Shown here in pieces: positions 1-64,000 of a stretch of 64,000 nucleotides of DNA. How positions within the stretch are numbered: position 1 is the first letter of the stretch; each line of letters opens with the position of its first letter. This DNA is from Patescibacteria group bacterium (GTDB lineage: Bacteria; Patescibacteriota; Dojkabacteria; GCA-002793355): assembly GCA_016860985.1 (NCBI GenBank), contig BOKM01000001.1, positions 399,462 to 463,461 of the forward strand, written 5' to 3'. Position numbers and translations under genes: made by a program. The notes below the pieces were generated by a model. The model worked only from the letters and a program-made list of their open reading frames with translations. It did no database searches and was not told the DNA's origin.

Positions 1-519
1 AAATATCACAGTTATTACATACTGCTGGCGCTTATTTTTACCTTTTGGTATCACCCAATGGAAATCACTCCGGGGCATCTTATTGGATTCTTCTATATGT
101 TTCTATTAATGCTTCAATCAACGCTCCTCTACACCAAACAGCACTTGTCACGTTATTGGATTTTTATTCTCGAAATAATGGTACTCTTTCACGGTACTAC
201 GGTGGCAATCGGTCAAGGAACAGCCACAAGAGACGTTTGGCCTTTATTTGCATTTGGTTTCGGCCTCATTGCGGTTTGTACTCAAATCTATCTTTTGGCT
301 CTTCCAAAATGGGCAAATATTTCACTGCAAATTATGTACGTGCTCTCTGTATTAGCAGTATATTCTGGTAATATTGGGGTTAAAAGGACTTATTCACAAC
401 TCTACGAGTTATCATTTATTCCAGTAACAGAATACGGGATTGTTCTAATTTTGGCAGGCATCGGAGCAATTGCTACCTACATAATTCGTAAGAGTGCTCG
501 AAAGCCTCTCGACGCATAG
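1..519 (+). CDS. Multi-pass membrane protein, 5'-truncated by the window edge
   Basis: Frame is open from base 1 (KYHSYYILLALIFTFWYHPME...) into the 58..519 ORF; several hydrophobic helices. Confidence 0.75.
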   Translation, partial: KYHSYYILLALIFTFWYHPMEITPGHLIGFFYMFLLMLQSTLLYTKQHLSRYWIFILEIMVLFHGTTVAIGQGTATRDVWPLFAFGFGLIAVCTQIYLLALPKWANISLQIMYVLSVLAVYSGNIGVKRTYSQLYELSFIPVTEYGIVLILAGIGAIATYIIRKSARKPLDA

Positions 520-1031
520 TACGACTCAGCACCGTTGTGATACACATAGACTTTGCCGTATCTTTTATCTGCAAACTCTGCACCACCGCGTGCCCTTACC
601 GCTTCAGGGGTTTGAATCCAACTAGACGTTTTTATATCAAAATCGCCATATTGCTGTAACTTACGATACCATGTCTCATCAAGCAATTGCACACCCATTT
701 CTTCGGCCATCTGAACTGCACTTCCCTTGGGTTTAGCTGTTTTGCGTGATTGCAGCGCGGCATCATCGTAACACAAATTTCTTCTGGCAACTGGCGATTC
801 AGGTGCAAAATCACAAAAGATGAGTTCCCCAGATTTGGAACTGAACTCAATTACATCAGGTTCTCCGCCTGAATCTTCCATTTTCTGTAAAGTCTCTAAT
901 CCTTTCGGAGATGCAAGCAGTAACTTTGCCATCACCTCACTCCATTGAATTCCCTTATGGCGATTAGGATGAGCGATGAAACGTGCTTCCAGAATATTGA
1001 GCAATTGTTCGTATTGTTTATTTTTCTGCAT
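477..1031 (-). CDS. DUF4256 family protein
   Basis: Motifs MEDSGGEPDV, ESP..RRNLCYD, FDIKTSSW and YHNGAESYYASRGFR are characteristic of DUF4256. Confidence 0.85.
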   Translation of the reverse strand: MQKNKQYEQLLNILEARFIAHPNRHKGIQWSEVMAKLLLASPKGLETLQKMEDSGGEPDVIEFSSKSGELIFCDFAPESPVARRNLCYDDAALQSRKTAKPKGSAVQMAEEMGVQLLDETWYRKLQQYGDFDIKTSSWIQTPEAVRARGGAEFADKRYGKVYVYHNGAESYYASRGFRALLRIM

Positions 1032-1118
1032 AACTATAGTAACACATAGAAGTATTCGCCCCCATTGTTGCTAAAAAATATGTAACTGCTGCCCACCAAG
1101 CTACTAGCGACATCATTC

Positions 1119-2507
1119 CTAGCTCTTCTCCTGAGAATTTTGTGCGTCTACCCACACGTAGAGATTCTTTACTGTTTTTAATATTCTGGCAACTCCGTAC
1201 AACCTTTCCCTTTCACTATTAATTTCGCTTCCCTCCACCCGCACAAGCTCTGGTTCCATCGCATTACCCGTCAGCACAGACATGTAATCGGCAGGGAGAA
1301 AGTCTACGGCTAAGGGGTTCCCCTCACGCTTTTGACCTCTAGGGACATACGCAGTAAGAGGTTTGTCAATACGACTAGCCCCGTTCCACCATTTGACACC
1401 AGGTCTATTCCATTCTTTAGCACTTCCGTCATCGTTAACGTGCCAGTGACCACCCCAAATGACAATATTTTCTTCAACAAACTGAGTCGCCCACTCTAGA
1501 CCTTCTCCTGTTACCTGTCGGTAATACTCAATGAGCTGCTTTTGCATTTTAATTGGATCGTGTGCATAAATAACCGTTTGCATCGACTCGCAGGTTGTAA
1601 TAACCCTACTCATAAGTTCTTGCTGGACGGCAGCTTCTCGCCTACGTAAAGCAACTATATCCTCAAGCAGCGCAGGTGCTGCTTTATCGAGTGCAACATC
1701 CTTTACAAGTGATTTTCTGAGCGTATCAGGAGACCCCGAATCATCAAGAAGTTCTGAATCCAAAAAGACGACTTGCTGATTTTTTTTAGTATCCACAATT
1801 GCGCCTATAGCTGAGCCATAATATTTTCGGAGCATATACCAGCGCAAACCAGGGGCAATAACATGACGCTTATAATCTTCTGGCGTTTCATCTAAACGCG
1901 CAAACAATTCTGACATACTGCCACCCTGTTCAATGTGAGATAGCATGTTTTGATACGTATCTAGCGACATATGAGGTAACCGAGCAGCAAATGTATTGTA
2001 ACGCAAAATTCTGTCCCACGATTTAAAATCAGTATCGTGGTTGCCATTCATAACGATGGTTCCTAAAAATCCTTCTTTCTGTGAATGAGCACTACTCCTA
2101 GATAAACGATTGTTAAAGTAGTTCTCATGAAAGGCCATATCACCTAGAATACCAAAAAGCGTCATTGAATCTGTTACGTCGCCACCATGAATCAAAAGAT
2201 CTGCCTTTTGCAACGCACCCGCTACAGTCTTACGCGCAGCATGTAGCGCAATTTGGTTCATTTGTGAGAGCTTACGATATTGATTTCTAAACCACTTAAA
2301 CCGAGCAAGTCCCAAAGGATCACCTTTCCCGTTTGAAATTGCTTCTTGCTTCATTACAGACCATTGATTCGTTTGATAGTGGGTATCTGTTATACCTGCA
2401 ATATCTGGTATATCGCGCTCGACAACCGGAGTTTCAGCAGTAAAGGGTGATTGAAGCCGTACGTTTTTTTGTGTATATTGTCGGGTTTCTGCCTGAGGCT
2501 CAGTCAT
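1119..2507 (-). CDS. Calcineurin-like metallophosphoesterase, divergent, with insertions
   Basis: All five metal-binding motifs in order: DTH, GGDVTD, NGNHD, HDP, GHWH. Confidence 0.7.
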   Translation of the reverse strand: MTEPQAETRQYTQKNVRLQSPFTAETPVVERDIPDIAGITDTHYQTNQWSVMKQEAISNGKGDPLGLARFKWFRNQYRKLSQMNQIALHAARKTVAGALQKADLLIHGGDVTDSMTLFGILGDMAFHENYFNNRLSRSSAHSQKEGFLGTIVMNGNHDTDFKSWDRILRYNTFAARLPHMSLDTYQNMLSHIEQGGSMSELFARLDETPEDYKRHVIAPGLRWYMLRKYYGSAIGAIVDTKKNQQVVFLDSELLDDSGSPDTLRKSLVKDVALDKAAPALLEDIVALRRREAAVQQELMSRVITTCESMQTVIYAHDPIKMQKQLIEYYRQVTGEGLEWATQFVEENIVIWGGHWHVNDDGSAKEWNRPGVKWWNGASRIDKPLTAYVPRGQKREGNPLAVDFLPADYMSVLTGNAMEPELVRVEGSEINSERERLYGVARILKTVKNLYVWVDAQNSQEKS

Positions 2508-2583
2508 ATCGAATTATACCATTTTGCCTAACATTTTACTCATGATTGCTTCTCATTTTCCTTTGTTTGCTGTACTATGAATA

Positions 2584-3234
2584 ATGCCTCAAGAAAATAT
2601 GAATGAGCAACTCTCGTTGCAAGATTTTATCTCTCGTTGCCGCGAAGCAGACGTTAACGATCTGATTATCCGAGACAACCTCCTACAAGTTGGCTGGAGA
2701 AAAGATATTATCGACAAAGCACTCGCAGGAAACATTCCTGTCCCAATCCCCCAAGAAAAAGAAAAAGGAAGTCGCTCAATGTGGGATGCCTTTGAACATA
2801 TTCTTCTCTTTATTTCACTCTATACTTTGGTAATCTCTATCGGGAATATTTTCTATCGATTAATAGACATCTATGTTCCAGAATTACTCAATTCATATTC
2901 GTATTATTCTGGCGCAGATTCCTTTTCTAGCCCACTAGCTGCAGCAATTGTTTCGTTCCCGTTATTCCTCTTTTTCTTTGTACGCATTGCAAAAAGGACT
3001 GCACAATTACCAGCAATACGGAACTTGCCCGTACGTAAGCAGCTAATTTACGGCACACTTATTCTCGCCTTCATAATTGCGCTTATCGATATAATTGCAC
3101 TTATTTACAACGTGTTATCAGGTGATTTAACCAGTAACTCTTTCATGAAAATGCTTGTGGTGCTTACCCTCGCGGGGGCAGTCGCAGGCTACTACTTAAT
3201 TCAAATTAGAGAAGATGCAGCTATTAGGGATTAA
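2584..3234 (+). CDS. DUF5671-like membrane protein
   Basis: N-terminal L..GW...I motif, then DAFEHILLFISLY and four TM helices, as in CPR DUF5671 proteins. Confidence 0.65.
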   Translation: MPQENMNEQLSLQDFISRCREADVNDLIIRDNLLQVGWRKDIIDKALAGNIPVPIPQEKEKGSRSMWDAFEHILLFISLYTLVISIGNIFYRLIDIYVPELLNSYSYYSGADSFSSPLAAAIVSFPLFLFFFVRIAKRTAQLPAIRNLPVRKQLIYGTLILAFIIALIDIIALIYNVLSGDLTSNSFMKMLVVLTLAGAVAGYYLIQIREDAAIRD

Positions 3235-3721
3235 CAAGGCAGAAAAATTCTTTCTTACTTTTTTAGGAGTACTTGCACTTATTGCAATTATTGTTCCCTT
3301 CACTTCTTTCACAAACCCTAAAAAGCAACTGGGAATAAAACTTGATCAGCAACGAATTAGCCAGTTCAGCTCTTTGTACGGCTTTATACAGAGTTACTAC
3401 AAATCAAACGCGTCACTCCCTTCAGACCTCAGCTTTGTGACAACAGAAGCTATTGTACGAGACCCTGAAACACAAGCCCCTATCGATTACGAAATTGTCA
3501 GCCAAACGTCATTCAAATTATGTACGACGTTCAGCACCGATTCGACCGATGCTACCTACAAAAATTATCGTGACGTAATGCCAATCTACAACGAAGGCAC
3601 GACAAATTACAATCACAAAAAAGGTTACGATTGCATCGTATTTAGAGTCACGTTTGTTCCGACACCGACCGATTATCCAATCTACAACGAGGGTACGGAA
3701 GAAGAAGTGATGCCTCAATAA
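3215..3721 (+). CDS. Membrane-anchored pilin/GspG-like hypothetical protein
   Basis: N-terminal TM, D.QR, YY....LP, DPET..P.DY and F.LC..F motifs; overlaps the upstream gene. Confidence 0.55.
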   Translation: MQLLGINKAEKFFLTFLGVLALIAIIVPFTSFTNPKKQLGIKLDQQRISQFSSLYGFIQSYYKSNASLPSDLSFVTTEAIVRDPETQAPIDYEIVSQTSFKLCTTFSTDSTDATYKNYRDVMPIYNEGTTNYNHKKGYDCIVFRVTFVPTPTDYPIYNEGTEEEVMPQ

Positions 3722-3748
3722 CGATTCTTAAATAAAAGTCTTTAGCGG

Positions 3749-4207
3749 TTATTTCATCCCCTTTTCAACCAATTCACCGATTTTTGACTCATCTTCGAGA
3801 AAATAATACTTGTAGGAATAATCTTCTTTTACAATATCGCTGTTAATACGTTGAAGTGTATCTGAAATCAGTCGATTATTTTGCTTTTTACCAAGTACAA
3901 CAAAAGATATTTTTGCTTGATTCTTAACTGAAAGAAATATTTTGTAAGATTTTTCCATTCCAAACAGAATAAACGATTCAAATATTTTGTTAACCTCTAT
4001 ATTAGAGAGATCCGTAATTGCGATATATTCACCTCTTATTGTGCTCGTCATCAAGCGTACCTGCTTCATGAGCGCTACCAAGCCGCCGATTGTAGGTACT
4101 CCAGAAATAGTAACGCGCAGCAATGGAATGGTCGAACGCCCTTTTTTATGTGAGTCAAACTCGTAATCCTGTAAACTAACAGATATTCCTTTTGGTAATT
4201 CCTCCAT
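3749..4207 (-). CDS. Hypothetical protein, possibly STAS/SEC14-like
   Basis: 152-aa ORF; TACACT box 5 nt before the ATG; IAITDLS strand is weakly SpoIIAA-like. Confidence 0.5.
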   Translation of the reverse strand: MEELPKGISVSLQDYEFDSHKKGRSTIPLLRVTISGVPTIGGLVALMKQVRLMTSTIRGEYIAITDLSNIEVNKIFESFILFGMEKSYKIFLSVKNQAKISFVVLGKKQNNRLISDTLQRINSDIVKEDYSYKYYFLEDESKIGELVEKGMK

Positions 4208-4273
4208 TTCTTAGTGTATACAAAATTCCCAAACATGGCAAAACGATAGGGTGTGAAAGATGTATAATCGAAT

Positions 4274-4810
4274 ATGATATATAGAAATCAGCAACAAAGA
4301 GTCGCCGTTCTCGTCGACGTTCAAAATCTGTACTATTCGGCAAAGGGTGTGTATAAGGCACATGTTTCTTACAAGAACCTTCTTTCACTTTGTATTCAGA
4401 ATCGTGTGCTTACTCGGGCAATTGCCTACGTGATACGAACACCGCAACGGACAGAAGATACTTTCTTGGAAGCAATCAACTCTGCAGGGTTCGAGGTAAA
4501 AGAAAAGGATCTCCAAGTATTTGCCGACGGCGCAATGAAAGGAGATTGGGACTTAGGCATCGCCATGGATGCAATTCGGCTTGGTCATAAAGTTGACTCA
4601 ATTATCCTCTGCTCGGGTGATGGGGATTACGTTCCCGTTGTAAACTATCTTCAGCAGTCTCTTGGGTGCTTGGTAGAAGTTGTTGCCTTTGGAAAAACCG
4701 CAAACAAACAATTAAAAGAGATTGCAGACGATTTTATAAACCTAGACGAGCAAGCAAATTCAATTTTGTTTAGACCAAGAAGGAACAAGGTAAAAAGGAC
4801 CGCGCAATAA
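4274..4810 (+). CDS. NYN domain (LabA/DUF88) PIN-like protein
   Basis: VLVDVQNLY, KGDWDLGIAMD, SGDGDY and ADDFI motifs. Confidence 0.9.
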   Translation: MIYRNQQQRVAVLVDVQNLYYSAKGVYKAHVSYKNLLSLCIQNRVLTRAIAYVIRTPQRTEDTFLEAINSAGFEVKEKDLQVFADGAMKGDWDLGIAMDAIRLGHKVDSIILCSGDGDYVPVVNYLQQSLGCLVEVVAFGKTANKQLKEIADDFINLDEQANSILFRPRRNKVKRTAQ

Positions 4811-4877
4811 CCCATAGTATTTTACTTTTCTTGTGTATTACTGTACAATTACGTGTAAAACCAACTTGACATGATCA

Positions 4878-5645
4878 GTGGTGCAACAAGAAAGCATCAG
4901 TATCCTCCCCGTTGCGAAGGACGACACTGACAAAATAAACGAGTGCGCAACACTCTTGGCAAACGAATTTGCGGATACTCTACGCGCAAAAGAGGAATAT
5001 CAAAAGAATGTAAAACTCTTTTCTTCTCCTACTTCCTACTGTTTTCAGGTTACAGCAAACAATCGATTTATCGGTATTATTGCGCTCAATTGTCACCCTT
5101 GGGAACAAATTAAAGAGCAGCTTTACCTCTCTCCTTCCACAAATAATGTAAAAGAAGAATTTAAGGAAGTTTCACTTGTTCCTTTTCGTACACTTATTGA
5201 ACACAAAAAATTAAAACCGCAAATGGTTGTTGATTACGCTTACACTTATATCTGCCCCTCTGAACGTGGCAAAGGATATGCAAGCAAGGCGTGGGAACTC
5301 CAAGAAGAATATGTATTAAGAAACTTTCCGAACTCTATTGGAATTATTATCGTCAGAAAAGCCAACTGCGCGCGAACAGATTGTCAAACTGTACTCCTTC
5401 ATATGCTCGCAAAAGAGCGACAGGCACAAGGCTTAGACCCTTCTGCATACGTGCAGGTAAAAGGAATCCCAATCTCCACAAAAGAAATAAAAAAAGCTGC
5501 ACAGATTTCGTACCCTATTTCTTTTTACAATGGTGTACAAGAAATGTCACATCTAGCAACTAAATATGGATTTACACCCTTTGCATTTACCAAAGCGTTT
5601 TGTCCTGTGTTTATCAAGAAAAATACTCCTACTCATGCAGAGTAA
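4878..5645 (+). CDS. GNAT-fold acetyltransferase-like protein
   Basis: Acetyl-CoA binding motif A: YICPSERGKGYA. Confidence 0.6.
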   Translation: MVQQESISILPVAKDDTDKINECATLLANEFADTLRAKEEYQKNVKLFSSPTSYCFQVTANNRFIGIIALNCHPWEQIKEQLYLSPSTNNVKEEFKEVSLVPFRTLIEHKKLKPQMVVDYAYTYICPSERGKGYASKAWELQEEYVLRNFPNSIGIIIVRKANCARTDCQTVLLHMLAKERQAQGLDPSAYVQVKGIPISTKEIKKAAQISYPISFYNGVQEMSHLATKYGFTPFAFTKAFCPVFIKKNTPTHAE

Positions 5646-8600
5646 GGTCGAGTGTTAACACGCGAACACGTTCTTTACCTTCAGGAAGGATCTCAATAAA
5701 CGGAACCCCTGAAGCAAACATTTTCGTAGTGTCCATAAGCTTTAGGTGATAGCGAGCATTTGGAACAACAAAGCTATATTCGCCTGACGTACTCGTAAAC
5801 GTACGGTAAAGCAAAGTATTGAACTCTGGATCAAACAACCCCAGCTCTAGCCCAGCAACTGCTACACCTTTGGTAGTTTTAACACTTCCGGTCGACTTTT
5901 TAGGAAGGAGCTGCACAATCTTAGCCAACAACAGCAACACATACACGCCAAGCACAATGAAGTTGTATTTGTGAGGATAGATATACGCAATATACCCTCC
6001 ATACGCAAAGCCGCCTAACAACAGTGCGTTGCTAAAGAACTCAATCACCTTTGTGAACATACTTTGAGCCTGTAAACGCTTTCGTTCTTGGTCGGAAAGC
6101 GTAACCGAATCGAGCGGAATCGAAAAGAGCATTCCTTCCGAAGCGTTTGTCAACTCAATCTCTTGACCTTTATAGATATTATTAAAACCACCATCATTAT
6201 CAGCAGTTATTACAGAAGAAGGGAAGGTGTATCCGGCAAGTGTCACTGAAATGGTAAAGACACCTTGTTTTGGACTGAGACGAAAACTTCCTGTTGCATC
6301 TGAAACTACGGTATCTGCAATCTCTTTGTTGATATGTATCAACCGTACAACGGCTCGAGGAAGTGGCTTCTTTGTACGAGAGTCGTACACTACCCCACAT
6401 TTCTGTCGTTTTTTTCTACTGATAAACCCAGCCAAAGAGAGCCAGATATTCCCAAAGATAGTTGGTTGCTGTAACGCAATGACTGCTTCAATCGCAAGCA
6501 TGCTTGACCCAACCACAATTGTGTTACGCCAAGGGAGTTCAGTTGCTACCATTACAGTTACTGTTTTTACGGCTGTGCAATAGCCATTGTCAGCCGTAAT
6601 ACTATACTCTTTTGTTATTTCTGGCTTAAAAGTTACTGAATCCACCGGAGTAAAATCCTCTTTAAAGCCCGCAATGCGAACGATTTCTGTATTTTTTGTT
6701 GTCCACGAAAGAGTAATTTCTCCTCCTTTTTTTATTAGTGTTTCAGAGGTAGTAAATGTATCAAAAGTTGGGCACGCCGGAGTCGTTCCTTTTACCACTG
6801 GAGGCAAGGTTACAGCTGCGATTACACGAGGAGTGGATACCGGGGTTGCGACAATAGTATTCGTTGGAGTCGTGGTTGGTGTAAGCGTGACGGTTGTTGT
6901 CGGAGTCGCAGTAACGGTTGTTGTTGGTGTGGCAGTTGGAGTTGTTGTGCCATAACTCATGGCACCAGTTCCATCTAACCCACTTACCTTCCAGTACTCT
7001 TTGCCATCAACAGTTACTACTTCAAGTTCTGCAGAGCTTTCCGTAAGTACATAGCCACCGGTACAAGTTGAGCTAATGTCCGCAACTGTTACTGCATTTG
7101 GGCAAACGCGAACCGAGGTTTGCCCCGGTAATTTGTAAATATAAATTGAGTGCGTACTTGAAATACCTGGTGCAGTTGTTGGATTAAGATTAACTACGAG
7201 CGACTTTGACGCATTGGGCAATGTGATTGCATTTACTTGACTCCAGTCTCGATCTTCTGACAAATCAATATTAAAATCTGATACAAGATATTCCCCGAAA
7301 GTAAGGAGCGCATTAAGGTTATCAATTCCTGGGCTAGCCGGATTGTAGTACCTGCTCACCAAACTTGTATTCTCAGACGTAGAAAACTGCTCTTCTCCCG
7401 TAATTTCTTCTGCCGTAGATATTACATCTGCACTTGAAATTAGATTGTATATTCGCGTACCTGAAGGCACGAGTTGCACACGGTGGTTCGCCAAGTCTGC
7501 AACGGTAATAACACCTGATACCGGATTACGCGCTAAGCCTCGTGGTTCGTAGTATTCTTCCGTTCCACTCCCTGTTACTGCTCCGTATTTACGAAGAAAT
7601 ACGCCAGAATCGTTGAATACTTGAATTTTAGTATGATAACTCTCTGATACATGAAGATTCCCCTCTTCGTCAAAGGCCATACCTCCAATATCAAAGAAAG
7701 CTCCGTCTGCGTCGCCAGCTTCACCACCAATTGTTCTCACATACGTTCCGTTTGTGTCAAAGACCTGAATCACCGATTTACTTACAATTTCATCATTGTA
7801 TTCTTCGGTTTTTGAAGAGACATAAATCTGATCGCTTGAGTCAATAATAATTGCTAGAATTTGCCCAAACTCTCCATTTGCTTCTCCAAAGGTTCCCCAC
7901 TGGGTAAGGTAATTGCCAGCGCTATCAAATTTCTGCACTCTGTGATTACGCGAATCTCCCACATAGATATTTCCGGTCGAATCGACTGCTATTCCGTAGC
8001 CACCTTGAAATTGCCCATCACCAGTTCCTGCTGCTTCGATGTGCAGTAGCTGTGAGCCATCAAGTGCGAATTTATGAAATCCACTATTATCAGAAACGTA
8101 AATTTGGTCATTTTTTATCGTCATAAAATAGGCTTCAGTGTCAAAAGTAGGTGGTTCAACTATCGTTTCCATATACGTTCCCGCATTTGTGAATTTCTGA
8201 ATTCTGCCTTCATATGCACCGTTATCGAGGACATATAAGTTACCCTCAGAATCGTATGCAACAGCACGAGGGAAACTGAATTTACCCGAAGTAAACCCAC
8301 TATTTCTCACACTCGACACAAATACTCTTGAGCTAGAAAATTTTTGAATCGCTTGATGGTCGTAATCTGCAATGTAATAGTTACCTGCTGAATCTGTAAC
8401 CACATCAACAGGAGTTAATATCTGCCACGCACTATGACCGTGTTCCCCCCACGACCTAATCCAATCACCATCACTTTCGAATTCAATAATTTTGTGACCA
8501 TCTGTTCCGTGTGCAGATGTTACCAATACATCTCCATTTGCTTTTACATGAATACCTCGAGGCACTGCAAGTTGTCCATCTCCATTTCCACAACTGCCGA

Positions 8601-9291
8601 AAGTTCTTATAAATGTCCCCGAAGGAGAAAAAACTTCAACTCTACAGTTGGGTTCAGAATCAACTACATATACATTTCCTGAAGCGTCGGTCGCAACGCC
8701 CTGTGGGTCCATAAACTGCCCATCACCCGAACCTTCTGAACCGAAAGAAGAAATAAATGTACCATTTACGGAGCGTTTAACAACTCTGTGATTATCACCA
8801 TCACTAACATAAAGGCTGTTACTCGCCGAATCGTAATGAATATATGTTGCATTGGAATAAGTTTCTCCTTCAGGTTGATCGAGCCCCCAGGAATCTATAT
8901 ATCCTCCATTACTATCTAGTTTGTAAGTCCAGTGCGCTGTTTGCACATAAAGGTTGTCTTGATTGTCTACAGTAAGTCCGGTAATTCCGATAGAAAACTC
9001 GCCCTCTCCATCGCCATACCTCCCAACAGTTCTTACTATTTCTCCATCTGCGTTCACTTTTACCAAGCGATAATTCAAATGATCGGTATACCAAACGCTT
9101 CCATCTGACATAACAACTAAGCTAACAGGTTTTCCAATATTTCGGTACGACTCAGGTAGATAGACCGCTTGCGACGATTCGGCCTTAACCTCTGGATTAT
9201 CGTTCTTAATGGCAAACGAATTAACACTCGTATACACAGCAACAAAGGAAAAAGCTATAAGGACCCCAAAAAGGTAAAGTTTTTTATTCAT
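5629..9291 (-). CDS. Large surface protein: NHL-repeat beta-propellers, Thr/Pro linker, conserved membrane anchor with carboxypeptidase-regulatory-like domains
   Basis: Signal peptide; many repeats of G.G.GQF..P.GVA.D..GNVYV.D..N.RVQ.F; TPT linker; RKKR..GVVYDS.TK.P module. Confidence 0.85.
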   Translation of the reverse strand: MNKKLYLFGVLIAFSFVAVYTSVNSFAIKNDNPEVKAESSQAVYLPESYRNIGKPVSLVVMSDGSVWYTDHLNYRLVKVNADGEIVRTVGRYGDGEGEFSIGITGLTVDNQDNLYVQTAHWTYKLDSNGGYIDSWGLDQPEGETYSNATYIHYDSASNSLYVSDGDNHRVVKRSVNGTFISSFGSEGSGDGQFMDPQGVATDASGNVYVVDSEPNCRVEVFSPSGTFIRTFGSCGNGDGQLAVPRGIHVKANGDVLVTSAHGTDGHKIIEFESDGDWIRSWGEHGHSAWQILTPVDVVTDSAGNYYIADYDHQAIQKFSSSRVFVSSVRNSGFTSGKFSFPRAVAYDSEGNLYVLDNGAYEGRIQKFTNAGTYMETIVEPPTFDTEAYFMTIKNDQIYVSDNSGFHKFALDGSQLLHIEAAGTGDGQFQGGYGIAVDSTGNIYVGDSRNHRVQKFDSAGNYLTQWGTFGEANGEFGQILAIIIDSSDQIYVSSKTEEYNDEIVSKSVIQVFDTNGTYVRTIGGEAGDADGAFFDIGGMAFDEEGNLHVSESYHTKIQVFNDSGVFLRKYGAVTGSGTEEYYEPRGLARNPVSGVITVADLANHRVQLVPSGTRIYNLISSADVISTAEEITGEEQFSTSENTSLVSRYYNPASPGIDNLNALLTFGEYLVSDFNIDLSEDRDWSQVNAITLPNASKSLVVNLNPTTAPGISSTHSIYIYKLPGQTSVRVCPNAVTVADISSTCTGGYVLTESSAELEVVTVDGKEYWKVSGLDGTGAMSYGTTTPTATPTTTVTATPTTTVTLTPTTTPTNTIVATPVSTPRVIAAVTLPPVVKGTTPACPTFDTFTTSETLIKKGGEITLSWTTKNTEIVRIAGFKEDFTPVDSVTFKPEITKEYSITADNGYCTAVKTVTVMVATELPWRNTIVVGSSMLAIEAVIALQQPTIFGNIWLSLAGFISRKKRQKCGVVYDSRTKKPLPRAVVRLIHINKEIADTVVSDATGSFRLSPKQGVFTISVTLAGYTFPSSVITADNDGGFNNIYKGQEIELTNASEGMLFSIPLDSVTLSDQERKRLQAQSMFTKVIEFFSNALLLGGFAYGGYIAYIYPHKYNFIVLGVYVLLLLAKIVQLLPKKSTGSVKTTKGVAVAGLELGLFDPEFNTLLYRTFTSTSGEYSFVVPNARYHLKLMDTTKMFASGVPFIEILPEGKERVRVLTLDLTLHE

Positions 9292-9318
9292 ATAATACGT
9301 GATTGAATTTGATAATTA

Positions 9319-9347
9319 ACTGTAACGATTATTTAAATAGCCGTCAA
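9319..9347 (-). promoter_or_regulatory. Sigma70 promoter for the NHL surface protein
   Basis: TTGACG-17 nt-TACAGT on the minus strand, upstream of the ATG at 9291. Confidence 0.5.
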
Positions 9348-9353
9348 ATATCG

Positions 9354-10325
9354 TTACTGCACAAAGAAGCCTTCCCGCTTCTTTATTGCATCGGTAAAAG
9401 CGTTGAGTTTGTTCGCAACAACGTAGCTAAGTAATTGTGTTGTTGGTTCGCCAATCTCTGCGGCAACTGTAGAAGCGTAGATGCTGTCTCCTGGAGCATA
9501 CTTACTAAAGAATTGAGTCAAAGTACAATTTCCACATTTCCAACCTGTACCGGCATAAGATGAGTGTTCTCCATTATTTATTGCTTTTATATATGCCTGA
9601 AGTGCACCATACCCAGCATTGTAGGTGGCAAAAACGAAGTAGCTTCCCCCTCGTTTGTCATACCTCACCCCACACGCTGCCGTTCCCCCGTATTTTATTA
9701 TCAGTTTATTTTTAAAATCAGTAGACATATTGGTTGAGGCATTGCGAATATTTCCTGGGTTATTGTTCTGGCATGCCCAGCCTAAAAAGCCATGTGTTTT
9801 GTTTGGTTCAAACCGGCAATAGGTACCACTCGTACAAGGGACACATTTCTGAGTGGTTTGAGGGCAGTTGGGAGCGACTGTCCAGGGTTTACTATAATCA
9901 ATTGTCGGAGTTGGAGTCGGTGTAGAGGTAGGAGAGGAGGTTGGCTTTGCAGTTGGAGTAGGAGCTGTCGTTTTGGTTGGGGTTGGAGTCGTTGTTTTTT
10001 TCGGCGTTGGTGTTGGCGATGTTGTTTTTGTCGGGACACTTGTTGGCGTTACAGTCAAGATTAGACTAGAAGGAGTTGGAACAATAGTTGTAACTTGCAA
10101 CACGGAAGCGGTGACCGTTGGCGTAATCTGTGCTACCTTTTCAACCGTATCCTCTGACGAAGCCCCGAAGAGTTGTTTTTTGTAGGGCAAAGCGTACCCA
10201 AACGATTCTGCCATTGAAACTCCCATAATTACTAGTGCTGCAAAAGCATAAAAAACCACGCGTGATACAGATGCATTTCTACTATTTTTTACAGTCATTT
10301 TCTTGTTGATACGATAACTATACAA
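9354..10325 (-). CDS. Membrane-anchored protein with Thr/Pro stalk and C-terminal NNPGNIR lysozyme-like domain
   Basis: N-terminal TM, long TPTP linker, then QNNNPGNIR, F.T...GY.AL and FFSKYAP, resembling phage virion/lysozyme-like NNPGNI domains. Confidence 0.6.
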   Translation of the reverse strand: MYSYRINKKMTVKNSRNASVSRVVFYAFAALVIMGVSMAESFGYALPYKKQLFGASSEDTVEKVAQITPTVTASVLQVTTIVPTPSSLILTVTPTSVPTKTTSPTPTPKKTTTPTPTKTTAPTPTAKPTSSPTSTPTPTPTIDYSKPWTVAPNCPQTTQKCVPCTSGTYCRFEPNKTHGFLGWACQNNNPGNIRNASTNMSTDFKNKLIIKYGGTAACGVRYDKRGGSYFVFATYNAGYGALQAYIKAINNGEHSSYAGTGWKCGNCTLTQFFSKYAPGDSIYASTVAAEIGEPTTQLLSYVVANKLNAFTDAIKKREGFFVQ

Positions 10326-10332
10326 GAAATAG

Positions 10333-10380
10333 CCCTGAACGTGTAGTTTTACCTAGAACGAAACCTGCCACGTTCCTGGG
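10333..10380 (-). terminator. Possible intrinsic terminator hairpin
   Basis: GAACGTG/CACGTTC inverted repeat closed by CCC/GGG and followed by CTATTTCTT on the minus strand, just after the stop at 10393. Confidence 0.35.
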
Positions 10381-10392
10381 AATGTCAAAACA

Positions 10393-10791
10393 CTATATCG
10401 AATTTCTTTTTTGAGCAATCAATTTCTGAACATACGCAGCTACCTTGGGGGGTAATGTACTAATATCAAGTTCTGCTCTTATCACTTCGTTGGCCATTTG
10501 GCTCAATAACAACGAATCTTGTCCGCCAAGGAATCCAATTTCTACTGCTTCTTCAAGTGATTTGAGCGTAGCTGCTTGATACGTGCTGGGTCCAACTGCA
10601 TTTCGTTCTGCCACGTCCCTATTTGCAGCTTTAAGTCTTCTCCTCCCACGACTCGTCGGAGCTCCTGTTTCTTTTTCTTCTGCGCTTTGGTCTGCTGCTC
10701 GTAATCTAGCCAATAATTCAGGAGTTATTTCCAACTCGTCTATTGGATCGGTTGCTTGCTTTGCTTTTTTGGTCTCTGCCTTTTCCGTCAT
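10393..10791 (-). CDS. Hypothetical protein
   Basis: 132-aa charged ORF starting 3 nt after the stop of the DUF2202 gene. Confidence 0.6.
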   Translation of the reverse strand: MTEKAETKKAKQATDPIDELEITPELLARLRAADQSAEEKETGAPTSRGRRRLKAANRDVAERNAVGPSTYQAATLKSLEEAVEIGFLGGQDSLLLSQMANEVIRAELDISTLPPKVAAYVQKLIAQKRNSI

Positions 10792-10794
10792 ACT

Positions 10795-11556
10795 TCATTG
10801 CATTCTACCACCTCGACGGGCACCTTTCCCCCGAGCTACATACTCTCCTGACATACTATTCGAAATAATCAATTGGAATTCATTATCCGAAATGTATTTG
10901 GGAACGTACTTTCCTCCATTATTTGTAATGAGTTTATTGAAAGAGCGAAGGTGATTTTCCGAACCTCTCTTCAGATTTTCATATACCCGAATAATATCTG
11001 GGTTACTAGTAGATTTCAGTAGATTGTTTAGATCAAAAATATCGAGGTCCTCAACTGTTGCACCAACGATCAACCCATTAACGAGCGATGTTTTACCTAA
11101 TGTAACTAGCTCAGTATAAAGCGCCTGCAGCTCCGAATCAGAAAATTTTCCAATTGAGTTTTGAGCGGGATCATCAATGCCGTATTGAGCAAGAAGGAAT
11201 TTTACCGCGTCAGTATGAGTCTGTTCACTGTTTGATATATTCATAAACACTCTTTGCGACCAATAATCACCGAGAGTCGTATATACATCATGTGCTAATT
11301 TCTCCTCCTCTCGCATTTTTAACAAACCTTCTTTTTCAGCATCAGAAATAGCTAGTTGTTCTCCTGATACCAGAGCGCTAGGAACAAGGTAGTTGTCACT
11401 CGTGATTGGATCACCCTCAAGTGTGGGAATTACTCCAACGGCGTTTAGAACTGAGTTCCGAATAGATGGGCTAACATAAAGGCTGTAACCTATGCCAAAA
11501 ACTAAGACTGCTATAAGCGAAGCAATCAGGAATATTTTTTTATTTTTATCTTTCAT
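10795..11556 (-). CDS. DUF2202 ferritin-like di-iron protein with N-terminal TM
   Basis: MREEEKLAHDVY, SEQTH, VEDLDI.DL and GSENHLRSF motifs. Confidence 0.85.
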   Translation of the reverse strand: MKDKNKKIFLIASLIAVLVFGIGYSLYVSPSIRNSVLNAVGVIPTLEGDPITSDNYLVPSALVSGEQLAISDAEKEGLLKMREEEKLAHDVYTTLGDYWSQRVFMNISNSEQTHTDAVKFLLAQYGIDDPAQNSIGKFSDSELQALYTELVTLGKTSLVNGLIVGATVEDLDIFDLNNLLKSTSNPDIIRVYENLKRGSENHLRSFNKLITNNGGKYVPKYISDNEFQLIISNSMSGEYVARGKGARRGGRMQ

Positions 11557-11593
11557 ACTCTTTATACGTATTAACTAAGTAAAATATTGCATA

Positions 11594-14500
11594 TTATTGC
11601 CCTGCTTGACACAGTGCATGGGTAGAAGTTCCACAAATAAGGTCGACTGTTTTCTCGGTTCCTAATAATGGCCGTAACGTATCAAGCAGCGATGCATCGT
11701 AAACAATCCATTCAGAGGGATACCTGCGATTATCAACTGGCGCGAGATTTCTCTTAAACAAAGGAACTGTATCGGAAGCATATACCCATCCGTGAATTTC
11801 TAGTCGGTCTGTACTTTTAGTCGTTGCGCCTCTTTCTCCTTTTGTGACACGGAGTTGTGCGCTTGAAGTAGCAATAATTGCTGCATCAAAACGGTCAACA
11901 ATAGGTGATCCTTTTCCATCTCCGGCAGGGGGGCGGGGTAAATCGCTTGGAACATCTTCAATTGTTAAAGAAGCGCCGTTAGCAAGTACAAAGACACAAC
12001 CATTACCTGCTCCAGCGGTTTTCTTTACTTGTCCTCGCATGATCAGATTACCCGTCACAAATATCACATTCGCTTTTGAACATGAAATATCGGATACCAC
12101 CGTTCCACCTGATGAGTACAGAATGTTCAGGTCTGCTTGCCCAATACTCGATAAACTCCCTGTTGTTTGGCACGTGCCAGAGCTTTCAGTGTTCATGCGT
12201 TCACAGTTTAGAATAGCAGTTGAGCGGAGCCGGTCATATTCATTGCCAGGTAAGAATGGTACATGTCCAAACAAGTCATATTCAGTTACACCATAGCGAT
12301 AATAATTATCGAATCCTAGCTGCATATTTTGCCCACCAACAAGATGTCCACCCGTCAATCCTGTTCCTTGAGCAGGTGACCCTGCAGTCATAAAATAACC
12401 GGTCAGTAGTGTAAAAGATTGTCTGGTAAAAGGTGCGTACACATTTCGAGTGTTGTCGTTTGTGGTGCCATCGTCCGTCGGGAGTGATTGAGCAAAAGGA
12501 ACAGCTCCACCCTTTGCACTGTAGACATCCCCATACGAGGTTTTTAACCACGGACCAAGAAATACATAAACCTCTTTATTTCTCCCACATCCCATGTTTC
12601 CAGCTCCATCGTAGACACACAATCCCGTTACGATTGAGTTGCCTGCACCGATTTCTTCACCAATTATTGTTATGGAATTCCCCGTTATGCTTTTCCTATC
12701 ATTTTTTCCATCATAAGGGATACCACCAATCTCTTTGAGTGCCCAAGCTCTATCACCAAGTGCTTCATCATCTAACTCCTCTTGCCGAATCATAAATCGA
12801 TTTGTCACTCCTTTGATGCCAGAACCACCTACGTTATCATTCATCGAAAAAGTAGCAGCAGCACCAGTTAATCCTTGCACCGCCCAAGAAACGTAGTTTA
12901 CTGTCGGAGGTATCGGATCATACAGCAACGTAACTTCACCTCCTGCTGGGCACATTGCGCCAAGACATAAATTGCGGGATTTATCAAACTTTAGCCATCC
13001 TTCATCACCTTTGCCAATTGCGTTCCCAAGTGGAGCGCTTACTTTATCAAGGGCACTCACAAATATTGAATATTCGCCCTCTGGCATCCCTTGCCCACCG
13101 TCTTTATCATTAAAATATACTCCAAAACGGAATGTTAAAGCTGTTGGATCTGATACAGAAGGAACTATCCCTTCTCTTTTAACACATGCCGCACACTGAG
13201 CAGGGCAAGTAGAAACAGGTACAGATACTGGGAGTACCGTGGGAACAGCGCTTTGTGATGAGTAGCAGATTAAGTGATTTGCATCCGCTGCAATTGCCCA
13301 ATCGTAGTTTTCAAGAAGTTGTGCGTTTGTTCCCGCGGTTATGGAAGCAACAGATGGCAAGTTGGAATTTGTGCAGCCAGAAGGGGTCTGTTGGCAGTCG
13401 GGAAAACCTTTCTCTTGCCAATCACGCTGACTTGCCCATTGCATCTTACCTTCTTTAATGTTGCCATTACTTCCAACTGTTTGTCCTAATTCATTAATAA
13501 GCGCAAGTGCAGAGAATTGCTGTTTAGCACTCCCCAATAAAGACGGATTAACACAAGTGCTACCTAAACAAGCAGTCGAAATTAAATTCCACGCGGCGCG
13601 CAGATTCACAATATGAGAGTTTTCTTTTTCAGAATACATTGCTTGAATACTATTTCTCATACCTGATTGCACCAAAGGCAATGCCACTACATCCCGGTTT
13701 AACGCTGTTCGCTGAAGCCAGATCCCTGCTTGCATGATATCATCGCTGCCATTTGCATCTCTAACTGTATACTCAACCAAGAGGGGGTTTCTCCGCTGAC
13801 TCATGCTCGTTTCGAATTTTTCTGCACCAATGGGGCATATTATTGGATCATCAATTGTTAATGACTCGCTACAGTAAGAAGCCCTTGCTTTAGTTTGACT
13901 CGAATAGGTTGTTCCCATAATTATTTGTGAACGACCATCAAGAAGATTTCCATTTCCTGTGGCACCCTTATCTTGCACCGCAGTCATTGAGTCAGCATCT
14001 GAAATAACAATAGAGGAAAGTTGAGGAGCTTGATTCTCTACTTGAATTGCAACCCTACAAGTCACTGGAGTAGAAGCGACATCAGGACCTGGCCCATCAG
14101 AATCTTGGTCAGCTATATCTATCTCAAGAAAACCACTACAAAGAGAACGTCCACTAATATTTTCAAAAAGCCCATGAGATTCTCGGGCGTCTACAAGAAA
14201 TTGTGTTGCTTGAGTAATCGCGGCAGGGTTGTCACTTCCATTCCGAACTGTTGCACCTATGAGCGATCCACCTCCAGCACTCTTAATAGTTGCACAAGAG
14301 TTCAAATTGCCAGAAGAGTTCTCAACTCTGACTGCCAACACATTGACCGTATCACCATAATCGTTATCTGAAACGGAGAGCGTAAATGACTTTGGCTGAT
14401 CTTCCCTAGTGAGTGAAATCGACGCAGTATTTATCGAACAAGAAGGTGTAGCATTTCTGTAAAGTGGATCACAATTGTAAGAAGAAGGTACGCAGTTATT

Positions 14501-15202
14501 ACACGACACACCCGTACCCTGGGGAACGGCTCGTGTTCTGAATTTTGTAGAAGACTCACCAGCAGGACAAGCAACAGGCGTACAATTACACGACTCCTCA
14601 AAGGTATACCACATCATATAGTCATTAAAATCGTAGTCACCGCCCCATTCGTCCCAATCGCCCCAACACTGCAAGGGACCAAGAGGATTACCATTGTCAC
14701 CGTTTTGAACCATGCTTCTAAAACTCGTACTGTCTGCAAAACCATAGTTCCCGTCTGGTTTTCCTCGACTTGGAGGGCATGGGCACCCTGTTCCGCAAGT
14801 ATTTGCATACGATCCTGTATTCTCAGTTTTCCATCCAACATTTGGATAGGTACAACTTCCATAACAATCGTATGTTCTTACAGTAATTCGATCAGAAGCA
14901 ACAACGTCCAAGGTCGCTGCTACTCCGGTAGTTGGATATGCATTTTGTATAACACTTCCATTCTTAGAAATTTCTAGCCGTTGCCCTCCACCCATCGTTG
15001 TCCAAATTCGGAGCTTTCCTTGGGTTGGAAACGAATTTATTGTGTGGCTGTTGCCCATGCTCCACAGGGCAGAATTGCATGACACGTTGGGGCCATTTGG
15101 GCAGGCGAATACAGGGTTTGTTGAAGCTATATAAACCGGCACAATAAGCAATACTATATAGGCAAGAATACTCCTTAATTTATTAAAGAGTTTATTTTCC
15201 AT
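11594..15202 (-). CDS. Giant Cys-rich secreted/surface protein
   Basis: N-terminal TM; many Cys pairs; DYDFND motif; PWLKTSYGDVYS and a beta-rich C-terminus; likely start at MENK (ORF extends to 15226). Confidence 0.75.
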   Translation of the reverse strand: MENKLFNKLRSILAYIVLLIVPVYIASTNPVFACPNGPNVSCNSALWSMGNSHTINSFPTQGKLRIWTTMGGGQRLEISKNGSVIQNAYPTTGVAATLDVVASDRITVRTYDCYGSCTYPNVGWKTENTGSYANTCGTGCPCPPSRGKPDGNYGFADSTSFRSMVQNGDNGNPLGPLQCWGDWDEWGGDYDFNDYMMWYTFEESCNCTPVACPAGESSTKFRTRAVPQGTGVSCNNCVPSSYNCDPLYRNATPSCSINTASISLTREDQPKSFTLSVSDNDYGDTVNVLAVRVENSSGNLNSCATIKSAGGGSLIGATVRNGSDNPAAITQATQFLVDARESHGLFENISGRSLCSGFLEIDIADQDSDGPGPDVASTPVTCRVAIQVENQAPQLSSIVISDADSMTAVQDKGATGNGNLLDGRSQIIMGTTYSSQTKARASYCSESLTIDDPIICPIGAEKFETSMSQRRNPLLVEYTVRDANGSDDIMQAGIWLQRTALNRDVVALPLVQSGMRNSIQAMYSEKENSHIVNLRAAWNLISTACLGSTCVNPSLLGSAKQQFSALALINELGQTVGSNGNIKEGKMQWASQRDWQEKGFPDCQQTPSGCTNSNLPSVASITAGTNAQLLENYDWAIAADANHLICYSSQSAVPTVLPVSVPVSTCPAQCAACVKREGIVPSVSDPTALTFRFGVYFNDKDGGQGMPEGEYSIFVSALDKVSAPLGNAIGKGDEGWLKFDKSRNLCLGAMCPAGGEVTLLYDPIPPTVNYVSWAVQGLTGAAATFSMNDNVGGSGIKGVTNRFMIRQEELDDEALGDRAWALKEIGGIPYDGKNDRKSITGNSITIIGEEIGAGNSIVTGLCVYDGAGNMGCGRNKEVYVFLGPWLKTSYGDVYSAKGGAVPFAQSLPTDDGTTNDNTRNVYAPFTRQSFTLLTGYFMTAGSPAQGTGLTGGHLVGGQNMQLGFDNYYRYGVTEYDLFGHVPFLPGNEYDRLRSTAILNCERMNTESSGTCQTTGSLSSIGQADLNILYSSGGTVVSDISCSKANVIFVTGNLIMRGQVKKTAGAGNGCVFVLANGASLTIEDVPSDLPRPPAGDGKGSPIVDRFDAAIIATSSAQLRVTKGERGATTKSTDRLEIHGWVYASDTVPLFKRNLAPVDNRRYPSEWIVYDASLLDTLRPLLGTEKTVDLICGTSTHALCQAGQ

Positions 15203-16559
15203 AGAGATATACCCATAAAATACCATCGAAGAGTGAACGTTTTATCTGCGTTACCTTTATTTGCTTTAGCATAACATTTGGATCTGAAGCAATTCCTCTG
15301 ACGACAACACCTCGCTTGATATCGTCTCCTTCAATAACGGGAGTACCTTTGTCTGCATTTGCAGAATATACAAAAAATTCATCGACAAACTGCATATACG
15401 ATTTTGAAATCGCATCAATTTGTTTTTGATCACGTTTTTGAATAGCGTGGTAACATGAGACATCAAGGTCTGTCATTTTTTCGTATTGCAAGAGTACGCC
15501 GTTTTTATCATATAAAGGGCTACTTGTTGGTGCAGTGAGTTCTGTTACCGAATCTTTTTGAGTAGGTAAATACTTCATGTACGCTAAAAATACCTTTACT
15601 GCAGGTGAGCTCCAATCTTTTGCTACTAACTCTTGTATTGGGCAGAGTGGGAATTTAGTTTGAGGAGCATTAAGGAGTCCTTGATCTTCAACCGATAAAT
15701 ACACACCATTTTCATTTTCTGCCATAACAGGTTTCTTAAAGGGTATCATTTGCTTTTCTAATTCTGGCAGTACTTGTTCAATAAAACCACTCTCTTCCCG
15801 TCCAATTAAGTATAAACCATACACAAGCCCTTCAGTAAAATGCGGAGATGAATCTTGGTCGCTAGCGTCCTTTATAAAAGGAAGTGCAAGTGCCTTTGCA
15901 AGCGCTAAATCTTTTTGCTTTACCATCTCCTTTCGTTCTTCTGCTGGCAAAATCGTGTTTATGTAATCTTTTGCCTTAACTATTTCAGGTTTTGCAATTT
16001 TTAATGCTTTAATTTGCATTGCAGTATCTTCTTTACCATTAGTTCGAACGGCGATTGCGTGCTTAATTTTTGCAATAATATTGTTCGATTGAATATCTTC
16101 GGCTTCGAGTAAGATTGTGATATTCCGAGGTTCGGTAGATTGGGTATATAACGTTTCTATCGATTTTTCGACACCGTTTTCTTCGTACTTTACACCGACT
16201 TTAGGGATGGACATGAAAAAATCGGGTTTAACCATCTCACTCCCCGTTAACCATGGAAATATCTGAAAATATCGTGAGGGAAAAAGTGAACAATATAACG
16301 AAACAGCACTCTCCGTAGTTTCAACCGAATATAACGTGCATGACGAAATAGTATAGCTACGCGAATTGTCCTTATTCGAAATAGCAACAGCACCCTTTGC
16401 TTCGGTTGAAAGCTTCAGAAATGATGTTGACCAAGAATCTTGATTATTCCACGCTTCTTCTACCCATTTGATAATTTGAAACACTCCAAGTAGGGCAAAT
16501 AGAACAAAAAGACTCCCGACAACAAACATTAACGCTTTCCTGTTGATAACGATCTGCAC
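15192..16559 (-). CDS. Membrane-anchored hypothetical protein
   Basis: 455-aa ORF with one N-terminal TM; TATACT box 5 nt before the GTG; overlaps the downstream giant gene. Confidence 0.7.
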   Translation of the reverse strand: MQIVINRKALMFVVGSLFVLFALLGVFQIIKWVEEAWNNQDSWSTSFLKLSTEAKGAVAISNKDNSRSYTISSCTLYSVETTESAVSLYCSLFPSRYFQIFPWLTGSEMVKPDFFMSIPKVGVKYEENGVEKSIETLYTQSTEPRNITILLEAEDIQSNNIIAKIKHAIAVRTNGKEDTAMQIKALKIAKPEIVKAKDYINTILPAEERKEMVKQKDLALAKALALPFIKDASDQDSSPHFTEGLVYGLYLIGREESGFIEQVLPELEKQMIPFKKPVMAENENGVYLSVEDQGLLNAPQTKFPLCPIQELVAKDWSSPAVKVFLAYMKYLPTQKDSVTELTAPTSSPLYDKNGVLLQYEKMTDLDVSCYHAIQKRDQKQIDAISKSYMQFVDEFFVYSANADKGTPVIEGDDIKRGVVVRGIASDPNVMLKQIKVTQIKRSLFDGILWVYLYGK

Positions 16560-16595
16560 AGTACAGTATACAACTTTTTACGGTAACCGCTAAAC

Positions 16596-18029
16596 TTAAT
16601 TCGCCGCTGCTCTGGTCAACCTCTCCATTATTGTTCTTCCTAAACCTTTTCGCGGAAAGGACTGTGCAAAAACAAGAGAATATCGTTTTGCATCGCACTC
16701 CAGCAGTGCCCCAAAAATTGACGCAGCAATTGACGACAAATCCCGTTCACTTCCAAGAATGATCCGATTTACTTTTTTAGGAATTAGTGTCGCGAATTCT
16801 TTTGAACAAAGGATGCAAACACTTTCATGTGGGTTTTCATTGATTACTTTCAATAAATGTGCCCTCCACTTCTTTTTTGAATTAAGCGGCAAAACCGTCA
16901 ACTTCCCATTCGGAGCATAATGTTTGTACTTTGTTCCAGGAGACGAGCGTAAGTTTGTATCGTCTTCACCGGCGATAAGCACCTCATGAGTCGGGAACGT
17001 TGTCTTCAACTCCTCCTTTGTAATTGCTCCTTGCCTCATAATCACTATTTGCTCTTCATTTTTTGGGAGTACAACCGTAGATTCAATACCAAAGGTCGTG
17101 GGGCCACCAAGTACCACATGAGGAACTTCACTACCAAAGGCGTTTATAACATGAGCATGGTGCGTTGCGCTGGGCTTTCCAGATTTATTTGCAGAAGGTG
17201 CTGCAATCGGAACTCTTGCCGCGGCAAGGAGCTCTAGTGCAAATAAATTTGCAGGAATCCTAACTCCAACCAAAGAAGAATGCGCGGTAACTACAGACGG
17301 TAAGTTGTCATTTTTTGGAAGGAGTACCGTTAAAGGGCCAGGACTAAAATGCATAAACAGTGAAGTTGCGAGCTTCGGTACAGTTTGAGCGACTTCGTGG
17401 AGCTGTTCTACAGACGAAACGTGAACAATGAGGGGATTATCTGCAGGGCGATTCTTTGCACGAAAGATTTTTTCGACCGCAAAGGAGTCAAATGCATGTG
17501 CTCCAAGTCCGTATACTGTCTCGGTGGGAAAAGCAACGAGTTCTCCTTCTCTAATTTTTGCTCCAAAACGCTCAAAATCCTGGGAGAGCCACATTAGTTC
17601 GGGGACATTTACGTTCGGTGGGAGAACATTACCATACAGTTGCTGAACCAAGAAGGCAAACACTCGGGAAAAGAGTGTGAGCATATGAACAGCAGCCGTC
17701 GGAAGATCTTCCCACTCAGCGGACTTCACCTTTTTCTTGTTTCCAATTGTAAGATTTACCGTATTCACTGAGCAGAAAAAATAACTAATCCGACTTTCCG
17801 GTATAAGTGGATGGGCACGTTCTGCGATACAGGAAACTATCTCAATATCCATTCCGATATCAGATTTCACTTCTCTTTTAAGCGCAACCTCTGGGAGCTC
17901 TCCGTCAAGAACTTTACCCCCAGGTAATACGGCAGGAACCCCTCTAAACGACGGACGAATTTCTTCGCGCAGATGCTCTACTATTAGTTTTCCTTTGTGA
18001 ATTATTACGGCAAGCGCGACACGTTGCAT
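16596..18029 (-). CDS. sua5: Threonylcarbamoyl-AMP synthase (Sua5/TsaC2) with N-terminal Nudix domain
   Basis: VAFPTETVYGLGA, KNRP.DNPLIVH, APSANKSG and SPGTKYKHYAP (SUA5 domain); N-terminal Nudix-like box PGGKVLDGE..REVKSDIG. Confidence 0.9.
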   Translation of the reverse strand: MQRVALAVIIHKGKLIVEHLREEIRPSFRGVPAVLPGGKVLDGELPEVALKREVKSDIGMDIEIVSCIAERAHPLIPESRISYFFCSVNTVNLTIGNKKKVKSAEWEDLPTAAVHMLTLFSRVFAFLVQQLYGNVLPPNVNVPELMWLSQDFERFGAKIREGELVAFPTETVYGLGAHAFDSFAVEKIFRAKNRPADNPLIVHVSSVEQLHEVAQTVPKLATSLFMHFSPGPLTVLLPKNDNLPSVVTAHSSLVGVRIPANLFALELLAAARVPIAAPSANKSGKPSATHHAHVINAFGSEVPHVVLGGPTTFGIESTVVLPKNEEQIVIMRQGAITKEELKTTFPTHEVLIAGEDDTNLRSSPGTKYKHYAPNGKLTVLPLNSKKKWRAHLLKVINENPHESVCILCSKEFATLIPKKVNRIILGSERDLSSIAASIFGALLECDAKRYSLVFAQSFPRKGLGRTIMERLTRAAAN

Positions 18030-18063
18030 ACCGAATTATACCAATTATCCAGACCTTCTGCGC

Positions 18064-20061
18064 CTATTTGGTATAAAAGACAAAATATTTTTTTACTTTG
18101 ATACCTGTTGCAATATCTTGGAATTCCATAATATACGCATACTTGCGTTTTGTAGGTAACAGATAATTAGTGCGAACACTAAGAGAGGTTGAAGATTTCC
18201 AAATTTTAGTGAATCCTTGATTACCCTTTTTCACATAATCATACAAGAAGAACTGGGTTACTTTAATCTTTTTGGGATCATAATTCTTCAAATAGACCAT
18301 ATCCCAAGATCGAAGCTGCGAGGTAGTAAAAGTTTTACCATACCGTAACCGCCCAAAAGTAAAATATACATTAGTCAATGTTGTTGGAAGATCTGCAGTA
18401 AACAATGTTTTTGTTGGACTCGTGCGATAAGACTCCGTTTCTGGCGAACCTGTTTGATCGTATGCACATTCAACACCAAACAAAATAATGTCGTTAGGTT
18501 GTACACTAGTGTGGACGGTGAAAGTAGCACTCAAAGGTACCGTTGCCCCTGCAGCAAACGCAACTGGTGAATCAAAGGTTACTGTTGAGTACAGTGTGTT
18601 TTCGCTTATTGATGTAATTTGAGTCGCCCCTTGCGAGATAAGTGAGATAGAAAATGCAGGTGCAGTTTGTGTTCTTGTTGTATTTTTGCTCGTAACCGTA
18701 CACGAGTTAATCTGTGCTGCGAATGTAGAATTATTTGTAATTTCAATATTCTGAGTGTAGGTAACCCCTTTTTTCACGGGATTAATTGGTGAAGGATAAG
18801 TAACCGCCGTTGCAGAATAAATTTGTGATAAATCTAAAACGCCATTTCCAAAAGTTGTGTCGTAACCTGCAGCTCCCAAATCTCTAATAGTCGTCGTATT
18901 AAGGAGTGATAAAATATACGCTCGTTTATCAGGACACACAGAAAGCCCTGGGTTTGCGGTACACTGCTCGTCAACCATACCTTTGACTATACCCGCTACT
19001 CCAGAATAATAAGCAGTCGATATACTTGTACCACTCACTGCCCCATATCCACCTCCTCTTAGTGTTGTAGAGATATCTACTCCTGGAGTCATCACATCAA
19101 GATTTGCGCCGTAATTGCTAAAACCTGCCTTTGCATCTGTATTGTCCGTCGAGCCAACACACACAACGTTTTCGTATCCTGCTGGATAAAGACACCCTTC
19201 TGTTCCGCCATTACCTGCAGCGGCGACCACAATAATACCTGCATCAGTTGCTGCCTGGACTGCTGATTGAATGAGTGCATTTGCACTACCCCCTAGACTC
19301 AAATTAATCACATCTACCCCTGCCAAAACGGCTGCGTCAATCCCCTCTGCAATCGAGACCGAATCACAATCACCACTAGAATTACAAACTTTAAATGGAA
19401 GAATTTTGGCGCTATATGCGATACCTTTGAATCCAATACTATTATCGACGCTCGCAATTGCCCCTGCCATAGCTGTGCCATGCCCTTGATCGTCTGTTGG
19501 ATCCGCGTCGTCATTTACAAAATCGTAACCTCCAGGCAAAAAAACATCTGCTAAATCAGGGTGAGTAAAATCGACTCCTGTATCTATTAATCCAATTACA
19601 ACATTTTCACCTGAATAATTTGCAGCATTTTCCCATGCTGCTTCTCCATTCATTTTTGTGATCCCCCAATCGACTGATTGTTGCGAAATTTTATAGGTAT
19701 CGTTGTTGTAGCCCGCTTCAACCAAAGGATGTTCCATTAGTTTTTGATACCTACTTTCGTCTTTTGGTGTAATAACATATTTATTCTTTCCTCGTTTACG
19801 TTTTTGAAATATAACACTGAATTCTGATTCTAGAGTGCTCATTTCTTCCGATGTTAGTTCCCGAACGAACTGAACCACACGAGTCTTTGTTTTATGTGAC
19901 ACTTGAACCACGGCACGAGACTCTTTTTTATTATTCTCAACAATTGGAAGCACAACCCCATTGGAACCCGAATCTGTTGCGAAAACTGCTTTAACTGCAA
20001 TAAATGGGTGTAAAAACAGTATTGTGACAAGTAAGAGTGCCTGAATCCTTAGCAATTTCAT
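18064..20061 (-). CDS. Secreted S8 subtilisin-like serine peptidase with C-terminal Ig-like domains
   Basis: Catalytic triad IDTG, GHGT, SGTS; oxyanion AAAGN; signal peptide; start placed at MKLL after a TGTTATACT box. Confidence 0.9.
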   Translation of the reverse strand: MKLLRIQALLLVTILFLHPFIAVKAVFATDSGSNGVVLPIVENNKKESRAVVQVSHKTKTRVVQFVRELTSEEMSTLESEFSVIFQKRKRGKNKYVITPKDESRYQKLMEHPLVEAGYNNDTYKISQQSVDWGITKMNGEAAWENAANYSGENVVIGLIDTGVDFTHPDLADVFLPGGYDFVNDDADPTDDQGHGTAMAGAIASVDNSIGFKGIAYSAKILPFKVCNSSGDCDSVSIAEGIDAAVLAGVDVINLSLGGSANALIQSAVQAATDAGIIVVAAAGNGGTEGCLYPAGYENVVCVGSTDNTDAKAGFSNYGANLDVMTPGVDISTTLRGGGYGAVSGTSISTAYYSGVAGIVKGMVDEQCTANPGLSVCPDKRAYILSLLNTTTIRDLGAAGYDTTFGNGVLDLSQIYSATAVTYPSPINPVKKGVTYTQNIEITNNSTFAAQINSCTVTSKNTTRTQTAPAFSISLISQGATQITSISENTLYSTVTFDSPVAFAAGATVPLSATFTVHTSVQPNDIILFGVECAYDQTGSPETESYRTSPTKTLFTADLPTTLTNVYFTFGRLRYGKTFTTSQLRSWDMVYLKNYDPKKIKVTQFFLYDYVKKGNQGFTKIWKSSTSLSVRTNYLLPTKRKYAYIMEFQDIATGIKVKKYFVFYTK

Positions 20062-20128
20062 TAAATCAGTATAACATAATGCGCACATTTCCCGCTTGCA
20101 ACAATACTAATCTGCTACAATAGATGAC

Positions 20129-21889
20129 ATGAGAAAGTCAGTGCTTAGCACAATTACAATTATCGCAACAACCGCAGTGTCTTTGGTTTTATTCCGCCCA
20201 ACCGAAGATTCAACGAATAGTACAAAAAAGGATATTCCTTCAGAAGTCAAAGGTATCGTAACCGCACTCGAGCCAAAAATTACTTCCTCCTCCACTATCG
20301 ACGTGACACCTTCTCCCTCTCCTTCCACACAACCATCAATCACGCCAACACCAACTATTATTTCAACTCAATCTACTCAGAAAGAACAATCCGGTTTGCA
20401 AGTACAACGAGTTTCCCCTGAGCCTGAGAAGAAAACGACTACCGAAGCAGGAGCAGTTACTACATTAAGCCTCAATAATCTGCAAAAAGGTACGCTTTAC
20501 GAGGTTAAGCTCCCATTAGATATCTCAGCAAGCAACCTCAGTATTTCTTGGCCAGCAAGTAGCAGCATACCTTTATGGACAACTACACTCCCGACAAGTA
20601 TTTCACAACTTGCACCTCTTCCGCACGACGACGACATGATAACGGTGGAACTGACGAATCACTCTGGTCTTCTCCCTTTTCCCGTAGGCAAAACCTTATA
20701 CCTTTATCCGACACAAACAATTGCGAAAGCGACAATATCTCTCATTGCACCAAATGCAGAAGTTAACTCTCACAAAATCTCTACCACCGGTGTATATAAT
20801 TCTAACTCTGGGGCAAGTTATACCTCCCTAAATATTAAGACTCGTGATGAATGGGGAGCAAACCCTGCAACCTGGGATTCGAATACAAGCGCAAACATAG
20901 ACGATCCCTCACGGCTTATTTGGTATCCGGTTTATTACAAGGCATCCAGAATTGTTGTTCACCACACAGCAACAGGTATAAATACAACAAACCCTGCAGC
21001 ATCAGTTCGTGCCATATATCTTTATCATGCATACACACGAAAATGGGGTGACATAGGTTACAACTTCCTTATTGATCACAACGGTACAATCTACGAAGGC
21101 AAAGCAGGTGGGGATGAAACGCAAGGATACCATGCCTTTGGCGCAGCAAATCGAATGAGTGTAGGGATTAGCGTAATTGGCGATTACTCCTACTCGGCAC
21201 CATCGTCTAAAGCTAGAAGTTCTCTTGTAAAACTCATGGCAGAAAAAGCAGCATTCTACGGTTTTCGACTCAAATATTCAGACGGAGGAACTGCAAAGTG
21301 GAGAGATATTTCATATACAGTATTTGGGCACAGAACCTCTTATCAGTGGGATTACGATACTAATTCTTGGAAAGTTAATCAAACCGCTTGTCCAGGAAAT
21401 GCATTCGCAGCTATTCTTCCATCTTTAACTCAAGAGGCAGAAAATTACAGGAGCGCTAACTACTCAAGCCTAAAAAAACTTGCTCAAGATGTTGATGCAG
21501 CTTTTGAAGAACCACATGATCAGGGTACAATTATTGTTCGGTATAACGTTCCCGAAGATACAACAGAAGAAGTAATGCGTACATTTGTTCCAGCATATAG
21601 CGGAATAAAAAGTTACACGATTAGCGGAAATACAATAACGTACAAAATTGAAAGTGGGATAGTGATTCACCCCTACTACGGAGATTCAGAGTACCTAGTT
21701 GTACCAGATAACTGGACAGGATATGACGGTGAATACGCCACATTCAGTATCCCTTACGAAATGAACGGAGTAAAAGACAGATCAAAAACACTGCTTAAAG
21801 TTTTCAAACTGGATAGCAGAGTTCAAGCAGCAGATTTAAAGCATTATCTTCAAGTTCAAGAAATTGAGCCGCTTCAAAATGAAGATTAG
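20129..21889 (+). CDS. N-acetylmuramoyl-L-alanine amidase (Amidase_2/PGRP type) on a Ser/Thr/Pro stalk
   Basis: R.EWGA, IVVHHTA, WGDIGYNFLID, GYHA and GHR...TACPG zinc-site motifs; N-terminal signal/TM. Confidence 0.9.
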   Translation: MRKSVLSTITIIATTAVSLVLFRPTEDSTNSTKKDIPSEVKGIVTALEPKITSSSTIDVTPSPSPSTQPSITPTPTIISTQSTQKEQSGLQVQRVSPEPEKKTTTEAGAVTTLSLNNLQKGTLYEVKLPLDISASNLSISWPASSSIPLWTTTLPTSISQLAPLPHDDDMITVELTNHSGLLPFPVGKTLYLYPTQTIAKATISLIAPNAEVNSHKISTTGVYNSNSGASYTSLNIKTRDEWGANPATWDSNTSANIDDPSRLIWYPVYYKASRIVVHHTATGINTTNPAASVRAIYLYHAYTRKWGDIGYNFLIDHNGTIYEGKAGGDETQGYHAFGAANRMSVGISVIGDYSYSAPSSKARSSLVKLMAEKAAFYGFRLKYSDGGTAKWRDISYTVFGHRTSYQWDYDTNSWKVNQTACPGNAFAAILPSLTQEAENYRSANYSSLKKLAQDVDAAFEEPHDQGTIIVRYNVPEDTTEEVMRTFVPAYSGIKSYTISGNTITYKIESGIVIHPYYGDSEYLVVPDNWTGYDGEYATFSIPYEMNGVKDRSKTLLKVFKLDSRVQAADLKHYLQVQEIEPLQNED

Positions 21890-21984
21890 ATGAAGATTTT
21901 TGTCGTGCTATAGAAAACATCGATTTGCCCGTGTTATTAAAACGAACTATTGCATTACAGTTTGACACTAACTTGTTATAATGA

Positions 21985-23211
21985 ATGTATAAATTTGCCC
22001 TCAGTTCACTCATGAAAAGAAATATAATTGCGGTTGGAATAATTTCTGCCTTGTCCATAGGTACCCTTACGCTTGTGCTTTCAAATTCATCAATTCCAGG
22101 GGATTTACTCTACAGGGTTGATCGAGGTGCCGAAAATACATGGCTTGCAATTACTGCCAATACGAACAAACTCGTATTCGGTAAATATAACTTGCAACTT
22201 GCGAAAGAGAGAACCGGCGAAATCAAGACGCTCTCAAATTCGAACATGGTAAAGAGCGCTACTATTAGAGTATACGCAGCTTCAACAAACGCAGATCAGC
22301 AAGTTATTAACGGACTTCTTGAAGATATCAAATACAACCTTACCTCTGCCAAAGAAATTATTCCAGAACTCTCCGCAAGTAATCAGACTGAATTCTCAGT
22401 TGATGTTGCTCAAGGATTAACAGAAATTGCTCAAGAATTAACGACCATCACTGAATCACTCCCCGAAACTTCGCTCTCACAGCTTGACGATTTAGTTAAT
22501 ACAATTGAAGACCTTGATGACACCGCAGTCGACATGCTCGCAAAAGCAGAAGACGAAAGTGAGGACGAGTCAGATGATGACAATGAAGTTTCTTCAACTC
22601 TTACCGCAAAATTAGAGCGTAAACTTTTAAAGCTTAGAGAAGAACATAGAATTTATTCCGCGCTACTACAACAAAACACAGCAAAAATTACACCTGAAAA
22701 AGCTGCTACCGCAGAAACCCTCTTACAACAAGTGACTGCAAGTTTGCAAGACGCAGAGAGTAAATTAGCCACGGGCGAATTAAAACTTGTTGCGGATATT
22801 ATCGACCGAACTGACGATGATTTGGATAAAGTAAAGGATTTGGTAAAAGTCGAAGACAACGACGAATCAGAGGGCGAAAACAGTAACGACCAAGATGAAT
22901 CGAACGATGATGATTCAAATGACCAACAAGACGAAGACAGTAATGACGATTCAAAAGACGAAAACGAAGATGAATCAGAACAAGAAGATGAGGAGGATGA
23001 CGAAAAAACGACCGTTACTCCTACTCCATCCAAAGTAGCCACTACTTCGACTCCAAAACCTTCAAAGACCCCAGAACCAACCGAAGTTGAGGACGAGGAA
23101 GAAGATGAATCAGAAAATGAAGAAGAGGACAGTGAGGATGAAGATGTAGAAGGAGCAACGACAAGACTTATAGAGTTAAAGGACATACTTCGCAATCGGC
23201 TAAGAATCTAG
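21985..23211 (+). CDS. DUF5667 domain protein with highly acidic tail
   Basis: SIPGDLLY.VDR..E and A.ER..EI motifs; N-terminal TM; Asp/Glu-rich C-terminus. Confidence 0.75.
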   Translation: MYKFALSSLMKRNIIAVGIISALSIGTLTLVLSNSSIPGDLLYRVDRGAENTWLAITANTNKLVFGKYNLQLAKERTGEIKTLSNSNMVKSATIRVYAASTNADQQVINGLLEDIKYNLTSAKEIIPELSASNQTEFSVDVAQGLTEIAQELTTITESLPETSLSQLDDLVNTIEDLDDTAVDMLAKAEDESEDESDDDNEVSSTLTAKLERKLLKLREEHRIYSALLQQNTAKITPEKAATAETLLQQVTASLQDAESKLATGELKLVADIIDRTDDDLDKVKDLVKVEDNDESEGENSNDQDESNDDDSNDQQDEDSNDDSKDENEDESEQEDEEDDEKTTVTPTPSKVATTSTPKPSKTPEPTEVEDEEEDESENEEEDSEDEDVEGATTRLIELKDILRNRLRI

Positions 23212-23222
23212 TATAGTGGTTC

Positions 23223-24257
23223 ATGCAGCTTGACCAAGGAACAACCTCTAGCAAAAACCTTGGGATAGAATTACTTAGAGTACTTTCGGTGCTTTATATC
23301 GTAGGATTCTGGCACTTACTCAACTACACAGAAGCGATTCCTAACTACAATAATATTGCGACCTCAACCCTAACAGATATTATTCTAGCGACTTTCGTTT
23401 TTATTAGTGGATTCTTTGCAGCAACAAAATTCAAGGAAATTAACGTAGCAAGTGTACTCTCATTTTTTTCGAGAAAGATCCTACGCATCTATCCACTCTA
23501 CTTTTTAGCAATTGTGTCCTTTTTCCTTCTCGGACTGAACTCGGCGATGATATCCGCCAAGGCACTGGTTTTTCTTTCGATGCTTTTTAAACCTGCGCCG
23601 CAAACACTTTGGTTTATAACTATGATTATGCTTTTTATGTTTTTTACTCCCGTTTTTTCGCTTCTTGCGCAAAAGCTTAGTCTTAGGAATTATTGGAGGA
23701 TTGTTATCCTCGGCGTTCTTGGTGGAACATTATGGTACTACTTCTTTCGAACTATAGATCTTCGTTTACTACTCTACTTCCCGGCTTATATGACTAGCAT
23801 TCTTCTCGCACAAAACAGAATCCCCTTAGCGCCTAAACATCCAGGACTTCTGGTTATCGCGTTCGGAACTCTACTGCTTTCATTACCGGAACTAAACTCC
23901 GGTGGGATTACAATACTATTAAATCTTCCGCTCGTTACGCTTACCTCTTATTTGCTTTTTTCTTATTTTTACCGCCTAAAATTTTCTCGTATTAAGTATC
24001 TTTCGCTCCTCACTTTTGTTGGATATGCAAGTTATGCCCTTTACCTTTTCCACCGGCCACTTCTTGTAATGATGAAAACTGTATATTTTCCTGAAGACCT
24101 ACTCCAACAATTACTCATACTTGTATTCATTTATCTTCCCTTTACCATTATATTCGCGTTTGATATTCAGAAACTATATGATTTATTCCAAAACTATCTC
24201 TATGGATATTTCACAAGACAAAAAAACAAGGTGTCCTTGGTGTCTCGCGACACCTGA
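23223..24257 (+). CDS. Acyltransferase family 3 (membrane O-acyltransferase)
   Basis: IELLR, FVFISGF, RIYPLY, LWFI and SYALYLFH motifs; about 10 TM helices. Confidence 0.9.
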   Translation: MQLDQGTTSSKNLGIELLRVLSVLYIVGFWHLLNYTEAIPNYNNIATSTLTDIILATFVFISGFFAATKFKEINVASVLSFFSRKILRIYPLYFLAIVSFFLLGLNSAMISAKALVFLSMLFKPAPQTLWFITMIMLFMFFTPVFSLLAQKLSLRNYWRIVILGVLGGTLWYYFFRTIDLRLLLYFPAYMTSILLAQNRIPLAPKHPGLLVIAFGTLLLSLPELNSGGITILLNLPLVTLTSYLLFSYFYRLKFSRIKYLSLLTFVGYASYALYLFHRPLLVMMKTVYFPEDLLQQLLILVFIYLPFTIIFAFDIQKLYDLFQNYLYGYFTRQKNKVSLVSRDT

Positions 24258-24819
24258 ATATATCGAATATCACGATACTGAATGGGGAGTGCCGACACAC
24301 GATGATGCACGCCATTTTGAATTTCTTATTCTAGAAGCTGCCCAAGCTGGATTAAGTTGGTTAACAATTTTACGTAAGCGCCAGGCGTATAAAATTGCCT
24401 TTGCAGACTTTGATGCAAATATTGTTGCCACGTATGGAGAAAAAGAGATTAACAAACTTCTATTAAATGAGGGGATTATTCGAAATCGTATGAAAATTAC
24501 GGCAGCAATAAACAATGCTCAACACTTCCTTCAGATTCAGAAAGATTGGGGTTCATTTGATTCATATTTATGGTCTTTTACTGAGAATAAAGTGATACAT
24601 AATAATTGGGAAAACATGCAACAGGTGCCTGCGCGTTCAGAACTTTCTGACAAGGTAAGTGCAGACTTAAAAAAGCGAGGATTTTCGTTTATCGGGACAA
24701 CAATAATGTACGCACATCTTCAAGCTGTTGGAGTCATAAACGATCATATAGTGTCTTGCTTTAGGCACGAGAATTTGCAGAGATTTACGCAAAATGCTAA
24801 TGTAATGGATGCCCCTTAG
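24202..24819 (+). CDS. tag: DNA-3-methyladenine glycosylase I
   Basis: RCPW, YHDTEWG, LEAAQAGLSW.TIL.KR, IIRNR.KI and NDH...CF motifs. Confidence 0.95.
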   Translation: MDISQDKKTRCPWCLATPEYIEYHDTEWGVPTHDDARHFEFLILEAAQAGLSWLTILRKRQAYKIAFADFDANIVATYGEKEINKLLLNEGIIRNRMKITAAINNAQHFLQIQKDWGSFDSYLWSFTENKVIHNNWENMQQVPARSELSDKVSADLKKRGFSFIGTTIMYAHLQAVGVINDHIVSCFRHENLQRFTQNANVMDAP

Positions 24820-25768
24820 TAAAGGATTGCTCATTGTTCTCACGATAATAATTTCGCTTGTTGGATTGTTTTTGGGCGGATATTTGTACCAAACACTAAG
24901 CAACCTGGACCTCGTTTCACCGAACAGAATAGAAAATAAACATTACTTCTCAGACGAAATTTTTATTAATGGACTCGGTCCGAACAACGAACCACTTTTC
25001 ATTCATCTTCTGTTAAACCGAAAACAGCGTGCCTCTGGCGACTACCTACATTATTACACCATGGAGATTGTTTCCCCCTCTCTGTCCAGAAAAATTATGC
25101 AGGAACAAGTATCAGCAGATGCAACTCTAATACCGCTACATGGCATTAAAAATATTACTCGCCAAACAGAGGAGGATCTATCTACGAGAGAGAGTTATGC
25201 CATAACCTTAGACTTTGGCAAAGAGATAGCGCTAAAGCTTTCACGATTCCAAGGAGATTTCCTACTCCATAACAAACTCGATCATACGAAGTACGCGAGT
25301 GCTGGTAAGGCCCTTATTACATTAGATGGCAAGGAATATGAACTAAACGCCCTCCTGACCAAGACCTTTGCACAAAACTATTCTACCTACGTATTTTTCG
25401 ACAATTTCGATCAACTCGATTCAACTACACACGTTGTTGTAGCTTGGGACCAAAACGACCAACTCTATTACCTCGACACTTCAGATACTCGCAGCAAGCA
25501 TACCGGTTATGGTTCCCATAAATGGGGATACTTTGGCAGCAAGCTTGGAGGGAAAAAACTCAGTAATATTACCATCACACACGCAACAACTGGAAAGAAC
25601 CCAACAGAATGGCAGGTCTCACTCCCCGAAATCGAAGATGGTGCACGATTAGAATTTAAGGTCAACTACCATGATTTATCACGTGCGGCTGGCTTACTGA
25701 AAGGAAAAGTAAAACTTGGAGAAACAGAAACTGAAATCTCAGGGTATGCAATTTATGCGGAGTATTAA
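24809..25768 (+). CDS. Membrane-anchored beta-rich hypothetical protein (paralog A)
   Basis: N-terminal TM; shares NKHYF, FxGDF, STxH..V.WD, SHxW and ISGY with the next gene. Confidence 0.75.
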   Translation: MPLSKGLLIVLTIIISLVGLFLGGYLYQTLSNLDLVSPNRIENKHYFSDEIFINGLGPNNEPLFIHLLLNRKQRASGDYLHYYTMEIVSPSLSRKIMQEQVSADATLIPLHGIKNITRQTEEDLSTRESYAITLDFGKEIALKLSRFQGDFLLHNKLDHTKYASAGKALITLDGKEYELNALLTKTFAQNYSTYVFFDNFDQLDSTTHVVVAWDQNDQLYYLDTSDTRSKHTGYGSHKWGYFGSKLGGKKLSNITITHATTGKNPTEWQVSLPEIEDGARLEFKVNYHDLSRAAGLLKGKVKLGETETEISGYAIYAEY

Positions 25769-25770
25769 TT

Positions 25771-26727
25771 ATGAATAAAAACGCACTCTTTATAACATTC
25801 CTTGTACTGTTTTTTGTTTCAATCGGAGGTGGCTTATTTCTATCAATAAAAATGCATGAGCTTGGTCTTGGTAACCGAATATCACGTCAGACCAACAAGC
25901 ATTACTTCAATGATAATTTCATTGTTTATGGCGTAGATAACAGAGGTACCCCTTTTCTGGCAGAAATATACTTGCAACGCAGTCAAAAAGATACAGGTGA
26001 GTTTGCTCATTTTTATAGAGTTGGCGTGTATTCTAACGGAAAGTTTTCTGAAAGCGAACAGCAAAAAACAATGCCCAAGCCAGAGATACAACCTTTCACC
26101 TTTCTCGACAGTTTTAAAACTTCATTTGGGGCAGATTTTTCTGCAAAACAAACATTTGTTATCGATTTTACCGTAGATTCAATTTCTTATTCATTGGCAA
26201 CTGATATTTTTAATGGTGATTTTATCGTAAGGAATGATCCTGATTATATGAAACATGTCAGTTTTGCTAATGGTACACTTGCAAGAGAAAAAGAGATTAT
26301 TCCTGTCAGTATTGCATATCTCGGAACTTATGCCGAAGATAGCAATAAGTACATATATTTTGATGGGTTTTATCAACTGCAGTCAACAGCACACCTTCTC
26401 GTACTTTGGGATGAAGCAAAAAATGTATACCTCATTGATAAATCACGGGTAAAAAGTACGCATCAGTTCTACAAATCACACACATGGGTGCTTAATAAAA
26501 GCGCCGACGGATATCTACAAAAAGCTTTTACGGCAGGTTTAAGCTACAATGAGTCCGAAGAATACCCCACTAAATGGATTATTACCCTTCCGACACTACA
26601 GAACGCAACACTTAGTCTTGAGACTGATTTCCTAAACGATACTGCATGGGGATATACGACAGGAACAATAAATGATAATGCCGGAATCCGTAAAATAAGC
26701 GGATATTCCCTCCTTACCTATTACTAA
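25771..26727 (+). CDS. Membrane-anchored beta-rich hypothetical protein (paralog B)
   Basis: Tandem paralog of 24809..25768. Confidence 0.75.
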   Translation: MNKNALFITFLVLFFVSIGGGLFLSIKMHELGLGNRISRQTNKHYFNDNFIVYGVDNRGTPFLAEIYLQRSQKDTGEFAHFYRVGVYSNGKFSESEQQKTMPKPEIQPFTFLDSFKTSFGADFSAKQTFVIDFTVDSISYSLATDIFNGDFIVRNDPDYMKHVSFANGTLAREKEIIPVSIAYLGTYAEDSNKYIYFDGFYQLQSTAHLLVLWDEAKNVYLIDKSRVKSTHQFYKSHTWVLNKSADGYLQKAFTAGLSYNESEEYPTKWIITLPTLQNATLSLETDFLNDTAWGYTTGTINDNAGIRKISGYSLLTYY

Positions 26728-27026
26728 CGTTTAAGGTAGTAAATAATACCAGTAATTGCTGCAATAATCGCAATAATTACCAACCACGTAACAAGGACTA
26801 ATAAAAAGAACTTTTTCTTAGAAGATTTATATTTATCAATATTGATAAATACAGAAATAAGGGTAACAGGTAAACTCGCTATCGCTAGAACAATGCCGAT
26901 TATCTGTGTTAAGCCCAAAATTACAGGAACAACAACGACAATAGCTTTTGCTGGATATACCATTGCAATCGTAAATAATAGGGTAAGAGTGTACAATATG
27001 CCAGCTACGAATTTCCAATATTTCAT
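26724..27026 (-). CDS. Small 3-TM membrane protein
   Basis: Three hydrophobic helices; TGCTATTAT box 6 nt before the ATG. Confidence 0.65.
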   Translation of the reverse strand: MKYWKFVAGILYTLTLLFTIAMVYPAKAIVVVVPVILGLTQIIGIVLAIASLPVTLISVFINIDKYKSSKKKFFLLVLVTWLVIIAIIAAITGIIYYLKR

Positions 27027-27028
27027 AT

Positions 27029-28462
27029 ATGAATAATAGCACTACAACTCAAGATGCACTAAGTGAGCTTCAATCTCACATGCAGCCATTTTCACTATAC
27101 TATCAATCAGAAGCGGCAGCGCTTGTTGAGTTCCCTACTCCCTTTACCGCATCAGTAATTTCCAGACTTTTTTCGTTTGAAGGTTCTCAAGGTATTGCCT
27201 ATAAATCGCTTGGGTTGCCAATTACCAAATACAAAACAGACGACTATGTAAAATATCTATTTAGTCGAGTGTATCTTGATATTGGTTATGAAAACATCTT
27301 TTTTTATCAAAATCTTGGCTTAAGATACATGCCAGAAGAATCAGGATCAAATCCCGAACTGAAACCACTACAAAACATTGTTAGTCGATTAATTGGCGCA
27401 CTACGCAACGCGTTTGTACATGCCAGCATCCTTCAGCAAAAACAACAAATCATAAACAAGGCACAATCTTTGTTTGAGCGATTGTATCCACAGCGACCAT
27501 CGCAACAAACAAAAAGTGACTCAGTTGCCCAACTAGAGGTACTCGTCAAAGAGTTCACCGAAGATTATGCTGTTATATTTGAACTCTCGTATCTTGAAGG
27601 GTTAATCGCGCAAACTTTACCACAAGAAGAAATCGCCAGACTTTCCCCCGCCAGTAGTGATCTGTATGTAGAATCGAACGATATATTGGGCAGTAAAGAC
27701 ATATCAGTCACAGAGATTATTGAGAGATTTGGAACAAGGGGATTTAATGATTTTGAATTTGCTGCACCACGATGGCACGAAATTCCGGACGTTTTGCAAA
27801 AATTACGTTCTCCACAAACGCAACAAGCACCGATTGCAGCTACTACTACAAATCAAAGAACGATTGAACTTCAAGAAATCATTACGTTAAAAGACAATCT
27901 TCGGCTTGCAATTACCGTATACGTCGATTCCATTAGAAAAGCACTCTTTTCGATTGCAAATGCACATGAACTTACAAATGATTTAGTCTTTTATCTCACA
28001 CTTGATGATTTTGAAAGACTTAAACCAAACGAGTGGCTCAATGCCGCTCGTCGGCGCAAAAATGAATATGAAACTGGAAAGGCAGTATATCTTCCACGAT
28101 TTATCACAAGAGATACTGTCACGCAAGAAAATACGATTCAAATAAAAAATCAATACAAAGCAATTCCCGTCTCAAGTGGAAGCGTGACTGCCCCAATATT
28201 TAAGGTAAGTAATTCAGAAAAAGAAATACCACAAGGGATTATTCTTTTGTTACCTCACGCCGGACCTGAGTTTACCGTCTTTTATAAAAATGCAGTTGGA
28301 ATTATTTTTCAGAAAGGAGGAATACTGTCGCATGGTGCCATAATCGCCCGAGAAATGCGTATTCCCGCAGTTGTTTGCGCTGACTTTGATTCAAATGCAC
28401 AACTTGCAATTCTTGATGCCTCAAAAGGAGAAATAAGCTTAACTGAGGAATCTGCGGCATGA
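27029..28462 (+). CDS. Rph/PEP-synthase-like substrate-binding domain plus phosphohistidine swivel domain (no ATP-grasp)
   Basis: GGILSHGAIIAREMRIPAVV phospho-His motif; central FGTRGFNDFEFAAPRWHE resembles the Rph/PigC middle domain. Confidence 0.75.
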   Translation: MNNSTTTQDALSELQSHMQPFSLYYQSEAAALVEFPTPFTASVISRLFSFEGSQGIAYKSLGLPITKYKTDDYVKYLFSRVYLDIGYENIFFYQNLGLRYMPEESGSNPELKPLQNIVSRLIGALRNAFVHASILQQKQQIINKAQSLFERLYPQRPSQQTKSDSVAQLEVLVKEFTEDYAVIFELSYLEGLIAQTLPQEEIARLSPASSDLYVESNDILGSKDISVTEIIERFGTRGFNDFEFAAPRWHEIPDVLQKLRSPQTQQAPIAATTTNQRTIELQEIITLKDNLRLAITVYVDSIRKALFSIANAHELTNDLVFYLTLDDFERLKPNEWLNAARRRKNEYETGKAVYLPRFITRDTVTQENTIQIKNQYKAIPVSSGSVTAPIFKVSNSEKEIPQGIILLLPHAGPEFTVFYKNAVGIIFQKGGILSHGAIIAREMRIPAVVCADFDSNAQLAILDASKGEISLTEESAA

Positions 28463-29253
28463 GTGTTATTCGACTCGACAAACATACCCCACCAGATATC
28501 TCGAGATTAGGAGGTAAGGGTGCAAACCTTGCAAAGTTACTTTCACTTGGCTGTCGCATCCCAGACTGTATTGCAATATCGCATGACCACCCAACCGCAC
28601 AAATTCTCACTGACGTGCTTCCTATTTGGGATGAATTGCATTTTCAATTAGCGGCAGTAAGAAGTAGCGCCACAGCCGAAGATTCGATAGACCAAAGCTT
28701 TGCAGGTATGTTTTCAACCTACCTTTACGTGAGCAAAGATAAACTTCTTGAAAAAATAACGCTTTGTCGACAATCTCTCTCCCTTCCAAGAGTAGCTGAT
28801 TACATTACGCGGATGTCCATTTCAAAAGAAAATGTTCACGTTAACGTTCTTGTGCAAAAGATGATAGAAGCAGACGCCTCCGGTGTTTGTTTTACAAAAA
28901 ATCCTTTAACTAATGATTCAAACGAGATTGTTATAGAAGCAATTCATGGGCAAGGCGAGTTGCTCGTTTCTGGACAAGTGACACCCGATTATTACCGTAT
29001 TGCCAAGCACAAGAATGTTCTGCTTGAGAAAAATATCTCAACCCAAGAAATTATTTTAGACAAAAAATCTCGTACCATTCGACCAAGGGAAATGGAGTTG
29101 CAACATGTACCCAAAATCTCTGAACCGATGCTTTACTTACTCAGAGAACAAGCAGAAAGTATTGAAAATATGTACCAGAAGCCGGTAGATATTGAATGGG
29201 CAGTCGAAAACGGAGTGCTTTATATATTGCAAGCACGTCCGATTACAACGTAG
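28459..29253 (+). CDS. Stand-alone PPDK_N (PEP/pyruvate-binding, ATP-grasp) domain
   Basis: GGKGANL, AVRSSATAED...SFAG, VQKMI, SGVCFT and DIEWA...LYILQARPITT motifs. Confidence 0.9.
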   Translation: MSVIRLDKHTPPDISRLGGKGANLAKLLSLGCRIPDCIAISHDHPTAQILTDVLPIWDELHFQLAAVRSSATAEDSIDQSFAGMFSTYLYVSKDKLLEKITLCRQSLSLPRVADYITRMSISKENVHVNVLVQKMIEADASGVCFTKNPLTNDSNEIVIEAIHGQGELLVSGQVTPDYYRIAKHKNVLLEKNISTQEIILDKKSRTIRPREMELQHVPKISEPMLYLLREQAESIENMYQKPVDIEWAVENGVLYILQARPITT

Positions 29254-30265
29254 CATCGAGCGCCAGCTCAATTGCATCTTGATAACTTTGTCGATTTTTA
29301 CTTCCCCTTATCTCTCCATGAGTACCAGTTACAGTACCAAGATGAAAGGATTCGCCTAGCTTTTGTGCAATTAATTGAGCTTCTCCTCTTACAGGTTCTG
29401 TTAGCTCACTTAAATCTTTTGCGGCCCAGTACATATGCACATGCTTTGCGTTTCCATAGTTATCTTTTTTTTCGAACAAGTCGCCTAACTGCTGTATCGT
29501 TCCATAGAGTGAGTTCAGAATGGAAGCAATATTTGGCGGCATATCAAATTTAATGAAGAAATCGTTTGTTGCAGGTACTTTATCGTACAATTTGAGCATT
29601 GCAGCTGCAGACCTTGGTCCAGAAACAGCAGCGTTTAACAATGCTGCAAGGATTCTATTTGTAGATCGTTGTAGCGTAGGAAAGCGTTCTTTCGCCCTTT
29701 CCCACCGCTTTACTGCCCCTTCTCTACTTTCTTGTGTAAATGTAACAGGTTCAAAAAGGAGCAAAGACTTAATCCTTTGATCTTCTGATGGTCTTTGCGC
29801 AACTGTATACGCTGCAATATCTGCTCCCATACTTATGCCTCCGATGACAACCTCGTAGGGCATAGTAGCACAAGACATATTAATATATTCATTTGCATCT
29901 TGAGCTAAAGTTTCTGGATTGATAATGGGCAATTGGTTTGTTTCTAACATTGGGGCAAATAGGACAACAATCTTGTCGACCTTTCCCCCTTCAAGTAAGG
30001 GTCTAATTAACTGATAATATTCGCCTGTAGGTGGATTTCGTGCACCCTGAAAGAGTATCACCATACGTGGAGGTCTATCTTCATGTGTCGTTTGTTTTTC
30101 AACAGGTAATTGATATGTGGATATTACATTCCCGTGGACAGTTTCTGTAACATCAATATCCAGTCCACCATAAAATTGAGGAAACTTTTCAAATACCGCA
30201 GAAAGATATTGCGACTCTTTGCCTACGTTTTGTCCTTCTATATCAACTACCTTGCCCAGCATCAT
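29243..30265 (-). CDS. Alpha/beta hydrolase-fold protein
   Basis: GISMG nucleophile elbow, LLLFEP strand, C-terminal GTH. Confidence 0.6.
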   Translation of the reverse strand: MMLGKVVDIEGQNVGKESQYLSAVFEKFPQFYGGLDIDVTETVHGNVISTYQLPVEKQTTHEDRPPRMVILFQGARNPPTGEYYQLIRPLLEGGKVDKIVVLFAPMLETNQLPIINPETLAQDANEYINMSCATMPYEVVIGGISMGADIAAYTVAQRPSEDQRIKSLLLFEPVTFTQESREGAVKRWERAKERFPTLQRSTNRILAALLNAAVSGPRSAAAMLKLYDKVPATNDFFIKFDMPPNIASILNSLYGTIQQLGDLFEKKDNYGNAKHVHMYWAAKDLSELTEPVRGEAQLIAQKLGESFHLGTVTGTHGEIRGSKNRQSYQDAIELALDATL

Positions 30266-30271
30266 ACGGAA

Positions 30272-32089
30272 TTATACCGCATAACCGAGTTTTCTCGCCA
30301 ACTCCTCCGCAACTTTAAGCTCAGACTCAATTTCTGCAAGGCCCTTGTGCCAAAAAGTTTTGTCAGCAATATCGATACCAATATCTAGGAAGATATCTCG
30401 TGTAGATTTTGATTGACCAGCGGACAAAAACACTTTGACTTTTTCGACAAAAGATTTATCGCAAAGTACTTCATGTCGAAGCGCTTTTGAAATAAGCTGC
30501 CCACTTGCGTAAGAATACACGTAAAAGAACATGCGAATGTGTGACCAGTATACCCACCAATTTTCGGAACCTTTATCAAGTGAAACTCCATCGCCCATAT
30601 AACTTCCCATATGCTTAAGGAAAAGGTTTCCAATCTCTTTTTGAGAGATATTCATGTTTTTTCTGAATTGCTGGTGAAGCTCAGTTTCAAAATTGTAGAG
30701 TGCAATCTGACGATGAATAGCACTAATATGTGCATCTAGCTCAGAGATAAGAAAGGCCAACCTGCTCTCATCATCAAGTTGAGTGATAACTTCGTCGGTA
30801 ACAAATGATTCAAAGAAGGTACTTGCTACTTCTGCAAGACCCTTTCCTACATCGTGTTGCAGAGCATTTTGAGCTTTTCTTGAGTATTCATAATGCGTTG
30901 CATGACCGGCTTCGTGTGCGAGTGTCATTAAATCACGCAGTTTGCCGTGATAATTTTGATAAAAAAATGGTGGCACATGTGGCATTGCCGAATAGCAGGC
31001 AGCACCATCAAGCTTCCCTTTTTTGGGGTTCGCATCCAGCAAACCGCGCTCAAGGAATGACTGAAATATTTCACCGAATTCCGGATCCAGGCGAGTATAT
31101 ACCTGACTAACAATTTTTATTCCCTCTTCGATTTTGTATGTTTTATCAAAGGAACCAAAGGTAAGCATACGCTCGTGATATCGCAATTTTTTCTTATTAA
31201 ACAAGGCAGCCTTCAGTTTATATAAGCGCTGCGGTACATAAAAATTTTCTGTAACCGCAGAAACGAGCGCTCCTACAATATGCTCGTCAATATCATCCGC
31301 AATAAACCTCTCTGCATCTGGCCGTTCAAAATTTCGCAATTCGTCATCAATTTTTTTATTATAAAGAACTGTATTCAACTCACTGGTTGCCCACGGAGCG
31401 ATTTTTCGTTGTATAGCATGAATATGCGACGCAGCTTTATTTCGGACCAACTCAGATTCATTGTGTAAAGAAATCGACATAAGCTCATCAAATGACTTTT
31501 TGACCTTTTTGCCATCTTCAAGAACGATACTTCGCGATTCTTTTGCGAGTGCTTCTTCTATCATTTCTACCCAACGATCGTGCGAAACTGCTTGTTTTTT
31601 CAACAAGATTATTTCCTCTTTCTCGGAGAGTAGGTGCTTTGCCGCAGCAAAGAGTTGCTCCAAATGGTGCTTGTAGGGGATTAATTTTGGATAACGGAGA
31701 AATTCTTCATGTAATTCCTTTGGTATTTTACTCACTGCAATCGGAAAGAATGCCAACCCACTAGTCACCTTTGTTGCGAACTCAATTGCTTCTGTCTTTT
31801 TTGCCTTAACATTTTCGTTCGTTTGCTCCTGAACACTGCGAAGAATCCAGTACATGGCTACTTTTCCAATATTATCGTACTCATGAACAAGCGTATTGTA
31901 TTGATCAAGTGCATTTGCAAGCACCTCAGGATTGGTCGTATATTCGTTATTTTCTCTCCATGTATGTGAGAATTTTTCACAATCATTTTTAAACGTTTCT
32001 TGATAAACAGACATAGCTGGGTCATCATCACCGGAGAAAAGGTGCGCAAGATTCCATGTGTACAATTCAGTATTTGTTTTTTTCGACAT
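30272..32089 (-). CDS. pepF: Oligoendopeptidase F (M3B)
   Basis: WNL..LF, GK..GA, TLAHEAGHATH, LAEVASTF.E and FYVYSYA.G motifs; start placed at MSKK. Confidence 0.9.
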   Translation of the reverse strand: MSKKTNTELYTWNLAHLFSGDDDPAMSVYQETFKNDCEKFSHTWRENNEYTTNPEVLANALDQYNTLVHEYDNIGKVAMYWILRSVQEQTNENVKAKKTEAIEFATKVTSGLAFFPIAVSKIPKELHEEFLRYPKLIPYKHHLEQLFAAAKHLLSEKEEIILLKKQAVSHDRWVEMIEEALAKESRSIVLEDGKKVKKSFDELMSISLHNESELVRNKAASHIHAIQRKIAPWATSELNTVLYNKKIDDELRNFERPDAERFIADDIDEHIVGALVSAVTENFYVPQRLYKLKAALFNKKKLRYHERMLTFGSFDKTYKIEEGIKIVSQVYTRLDPEFGEIFQSFLERGLLDANPKKGKLDGAACYSAMPHVPPFFYQNYHGKLRDLMTLAHEAGHATHYEYSRKAQNALQHDVGKGLAEVASTFFESFVTDEVITQLDDESRLAFLISELDAHISAIHRQIALYNFETELHQQFRKNMNISQKEIGNLFLKHMGSYMGDGVSLDKGSENWWVYWSHIRMFFYVYSYASGQLISKALRHEVLCDKSFVEKVKVFLSAGQSKSTRDIFLDIGIDIADKTFWHKGLAEIESELKVAEELARKLGYAV

Positions 32090-32174
32090 GTGTGATTGTA
32101 ACATCATTACTTTCATCTGTTCTTCATGTACTTTGTTTTATACTTATTCTACAATCTAAGATAAATACATAAAT

Positions 32175-32774
32175 ATGAAAGAATTTTTTGAATCATTCCC
32201 CGTTCTTGTCATCTCAATTATTGCAACAATTACCGGAGGAACTGCTGTTAACAAGGTAGTACAGGAAATTAAATCCACGACTCCAAATAACGAGCAAAAA
32301 GTGGTTGAAGTAAAAAGGGTTGAAACTACCCCAAGTGCACTGCCAACTCTAGTAGTAACAGAACCTGCTGTAAACCCAACTGCTACCCCAGAGGTGGTAC
32401 AACCCACTACGCCAAAAAACGGCCAAAACGCGACTTTTACTGCTGCGACCCTTGCACTTCATAACAAGCCTGGAGATTGCTACGTTGCCTACAAAGGAAT
32501 TGTCTACAATGTTTCTTCACACCCTTCGTGGGCTTCCTGCCGACACCACGGCACAAGTGGAGGAAGGGATATTACATCAATTTTTCCTCATTCTACAAGC
32601 TACTTTCTTACTTTGAGCAAAGTTGGCACGATTTCAACTAGTAACGCCACTAGTCCAACAAAACCTTCAGATGATTCTCATGACGACGATTCCGAAGATA
32701 ATGAAGACGAAGAACACGAGGATGAGAGAGAGGATGAGGACGAAAACGAGGTTGAAATAGAAGATGAAGACTAA
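32175..32774 (+). CDS. Membrane-anchored cytochrome b5-like heme-binding protein with acidic tail
   Basis: FT...LA.HN...DCYVAYKG.VYNVS, W...RHHG..GGRDIT..FPH...L.KVG; N-terminal TM and Thr/Pro linker. Confidence 0.8.
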   Translation: MKEFFESFPVLVISIIATITGGTAVNKVVQEIKSTTPNNEQKVVEVKRVETTPSALPTLVVTEPAVNPTATPEVVQPTTPKNGQNATFTAATLALHNKPGDCYVAYKGIVYNVSSHPSWASCRHHGTSGGRDITSIFPHSTSYFLTLSKVGTISTSNATSPTKPSDDSHDDDSEDNEDEEHEDEREDEDENEVEIEDED

Positions 32775-33135
32775 CATCACAAAGCAAAAAGCAAAGATCT
32801 CGATGAGGATGCTCGCAATCATCCTCATCGGTTGTCTTATAGGAATATTGTATCTTTACAAATGGCAACCGCAAAAAGAAACTGTACTCCCAAATCAATT
32901 AGAGTCCTTCACTCTCACTGAACTAGCAAAATACAATGGTAGTAATCCGACGTTGCCAATATATATCGGATTAAATGGTTTAGTCTACGATGTCAGCAGT
33001 GGAAAGAAATTTTATGAACAAGGTGGCACATATAATTGGCTTGCAGGAAAGGATTCCAGCAACGATTTAAACCTAATTGGAGGGGATATTATTAAGCGTA
33101 AATATCCAGTTGTTGGTATACTAACTACGGAGTAA
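32764..33135 (+). CDS. MAPR/PGRMC-like cytochrome b5 heme/steroid-binding protein
   Basis: FTL.EL.KYNG, IYIGLNGLVYDVSSGKKFYEQGGTY..LAGKDSS and KYPVVG match the MAPR pattern. Confidence 0.85.
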   Translation: MKTNITKQKAKISMRMLAIILIGCLIGILYLYKWQPQKETVLPNQLESFTLTELAKYNGSNPTLPIYIGLNGLVYDVSSGKKFYEQGGTYNWLAGKDSSNDLNLIGGDIIKRKYPVVGILTTE

Positions 33136-33140
33136 CAAGT

Positions 33141-34439
33141 ATGAATCGGACCTCACTTCTCTTTTTGTCGAGTATCGCAATCACATTTGTTCTTTGGATA
33201 CTTTCCAAAGAACATTTTGTGCTTTTTGTTTCGACTGATACGCTGAAAGCAATAACGCAGATTTGTGCACTAATCGGCGCTGTTGGATATTTTTTCACCT
33301 ATATTCTTTCAAGTAAACTTCCATTTCTTGAAAAAATAACCTCTTTAGACCAACTCTATAAAACGCACCGGCTAGTAGGAACACTCGCAGGTGCGGGTAT
33401 ATTACTCCATGTAAGTTCATTGATAGCGCGACTTTTACCACTCCCTTCGGCGTTTACGCTCTACCTTATTCCTAGCACAAATCTCTCTTATAACGTTGGA
33501 ATACTCGCTTTTTACTTACTACTTGTACTCCTTATTACTACGTTATATGCAAATCTGCCGTATCATATCTGGAAGCTTATACACAAGCTCGCTTCTTTTG
33601 GTATTCTCTTTGCTTTTCTGCACCTTCTCATTATTCCTAGCGATATAAGCACGAATTTACCCTTGAGAATATGGATGATTGGCATTGCTACTCTAGGAAT
33701 GATTGCGTGGGTATACAAAGAGTTTTTGGAGCAGTTTATTCGCAAATCTTTTGAGTATCGAGTAACCAATATCGCAAAAGCTGATGACATTACGGTCATT
33801 ACGATGCAAGCTCAAAAAGATTCGATTCCAGCTACACCGGGGTCTTTTGCTTTCTTTACTTTCTATGCAGATAACAAAGTCGTTACTAAGGAATCGCACC
33901 CGTTTACCATTCTAGACACAAACGCGAACGAACTCGCGATTGCTGTTAAAAACCTTGGAGACTACACGACTCTAATATCGTATATCCCCGTTGGATCAAA
34001 AGTCGTAGTAACCGGCCCTCATGGCAAGTTTGGAAAAAGGATACTTGCAACAAAAGAACAGCAAGTCTGGATAGGTGCAGGCATAGGGATCACCCCCTTT
34101 TATAGTGTCGCTTCGTATCTTCAAAAAAGGGGCTTATCTCATCATTCAATAGATTTATTTTATTTCACCTCAACGCCTGACAAAATTTTCCACCCTACGC
34201 TGCTCGCATCTGCAAAAGAAACTGGAATCAAGTATACATATGCGTGCACATCAATTTCTGGTCGCCAATTACCGTCGAACCTGCTCAGTGAGGACACAGT
34301 TTCTAACAAAAAAGTGACTTATTTTTTGTGTGGTCCAGCAGGAATGATTAGCGCTTATTCTGAATATCTTTTATCTAAAGGCGTACCCCAAAAGAGAATT
34401 ATTACTGAAGCATTTGAGTTTAAATCGCTTGAAATATGA
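33141..34439 (+). CDS. Ferric reductase/NADPH-oxidase-like flavocytochrome (TM heme, FAD and NAD(P)H domains)
   Basis: Bis-His pairs KTHR..LLHV and LIHK..FLHL; ESHPFT, GPHG, GAGIGITPF, FLCGP and EAFEF motifs. Confidence 0.9.
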   Translation: MNRTSLLFLSSIAITFVLWILSKEHFVLFVSTDTLKAITQICALIGAVGYFFTYILSSKLPFLEKITSLDQLYKTHRLVGTLAGAGILLHVSSLIARLLPLPSAFTLYLIPSTNLSYNVGILAFYLLLVLLITTLYANLPYHIWKLIHKLASFGILFAFLHLLIIPSDISTNLPLRIWMIGIATLGMIAWVYKEFLEQFIRKSFEYRVTNIAKADDITVITMQAQKDSIPATPGSFAFFTFYADNKVVTKESHPFTILDTNANELAIAVKNLGDYTTLISYIPVGSKVVVTGPHGKFGKRILATKEQQVWIGAGIGITPFYSVASYLQKRGLSHHSIDLFYFTSTPDKIFHPTLLASAKETGIKYTYACTSISGRQLPSNLLSEDTVSNKKVTYFLCGPAGMISAYSEYLLSKGVPQKRIITEAFEFKSLEI

Positions 34440-34852
34440 ATCTTCGATCGATTCTCACTCCTGCTTTCTCTGCTTTTCTTATTACTGTTATGGCTAGTGT
34501 TACATTAAATATATTTAGTCCCCAACAAGCAGGGCGTGACGACACTTCGGTTGAAACTTCTGACATTCCGATGCCAACCCAAGCGACTGACCTAACGGTA
34601 ACACCTAGTGTTTCTACCAAACCGAGCACTACGCCCTCTGTAGCAAAACCAACTGCAACACCAAAGGCAACCGCACGCCCAACAGCAAAACCTTGCATTG
34701 TTACAGTCAACGGAAGCAGATATGATGTTACGTCACTACGAAAATCACATTCTGGGGGGAATATCTTTGTATGTGGCACAAACATGACCTCCACCTTTCA
34801 ATCTATGCACGGAAACGACTATAATATCATTAGAAAATATAAAATCTCGTAA
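34436..34852 (+). CDS. Membrane-anchored cytochrome b5-like protein on a Thr/Pro stalk
   Basis: CIVTVNG..YDVT....HSGG....CGTNMT..F..MHG, matching the HPGG...H b5 pattern. Confidence 0.8.
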   Translation: MNLRSILTPAFSAFLITVMASVTLNIFSPQQAGRDDTSVETSDIPMPTQATDLTVTPSVSTKPSTTPSVAKPTATPKATARPTAKPCIVTVNGSRYDVTSLRKSHSGGNIFVCGTNMTSTFQSMHGNDYNIIRKYKIS

Positions 34853-34854
34853 CA

Positions 34855-35526
34855 ATGAAACTTTTACTAATCGAAGATGACACCGTTTTGGCAGAAAACA
34901 CGAAACTATACCTAGAACGACTTAAGTATAAGGTTGAGGTTGCGCACAATGGGAGTATTGGCCTTCTTAAAGCACAAAAGCACACCTATAGCGTCATTCT
35001 TTTGGACTGGATGATCCCGTATAAGGACGGTATAACCGTATTGAAAGAACTGAGAGAAGGCGGAAATACAACCCCCGTAATTATGACTACAGCAAAAGGC
35101 CAATTAGAACAAAAACTTGATGGGTTCTCTGCAGGTGCAGATGATTACCTCTCAAAACCATACACTCTCGCAGAACTCGCGGCAAGAATCGAAGCGGTAA
35201 TCCGAAGAGCACATACTTCTCAAAATACCTCTGTACTTAAAATTCGTGATTTGAATGTAAATATTCACACGACAAATGTAACACTAGGCAAAAATGAACT
35301 CCTTCTTACACCAACAGAATACTCAATCTTGGAGTATTTGTGCGTCAATAAAGGAAAGACCGTATCTCGAGCAGAATTACTGCATCATGTGTGGAATGAC
35401 GATGTGAATCAATTTACCAATCATGTAGATGTTCATGTTAAGAACTTGCGCAAAAAGCTAGCACAATACTCCGAGGAGCCTTACATACTTACAGTAAAGA
35501 ACAGAGGTTATCTCATAAATGAGTAA
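34855..35526 (+). CDS. OmpR/PhoB-family response regulator
   Basis: LLIEDD, ILLDWMIP, GADDYLSKPY; winged helix LTPTEY..VDVHV..LRKK..RGY. Confidence 0.95.
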   Translation: MKLLLIEDDTVLAENTKLYLERLKYKVEVAHNGSIGLLKAQKHTYSVILLDWMIPYKDGITVLKELREGGNTTPVIMTTAKGQLEQKLDGFSAGADDYLSKPYTLAELAARIEAVIRRAHTSQNTSVLKIRDLNVNIHTTNVTLGKNELLLTPTEYSILEYLCVNKGKTVSRAELLHHVWNDDVNQFTNHVDVHVKNLRKKLAQYSEEPYILTVKNRGYLINE

Positions 35527-36919
35527 ATACAAGTTAACTGCACTCCAGCAAATTACAATAAACTTTGTTACCGGAGTGTTCTTAGTACTCGCCATCGTTT
35601 TTGCGACAATAACCGCTCTTTCCTCAACTCTTCTTGAAAACAAAATCAAAACCGACTTATTCCGAGAAGCCGAAGAAATTGTGACACAATACATGAGACT
35701 TGAGGATGATAGAATTACATACTTTACGGAAGACAATGGGCAAACTTTAGAGCAAGATCTTACAACTGATCAACTCTCTGCTATGGTCACAACTCAAGAA
35801 GGCGAGTCCATTGGAAAATTCGGATTCTTTGCTGCTCCAGAGTTTTCTGAAAATGAAAAACAAGCACTCTCACCAAACATCGAATCTGCCTGCAGTGGCA
35901 ACACATACTTTTACGCACGGCAATCACTACAAAAAGAAAATGCACTTCTACTTTATTATCCCATTCTAGCTGAAGGAAGATGCAGAGGAGTTGTTATCAT
36001 CGCCAGTAACACACAGCTCATAGATGATATGTCCCGCATCAACCTTATTGCTATATCCTTTGCGCTGGGAATTGCCCTAATACTCGCACTTTTCATTGCA
36101 AGGCTCACAGCTAAAAAAATTCTACACCCACTTACTTCACTTACCACAACTATAAAACAAATTGATCTTTCTCGAAGTCAGGCCGAAGTTGTTTCGCCAT
36201 ATGCGAAAGAGGATGAAATCACTTCACTGATTTCATCCTACAATGCGCTCGCAAAAAAAGTAGCCACAATCGTTGCTCAAGAAAAAGAATTTGCGTCAAA
36301 AGCATCACACGAACTTAAAACACCACTGGCAAGAGTTACAACAACGTTAGATATTCTATCTCTTGACCTAGAATCGATTACTGATTCATCCGTCAGAATA
36401 ATGCTTCAAGAGAAAATTTCTGCCGCCCAACAAGAGCTTAAAGGTATTGGTGATACGATATCACTCCTTTTACAAGCGACACGCGCAAAAAATCTCCCAC
36501 AAAATCATGAGCGCATAAAAATTTCACAATTAATAGCTCACGAAATTTAAAGTATTGCGAAAGAATACAAAAGCAAAGAAATAACCGTACATCATGACGT
36601 AGTACCCTACATCGTATTCGCAGACAAGCTCATTTTGACGCATATTTTTAGAAACTGTTTTAGCAACGCCTTCAAACATAACAAACTAAAAGGAAGTATA
36701 CAGATTTCATACGCAATCGAAGCCAACACAATCGAGATTTCCATACAAAACTCAATTCTTTCTACTGAGGGCACAGTAAAAGACAGCCATAAAATTGGGT
36801 CTTCTGTTATTGAAACCTTGTGTACTGCAGCAGGTTACACCACAAAAACAAGACGAGATTCTACTACCTACGAAATATCAATCGGAAATATCCCGCTCAA
36901 CGCTACTCAACCACAATAG
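35519..36919 (+). pseudogene. Sensor histidine kinase (2 TM, HAMP, HisKA, HATPase) interrupted by an in-frame TAA at 36548-36550
   Basis: H-box SHELKTPL; after the TAA the same frame continues SIAKEYK...IFRNCFSNAFKH (N-box) to 36919. Confidence 0.75.
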
Positions 36920-37610
36920 CCGGTAGTTGGTCGTAGTGGTTAAATTCATAATCTGCAACAACTTCAGGATCGTGACCTTCTACATGGCCATCAACTTCTG
37001 GGTTAAAGATTGCTGCCTTAATTCCAACGAGCTGTGCTCCTTGGATATCATTTTTGTAATTGTTTCCAATCATTAAGGCTTCAGTATTCTTTACGTTTAG
37101 TTTTGAAAGTGCCAACGTAAAAATTGCAGAGAATGGTTTCTCGAAAATCGTTTCTTCTGAAGCAAATACTTGATCAATGTATGGAAGAAGCCCAACAGCT
37201 TCAATCTTCCTGATTCTTCCACGTAAATCACCGTCAGAAACGACTGCTGTTTTGACTCCTGCCTCATGAATTTTCTTTAAGGCATCAACGACACCAGGAT
37301 ACAAACTAACATTCTCATCAAAAAACTCCCAATAGATATCCTCTGCTGCGGGCAGATCTGATAATGAATATTGCGCACCAATTTCATCAAGCGCGTGCCT
37401 ATATACTAAAATTCGGCTGTGGCGGGTGTGCACTGTCGGAAAATTCTTTCTGATAAGTGTATCTTTTTTCTTTACAATCGGAAAGAATTCGTTAAGCGAA
37501 AGATTGTTTTTTGCTGCAAGATAATACGACGCAAATTCTAATGCGCGATCATAAACCTGGCTGCTTTTGATGAGCGTATCATCTAAATCCATCAATAGAG
37601 CTCGAAACAT
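36903..37610 (-). CDS. HAD-superfamily hydrolase (YjjG-like phosphatase/nucleotidase)
   Basis: DLDDTL motif I, VSDG, EKP and MIGNNYKNDIQGA. Confidence 0.9.
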   Translation of the reverse strand: MFRALLMDLDDTLIKSSQVYDRALEFASYYLAAKNNLSLNEFFPIVKKKDTLIRKNFPTVHTRHSRILVYRHALDEIGAQYSLSDLPAAEDIYWEFFDENVSLYPGVVDALKKIHEAGVKTAVVSDGDLRGRIRKIEAVGLLPYIDQVFASEETIFEKPFSAIFTLALSKLNVKNTEALMIGNNYKNDIQGAQLVGIKAAIFNPEVDGHVEGHDPEVVADYEFNHYDQLPAIVVE

Positions 37611-37632
37611 ATAAAACTAACTATATTTTATG

Positions 37633-37739
37633 TTCTGCCCCTGTTTTACGAAGTTGAGCTATAAGTTTGCTCACTATGGTAAAACACCCACTTTTGTGAG
37701 ACGGTATTACCCGCGGGGAGAGAAAGTTCTTCACTTTCT
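37633..37739 (-). ncRNA. Candidate structured cis-regulatory RNA (four-way junction) in the 5' leader of the HAD gene
   Basis: Helices CCCC/GGGG, GCGG/CCGU, CUCAC/GUGGG and UGUUUUAC/GUAAAACA meet with no linker nucleotides; G-U pairs work only on the minus strand; promoter immediately upstream. Confidence 0.55.
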
Positions 37740-37745
37740 AAACGA

Positions 37746-37754
37746 ATTATACCA
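37746..37754 (-). promoter_or_regulatory. Extended -10 promoter TGGTATAAT for the structured leader and HAD gene
   Basis: Perfect TGnTATAAT on the minus strand, 6 nt upstream of the first hairpin. Confidence 0.65.
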
Positions 37755-37775
37755 TAAATTGACTGTTCGCAGATA

Positions 37776-39233
37776 CTACTGATTACTTGTAACTTGAGCT
37801 CCAGAGCGAAAAACATTGTCTAAATCGAGCAGATAATACCACCAATCATTTGCTTTTCCGTCGCTTCCTACACCTTTATATTTCGGAAAGTGTTTCATCC
37901 ACCAGCCAAAATACCCATATTCGGTGCAACCCCATTCTGTACATGTAACATTTTTCTTCACTTTGCCATATTTCGACAAATCTGGATAATCGTAAAAAGT
38001 GTCGCAGGTTGTTGCAACAACATTTGTTGTGTTGCCGTAATCATAATCACTGACAGCATTGGGAGGGTAATGCCCCGATCCACATCCACTATAAGAAAAA
38101 TCAGGTGACTGTGCCTTCACTAGCCCAAACTTATCCCAGCTATGGCTAATCCTATTTTCCGCCCAACTGCCATAAACCGTTCCCATAGTTGCTTCGAATC
38201 TGTGACTAAAATTGTGAATACTTGTCCCTATGTCTCGCTCGTATGACATTGGCATCATTACCGTCGTTCGCGAGTATGTATTGTCAATAATTGGTGGAGA
38301 ATTAATTCCAAACGCATGAGGTCCGATTGCCTGACTTTCCCACATTGACATCCATGGTGCACCGTAAATCCACACTTCATCAATTGTTCCGTTGTTTACT
38401 TTGCCTGGGAGCCCATACGTAGACATTAGTTTTTTCATATTTGTTTCGCCATTAAGACATTTTTCGTGGGTTGGGTCGTTAAGACAAGCAAAAAATTCAC
38501 TTTGCGTGTAGGTAAAGTTTGCAGTACATTGTGTTGGACGAGAACAATTGCCAGCTGCAGAACATTTACTCCAATACTCGTTCGAGAAGCATCCATTAGT
38601 CCATTCTGTAAAGCTATTATGCGTATACTCTTCTACAATATTAAAAGTAACATGACCACTCGTTGTAGTCTTAAAAAAACTCGCAACCTGTGGGGCAAGC
38701 TGTGCTGGGTCGTTCCAACCCGTGCACTGATGAAGCTTCATTTGAGCGCCGCCTTGTGATGGACACGAGATAGTCGGATTAACATGAATTAGTAAAACCT
38801 TGCGAATAAAATGCTTAGAGTTTAATACATTAGTACTTGTTGCTGTTGGTGTTTGAGTAGTCGTAGCAGTTGGCGTTGTACTATTTGTCACAATCGGCGT
38901 TGCGCTATTTGTTGGTGTTGGTGTACTAACAGAAGGCAAAGGCACTGCGGATACTGTTACTTGCGGAGGTAATAATGTAACGACTGGTAAAGAATTGCCT
39001 ACCCACGAATCTACATGGATACTAGGAACAAATAGGTGACCAATGGGAGTTGCAGCTGGAGTAGGGTCTCCCTTTATCCCTTGCACCCAATCACGGATAA
39101 TCCGTGTCTTTTCGGGAGTAACCACAAACAAAGATAAAGTGATACCTACCAATAAGCCAGCACTAATACCAATTAACCACATTGCTGTAGATATCTTTTT
39201 TTCTGGAAGCAATGGCGGTGCAAATTCAACCAT
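37776..39233 (-). CDS. Membrane-anchored Cys/Trp-rich extracellular protein, possible metallo-hydrolase
   Basis: N-terminal TM, Thr/Pro linker, DEVWIYG, YER....IHNFSHRFE and GSGHYPPN motifs. Confidence 0.65.
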   Translation of the reverse strand: MVEFAPPLLPEKKISTAMWLIGISAGLLVGITLSLFVVTPEKTRIIRDWVQGIKGDPTPAATPIGHLFVPSIHVDSWVGNSLPVVTLLPPQVTVSAVPLPSVSTPTPTNSATPIVTNSTTPTATTTQTPTATSTNVLNSKHFIRKVLLIHVNPTISCPSQGGAQMKLHQCTGWNDPAQLAPQVASFFKTTTSGHVTFNIVEEYTHNSFTEWTNGCFSNEYWSKCSAAGNCSRPTQCTANFTYTQSEFFACLNDPTHEKCLNGETNMKKLMSTYGLPGKVNNGTIDEVWIYGAPWMSMWESQAIGPHAFGINSPPIIDNTYSRTTVMMPMSYERDIGTSIHNFSHRFEATMGTVYGSWAENRISHSWDKFGLVKAQSPDFSYSGCGSGHYPPNAVSDYDYGNTTNVVATTCDTFYDYPDLSKYGKVKKNVTCTEWGCTEYGYFGWWMKHFPKYKGVGSDGKANDWWYYLLDLDNVFRSGAQVTSNQ

Positions 39234-39234
39234 A

Positions 39235-40302
39235 TTAATTGTGAACCACAATTAAGTCACCTACCTTGCTCCATTCAAACACTTTTTTAGCATCACTGAC
39301 CGTTAACCTTAGACATCCGGTACTTCTTGGCTTACCTATGTTTGTTTCTGGTTCAAAGATCTTCTTATCTCCAGTTTTTTGAAAACCTGGATACCAATAT
39401 ACTAAAGCATGTATACCGAGCATCGCTTTTTGTCGCGAATCATATGTAAAAGCCTGCCAGTAAGGCATCCATTTGTCGGCGGTTGAAGACCACGCGAGTG
39501 GCGATTTGTTAAGAATCTCATAAACACCAACAGGATTGTATTCCGGGAATGCACCTGAAATTCTGAATTTTTTGTAGCTTCCCTTTTCCCACATAAACAT
39601 CAATTGTCGAGAGCCATCAAACTCTAAATATTTTTGAGCAAACTGCCCATCTGTATTTGGCAAATCCTTACGCACAGGAACTTGTAACACCATTGGTTTA
39701 ATGGTCGTATACATTCCAGTTACTAATGAAAACTCACTATTACTGATATAGAGCTCTGCAACTTGTTGAGCCAAGCTCTCGTAGTCAACAACATTATCAT
39801 TGATTCTTGCCTGAACTGTTTTGTTCCCCTGCTTGTTTTTTAGTGTTTCTAGCGGTTGTGCAAAACGAATATTCTTTTCAAGTAGCTGCTGCAAACAGGG
39901 AATATCGATAGCAAGTTGGTAGCTTTTGCAAGAACCAATTTGAGGAACCTGCTGGGTGTATTGGCCGCACGAGAGTATTTCAGCCGCGCTCACAACGAGC
40001 TCTTCCGTGCCAAAATACAGGGCTACTTCTGGTCGAACATGCTTTAGGGACTTAGTGTAGTCGCTCGTACTTATACAACTTTCACTGCTCGTAGATTCGC
40101 CAAGTACAGCAGTTATGTTTTCTTGCTCCTTTAAAGCTAATTCGCTCACCCGCTGCGACATTGTATCTTCTACAACGACAGGAGATGGTTCTTGGTTCGA
40201 TGCGAAAATAAGTGGGTACTTAAGAACTCCAATGCCCCCAAATATTCCAAAGATACCAAAACAAAGAAGCCCCAAGAAGAATTTGTCGGAATTACTACTC
40301 AT
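39235..40302 (-). CDS. L,D-transpeptidase (YkuD) family protein
   Basis: WMPYW, GIH and IGKPRSTGCLRL (catalytic His/Cys); N-terminal TM. Confidence 0.85.
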   Translation of the reverse strand: MSSNSDKFFLGLLCFGIFGIFGGIGVLKYPLIFASNQEPSPVVVEDTMSQRVSELALKEQENITAVLGESTSSESCISTSDYTKSLKHVRPEVALYFGTEELVVSAAEILSCGQYTQQVPQIGSCKSYQLAIDIPCLQQLLEKNIRFAQPLETLKNKQGNKTVQARINDNVVDYESLAQQVAELYISNSEFSLVTGMYTTIKPMVLQVPVRKDLPNTDGQFAQKYLEFDGSRQLMFMWEKGSYKKFRISGAFPEYNPVGVYEILNKSPLAWSSTADKWMPYWQAFTYDSRQKAMLGIHALVYWYPGFQKTGDKKIFEPETNIGKPRSTGCLRLTVSDAKKVFEWSKVGDLIVVHN

Positions 40303-41824
40303 CTTGTGAAGATTGATTCTTAAGTCGACTGATCAATTCGCTTAAGCGCTTTTCGCGCCTTAACATAATATCGTTGAGCTTATCCAAGGTTTCAATCCTT
40401 TCGTGAAGTTCTCGCTCAGCATTTTTTTGTGCCGTTACGTCTCGCACAATTTCGATAGCACCAACCTTGCGCCCGTAGTTATCGTAAAGGGGTTTTGCGA
40501 CACATAACACAACTTGGTTTTTTCCTTCTAAGTATACAGACAGCGTTTCTCCTTCTCTGTGAACATCTTGCCCTTTATAATACTTACTGGTTGTTAGGCC
40601 TTTAAGAACTAAATCTACGAGCATTGGTCGTTTCTTTCCATAAAATGGTACTGAATAGGCATAATCGCCCTTTCCGACCATTACTTCGGATTTAATTCCT
40701 GTCATTGTTTCCATCGCCTTATTCCAATTGATGACAATACCTTTTTCGTCTATTACAAAAACAGGGTCTGGAAGAAAGTTAATTATAGAAGAAAACAGAA
40801 ACTCTGATTTTTTTATTTTTTTTCTCTCGTTCTTTTGTTTGGTAATGTTGTGAAGGTAATAAATATATCCGACGGTACGTTTCTTTTCATCAAGCAATGA
40901 TGTTCTCATTACTTCTACCCACACATTTAGCTTCTTTATAAATACCTCAAAACCTTCGGCAGTATCGATAAACATTCCTCGACCCATAATTGTTGTACCT
41001 TTTTTCGAATCATCACCCATCATCTTTTTTGCAGCCTCGTTTGTCTCTATAACTTCCCCACGTGCATTTGTAATTACGATACCACTAGTAATACTATCCA
41101 ATACTTTTTCTCTTGCTGCGGGTAATAGCTCAAAATATTTATTACGGAAGAAACTATAACTAAGCACTAATCCTGTAGCTGCAAATGCAATAGGAGTTAA
41201 ATCGTACCCGTTCTCGAATGAAGGAATATAAATATATGCGATATTCGCAATCCAAGGGAAAATGATCGAGATTAACGTATTACGAACCAATCTCTTTGTT
41301 TCTGCTACTTGTTTGCTTGCATAGTACGCGAGCAAACCGACTCCAGATGCCAAACACAAATATTGGCCAATCATATGAACGAAAAAGAGCGGGCCATGTT
41401 CATAAACAACTGTTGCAAACCCTCCCTCTGAAACGGCTCTCGTACTCGTCCAGAGTAAATGATGATACTCATTCGTAAAAACGACCGTACACGCCAAAAC
41501 AACGAAGACTGTCAGCAAATATTTCACCCATCTAAAAGCATTTTTGTCGTACTGGGCAAATTCAATGGAAAACAATAGCCACATTGGACCAGCAAGTGTT
41601 ATTCCAAGGTAAGAGAGTTGGCTTAATAATACTTTATTTGCAGCTCCGTAGACGCTACCTTCAAGTGCCCCCATTAACGACCACCACGCTGCCGCAGCCA
41701 TAACGTAACCTAACAAGAGGGCCCCTTTGTAGTTTTTTCTGCGGATAAGAAAGAGTGATAACACAAGCAGGAAAATAAAATTCACAAAGAGAACTGTTGA
41801 GTAAGCAGTAATTTGGAGCAGCAT
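40295..41824 (-). CDS. HisKA_7TM membrane sensor with two PAS domains and a terminal coiled coil, no output domain
   Basis: TNEYHHLLW/GPLF 7TM motifs; PAS motifs LPDPVFVID, WNKAME and GAIEIVRDVT. Confidence 0.8.
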   Translation of the reverse strand: MLLQITAYSTVLFVNFIFLLVLSLFLIRRKNYKGALLLGYVMAAAAWWSLMGALEGSVYGAANKVLLSQLSYLGITLAGPMWLLFSIEFAQYDKNAFRWVKYLLTVFVVLACTVVFTNEYHHLLWTSTRAVSEGGFATVVYEHGPLFFVHMIGQYLCLASGVGLLAYYASKQVAETKRLVRNTLISIIFPWIANIAYIYIPSFENGYDLTPIAFAATGLVLSYSFFRNKYFELLPAAREKVLDSITSGIVITNARGEVIETNEAAKKMMGDDSKKGTTIMGRGMFIDTAEGFEVFIKKLNVWVEVMRTSLLDEKKRTVGYIYYLHNITKQKNERKKIKKSEFLFSSIINFLPDPVFVIDEKGIVINWNKAMETMTGIKSEVMVGKGDYAYSVPFYGKKRPMLVDLVLKGLTTSKYYKGQDVHREGETLSVYLEGKNQVVLCVAKPLYDNYGRKVGAIEIVRDVTAQKNAERELHERIETLDKLNDIMLRREKRLSELISRLKNQSSQDE

Positions 41825-41858
41825 AATGCACTATAATGAAAATTTCATTTTTTGTATA

Positions 41859-44800
41859 TTATTTATTCTCATCTAGAACAAGAGTCGTTGTAACTAATGT
41901 AAGGTTGTCGCGATTGTTCTTAGAGTCCACATATATCGCTTTTACTTTTTGTCCTGCCTCAATGATTGAATACCGGTTATCCATGACCTTAAGGTAGTAA
42001 GCACCACTCGCGACCGCGAAATTATAATTTCCTTCTTTATCAGTAAATGTTCTGTATAAAAGATTTTTAAACTCAGTATCAAATAACCCCAATTCTACCC
42101 CGCCAACTGCCTCACCCTTTTTTGTTCGTACAGTTCCAACTTTCTTGCTGTGTAAGAGAAGTAATAGTGCTTTTGCCCCAAGAATAACGAGATAAAGTGA
42201 TACAGCAAAATAATTGTATATGTGCGGGTAAACAAAACTTGCATACAGACTGTACACGAGCCCTACTAACAATAATCCTGTGCTCCCATATGCTGCAATG
42301 CGATCAATAACGGATACTATTTTCACCCTTTGTGCCTGTGCCTCACTAATGACAATTGGATCCATAGGAACTGAAAGCATAACAGTATCAGCAGCATTTT
42401 TCACTGCAAAAGACTTTCCAAGATACACATTTGCATAACCTCCATCAACAAGTTGATTAACCAAGGAAGAAGGAAACGAATACAATGGGTGGTCAACCGT
42501 TAGAATATATTCTCCTGCATGTGCAGACAATCTCATGACTCCGTTCGCATCTGTAACCACCGTATCTACGATTTTTCCGCCATTTTGAGTTTTCAAACGT
42601 ACAACTGCTCGAGCAATAGGCTTTTTCGTCACCGAATCATAAACAACCCCGTAGCTTCTTCTTCTTTTTCTATCTAGAAAACCGGCGAGCGCCAAGAATA
42701 TATTCCCTTGCACTGTATTTTGCATCGCGATGGCACCACCTTTTGCAGCCAGCGCATAGACTGAGGCAAACTGTATAACAGCCGCTTCTACCACCAGTGC
42801 ACCGGCGCCAATTGCTGTGGCATTGCTCCACGGAACAGTTTTTACTACAGCAATCTCTCGTTGTATTTTTGAATTACAATTTCCATTATCTGCCATAAGA
42901 TTTATTGTCATCGATGTTGGAGGAGTTATTACCTTTTCTCCCTGTGGAGGAAGGTGCGCATCATACCCACTCCACACTACTCTAGTCGCATTTGTCGCTT
43001 TCCAAGAGAAGGTTAGCGTTTCACCTTCTTCAATGACGGTACTTGATACTTTTAGGTAGTCAAACGTTGGACAACTCTGAGTTTCGATTTCATTTTGCTT
43101 TGGAGGTAAATCATTATCCCCTGTCACTGGTGGCAAGGTAGGAATCATTATGGAAGAGGAAGGCAAAACTGTAGTTATACCAGTAGTGCTACCTGTAACT
43201 GTTGTAGTCACAGAAGTTGTCACCGAGGATGTAACTGTTATCGTGGTTGTTACTGTTCCGGTTGGGGTTGTTGTTCCAGATGTTGTAGCAGTTGTGGTCG
43301 GTGTGGCAGTAGAAGACGAGGTTGGAGTACTTGTTGGCGTATCAGATGGTGAATCGGTGGGAGTATCAGTAGGAGTATCGGTTGGTGTTGGTGTTGCAGT
43401 TGGAGTACTCGTAGGAGCGACGTACTGAAAACTTGGATAGCCATCGTTGTAGCTTCCAGTAATTACCCAAAGACTCGAGAAATTCCACCCAGAAAAGGTT
43501 CCTTCTGTCTTCATTGCGGATGTGCTTTCCCCACTACCTCCCGCGCTATTTGATTCTCCGCTTGTATCTGTATCCCAATAACTTGATGTGATACTTCCAG
43601 TCCCTTGACTATATCCGGCAAAACCTCCGATGTCCCATTCATAATCTGGTTCTGTGTTTACCGTAAGTCCGCCTGCTGCATAACTGTTAGTGATAGTCGA
43701 TGTGCGAAATTCTCCCACAAACCCACCAATTGCCCACGCATAGTTACCATCTTGAGGGTTTGGTGAATTAACAGTAACCGATGCCCGTGTGTAGGAGTTC
43801 GAAATTGTGCCACTTCGATGTTCTCCAACAAAACCTCCAACACCAGAAACGTCTTCAAGAGCGGTAACCGTAACATTTCCAGTTGCAAACGATTCCTGAA
43901 TAGAGGGATTGGCTTGTCCATACCTATTTCTTGTTAATCCTGTGAACCCACCAATGTCATTTCCCCACGGACCTGTATTCGAAACACTTCCTGTTGAATA
44001 ACTTCTTAATACGGTTGCTCCGTCATATACTGTTCCAGCAAAACCACCAACATCATAGTTGTCTTCTCCATCGGCCGTAACATTTCCAGTTGAATAGCAA
44101 TCTTCTACTCTAGTTGTTCCGAGATACGTACCATATCCTCCCAGACCACCAACAAACCCCGCATTGTCGTAGTTATCACCATAGCCACTCGCTGCTCCAA
44201 CTCCCACATGCACATCACCAGTAGCATAGCTTCTGTAGACTTCAGAACTGCCGACTTGCCAACCAACAAATCCTCCGGTGAAATACGTATCGACCCCACT
44301 ACTAATATCCCCGGTTGCATAAGAATCTTCAATTACCGCAGTACCGCGAGTCATCCCCACAAAACCGCCTGTTCCTCCATAAACTCCATCGAGGAGACTA
44401 ATTTCTACATTTGCATGACTGGTCGTGATGTAGGCATCACCTTCTGCTATACCTACCAAACCACCGACAGTTTCAGTGTCGTAGTCCATTATGACTTGCG
44501 TAATAGTACCTGTTGCACTGCTATGGTGAAGTTCTCCTCCGTTCATCGTGCCAACGAGGGTACTTATCGTCCCCATAGAGCTTACCGATTTAACCACTTG
44601 GACGTTTGTAAGATTTACACCGGTAATTGTCGCCCCATTTGTATTTGCAAAAAGCCCAGTCGATGTCGCATTAACCACCAACGAGAGATTTTGTATTTCG
44701 TAACTGTCACCATCGTATCTACCTTCAAATCCCCCTCCCGACAATCCAATTGGCGTAAACGATACGGCAGTACAATCAATATCATTCATTTGAAGATAAT

Positions 44801-45020
44801 AGGCAGTAAGATCCGAATCAACTTCTTGCAATTGTGCGCAGGTTGTTACTTGATACGGATCACCAATCGTTCCTGTACCTGAACCAGAAAAAGCTGATGC
44901 CTGCTTACCTTTTACTAATGCGAGAATAGTTACAAAAACGAGCACTGATGCAACAGACAATATCAATGACCAGGATTGAAGTATCCATACAAAAAATGAA
45001 TGAGTGCTACGGCGCTGCAT
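41859..45020 (-). CDS. Large surface protein: GLUG-repeat beta-helix, Thr/Pro linker, conserved membrane anchor module
   Basis: GSGT..DPYQV; repeated SYATG.V...VGGFVG; same C-terminal module as 5629..9291. Confidence 0.85.
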   Translation of the reverse strand: MQRRSTHSFFVWILQSWSLILSVASVLVFVTILALVKGKQASAFSGSGTGTIGDPYQVTTCAQLQEVDSDLTAYYLQMNDIDCTAVSFTPIGLSGGGFEGRYDGDSYEIQNLSLVVNATSTGLFANTNGATITGVNLTNVQVVKSVSSMGTISTLVGTMNGGELHHSSATGTITQVIMDYDTETVGGLVGIAEGDAYITTSHANVEISLLDGVYGGTGGFVGMTRGTAVIEDSYATGDISSGVDTYFTGGFVGWQVGSSEVYRSYATGDVHVGVGAASGYGDNYDNAGFVGGLGGYGTYLGTTRVEDCYSTGNVTADGEDNYDVGGFAGTVYDGATVLRSYSTGSVSNTGPWGNDIGGFTGLTRNRYGQANPSIQESFATGNVTVTALEDVSGVGGFVGEHRSGTISNSYTRASVTVNSPNPQDGNYAWAIGGFVGEFRTSTITNSYAAGGLTVNTEPDYEWDIGGFAGYSQGTGSITSSYWDTDTSGESNSAGGSGESTSAMKTEGTFSGWNFSSLWVITGSYNDGYPSFQYVAPTSTPTATPTPTDTPTDTPTDSPSDTPTSTPTSSSTATPTTTATTSGTTTPTGTVTTTITVTSSVTTSVTTTVTGSTTGITTVLPSSSIMIPTLPPVTGDNDLPPKQNEIETQSCPTFDYLKVSSTVIEEGETLTFSWKATNATRVVWSGYDAHLPPQGEKVITPPTSMTINLMADNGNCNSKIQREIAVVKTVPWSNATAIGAGALVVEAAVIQFASVYALAAKGGAIAMQNTVQGNIFLALAGFLDRKRRRSYGVVYDSVTKKPIARAVVRLKTQNGGKIVDTVVTDANGVMRLSAHAGEYILTVDHPLYSFPSSLVNQLVDGGYANVYLGKSFAVKNAADTVMLSVPMDPIVISEAQAQRVKIVSVIDRIAAYGSTGLLLVGLVYSLYASFVYPHIYNYFAVSLYLVILGAKALLLLLHSKKVGTVRTKKGEAVGGVELGLFDTEFKNLLYRTFTDKEGNYNFAVASGAYYLKVMDNRYSIIEAGQKVKAIYVDSKNNRDNLTLVTTTLVLDENK

Positions 45021-48000
45021 TGTTTGCGAGATTAACAACTAAATCATGTGCAATCAAACGAACTTCTGACGATGACTTCCTTTTCACTGCAGGAATTTCA
45101 ATGCCTTGCGTATTATTGCCAGAATATACTTTATACGTGTTATCCATAAGACGAAGAACGTATGCTTTATTGGGCACCGCAAAGTTATATTCACCTTTTT
45201 CGTTGGTAAACGTTCTATAAAGAAGTGTATTAAACTCTTTATCAAATATTCCAACTTCGACTCCTGCAAGAGGCTTTCCCGTCACTGTACTTACCCTACC
45301 AAAGGTTCGCGGCGACCATAAAGTAAGAAGGAGTTTTCCAATACATACTGAGCCATATAATACAGATGCAAAAATATTTATTGGTAAAGGAAAAAGTGTT
45401 GCGACATACAAACTGTAACCAAATCCCGCAAAGAGCGTAATGGTACTTGCAGTGCTTAAAGCTTCAAAACCAGCATCAAAAATCAATCGTGTTCTTCTTT
45501 TTGCTTGTGTTTCTTTTTCAGGGTCTAAAGGTATAGAGACCGTTACTTGTTGATCGGCAGCTCCTTGTGTAAGAACTCCCCCAAAATAAAGATGCGTATA
45601 TCCACCGTCAGTATCACCCTTTACATAAGTAGAAGGAAATTGATAACCAGCGCGAACAACCCGTATAAGATACCTTCCGGGTTGAGTTTTTAATTGGAAA
45701 ACACCCTGAGCATCTGACACGACTGTATCAACAACAGCTTCAGTGTCAACATTTAATAATCGAATAACAACTCGACCGAGCGGATTCTTCGTTTTCGAGT
45801 CATACACTATGCCCCAAGCTTGGCGTTTCTTTCTTCTATTGAAAATCGATAAAGCGACTCCCCACAAATTTGTTGACATTACCGCTCCCGAAGAGCCAAT
45901 AGTCGCCGTACCAAGTGAGACTGCTTGTTGCAAAAGAATTTCTGCTACCAAGGCACTTGCACCGACAGCAGTTGCAGTTTGCAATTGTTGTTGAGCAGGA
46001 TTCTCAAAGTTCACTACTTCAGAAGCAATACAAGCACCGTTATCTGCTATAAGCTTTGCTTTTCGATCTGCAGGGACAATAAATGGTGTAGAGCCAGACA
46101 CAGCTACAAGAGAACCATTTATTGTAACTTTTGTGGTATTTTTTGTTATCCAAGAGAGTTCAACCCGCTCGCCTTCTGCTGCAATAGTAGGCGAACTAGC
46201 AAAAGTTAAAATAACAGGACAAATGGGACTTTGTTGGGCTTCTCTTCTTGAGGATATTGTATTTTCTGGTGTGGCAGTGACACTTGAGGTAACAGGAGGA
46301 GTTGATGTGACAGTTCCGGTTCCTGTTAAAGTTGGTGTTACTGTTGCAGTTACACTCGTTGGTGTAGGTGTAACTGTAGCTGTGCTCGATGGTGTTGGTG
46401 TAGGAGTTGGTTGGACCGCAGTTGTAAATTGAACGACCTCCCCATACGCGGTGCCGAGTGAATTCGTTGCGTATGCTCTTACATAATATAGTGTATTCGA
46501 TTGCAACTCGGAAAGCAGCGTATACATTTCTCCAGTAGTGCCGGTTGTTGATTGCACAGTGTCACTAAGTGTTGGGGAAGATTCAGTTGTAGAATAGACG
46601 ACACCACGTTCGATAATAGCAAGGTATCCATCTGACTCGACATTTCCTCCAACCATAGCAGAGTTGTGAGTGAGCAGTGAAATTGAGCCTGTGGTTACTG
46701 TGGGTAATTCCCCACAGGGCACAAAGGAGGAGTCTCGTTTTACAATTATCGACGATTGACCTGCTCCTGTTTGCATTGCGAGTGCAAGATAATTCGCACC
46801 GTTACAAGCCGGGTCATGGTATAAATCAATATCATCTGCATGAAGACCTGTTTCAGTAAACTCACTCAGCACATTATTCCATGAACTCCCGTTAAATTCT
46901 TTGACGGAAAAAGTTGTATCTCCAGTAGGTACTGCGTACCACATGGCGTCTTCAGTTTGATTATATTCAAGACTAGCAGGAAAAGTGCTTGAATCATAAA
47001 CAGAAGGGAAATCGAAATCCGCACCCATTTGTGTTTTTGCAGAGCCACCTGGCGAGCTGTATACCTTAAACGTGTTTGTTACAACATTTTCGGTTGCGAA
47101 GATCCAAGAGGAGTTGCCTTGATCATAATCAAAATCTTGAACAGAAGTCGGAGAAGTAAACAAAGCAGACACAGGATTATTCCAAAGAGTTCCTGTAAAC
47201 TCACTCACGCTTCCATTTGAACATGCGTACCACGTAAAATTATTAACTGGATCTCCTATCAGTAAATTGGGATTAAGTATGGTTAATCCGTTTGTTGTAG
47301 TACAGGGAATTTCTTGAATCGTTACCCATCCACCGAGATCTGGGTTAAAGTTGTATCCATATACAAGATCATCTCCTACACCACTCGGGTCGGGAAAGAC
47401 GTATAAATATGGCAATTGAGCAATTGGTTGACAAAACATCCCAAGTCCGTACGCTGCATTATTTGAGCTTGCACCAGCGACACCTAACACGCCCCAAACT
47501 CCATTCTCATAACGGTATAATGTTGCTTTATCACTTTCAGAGGCGTCTGCAATAAGTGCAACCATACGCCCATCTTCGCAAGTGTCAAAACTGAACCTTC
47601 CTTGACCACTTGACGTTAAAGGGTTGGAAAACCTACTGTTTCCAACTAACTCCCAGTTCCCTGTGTTTTTATTGTATCTGCGCACAGTTACCTTATAATT
47701 ACTTTCACTTTGACTATACTCTGGGTAAGCAACTATTGGATCCTGATTTTGCTTGTCGGTACGTACGAAAACACTGCCCGTATACCCTCCAGGATTAATC
47801 GGAGATCCGACATTTTCCCACTCTGCAACGGGAAGAGTGGGGGTCGGCACGGGGGGTATATCAAATTGCATTTTGTATATTGAGCCCGGATCACACGTGG
47901 AACCGTTGTAAAGACATCCATTCGATGCATACATCAAATCGTTGTTAACATCTAGTGCAATATTGTAAGGGCCATTATATGTCCCTGAATCAGGAGAGGG

Positions 48001-48837
48001 CATCCAAGCATATTCCCACAAGAAAGAACCTGCGTTTGAGATTTTCACTACATTTCGAGAACCGTCCATCAGGTAAATATTGCCCTCTAAATCTACCTGA
48101 CTATCTAAAATCATACTTGCTTCTGCTATATCATTTTCATATTGCAATACGCCGGATGAGTTATACTTCCTCACCCTATTCAAATGATCACCACCAGACA
48201 CAAAAATATTATTGTCTTGATCTACAATAACAGTGGCAGAATTGGCAAGCATTGGGTCTGATTCAAACATAAACTCTGAAATAAAGCTTCCCTCCACGCT
48301 CCATTTTTGGAGATAGTCTTGCGTTGTAGCAACAACAATATTTCCAGCAGAATCACGAGACACGTCAGAAATTGGTCGAGCATTGGGGGTTACTCCATAC
48401 TCAATAATTTTTTCTACAAAAGTTCCGTCTAAGTTGAACTTGAGAACATAGTAATGATTTACGAGAAGCACATAATCACTTCCGATATCGATACTTATAA
48501 AATAAGGAGCTGTTGCTAAATCTTCGTATGGAGGAGCATTGAATGTGTTAATATGGGTGCCGCTTGGAGAATAAATCTCAATAACACTGGAATCCGACTG
48601 CCCGGTATAAACCGTTCCATCTGGAGCAACATCGAGGAATGCTATCTGATCTCCCCACTGAGAATCATCTACACCAGTTGTTGGCCACGGGTTGCCAGGT
48701 CGCCACTCCAGTACAAGCGATAGAGAGTCGTAGACTGCTTGACTTGTAGGACTCTTTACAAAAGCAAACAGCATGAACACAACCAACGTTGAGAGAATAG
48801 CAATAACTGCTTGAATCTTCCTGAGCATTACGAACAT
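45007..48837 (-). CDS. Large surface protein: NHL-like and second beta-propeller, Fn3-like domain, Thr/Pro linker, conserved membrane anchor module
   Basis: Propeller repeats; ERGVVYS...LQSNTLYYVRAYATNSLGTAYG (Fn3-like); RRKKRQAWGIVYDSKTK module. Confidence 0.85.
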   Translation of the reverse strand: MFVMLRKIQAVIAILSTLVVFMLFAFVKSPTSQAVYDSLSLVLEWRPGNPWPTTGVDDSQWGDQIAFLDVAPDGTVYTGQSDSSVIEIYSPSGTHINTFNAPPYEDLATAPYFISIDIGSDYVLLVNHYYVLKFNLDGTFVEKIIEYGVTPNARPISDVSRDSAGNIVVATTQDYLQKWSVEGSFISEFMFESDPMLANSATVIVDQDNNIFVSGGDHLNRVRKYNSSGVLQYENDIAEASMILDSQVDLEGNIYLMDGSRNVVKISNAGSFLWEYAWMPSPDSGTYNGPYNIALDVNNDLMYASNGCLYNGSTCDPGSIYKMQFDIPPVPTPTLPVAEWENVGSPINPGGYTGSVFVRTDKQNQDPIVAYPEYSQSESNYKVTVRRYNKNTGNWELVGNSRFSNPLTSSGQGRFSFDTCEDGRMVALIADASESDKATLYRYENGVWGVLGVAGASSNNAAYGLGMFCQPIAQLPYLYVFPDPSGVGDDLVYGYNFNPDLGGWVTIQEIPCTTTNGLTILNPNLLIGDPVNNFTWYACSNGSVSEFTGTLWNNPVSALFTSPTSVQDFDYDQGNSSWIFATENVVTNTFKVYSSPGGSAKTQMGADFDFPSVYDSSTFPASLEYNQTEDAMWYAVPTGDTTFSVKEFNGSSWNNVLSEFTETGLHADDIDLYHDPACNGANYLALAMQTGAGQSSIIVKRDSSFVPCGELPTVTTGSISLLTHNSAMVGGNVESDGYLAIIERGVVYSTTESSPTLSDTVQSTTGTTGEMYTLLSELQSNTLYYVRAYATNSLGTAYGEVVQFTTAVQPTPTPTPSSTATVTPTPTSVTATVTPTLTGTGTVTSTPPVTSSVTATPENTISSRREAQQSPICPVILTFASSPTIAAEGERVELSWITKNTTKVTINGSLVAVSGSTPFIVPADRKAKLIADNGACIASEVVNFENPAQQQLQTATAVGASALVAEILLQQAVSLGTATIGSSGAVMSTNLWGVALSIFNRRKKRQAWGIVYDSKTKNPLGRVVIRLLNVDTEAVVDTVVSDAQGVFQLKTQPGRYLIRVVRAGYQFPSTYVKGDTDGGYTHLYFGGVLTQGAADQQVTVSIPLDPEKETQAKRRTRLIFDAGFEALSTASTITLFAGFGYSLYVATLFPLPINIFASVLYGSVCIGKLLLTLWSPRTFGRVSTVTGKPLAGVEVGIFDKEFNTLLYRTFTNEKGEYNFAVPNKAYVLRLMDNTYKVYSGNNTQGIEIPAVKRKSSSEVRLIAHDLVVNLANNAAP

Positions 48838-48919
48838 AATAGCACAAAAGTGGCTCTTTGGCTCTATTTATTACTTCAGTTTTATGGCAAAAAAAGCATC
48901 TATCGCGTATACTCATATT

Positions 48920-49684
48920 ATGAAACTTAATGCAACATACATTTTTGTGATATTAGCAACAATTGCAACCATCACTATTAACGCACTCGCAAACATTCTT
49001 CCCTTTAACGGCGTAACCACGGCACAGGTCTCGGATCAATTGCGAAGTTATTTTGTTCCAGCCGGGTATGTTTTCAGTATTTGGGGAATCATATATCTAC
49101 TCCTTCTTGTTTTTTCTATTGGTTACGTAACGCTTTCAGAAAAACAAAAAGAAACCGCACAAAAAATTCTTCCCCTTTACTTCTTTTCGGCGTTCCTTAA
49201 TTCTATTTGGATAGTACTTTGGCACTACGGATTCTTTATGACTACAGTTGTGGTTATAGTCACTCTACTTTTGACACTCATTATGATTTATCAAGAATTA
49301 GGAAAGAACTCACCCACGACACTTAAAGAGAAAATAATCCTTCACATACCCTTTTCTGTATATCTCGCATGGGCATCAGTAGCAACAATTGCAAACATTT
49401 CAGGCGTACTCTGGCTTATAAATTGGAACGCCTTTGGAATTGCTGGGCAGATTTGGGCTGCAGCGCTTATGCTTGTTGCAGGAGCTTTGGCCGTTGCTAC
49501 CGCGATTATGCGAAAAGACATCGCTTTTTCTGCAGTTATCGTGTGGGCAGTTACTGGAATAATGGTTAAATTCCCGGACGAATTACCAATGCGCTATGCA
49601 GGACTGGTCACCGTTTCATCAATCATCATCGTGTGGGTGGTCTTCCTTCTTAAGTGGCTAAAAACAAGAAAAAAATCAAAGTAA
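48920..49684 (+). CDS. TspO/MBR-related tryptophan-rich membrane protein
   Basis: INALAN, FVPAGYVFSIWG.IY, LNSIWI..WH and PFSVYLAW.SVATIAN motifs. Confidence 0.8.
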   Translation: MKLNATYIFVILATIATITINALANILPFNGVTTAQVSDQLRSYFVPAGYVFSIWGIIYLLLLVFSIGYVTLSEKQKETAQKILPLYFFSAFLNSIWIVLWHYGFFMTTVVVIVTLLLTLIMIYQELGKNSPTTLKEKIILHIPFSVYLAWASVATIANISGVLWLINWNAFGIAGQIWAAALMLVAGALAVATAIMRKDIAFSAVIVWAVTGIMVKFPDELPMRYAGLVTVSSIIIVWVVFLLKWLKTRKKSK

Positions 49685-49695
49685 TACCTACTCTT

Positions 49696-50241
49696 ATGCC
49701 AGAATTCAAAAACCAAGGAAACCTTTTTGGGGCAGCACCCGATCGACCATATCATCTGTCGGTTGGAGTTGTAGTGCTCAATGCCGACAATGATATTTTA
49801 GCGCTTTACTACCCAACTATCGACGAGATTACTGACATCTACGTACTTCCGAATAAAACAGTAAAGCCAAACGAAACCCCTGCTGACGCGGCAATCCGAG
49901 GGGCAAAACAAGAACTAGGATGTGATATACAAATTATAACTTTTCTTGGGAGCACTCAAACTCAAGATATTTGGTGGAAAGAGATTGAAACGCCAAAGCC
50001 AGTAGAAAAGACCGTTTTATACTTTTTGGCTCGCGCCACGAATCAAGATTCGGCTGCCGTAAAAGACGTAAACGAAACAGAGGGAAGAACAGTAGTCGCA
50101 AAAACCTTTGGATTCCTTATCGAGAACATGAGCAAAACACAGTTAAAGGATGGGATGAGGGATTTCAACCATGCAGCAATATTAGCAAGAGCACAAACGT
50201 GGATTTCAACTCACCCAGATTTACAATCGGAAACGCTTTAA
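49696..50241 (+). CDS. Nudix-fold protein with degenerate Nudix box
   Basis: YHLSVGVVV, LPNKTVKPNETPADAAIRGAKQELG. Confidence 0.65.
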   Translation: MPEFKNQGNLFGAAPDRPYHLSVGVVVLNADNDILALYYPTIDEITDIYVLPNKTVKPNETPADAAIRGAKQELGCDIQIITFLGSTQTQDIWWKEIETPKPVEKTVLYFLARATNQDSAAVKDVNETEGRTVVAKTFGFLIENMSKTQLKDGMRDFNHAAILARAQTWISTHPDLQSETL

Positions 50242-50246
50242 TCTCA

Positions 50247-51308
50247 CTATTCTTTTGACTTGTAGTACCGCTGATAAACTTCAAAGGTAGTAGTCATCAT
50301 AACCATCACAAGTGGCCCGTAGATAAAGCCCCACACTCCAAACACTTGGATTCCCCCAATAAGACCTAGCAACATAAGTACCGGATGCAGTTCTGCTTCT
50401 TTTGGTACCAAATATGGCCTAAGAATATTATCTATCGTTGATGTAAACAGGAACTGTACAAGGAGAAGAAAAACCCCTTGCCAATAATTTCCTAACAGAA
50501 AAAGAATAAGTGCAGCAGGAACAGTAATAAAAGATGCTCCGAGTGGCAATATTGAGACCACAATCAGGGTTAGAAACCAAAAGAAGACATACGGAACGCC
50601 AGCAATCCAAAGCGAAATTGCAGCGATTGAGCCCTGAATAAGCGCAATAACAAAGGTTCCTTTCGCAATCCCTTTTACCATTGCGGTTACCCTATCGATA
50701 TAGAGTGTATCGAGACTTTCGGTTAGTGGACTGACTCGCTTTATAAAGCGCAGCATTCGATCGTATTCAGGAAAGCCGTACCAAATAAGGTACATAAATA
50801 CAATAATAAGGGGGAAACTGGTAGCAAACCAAATTCCCGCATCTACGGAAAAACCAAGGAGGTAATTAGCAACTGGGGTGATATTCTCTTGAATCAACAA
50901 CCTTACATTATCGATAGAAAGTCTAAAATCGAAATATGGAATTCGTGACAAAATGGCATTTACTTTATCAAACGATGCTACAACTACATCATAAACTGAG
51001 GTTCCTCCCTGCAAAAAGGCGTTGATATCTTTATAGAAGACTTGGAATTGCGACACAGACAGATTGATAAAGATCGAAATCGGAACTAAGACAGTAAACA
51101 ACACCGCCAAGACAGCAACAAAGGTTGCTAAAAACTTAGGGAATTTAAACTTCTCAATTACAAAGAGATAAATTGGTCGAAAGAGTGTGGTAATTACCCA
51201 AGCCAACAATATCAAATCGCGCATTGGCCACAACACAACAACGCCCAACCCTAGCACAACAAACAAAAAACCGTAAAAGAATATTCTGCTATGTATTTTT
51301 TCTGCCAT
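50247..51308 (-). CDS. AI-2E family transporter
   Basis: IALIQG, IDNILRPYL, LHPVL.LLGLIGG..FG..GFIYGP; multiple TM helices. Confidence 0.9.
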   Translation of the reverse strand: MAEKIHSRIFFYGFLFVVLGLGVVVLWPMRDLILLAWVITTLFRPIYLFVIEKFKFPKFLATFVAVLAVLFTVLVPISIFINLSVSQFQVFYKDINAFLQGGTSVYDVVVASFDKVNAILSRIPYFDFRLSIDNVRLLIQENITPVANYLLGFSVDAGIWFATSFPLIIVFMYLIWYGFPEYDRMLRFIKRVSPLTESLDTLYIDRVTAMVKGIAKGTFVIALIQGSIAAISLWIAGVPYVFFWFLTLIVVSILPLGASFITVPAALILFLLGNYWQGVFLLLVQFLFTSTIDNILRPYLVPKEAELHPVLMLLGLIGGIQVFGVWGFIYGPLVMVMMTTTFEVYQRYYKSKE

Positions 51309-51354
51309 ACAGTATTGTATCAATTTTTTGATTCGACAGTAACGGCAGTTCGAA

Positions 51355-51702
51355 CTATGCGCTTGTTGGTTTTGGCATACCACTTAGAATATGCATGTGT
51401 TCGTGTTCTAAATGGTTGTAACCTGCACCATTATTTTGCAACACATATCCGGTGCGATCGTATCCTCCAGCAGATACTACTTCCCAAATGGCTTTCATAA
51501 AGGAATCCCAATACCCGTCAGGTGATGTTCGTGCCTCACTTTTTTCTAAATGAGCTTTTGGCAGAACAAGGATATCTATTGGGGCTTCGGGAAACTTATT
51601 TTCTATTGCAAGAAAATCTTCATTCTCCCAAATCTTTTTAGAGGGGGCTTTTCCTGCTGCAATAAGACAAAAGATACAATCGTCTGAATATTTTTTCTCC
51701 AT
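51355..51702 (-). CDS. HIT (histidine triad) family protein
   Basis: DCIFC.I, LVLPK.H, NNG and HEHMH triad. Confidence 0.9.
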   Translation of the reverse strand: MEKKYSDDCIFCLIAAGKAPSKKIWENEDFLAIENKFPEAPIDILVLPKAHLEKSEARTSPDGYWDSFMKAIWEVVSAGGYDRTGYVLQNNGAGYNHLEHEHMHILSGMPKPTSA

Positions 51703-51719
51703 GTAAGATTGTAACAAAA

Positions 51720-52001
51720 TTAAAATGTTGGCGTTGGTGTTACGGAAGGAGTTACCTGAACAGAATCTGGATCTACCCCATCCTCAAACTGTTTTGGTGT
51801 TAACGCAAGATATTTCTCAGCTCTATCAGTAAATGCAGTTAAAGATTCTACATCAAGTGCTTCAGGCAATAGATTAATTGAATCGGCTGTTATTCCTGGA
51901 CCTTCCTTTTCTCCGCCAAAAAAGACAAAGAATACCTCGCCAACAGCAGCAACTGCAGCTAATACGAGCGCAATAACTATAAAACCTTTTGCGTTATTCA
52001 T
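51720..52001 (-). CDS. Small membrane-anchored protein at the PilP position
   Basis: Single TM; translationally coupled downstream of the pilO-like gene. Confidence 0.55.
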   Translation of the reverse strand: MNNAKGFIVIALVLAAVAAVGEVFFVFFGGEKEGPGITADSINLLPEALDVESLTAFTDRAEKYLALTPKQFEDGVDPDSVQVTPSVTPTPTF

Positions 52002-52614
52002 TTGGTGCTGCTGCGCTACTCATTTTATACAACAATAGTGTAAGAGACATACCTGTTTTGGCAGGTTCTGTTTTGTTCGGTGTATAGCTAATACTTAACA
52101 CTTTAGGAAGAAACGGCGTACTCTCAATATAAGTCAAAAAGTCTGCGAGTTGAGTCGTATCACCTGTTACAGCGACCATAAAGGTTTGTGGCGTCATCTC
52201 CGCAAATTGCAAATCTGCAATCTTTTCAACTTGCCTAAAATAACTGGCAGAAAAACTAACGGAATCTAATGACAACTTGTAGCGCTTCGCTATTTGATTC
52301 AAGTTTGTAATAAACAGCGAATAATCACCATCGTTAGGGAAGTAATAATCTAGTGCTTGAAGTTTTTCTTTTTGCTCAAGCCTGTCTTTAAGTAATGACG
52401 TAAGATTTGTGTTTTGTTGAACAAGCTTTTCGACGGTTGCCTGTTTTTCTGTGTATTTTCTATTTGTTTGGATGATTGTAATCATAGTTGGTCTAAAAGA
52501 ACCCCACAACAAAGCTACCACAAGTGCAAACGTCAACAAACCCGTCGAAATTGCCTTTTGCTGACTTGTTTGTAATACTCCGGTGATATTCCTTGAACCT
52601 GCGAGCTGTGCCAT
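51994..52614 (-). CDS. pilO: Type IV pilus PilO-like protein
   Basis: TM, coiled coil, ferredoxin-like G....L..FL..IE..P pattern; follows the pilN-like gene. Confidence 0.65.
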   Translation of the reverse strand: MAQLAGSRNITGVLQTSQQKAISTGLLTFALVVALLWGSFRPTMITIIQTNRKYTEKQATVEKLVQQNTNLTSLLKDRLEQKEKLQALDYYFPNDGDYSLFITNLNQIAKRYKLSLDSVSFSASYFRQVEKIADLQFAEMTPQTFMVAVTGDTTQLADFLTYIESTPFLPKVLSISYTPNKTEPAKTGMSLTLLLYKMSSAAAPNE

Positions 52615-52616
52615 AA

Positions 52617-53165
52617 CTAGTTTTCTGTCAGCTTAAGTTTAAAAGTCACCGAAAAATTGATAACCCCACCGGCAGCTTGATTTGCAGACATCGACACATT
52701 GGTGAGGGAACCTGTTGCTTCTTTAAAGTTATTTTCTAACTGTAAAAGAGTATCGTAGGCTGCAACCTGACCCGATATCGAACAACCGCTGATATCGATA
52801 CTTATTGACTGTACCACTACACTGGGGGGAATAAGTGCTTGCACCTGTTCGTAAAAAGATGCGAGCGAGTACTTGCTGCTATCCATTTTTTGAATACTTT
52901 CCATACTCTGAAGGAGCTGCCTAACTTGAGATTCTTCTGTTGAGCGAGCATCCAGTAATTGTTTTTGCAACTCGATTTGTCGATCCATCGCTGCGATTCG
53001 CCCATCAATTACAAATCGAAATGCAATTGCACCAAGAACAACAATTTCTGTAACAATAATGATATATTTTGCCGTATTTGCCGTCCAAGCATATATACGA
53101 TCCCACTGACCTTGCGGGCGGATTTCTGCTATTAACAAATTGATTGAAGACTTTTGGGCAGGCAT
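52617..53165 (-). CDS. pilN: Type IV pilus PilN-like protein
   Basis: N-terminal INLL PilM-binding motif, TM, coiled coil, IP..V.V.SI...ISG and F.V. Confidence 0.75.
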   Translation of the reverse strand: MPAQKSSINLLIAEIRPQGQWDRIYAWTANTAKYIIIVTEIVVLGAIAFRFVIDGRIAAMDRQIELQKQLLDARSTEESQVRQLLQSMESIQKMDSSKYSLASFYEQVQALIPPSVVVQSISIDISGCSISGQVAAYDTLLQLENNFKEATGSLTNVSMSANQAAGGVINFSVTFKLKLTEN

Positions 53166-53221
53166 AACAGTACAGTATATCAGAATCTTGCTTCAGGTGT
53201 TACGTGGGAGTACGATGATAT

Positions 53222-54310
53222 ATGCAGAAACCATTATTAACAAAATTACTTGTTCTTGTACTTATTATTGGGACAGGAGTCGGAGGTTACTATTTCGGCT
53301 CTCGAAATACTGCTGTTCCTACTGCGCTGTCACCCACACCAACTCCGACCATTGTAATTGCCACTCCGCCAGAATTACCTATCGAACTCCTTCCTACTGG
53401 CACTCCTACTACAACCACTTCGCCAGTTACATGGAAGAAATTCACATCAAAAAATTGGTCCTTTTATTATCCGAGCGACGCGAAAGTAACCGCCACAAGT
53501 CGATACCTTTCGGGAGAATGTTATGACGATAAAAACATCTATGTTGGATGTGGAACATTAGATATTGATTACAAAGAGCTGCACCTTGAAGACAGCCCCT
53601 GTTCAGAGTGCAGCCCCGGATACAACGGATATTACATGACACAAGGAAAAGCAGTACTTGTTTACGGAAACCAAGAAGAAGGAGTACTTCGAACTGTAAT
53701 TAACGAATCACCTACACCAGAAAAGAAACAAGTGACAATTGCTTATACTGGATTTAAACGGGGTACTGCCAGCCCGATTGGGGTGGTAACTATGCTTGCG
53801 CCAAAAGCAGATTTTGGTCAGTACTACGTTGTCGCGGACAAACTTGCAATTTCCATACTAACAGACGGCAAAGAAATTACTACGCTACCCGCGCCTTCTT
53901 ATTACCCTATCGCCTATTCTACTGCAGGAGAAGTCCAAATCATTGATAACATGGGAAGACTGATTCAAGAAATTCCAACATCATTAGCGAAGTTAAATGG
54001 AAACGGCAGATTTGCAGCACTTTCGCCAACTCAGTATTACGACTTAGTCAATAAAACATATATCGAAATCGAAGATTCTGCCCGCTATTTCCAAGACGAA
54101 ACAGATTACTACGATATGGAGCTTTCAGTTTGGACCTCTGATACAGAGTTTATGGTGCATAGCTGTCCAGGCGATGTGGAAGGCTGCTTGGAAGTTCTCG
54201 TTGATGTAGAAAAGAAGACAATGAAAATTCTTGGTGAGACCGAAGGTAACAAGCTATGGGAAGAAGCATACAAATTTACCTACGAAGTAGGTTACTTCCT
54301 TTCAGAATAA
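53222..54310 (+). CDS. Membrane-anchored hypothetical surface protein
   Basis: N-terminal TM with GGYYFG, Thr/Pro linker, WKKF....SFYYP motif typical of CPR PsbP-like surface proteins. Confidence 0.65.
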   Translation: MQKPLLTKLLVLVLIIGTGVGGYYFGSRNTAVPTALSPTPTPTIVIATPPELPIELLPTGTPTTTTSPVTWKKFTSKNWSFYYPSDAKVTATSRYLSGECYDDKNIYVGCGTLDIDYKELHLEDSPCSECSPGYNGYYMTQGKAVLVYGNQEEGVLRTVINESPTPEKKQVTIAYTGFKRGTASPIGVVTMLAPKADFGQYYVVADKLAISILTDGKEITTLPAPSYYPIAYSTAGEVQIIDNMGRLIQEIPTSLAKLNGNGRFAALSPTQYYDLVNKTYIEIEDSARYFQDETDYYDMELSVWTSDTEFMVHSCPGDVEGCLEVLVDVEKKTMKILGETEGNKLWEEAYKFTYEVGYFLSE

Positions 54311-54326
54311 CGAAAGTACTAGGAAT

Positions 54327-55838
54327 TTAATGAATATAGGTTGATAACCTTCTTTCTTCTGCAATTTCTCGTAAACGATATAGTGCTTTTGCTTCTATTT
54401 GTCGAATTCGTTCTCTGGTTACTTTGAATTCTTTGCCGACTTCTTCGAGTGTTCTAACTACACCATCTACAAGACCAAATCGAAGTTCAAGAACTCGTCT
54501 CTCTCTTTCTGGCAGATCTTTAAGCAAATCAATAAGTTCTTTATGAAGAATCTCTCGTGCAGCTTCTTCTTCTGGACCTTCGATCTTAGTATCTGCTACG
54601 ATTTCGGCCAATTGCACGTCATCTTCGTCGTTGCTTGAGGAAGAACGTTCACCTGTAAGAGATGTAGGGTGCTGTGAAATCTGGTCAATGTACTCTAGCT
54701 TTTCACGATCCATCTCCATTGCTCGTGCGAGTTCTGAGATTGTTGGAGTCCTTCCGAGTTTAGAGGCTAATTGAGTTTTTACTTTTCGTAGCTTGTTAAT
54801 GGTTTCGTGCATGTGCACTGGGATTCGAATGGTTCGCCCTTGGTCTGCGATTGCACGGGTAATTGACTGACGAATCCACCATGTTGCATATGTTGAGAAC
54901 TTGAAACCCTTTCGGCGATCAAATTTATTGACTGCTTTCATTAATCCAATATTTCCTTCTTGGATAAGGTCAAGAAAATCAAGACCTTTTCGAGCATATC
55001 GCTTTGCTACGCTAACGACAAGACGAAGGTTCGCAAGTGTCAAAAGTGCCTTTGCTTTATCACCTTCAACTAGATATTTTCCAATTTCTCTCTCGGCAAC
55101 TGGGGTAATTTTTGGTACTTTTGCAAAAATCTCACCATTAAATCTACCGACTGCAACATTCCACTCCTTTTCTAAACGAGCCAAAGCGCCGGGGAATTCT
55201 TCAATTGGCTTATTTTTTGCACCCTCTTTAACAAAGGAAATAAACGATCCGATTCCTTTTTCTGCTAATTCCTTAGTAAATACATCAAGATAGTTCATCA
55301 TCCCTTCGTTGTTATACAAAGGAGAAAAGGACAAACCACCGGATGGCTTAGTAAGTGGCTGTTTTGAATCAATCTGCTTTAAAAGTTTTGCTACAGCTTC
55401 ATCCAATTTCGCACCTTTAAGTTTTGCAACTTCCAAAAACCATTCTCTGAAGAAAAGAAGAATCTGAAAAAACTCTAATACCACGCCATAATCCTTTCTT
55501 TCTGCGAGTACTTGCTCTTCGTCCTGGGTTAACAACGGAATTTTACCAATCTCTTGAAGATAAGAACGTAACGGATTTCCCGTAACCGATGCCTGAATGC
55601 TTTCTAAAATTTTGATCTTTTCTTCCAACGACATTTTCATGGGTTTGTCGGGCATATCGTCTGCATACAAGACCTCGACATTTTCCTTCTCTAACAAGGC
55701 AAGAAATGTTTCAAGAGATTCTAAGTCAACTTCTGGATTTGGAAATACCAACAAGATATCACTCTCTGTCAAAAAACCTTGATTTTGCCCCTTTGCAAGG
55801 AGCACTTGAACCTTTTTTCTAGAAAGAATATCTTTCAT
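54327..55838 (-). CDS. rpoD: Primary RNA polymerase sigma70 factor with a large insertion between regions 1.2 and 2
   Basis: [60 protein letters not shown] and TRERIRQIE. Confidence 0.95.
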
Positions 55839-55859
55839 TACCGTGTTATAATTGAAATT
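55839..55859. promoter_or_regulatory. Bidirectional overlapping -10 elements between rpoD and the zinc-ribbon gene
   Basis: TGTTATAAT 7 nt before ATG 55860 (+); TATAAC 6 nt before ATG 55838 (-). Confidence 0.55.
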
Positions 55860-57352
<1,493 letters not shown>

Positions 57353-57452
57353 ATAGACTTTACACAAACGCCACTCGCCAAGTTTAACTTCGCGACACAA
57401 CACTTTTCATTCTTATTTTCGTTACGCAGCAAATTGGCATATAATCCACTAT

Positions 57453-58412
57453 ATGGCGCAAACACAACCTTCAACCACAAGCAGGAACGTACATATTCGA
57501 TATTATGCTGACGCCTGCGAAAGACTGAATATTCCATACGCCCTTAGCGTCAGAACTAGGCGACTTTCGCTTACCACAAAGTCTGGCAAAAAGGTGTACT
57601 GCTACAAAGCTTCTACCCCCCTAAATTTTCAAGCATCGGTTACCTTATCAAAAGACAAATTTGAACTTCACCAAGCACTAGAACCATCAGGCCTCCCGCT
57701 TCCTGACCAAAAACGGGTTAAAAACAGTGACGAATTACGTGACTTTTTCAGCAAGCATCAAAAGATTGTTGTAAAACCTGCAGACTCGCATGGTGGACGC
57801 GGCGTAACAGTACTTCCCTCGAAAGATGAGCTTGATAGCGCATGGGAACGGGCGAGAAAAGAATCGCGTATCGTTATCGCCGAACAGTACGTTGCAGGCA
57901 AAAATTATCGATTTCTCGTATTAAAAGACAACGTACTCGCAATCGCGTTTCGTCAACCGCCAGCAATTCGCGGAGATGGAATCACCGACCTAGAAACACT
58001 GTTTACTGATTTGAATGCTGAAAATAAGGCACAGGGTTTGCCAAAAATTCCTGATACACCATATACATGGAAAATTGTTGAAGACCAAGGATTTAGCCGT
58101 GATTCAATTCCTCCTGCGGGCTCTGAAATTTTGCTTCGACTAACTGCCAACTTATCCTTAGGTGGAACAGTGCAGGACGTAACGGATTTATGCCACCCGT
58201 CATACAAGCAGCTCGCTATAGAAGCTACTAAACAACTTGGGCTCACGTTCGCAGGAATCGACATTATCGCAGAAGATATTTGCATGCCGAACAAGCCAGC
58301 TTTTATCATTGAGGCAAATGCGGCACCCGGATTAAGAATTCATTACAAAAGCACAAACGGGAAGACGGCAGACGTTGCAATGCAGGTAATATCTGCAATC
58401 ATGGAGCTATGA
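57453..58412 (+). CDS. ATP-grasp ligase resembling the cyanophycin-synthetase/GshAB ATP-grasp domain
   Basis: KDK, VVKP..SHGGRGV, GDG, ANLSLGG, GIDII and IEANAAPGL motifs. Confidence 0.85.
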   Translation: MAQTQPSTTSRNVHIRYYADACERLNIPYALSVRTRRLSLTTKSGKKVYCYKASTPLNFQASVTLSKDKFELHQALEPSGLPLPDQKRVKNSDELRDFFSKHQKIVVKPADSHGGRGVTVLPSKDELDSAWERARKESRIVIAEQYVAGKNYRFLVLKDNVLAIAFRQPPAIRGDGITDLETLFTDLNAENKAQGLPKIPDTPYTWKIVEDQGFSRDSIPPAGSEILLRLTANLSLGGTVQDVTDLCHPSYKQLAIEATKQLGLTFAGIDIIAEDICMPNKPAFIIEANAAPGLRIHYKSTNGKTADVAMQVISAIMEL

Positions 58413-59326
58413 TTCAGTTACCCCAAGACCAGATTAAAGAAGCACACGTTTTACAAAGTACTGTACGGTATGCCGACCTTTTACCTACGAAATCGAGGAG
58501 AAAAGACACTGCAGTAGTTTTCCTTGCAGGACAAAAGTCACCACTCGAGAGGTTCTTTCCGTTTTCGCAGTATTTTGCACAGTTTTACCACACATATGGG
58601 TACGAGATACCTGGAATGGGTGTACAAAAAAGAGCACCCAACTCTCCGGCAACAATAAAAACAATGAGCCAAGAGTTAGCAGTTTTTATTCAAGAGATTG
58701 TGCAAGAGCCGAATGTGATTGTTGTAGCTGGGTCTGTAGGTTTTTGGTTCACCACCGAGGCGTTATTATCTGAGCAAACACTTAGAAACAAAGTTAAAAA
58801 AATTGTGTCACTTGTCGGAGTACTTGGACAATCGACGTTCGGGTTTTCGACGATAAAACGAAAGCTAATCCTACGCTTTTGCAAGCTCATTACCACACCT
58901 CGTGCTCAAAAAATTGTACAGTCGCTTTTGGAACATGATCGCTTCTTAAATTTTTACGTGAAGTGGCTTATTCGCAGGCGCCACCTTTCTCATCTCAAAG
59001 AAACAGACCAACAAGAATTCGAAGAGTTTGAACGCTTTTTACTTAAGACCTCTGATTGGAAAATTCACTTTTCTACCGTGGCACAATACCTAACCACCGA
59101 TGTATCTTCTGAAGAAAAGCTCAACATCCCGCTACTTTCACTATATACCTCTCATGACGAATATTTTCCCTTTGAAAACCAGAAACGTAATTTCGAAAAG
59201 ACATACTCAGACATTACATGGATTCCAATCCCACTTACTCGCCACGCACCACTTGTTGTAAAAGATTTTCATGATTATCAAGAAATCATCCCAGAATCGA
59301 AAATATTTGAATTTCTTGACAAGTAA
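58409..59326 (+). CDS. Alpha/beta hydrolase-fold protein
   Basis: VVFLAG, EIPGMG, AGSVG elbow, HDEY and RHAP; 4-nt overlap with the ATP-grasp gene. Confidence 0.7.
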   Translation: MIQLPQDQIKEAHVLQSTVRYADLLPTKSRRKDTAVVFLAGQKSPLERFFPFSQYFAQFYHTYGYEIPGMGVQKRAPNSPATIKTMSQELAVFIQEIVQEPNVIVVAGSVGFWFTTEALLSEQTLRNKVKKIVSLVGVLGQSTFGFSTIKRKLILRFCKLITTPRAQKIVQSLLEHDRFLNFYVKWLIRRRHLSHLKETDQQEFEEFERFLLKTSDWKIHFSTVAQYLTTDVSSEEKLNIPLLSLYTSHDEYFPFENQKRNFEKTYSDITWIPIPLTRHAPLVVKDFHDYQEIIPESKIFEFLDK

Positions 59327-59344
59327 CTGTCGCCTTTTTATAAT
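59316..59344 (+). promoter_or_regulatory. Consensus sigma70 promoter of groEL
   Basis: TTGACA (59316-59321), 17 nt, TATAAT (59339-59344). Confidence 0.85.
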
Positions 59345-59346
59345 CA

Positions 59347-59373
59347 TTAGCATTCTCTTGTGGTGACTGCTAA
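59347..59373 (+). promoter_or_regulatory. CIRCE operator (HrcA binding site)
   Basis: TTAGCATTC-N9-GACTGCTAA versus consensus TTAGCACTC-N9-GAGTGCTAA, directly after the groEL -10 box. Confidence 0.9.
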
Positions 59374-59387
59374 AATACTGTCACTGA

Positions 59388-61041
<1,654 letters not shown>

Positions 61042-61043
<2 letters not shown>

Positions 61044-61067
61044 CGAATGGGGCGAAAGCCCCACGCT
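61042..61067 (+). terminator. GC-rich hairpin after groEL
   Basis: AGCG-AA-TGGGGC-GAAA-GCCCCA-CGCT between convergent genes; U-tract is weak. Confidence 0.55.
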
Positions 61068-61098
61068 CCGTTAATTCATTTGAGCGAACTCCGAGAAT

Positions 61099-61854
61099 CT
61101 ATACGAGTGAACTGCCGGTAGGTCTTTTCTCTCGCCAAATTGTTCGGATTCTTGTTTGGTATGTAGTTTTTGGATCCATGAGAGTCGATTCAATCCGACT
61201 TCCCGAAATTAATACCGCTAACCTATCGGCATCAACATCCTTAAAGTGATCGATTCTTCGAGTAATTGGATCTGACGACTTTAAGTTTAGCTCCATTGCC
61301 AGCTGCTTAAGCGATATTTCCGAAACAAAATTAGCACTTAATACTCGAGCCAGTTTGTCCGGATTATCCTCTTTATAAACTTCTGCCGGATCGTTCATTT
61401 GATATTCAACGATTCGTGCCGTGAGAGCTTGCTTTTCTTCTTGGCTGAGACCCCCGTGACTCTTATCTGGAATAAAGTGTAGCAAAGGAGTTCTTGTTTT
61501 CTTTGTGGCTTCGTCTTGTACCCGTAACTGTGCTGCAACAGCAAGAACAACAACATCTGACAAGGTTAGATTTAATTCATTTCCAAGACCAAGATGTTTA
61601 CGATATACAACATCAGCAATATGGCAAAGCACTTCGGCACGTTTTTCCGCAATAGCGGGGAGATTAAGCAAGTTGGTATATGGCACATCCTCGATTAGCT
61701 TTTCGGTGGCAGCTGCATAGGCTTCACTACGTTTTTTTATTTCTGTCCGCAAGCCACTTTCTGCACCCTGCTTAAGCCTACCTTCATTGATTGTGCGCAC
61801 TTCTTCCAGAAATGTTGCAAATCTGCTTTTTTCATATTCTATTGTCATATACAC
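61099..61854 (-). CDS. Hypothetical protein
   Basis: 251-aa ORF, helical and charged; TGTTATAAT box just upstream. Confidence 0.6.
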   Translation of the reverse strand: MYMTIEYEKSRFATFLEEVRTINEGRLKQGAESGLRTEIKKRSEAYAAATEKLIEDVPYTNLLNLPAIAEKRAEVLCHIADVVYRKHLGLGNELNLTLSDVVVLAVAAQLRVQDEATKKTRTPLLHFIPDKSHGGLSQEEKQALTARIVEYQMNDPAEVYKEDNPDKLARVLSANFVSEISLKQLAMELNLKSSDPITRRIDHFKDVDADRLAVLISGSRIESTLMDPKTTYQTRIRTIWREKRPTGSSLV

Positions 61855-61894
61855 ACGATTATAACATCTTATAGGATACGTTATAATAATATCG

Positions 61895-62698
61895 ATGGAT
61901 ATCAGTGCATTTAAAAAAGTAGTGTGGGATTTTTTTGCTCACAACAAAAGATCTTTTCCGTGGAGAGATACCCGCAACCCTTACGAAATTTTCGTCTCTG
62001 AGTTTATGCTACAACAGACACAAACTGCGCGAGTTATACCAAAGTATCTAAGTTGGCTACAGCTATTCCCTACAGTTGCAACACTCGCGCAAGCTCCTCT
62101 GTCTACGGTGCTTACGGAATGGAGTGGGCTTGGATACAACCGTAGGGCAAAGTTCCTACACTCTGCAGCAAAAGTGATTGCAATAGACCTGAAGAATGTT
62201 TTTCCTTCGACGTACGCTGAACTCATACAACTTCCTGGTGTTGGACATTACACCGCGAATGCAGTGTTAGCATTTGCGTATAACCTACCAGTTCCAGTTG
62301 TAGAGACTAACATTAGAACCGTTTTTTTACATCATTTTTTCTCTAATAGCCAAAAGATTACTGAAAAAGAGTTTGAGTCATTAGCAACGGAAACCGTAGA
62401 TAACGATAATCCGAGAGAGTGGTACTACGCGTTAATGGACTACGGAAATTGGTTAAAGACAGAAGGTATCCACCACTTTGACCGACAGAAAAAGTATCGT
62501 AAACAAGCACCATTTAAGGGATCTAACCGCTTTGTTCGAGGATATCTACTTCGCGAAGTACTCAAATATAACAGCCTGAAGCTTTCGGACGTGATTATTC
62601 CCGGATATAGTGCAGCTACTGTAAAGAAAATTGCAGAAATTCTTCACCAAGAGGGACTTCTTATTAAGCAAGGTCTTTATATCAAAAAAGTCGTGTAG
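61895..62698 (+). CDS. mutY: A/G-specific adenine glycosylase, short form lacking Fe-S cysteines and the C-terminal OG domain
   Basis: FPWR, VSEFMLQQT, WSGLGYNRRA, HhH LPGVGHYTA and ALMDYG motifs. Confidence 0.85.
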   Translation: MDISAFKKVVWDFFAHNKRSFPWRDTRNPYEIFVSEFMLQQTQTARVIPKYLSWLQLFPTVATLAQAPLSTVLTEWSGLGYNRRAKFLHSAAKVIAIDLKNVFPSTYAELIQLPGVGHYTANAVLAFAYNLPVPVVETNIRTVFLHHFFSNSQKITEKEFESLATETVDNDNPREWYYALMDYGNWLKTEGIHHFDRQKKYRKQAPFKGSNRFVRGYLLREVLKYNSLKLSDVIIPGYSAATVKKIAEILHQEGLLIKQGLYIKKVV

Positions 62699-62707
62699 AA
62701 TATTCCT

Positions 62708-63376
62708 ATGGCTCATATTGTAATTCTCCCCGGATGGATGCAGACCTCTGCAGATTGGAAGTCAGTCCAAGAGAAACTCGGGTCCCACACAGTGGATATT
62801 ATTGACCTCCCTGGATTTGGAATTCAACCAATAATTGATAGCGCGTGGGGAGTTCCCGAATATGCCGATTATGTGGCTTCACACATTGCCTTACACAACT
62901 GGAATGATCTTATACTTATTGGTCATTCATTTGGGGGCCGTGTGGCTTCATACCTCGCTGCACAAAATCCCTTATGGCTTAAGGCACTCGTACTTTATGG
63001 CGCACCTTGCTTATACAGACCGACGCTTAAAGTGAGAATCATTTCACGTCTAGCTAAAATTGCAAAAAAATTTGGCATTTCGAAGAAACTATCACCCAAC
63101 AAAGAACTTCTTGCTGCAGACGAAATAGGGCTTGGAACAACTTACAGAAAAACTATACCTTTTGACCAAACTGATCTGGTAAAAAACATACGAGTTCCTA
63201 CACTATTGCTTTGGGGCTCAGAAGATACCGAAGCTCCAACTTATATTGCAGATGAGTTACAACAGCTTATTCCACGAAACCATTTACAATTCCTTGCTCA
63301 CCAAGGACATAACATACATTTAACTAACCCCTCACTTTTTTATGGCATTATTACACAATACATTAAAAATTTATAA
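62708..63376 (+). CDS. Alpha/beta hydrolase
   Basis: LPGW, DLPGFG, GHSFGG, WGSED and GHNIH motifs. Confidence 0.9.
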   Translation: MAHIVILPGWMQTSADWKSVQEKLGSHTVDIIDLPGFGIQPIIDSAWGVPEYADYVASHIALHNWNDLILIGHSFGGRVASYLAAQNPLWLKALVLYGAPCLYRPTLKVRIISRLAKIAKKFGISKKLSPNKELLAADEIGLGTTYRKTIPFDQTDLVKNIRVPTLLLWGSEDTEAPTYIADELQQLIPRNHLQFLAHQGHNIHLTNPSLFYGIITQYIKNL

Positions 63377-64000
63377 TACATTCTTGCCGTTTTTCGACAC
63401 ACTCTATATATTACAGCTGGAGGAATATTCGAACAAAAGACTTCTACACTGGCTGCCACGTTTTTTCTTTAAAAGAAACATACAAAAGCGTGAAAGACTC
63501 ATTATAACTAAGAAGGTACTTATCCTTACGGTACTAAGCCACATTTTATTCATTTTTTCGGCACTGTTACTCTTGGACATTACTAGAGGCAACCTATACA
63601 CCTCGGCTGCACTAATTGTTGCACATATTTTAGCCGTCCCATTTTTTGTGTTTTGTGCAAATGCCATTTTTACCGTTGTTGAATTATTTCCTAAGAAGAA
63701 GCAATTGGCACGTGCTGCACAAAAAGTAAAAAGAGTGAACCCAAAAACTATTGTAATTGCCGGAAGTTTTGGAAAAACGAGTACAAAAAACTTCGTTTAC
63801 CAACTATCCAAATCCTCCTTTCGAACACAGATGATTCCGGGGAATATTAATACGCCAATGGGTATTGCCAATTGGGTACTCTCCTCTTTATTACCAACTA
63901 CCGAACTGTTAATTGCAGAGGTAGATGCATATGAAGTAGGTGAGATCAAAAGAAGTTGCCTTGTAATTCCTGCCGACGTTGCGTTACTTACAAATATTGG
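63342..64000 (+). CDS. murF: UDP-MurNAc-tripeptide--D-Ala-D-Ala ligase with N-terminal TM helices, 3'-truncated by the window edge
   Basis: Not in the ORF track. Translated by hand from ATG 63342: LYILQLEEY...IAGSFGKTSTK...NINTPMGI...IAEVDA...LLTNIG. Confidence 0.85.
   Translation, partial: MALLHNTLKIYNTFLPFFDTLYILQLEEYSNKRLLHWLPRFFFKRNIQKRERLIITKKVLILTVLSHILFIFSALLLLDITRGNLYTSAALIVAHILAVPFFVFCANAIFTVVELFPKKKQLARAAQKVKRVNPKTIVIAGSFGKTSTKNFVYQLSKSSFRTQMIPGNINTPMGIANWVLSSLLPTTELLIAEVDAYEVGEIKRSCLVIPADVALLTNI

Follow-up and report, generated by a model that had tools for sequence, protein, structure and literature searches.

A predicted structured RNA ahead of a HAD phosphatase gene

In Candidatus Dojkabacteria, the leader of a HAD phosphatase gene contains, on the evidence of comparative sequence analysis, a real and covarying structured RNA that is unclassified; we regard it as a new, narrowly distributed leader motif and as a candidate regulator. 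The RNA keeps its position ahead of the start codon, is conserved above the level of neutral sites, bears compensatory pairs in three of its helices (P2, P3 and P4) and is linked to the HAD gene in all carriers: the source genome (G000, 1.06 Mb) and two congeneric genomes (G001 and G004). Positions refer to the window, i.e. the whole 64,000-nt stretch of DNA that was analysed, and the features of the locus are listed here along the minus strand:

37776..39251, minus strand: upstream gene without Pfam or NCBIfam match, not conserved ahead of the element
37746..37754, minus strand: extended -10 box TGGTATAAT, read from the sequence, with the predicted start site at about 37739-37740
37721..37739, minus strand: 5'-terminal hairpin, species-specific and outside the conserved motif (pair probabilities 0.61-1.0)
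37637..37719, minus strand: conserved four-way-junction core of P1 to P4, about 90 nt, between the -10 box and the HAD AUG
37715..37718, minus strand: 5' strand of P1, CCCC, partner 37638-37641; homologues add a fifth pair (G-C), and four of the five pairs are invariant
37701..37714, minus strand: P2 hairpin, loop variable in length and sequence; one compensatory pair (G-C to A-U)
37687..37700, minus strand: P3 hairpin, whose 5 bp include an invariant U-G pair and one compensatory pair; its loop has 4 nt, and a U run comes next
37642..37686, minus strand: P4 arm with two stems (7-8 bp and 5-6 bp) that together carry three compensatory pairs and are separated by a symmetric internal loop that keeps its size; end loop variable
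37621..37734, minus strand: GTG frame of 37 codons, in our judgement no leader peptide
37611..37636, minus strand: A/U-rich spacer before the AUG (23-27 nt across the three carriers), with no Shine-Dalgarno site
36903..37610, minus strand: HAD-IA phosphatase of 235 aa (Pfam PF00702 and PF13419 above cut-off)

The helix strands, the -10 box and both G-U pairs of the initial annotation were confirmed directly in the sequence, as were the 22 nt that separate the 3' AGAA from the AUG (37610) and the GTG frame itself (37734-37621). The predicted start site is supported by the box-to-start spacing of 5-6 nt found genome-wide; G001 has an identical -10 box before its element, and the box of G004 differs by one change. 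The mostly leaderless background reported for the window holds for the whole genome: over 898 crudely called ORFs of G000, the distances from box to ATG peak at 5-6 nt (139 at 5 nt and 77 at 6 nt, versus about 5-20 per bin for 9-34 nt).

Further long structured leaders behind -10 boxes occur in G000 at 970787, 101096, 6579 and 694241 of contig C1 (all plus strand; z -3.2 to -6.3). By eye, the genes behind these leaders encode, respectively, an unknown membrane protein, a DEAD-box-like helicase, an unknown protein and an S1-like protein. A leader that looks T-box-like by eye precedes a prolyl-tRNA synthetase-like gene (G000:C1:169370-169576, minus strand).

The region 37590-37760 has a predicted folding energy of -44.8 kcal/mol (z -3.6), which none of 200 shuffles equalled or bettered, and all 26 pairs of the four-way junction have probabilities of 0.68-1.0 when the RNA is folded from its predicted start. 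That the four helices meet without unpaired bases, as had been described, is true of G000, whereas the homologues have one or two extra bases or a mismatch at the junction.

Conservation and covariation

A homologous core lies between the same -10 box and the AUG in G001 and G004 (proteins 85% identical), and its sequence is 68-76% identical, whereas the four-fold sites in the corresponding gene pairs agree at 39-50%. In the alignment of the three sequences 93% of 87 cells are paired, versus 37-52% in slid controls, and RNAalifold recovers the same four helices unaided. Among the 29 pairs, 19 are invariant and five compensatory (one each in P2 and P3, three in P4). These covariation counts come from three related sequences and are indicative rather than a significance test; the shuffle counts (1-2 of 500) likewise are not probabilities, because the tested structure was drawn from the same three sequences. 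The covariation among homologues that the initial annotation had named as a test is thus present, and conservation sits in the helices rather than at the codon level alone. The leader RNA that it had proposed for the HAD gene carries compensatory pairs and is unclassified in Rfam.

Invariant bases are found in P1, in the junction-proximal pairs of P2, in P3 (including the fixed U-G) and in the lower and upper stems of P4. The end loops differ in size and sequence, and the internal loop of P4 is constant in size while its letters are not; across the three sequences, invariant columns number only 3 of 10 in the internal loop and 1 of 4 in L3. Loops that drift in length and sequence, with so few invariant columns, fit selection on shape. 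In all three carriers the element stands immediately before the HAD orthologue, 23-27 nt from the AUG, while the upstream neighbours differ in each of them (a divergent TspO-like gene in G001, an AI-2E transporter in G004).

Two modes of control proposed at first are barely credible in the light of these homologues: a leader peptide encoded by the GTG frame, or a switch in which the UUCU of the 5' hairpin pairs instead with the 3' AGAA. In G000 the frame is indeed open and the four bases are complementary. However, neither part exists in the two homologues, so that both proposals are unsupported: the 5' hairpin and the 3' AGAA are missing from G001 and G004, each of the three frames through the element is broken by stops in G001, and the equivalent frame of G004 is without an ATG, GTG or TTG start. 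Even in G000 the four UUCU/AGAA pairs have a probability of 0.00, and the supposedly exclusive fold is 4.3 kcal/mol worse than the core together with the 5' hairpin. Base 37729 is absent from a strain contig of RNA run X18 (one contig, depth 10); this 1-nt deletion falls near the beginning of the GTG frame and shifts it, while the hairpin stem is kept and a GAAA loop results.

Distribution of the element

The element is present in three of the five genomes of the genus, and a covariance model built on its three sequences (R1) matches only these three among 151 class genomes; a three-sequence model is insensitive, and distant versions could escape it. The model gave no match at E<=5 in G002, G003 or G006 and no leader match at the 22 other orthologue loci (one match at E 0.71). 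Among 150 other genomes of a phylum sample nothing credible was found, the one extra match (E 0.03) lying inside a reading frame. A loose pattern matched 14 of all 221 class genomes, and none of the loci in the 11 non-carriers was a full element by the model. When genome contigs were scanned with a pattern (20 of 64 parts), at least 120 loci were obtained, with a best model E of 0.6 among the matches listed; viral scans (one of which covered 29 of 64 parts) gave chance matches only, and the element was not matched in plasmids and phages. The orthologues obtained from a metagenome protein scan (44 of 64 parts) were no more than 56% identical; the six that were inspected had short leaders, and the 33 of 80 metagenome loci run against the model yielded no true match. 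The best of the metagenome loci (L045, E 0.23) was rejected, being by eye the reverse strand of a tRNA-Asn.

The HAD gene of G002 (one contig, 92% complete) is leaderless, with its box 5 nt before the ATG, and no copy of the element was found elsewhere in this genome. Because G002 groups with G001 and G004 on the protein tree (94/90 support), with G000 outside, loss of the element together with its leader is suggested in G002 rather than a late gain in the others. In G003 (86% complete) neither the HAD gene nor the element was found. In G006 (78%), of a sister genus, the HAD orthologue is preceded by a different multi-hairpin leader of about 210 nt with a 9-bp closing stem (L005:1285-1500; G006:C1, ahead of 293731), which has no Rfam match and no homologue in the 221 class genomes. 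Homology between this leader and our element was rejected; R1 has no match in G006 (E<=5).

Such a patchy picture could in principle be left by a chance fold or by the decaying remnant of a mobile element without present function: the distribution is narrow, G002 is without the element, and an unrelated long leader stands at the same place in G006. We nevertheless consider this very improbable, given that conservation is well above that of four-fold sites, that five pairs are compensatory, and that each of the three carriers holds a single full-length copy.

Possible modes of action

We tentatively favour, at somewhat less than an even chance, a genus-limited leader that acts in cis, through its shape, on translation or mRNA stability. 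Most mRNAs of the genome appear to begin at the AUG, and against this background a structured leader of 110-130 nt that is kept across species in spite of near-saturated silent sites points to real control of the HAD gene. Transcription would begin from the -10 box. With the junction closed, GGGGC would be held in P1, and the A/U-rich spacer and the AUG would be more open; with P1 open, GGGGC would be free for pairing with codons 4-5, which would lengthen a hairpin over the AUG. The balance might be tipped by a hypothetical partner, a protein or the ribosome, that recognises the junction and the fixed-length P4 arm, so that output would be set through leader shape rather than through a small-molecule pocket.

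The pairing of GGGGC with codons 4-5, which extends the AUG hairpin, can form in all three genomes, and the resulting fold lies above the P1 fold by 0.3 (G000), 0.75 (G001) and 7.4 kcal/mol (G004). A two-state platform is thus possible, the modelled alternative fold being competitive in two of the three genomes. A conserved AUG-sequestering hairpin was rejected: the AUG hairpin is no better than those of shuffled spacers (fractions 0.28, 0.43 and 0.91 in the three genomes), and the fold is uncompetitive in G004. Forcing either fold barely shifts the mean accessibility around the AUG (0.50/0.40, 0.45/0.42 and 0.53/0.50). A second alternative helix, CCCGC/GYGGG, was also rejected, as it is populated only in G001 (0.20-0.86 versus at most 0.002). 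None of the three spacers has a Shine-Dalgarno site, though the 16S 3' end keeps CCUCC, and no terminator was found after P1; P3 and the U run behind it score weakly as a terminator-like site. A conserved expression platform, whether terminator or start-site sequestration, was not found.

Position alone is no proof of action in cis, because the tRNA genes of G000 have the same layout. Many of them lie 7-18 nt behind a -10 box, and several have an ATG 5-30 nt downstream. This leads to the alternative of an independent small RNA with a function in trans and paired ends, co-transcribed with or processed from the HAD transcript as tRNAs are here, which we consider unlikely on balance while giving it serious weight. 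P1 does join both ends of the element, and near-identical contigs cover it in all four RNA runs (X15, X16, X18 and X20), two of which, from two studies, end without loose ends at 37624 (X15) and 37625 (X18). On the other hand, there is no terminator behind P1, the contigs of X16 and X20 continue to 37576 and 37602, and the contigs of all four runs extend upstream of the predicted start. Because all of them reach past that start, they may represent read-through or DNA; contigs show neither strand nor ends, so that the stops at 37624/37625 hint no more than weakly at a 3' end, and no weight is given to the missing RNA-contig cover of the HAD gene. Moreover, G002 and G006, each in one contig, hold no copy, and because of this absence the element is not taken for a housekeeping RNA.

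Several known RNAs were considered and rejected. RNase P RNA and tmRNA are both found elsewhere in all five genomes (G000, G001, G002, G004 and G006), the RNase P matches in these genomes being short (about 230-260 nt). SRP and 6S RNA were rejected in the absence of a family match at the element; SRP RNA, the Ffh M-domain and 6S RNA were matched in none of the five genomes. An atypical tRNA-Cys was rejected as well, as G001 and G004 carry the element plus an exact tRNA-Cys motif elsewhere. ARAGORN called no tRNA in the window, and in G000 it did not find tRNA-Cys(GCA), tRNA-Leu(UAA) or tRNA-Leu(CAG), while tRNA-Ile(UAU) is present; since four relatives have the tRNA-Cys motif, these missing tRNAs probably reflect a gap in the assembly. 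The likeness to the tRNA genes of G000 consists in the succession of a box, about 10 nt, a cloverleaf-like RNA with paired ends, a short spacer and an ATG. In contrast to a tRNA with its 7-nt anticodon loop, the element has a 4-nt loop at the position of the anticodon arm, is without a T-loop and receives no ARAGORN call.

The HAD gene and its neighbourhood

The downstream HAD hydrolase of the initial annotation is borne out by its Pfam matches, and named homologues of the protein come mostly from Candidatus Dojkabacteria; orthologues of 78-94% identity (P0007, P0009 and P0011-P0013) were met as protein sequences only. The gene is assigned to HAD-IA, with no substrate-level family above its cut-off: the best NCBIfam scores are those of RuBP 5-phosphatase (134), TIGR02253 (125) and YjjG (103), all below cut-off. 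The RuBP phosphatase of haloarchaea belongs to the HAD enzymes and acts specifically on RuBP (PMC9700705), and its family (NF053830) shares the HAD-IA fold and motifs with our protein, which reaches 134 bits versus a cut-off of 330. The same fold and motifs are shared with the YjjG-YfnB nucleotidases, where the YjjG score of 103 stands against a cut-off of 160 and YfnB is the closest solved structure.

An orthologue of the HAD gene is present in 24 of 221 class genomes (E<=1e-50). RuBisCO was found, as compared by eye, in all 24 of these genomes and in 133 of the 221 overall, and it occurs in 92 of 100 genomes of one family; as kinship confounds this association, it cannot settle the substrate of the HAD enzyme. 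G000 also has an AMP-phosphorylase-like gene, with a score below cut-off.

Convergent with the HAD gene lies a module of ferric-reductase, cytochrome-b5-like and two-component genes (window 32175-36919), parts of which also follow the HAD orthologue in G001 and G002. Its kinase ORF (35519-36550) ends before the ATPase part, which forms a separate ORF (36635-36919). In many distant orthologues (L411, L417, L418, L420, L422, L423, L424, L040 and L041) a RadC/JAB-family-like gene appears by eye directly upstream.

A CTGCCC-like word (at most one mismatch) was seen by eye within 18 nt before the HAD start in 8 of 30 orthologue rows from three clades (L411, L412, L417, L420, L425, L426, L427 and L428), against a background of 18 among 885 genes of G000 and 4 among 254 other genes. 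The word shows complementarity to the element's invariant GGGGCA, and it also stands before the RuBisCO gene of G000. CUGCC as a genome-wide start motif was rejected (11 versus 3-10 in further windows).

Comparison with known riboswitch classes

The search of Rfam proposed at the outset gave no match in the whole window at the gathering threshold, none in 37500-37900 at E<=10 and none at E<=5 for the elements in loci L002 and L003; the database was Rfam 15, which lags behind the literature, so that a published motif not listed there is possible. No description of the motif was found in the available parts of the literature on Dojkabacteria or CPR riboswitch candidates, and terms searched in the main text of PMC11109978 led to no hydrolase-linked or Patescibacteria motif. 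The regulatory RNAs of ultra-small Patescibacteria are barely charted, and the element is at present a small orphan motif with good support.

In our view it is distinctly unlikely that the element is a riboswitch of a new class, with a four-way junction that would bind a putative metabolite or ion, close P1 and free the AUG of a phosphatase of the nucleoside or RuBisCO pathway. Invariant bases, including the U-G pair, do gather round the junction, and two near-equal folds exist in two of the three genomes. Precedents are the czcD riboswitches, which bind metals at a four-way junction (PMC9389577), and an ADP-preferring class, for which a link to nucleotide hydrolases is given by a title cited in PMC9971707. 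RuBP 5-phosphatase as the best family score, the constant company of RuBisCO in the orthologue-bearing genomes and the AMP-phosphorylase-like gene would suit such a sensor. However, kinship confounds the RuBisCO link, the enzyme assignment falls short of its cut-off, the element is restricted to one genus and absent from the 22 other orthologue loci, and the alternative fold is uncompetitive in G004. As the three sequences show no conserved unpaired pocket and no expression platform, be it Shine-Dalgarno site or terminator, the riboswitch is a minority reading. Its most specific version is improbable: a putative new Dojkabacteria riboswitch, in which the bare junction would sense a pentose bisphosphate or nucleotide (RuBP, R15P or NMP) and gate a start without Shine-Dalgarno site, switching on a phosphatase that drains the pool. 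If the element did bind a sugar phosphate or nucleotide, it would represent a new riboswitch class and would name the pathway of the enzyme; few sugar-type ligands have riboswitches (PMC9971707).

The ykkC sequence and fold gave no Rfam match at E<=10. We take the nucleoside-diphosphate riboswitch class to be ykkC subtype 2c, and the ykkC fold presumably differs from that of our element. The point of likeness to the nucleoside-diphosphate riboswitch (PMC9971707) is that our element, too, leads a gene for what may be a nucleotide or sugar-phosphate hydrolase.

Like our element, the NiCo (czcD) riboswitch (RF02683) forms a compact four-way junction within a 5' leader, and in both the junction is where conservation concentrates; the metal sites of NiCo lie at the junction (PMC9389577). 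In contrast to NiCo, the gene downstream of our element encodes a HAD phosphatase rather than a metal exporter, and no terminator lies behind the junction; RF02683 matched neither G000 nor G004 at E<=10, and its two weak matches in G001 lie on other contigs. The yjdF riboswitch features conserved D- and T-loop-like L2 and L4, an A-rich junction and pairing with the Shine-Dalgarno site (PMC9142559), whereas L2 and L4 of our element drift, its junction has 0-2 unpaired bases and a Shine-Dalgarno site is absent. What the two have in common is a cloverleaf of P1 to P4 placed close before the start codon, and a tRNA-like leader can raise translation in cis (PMC9142559).
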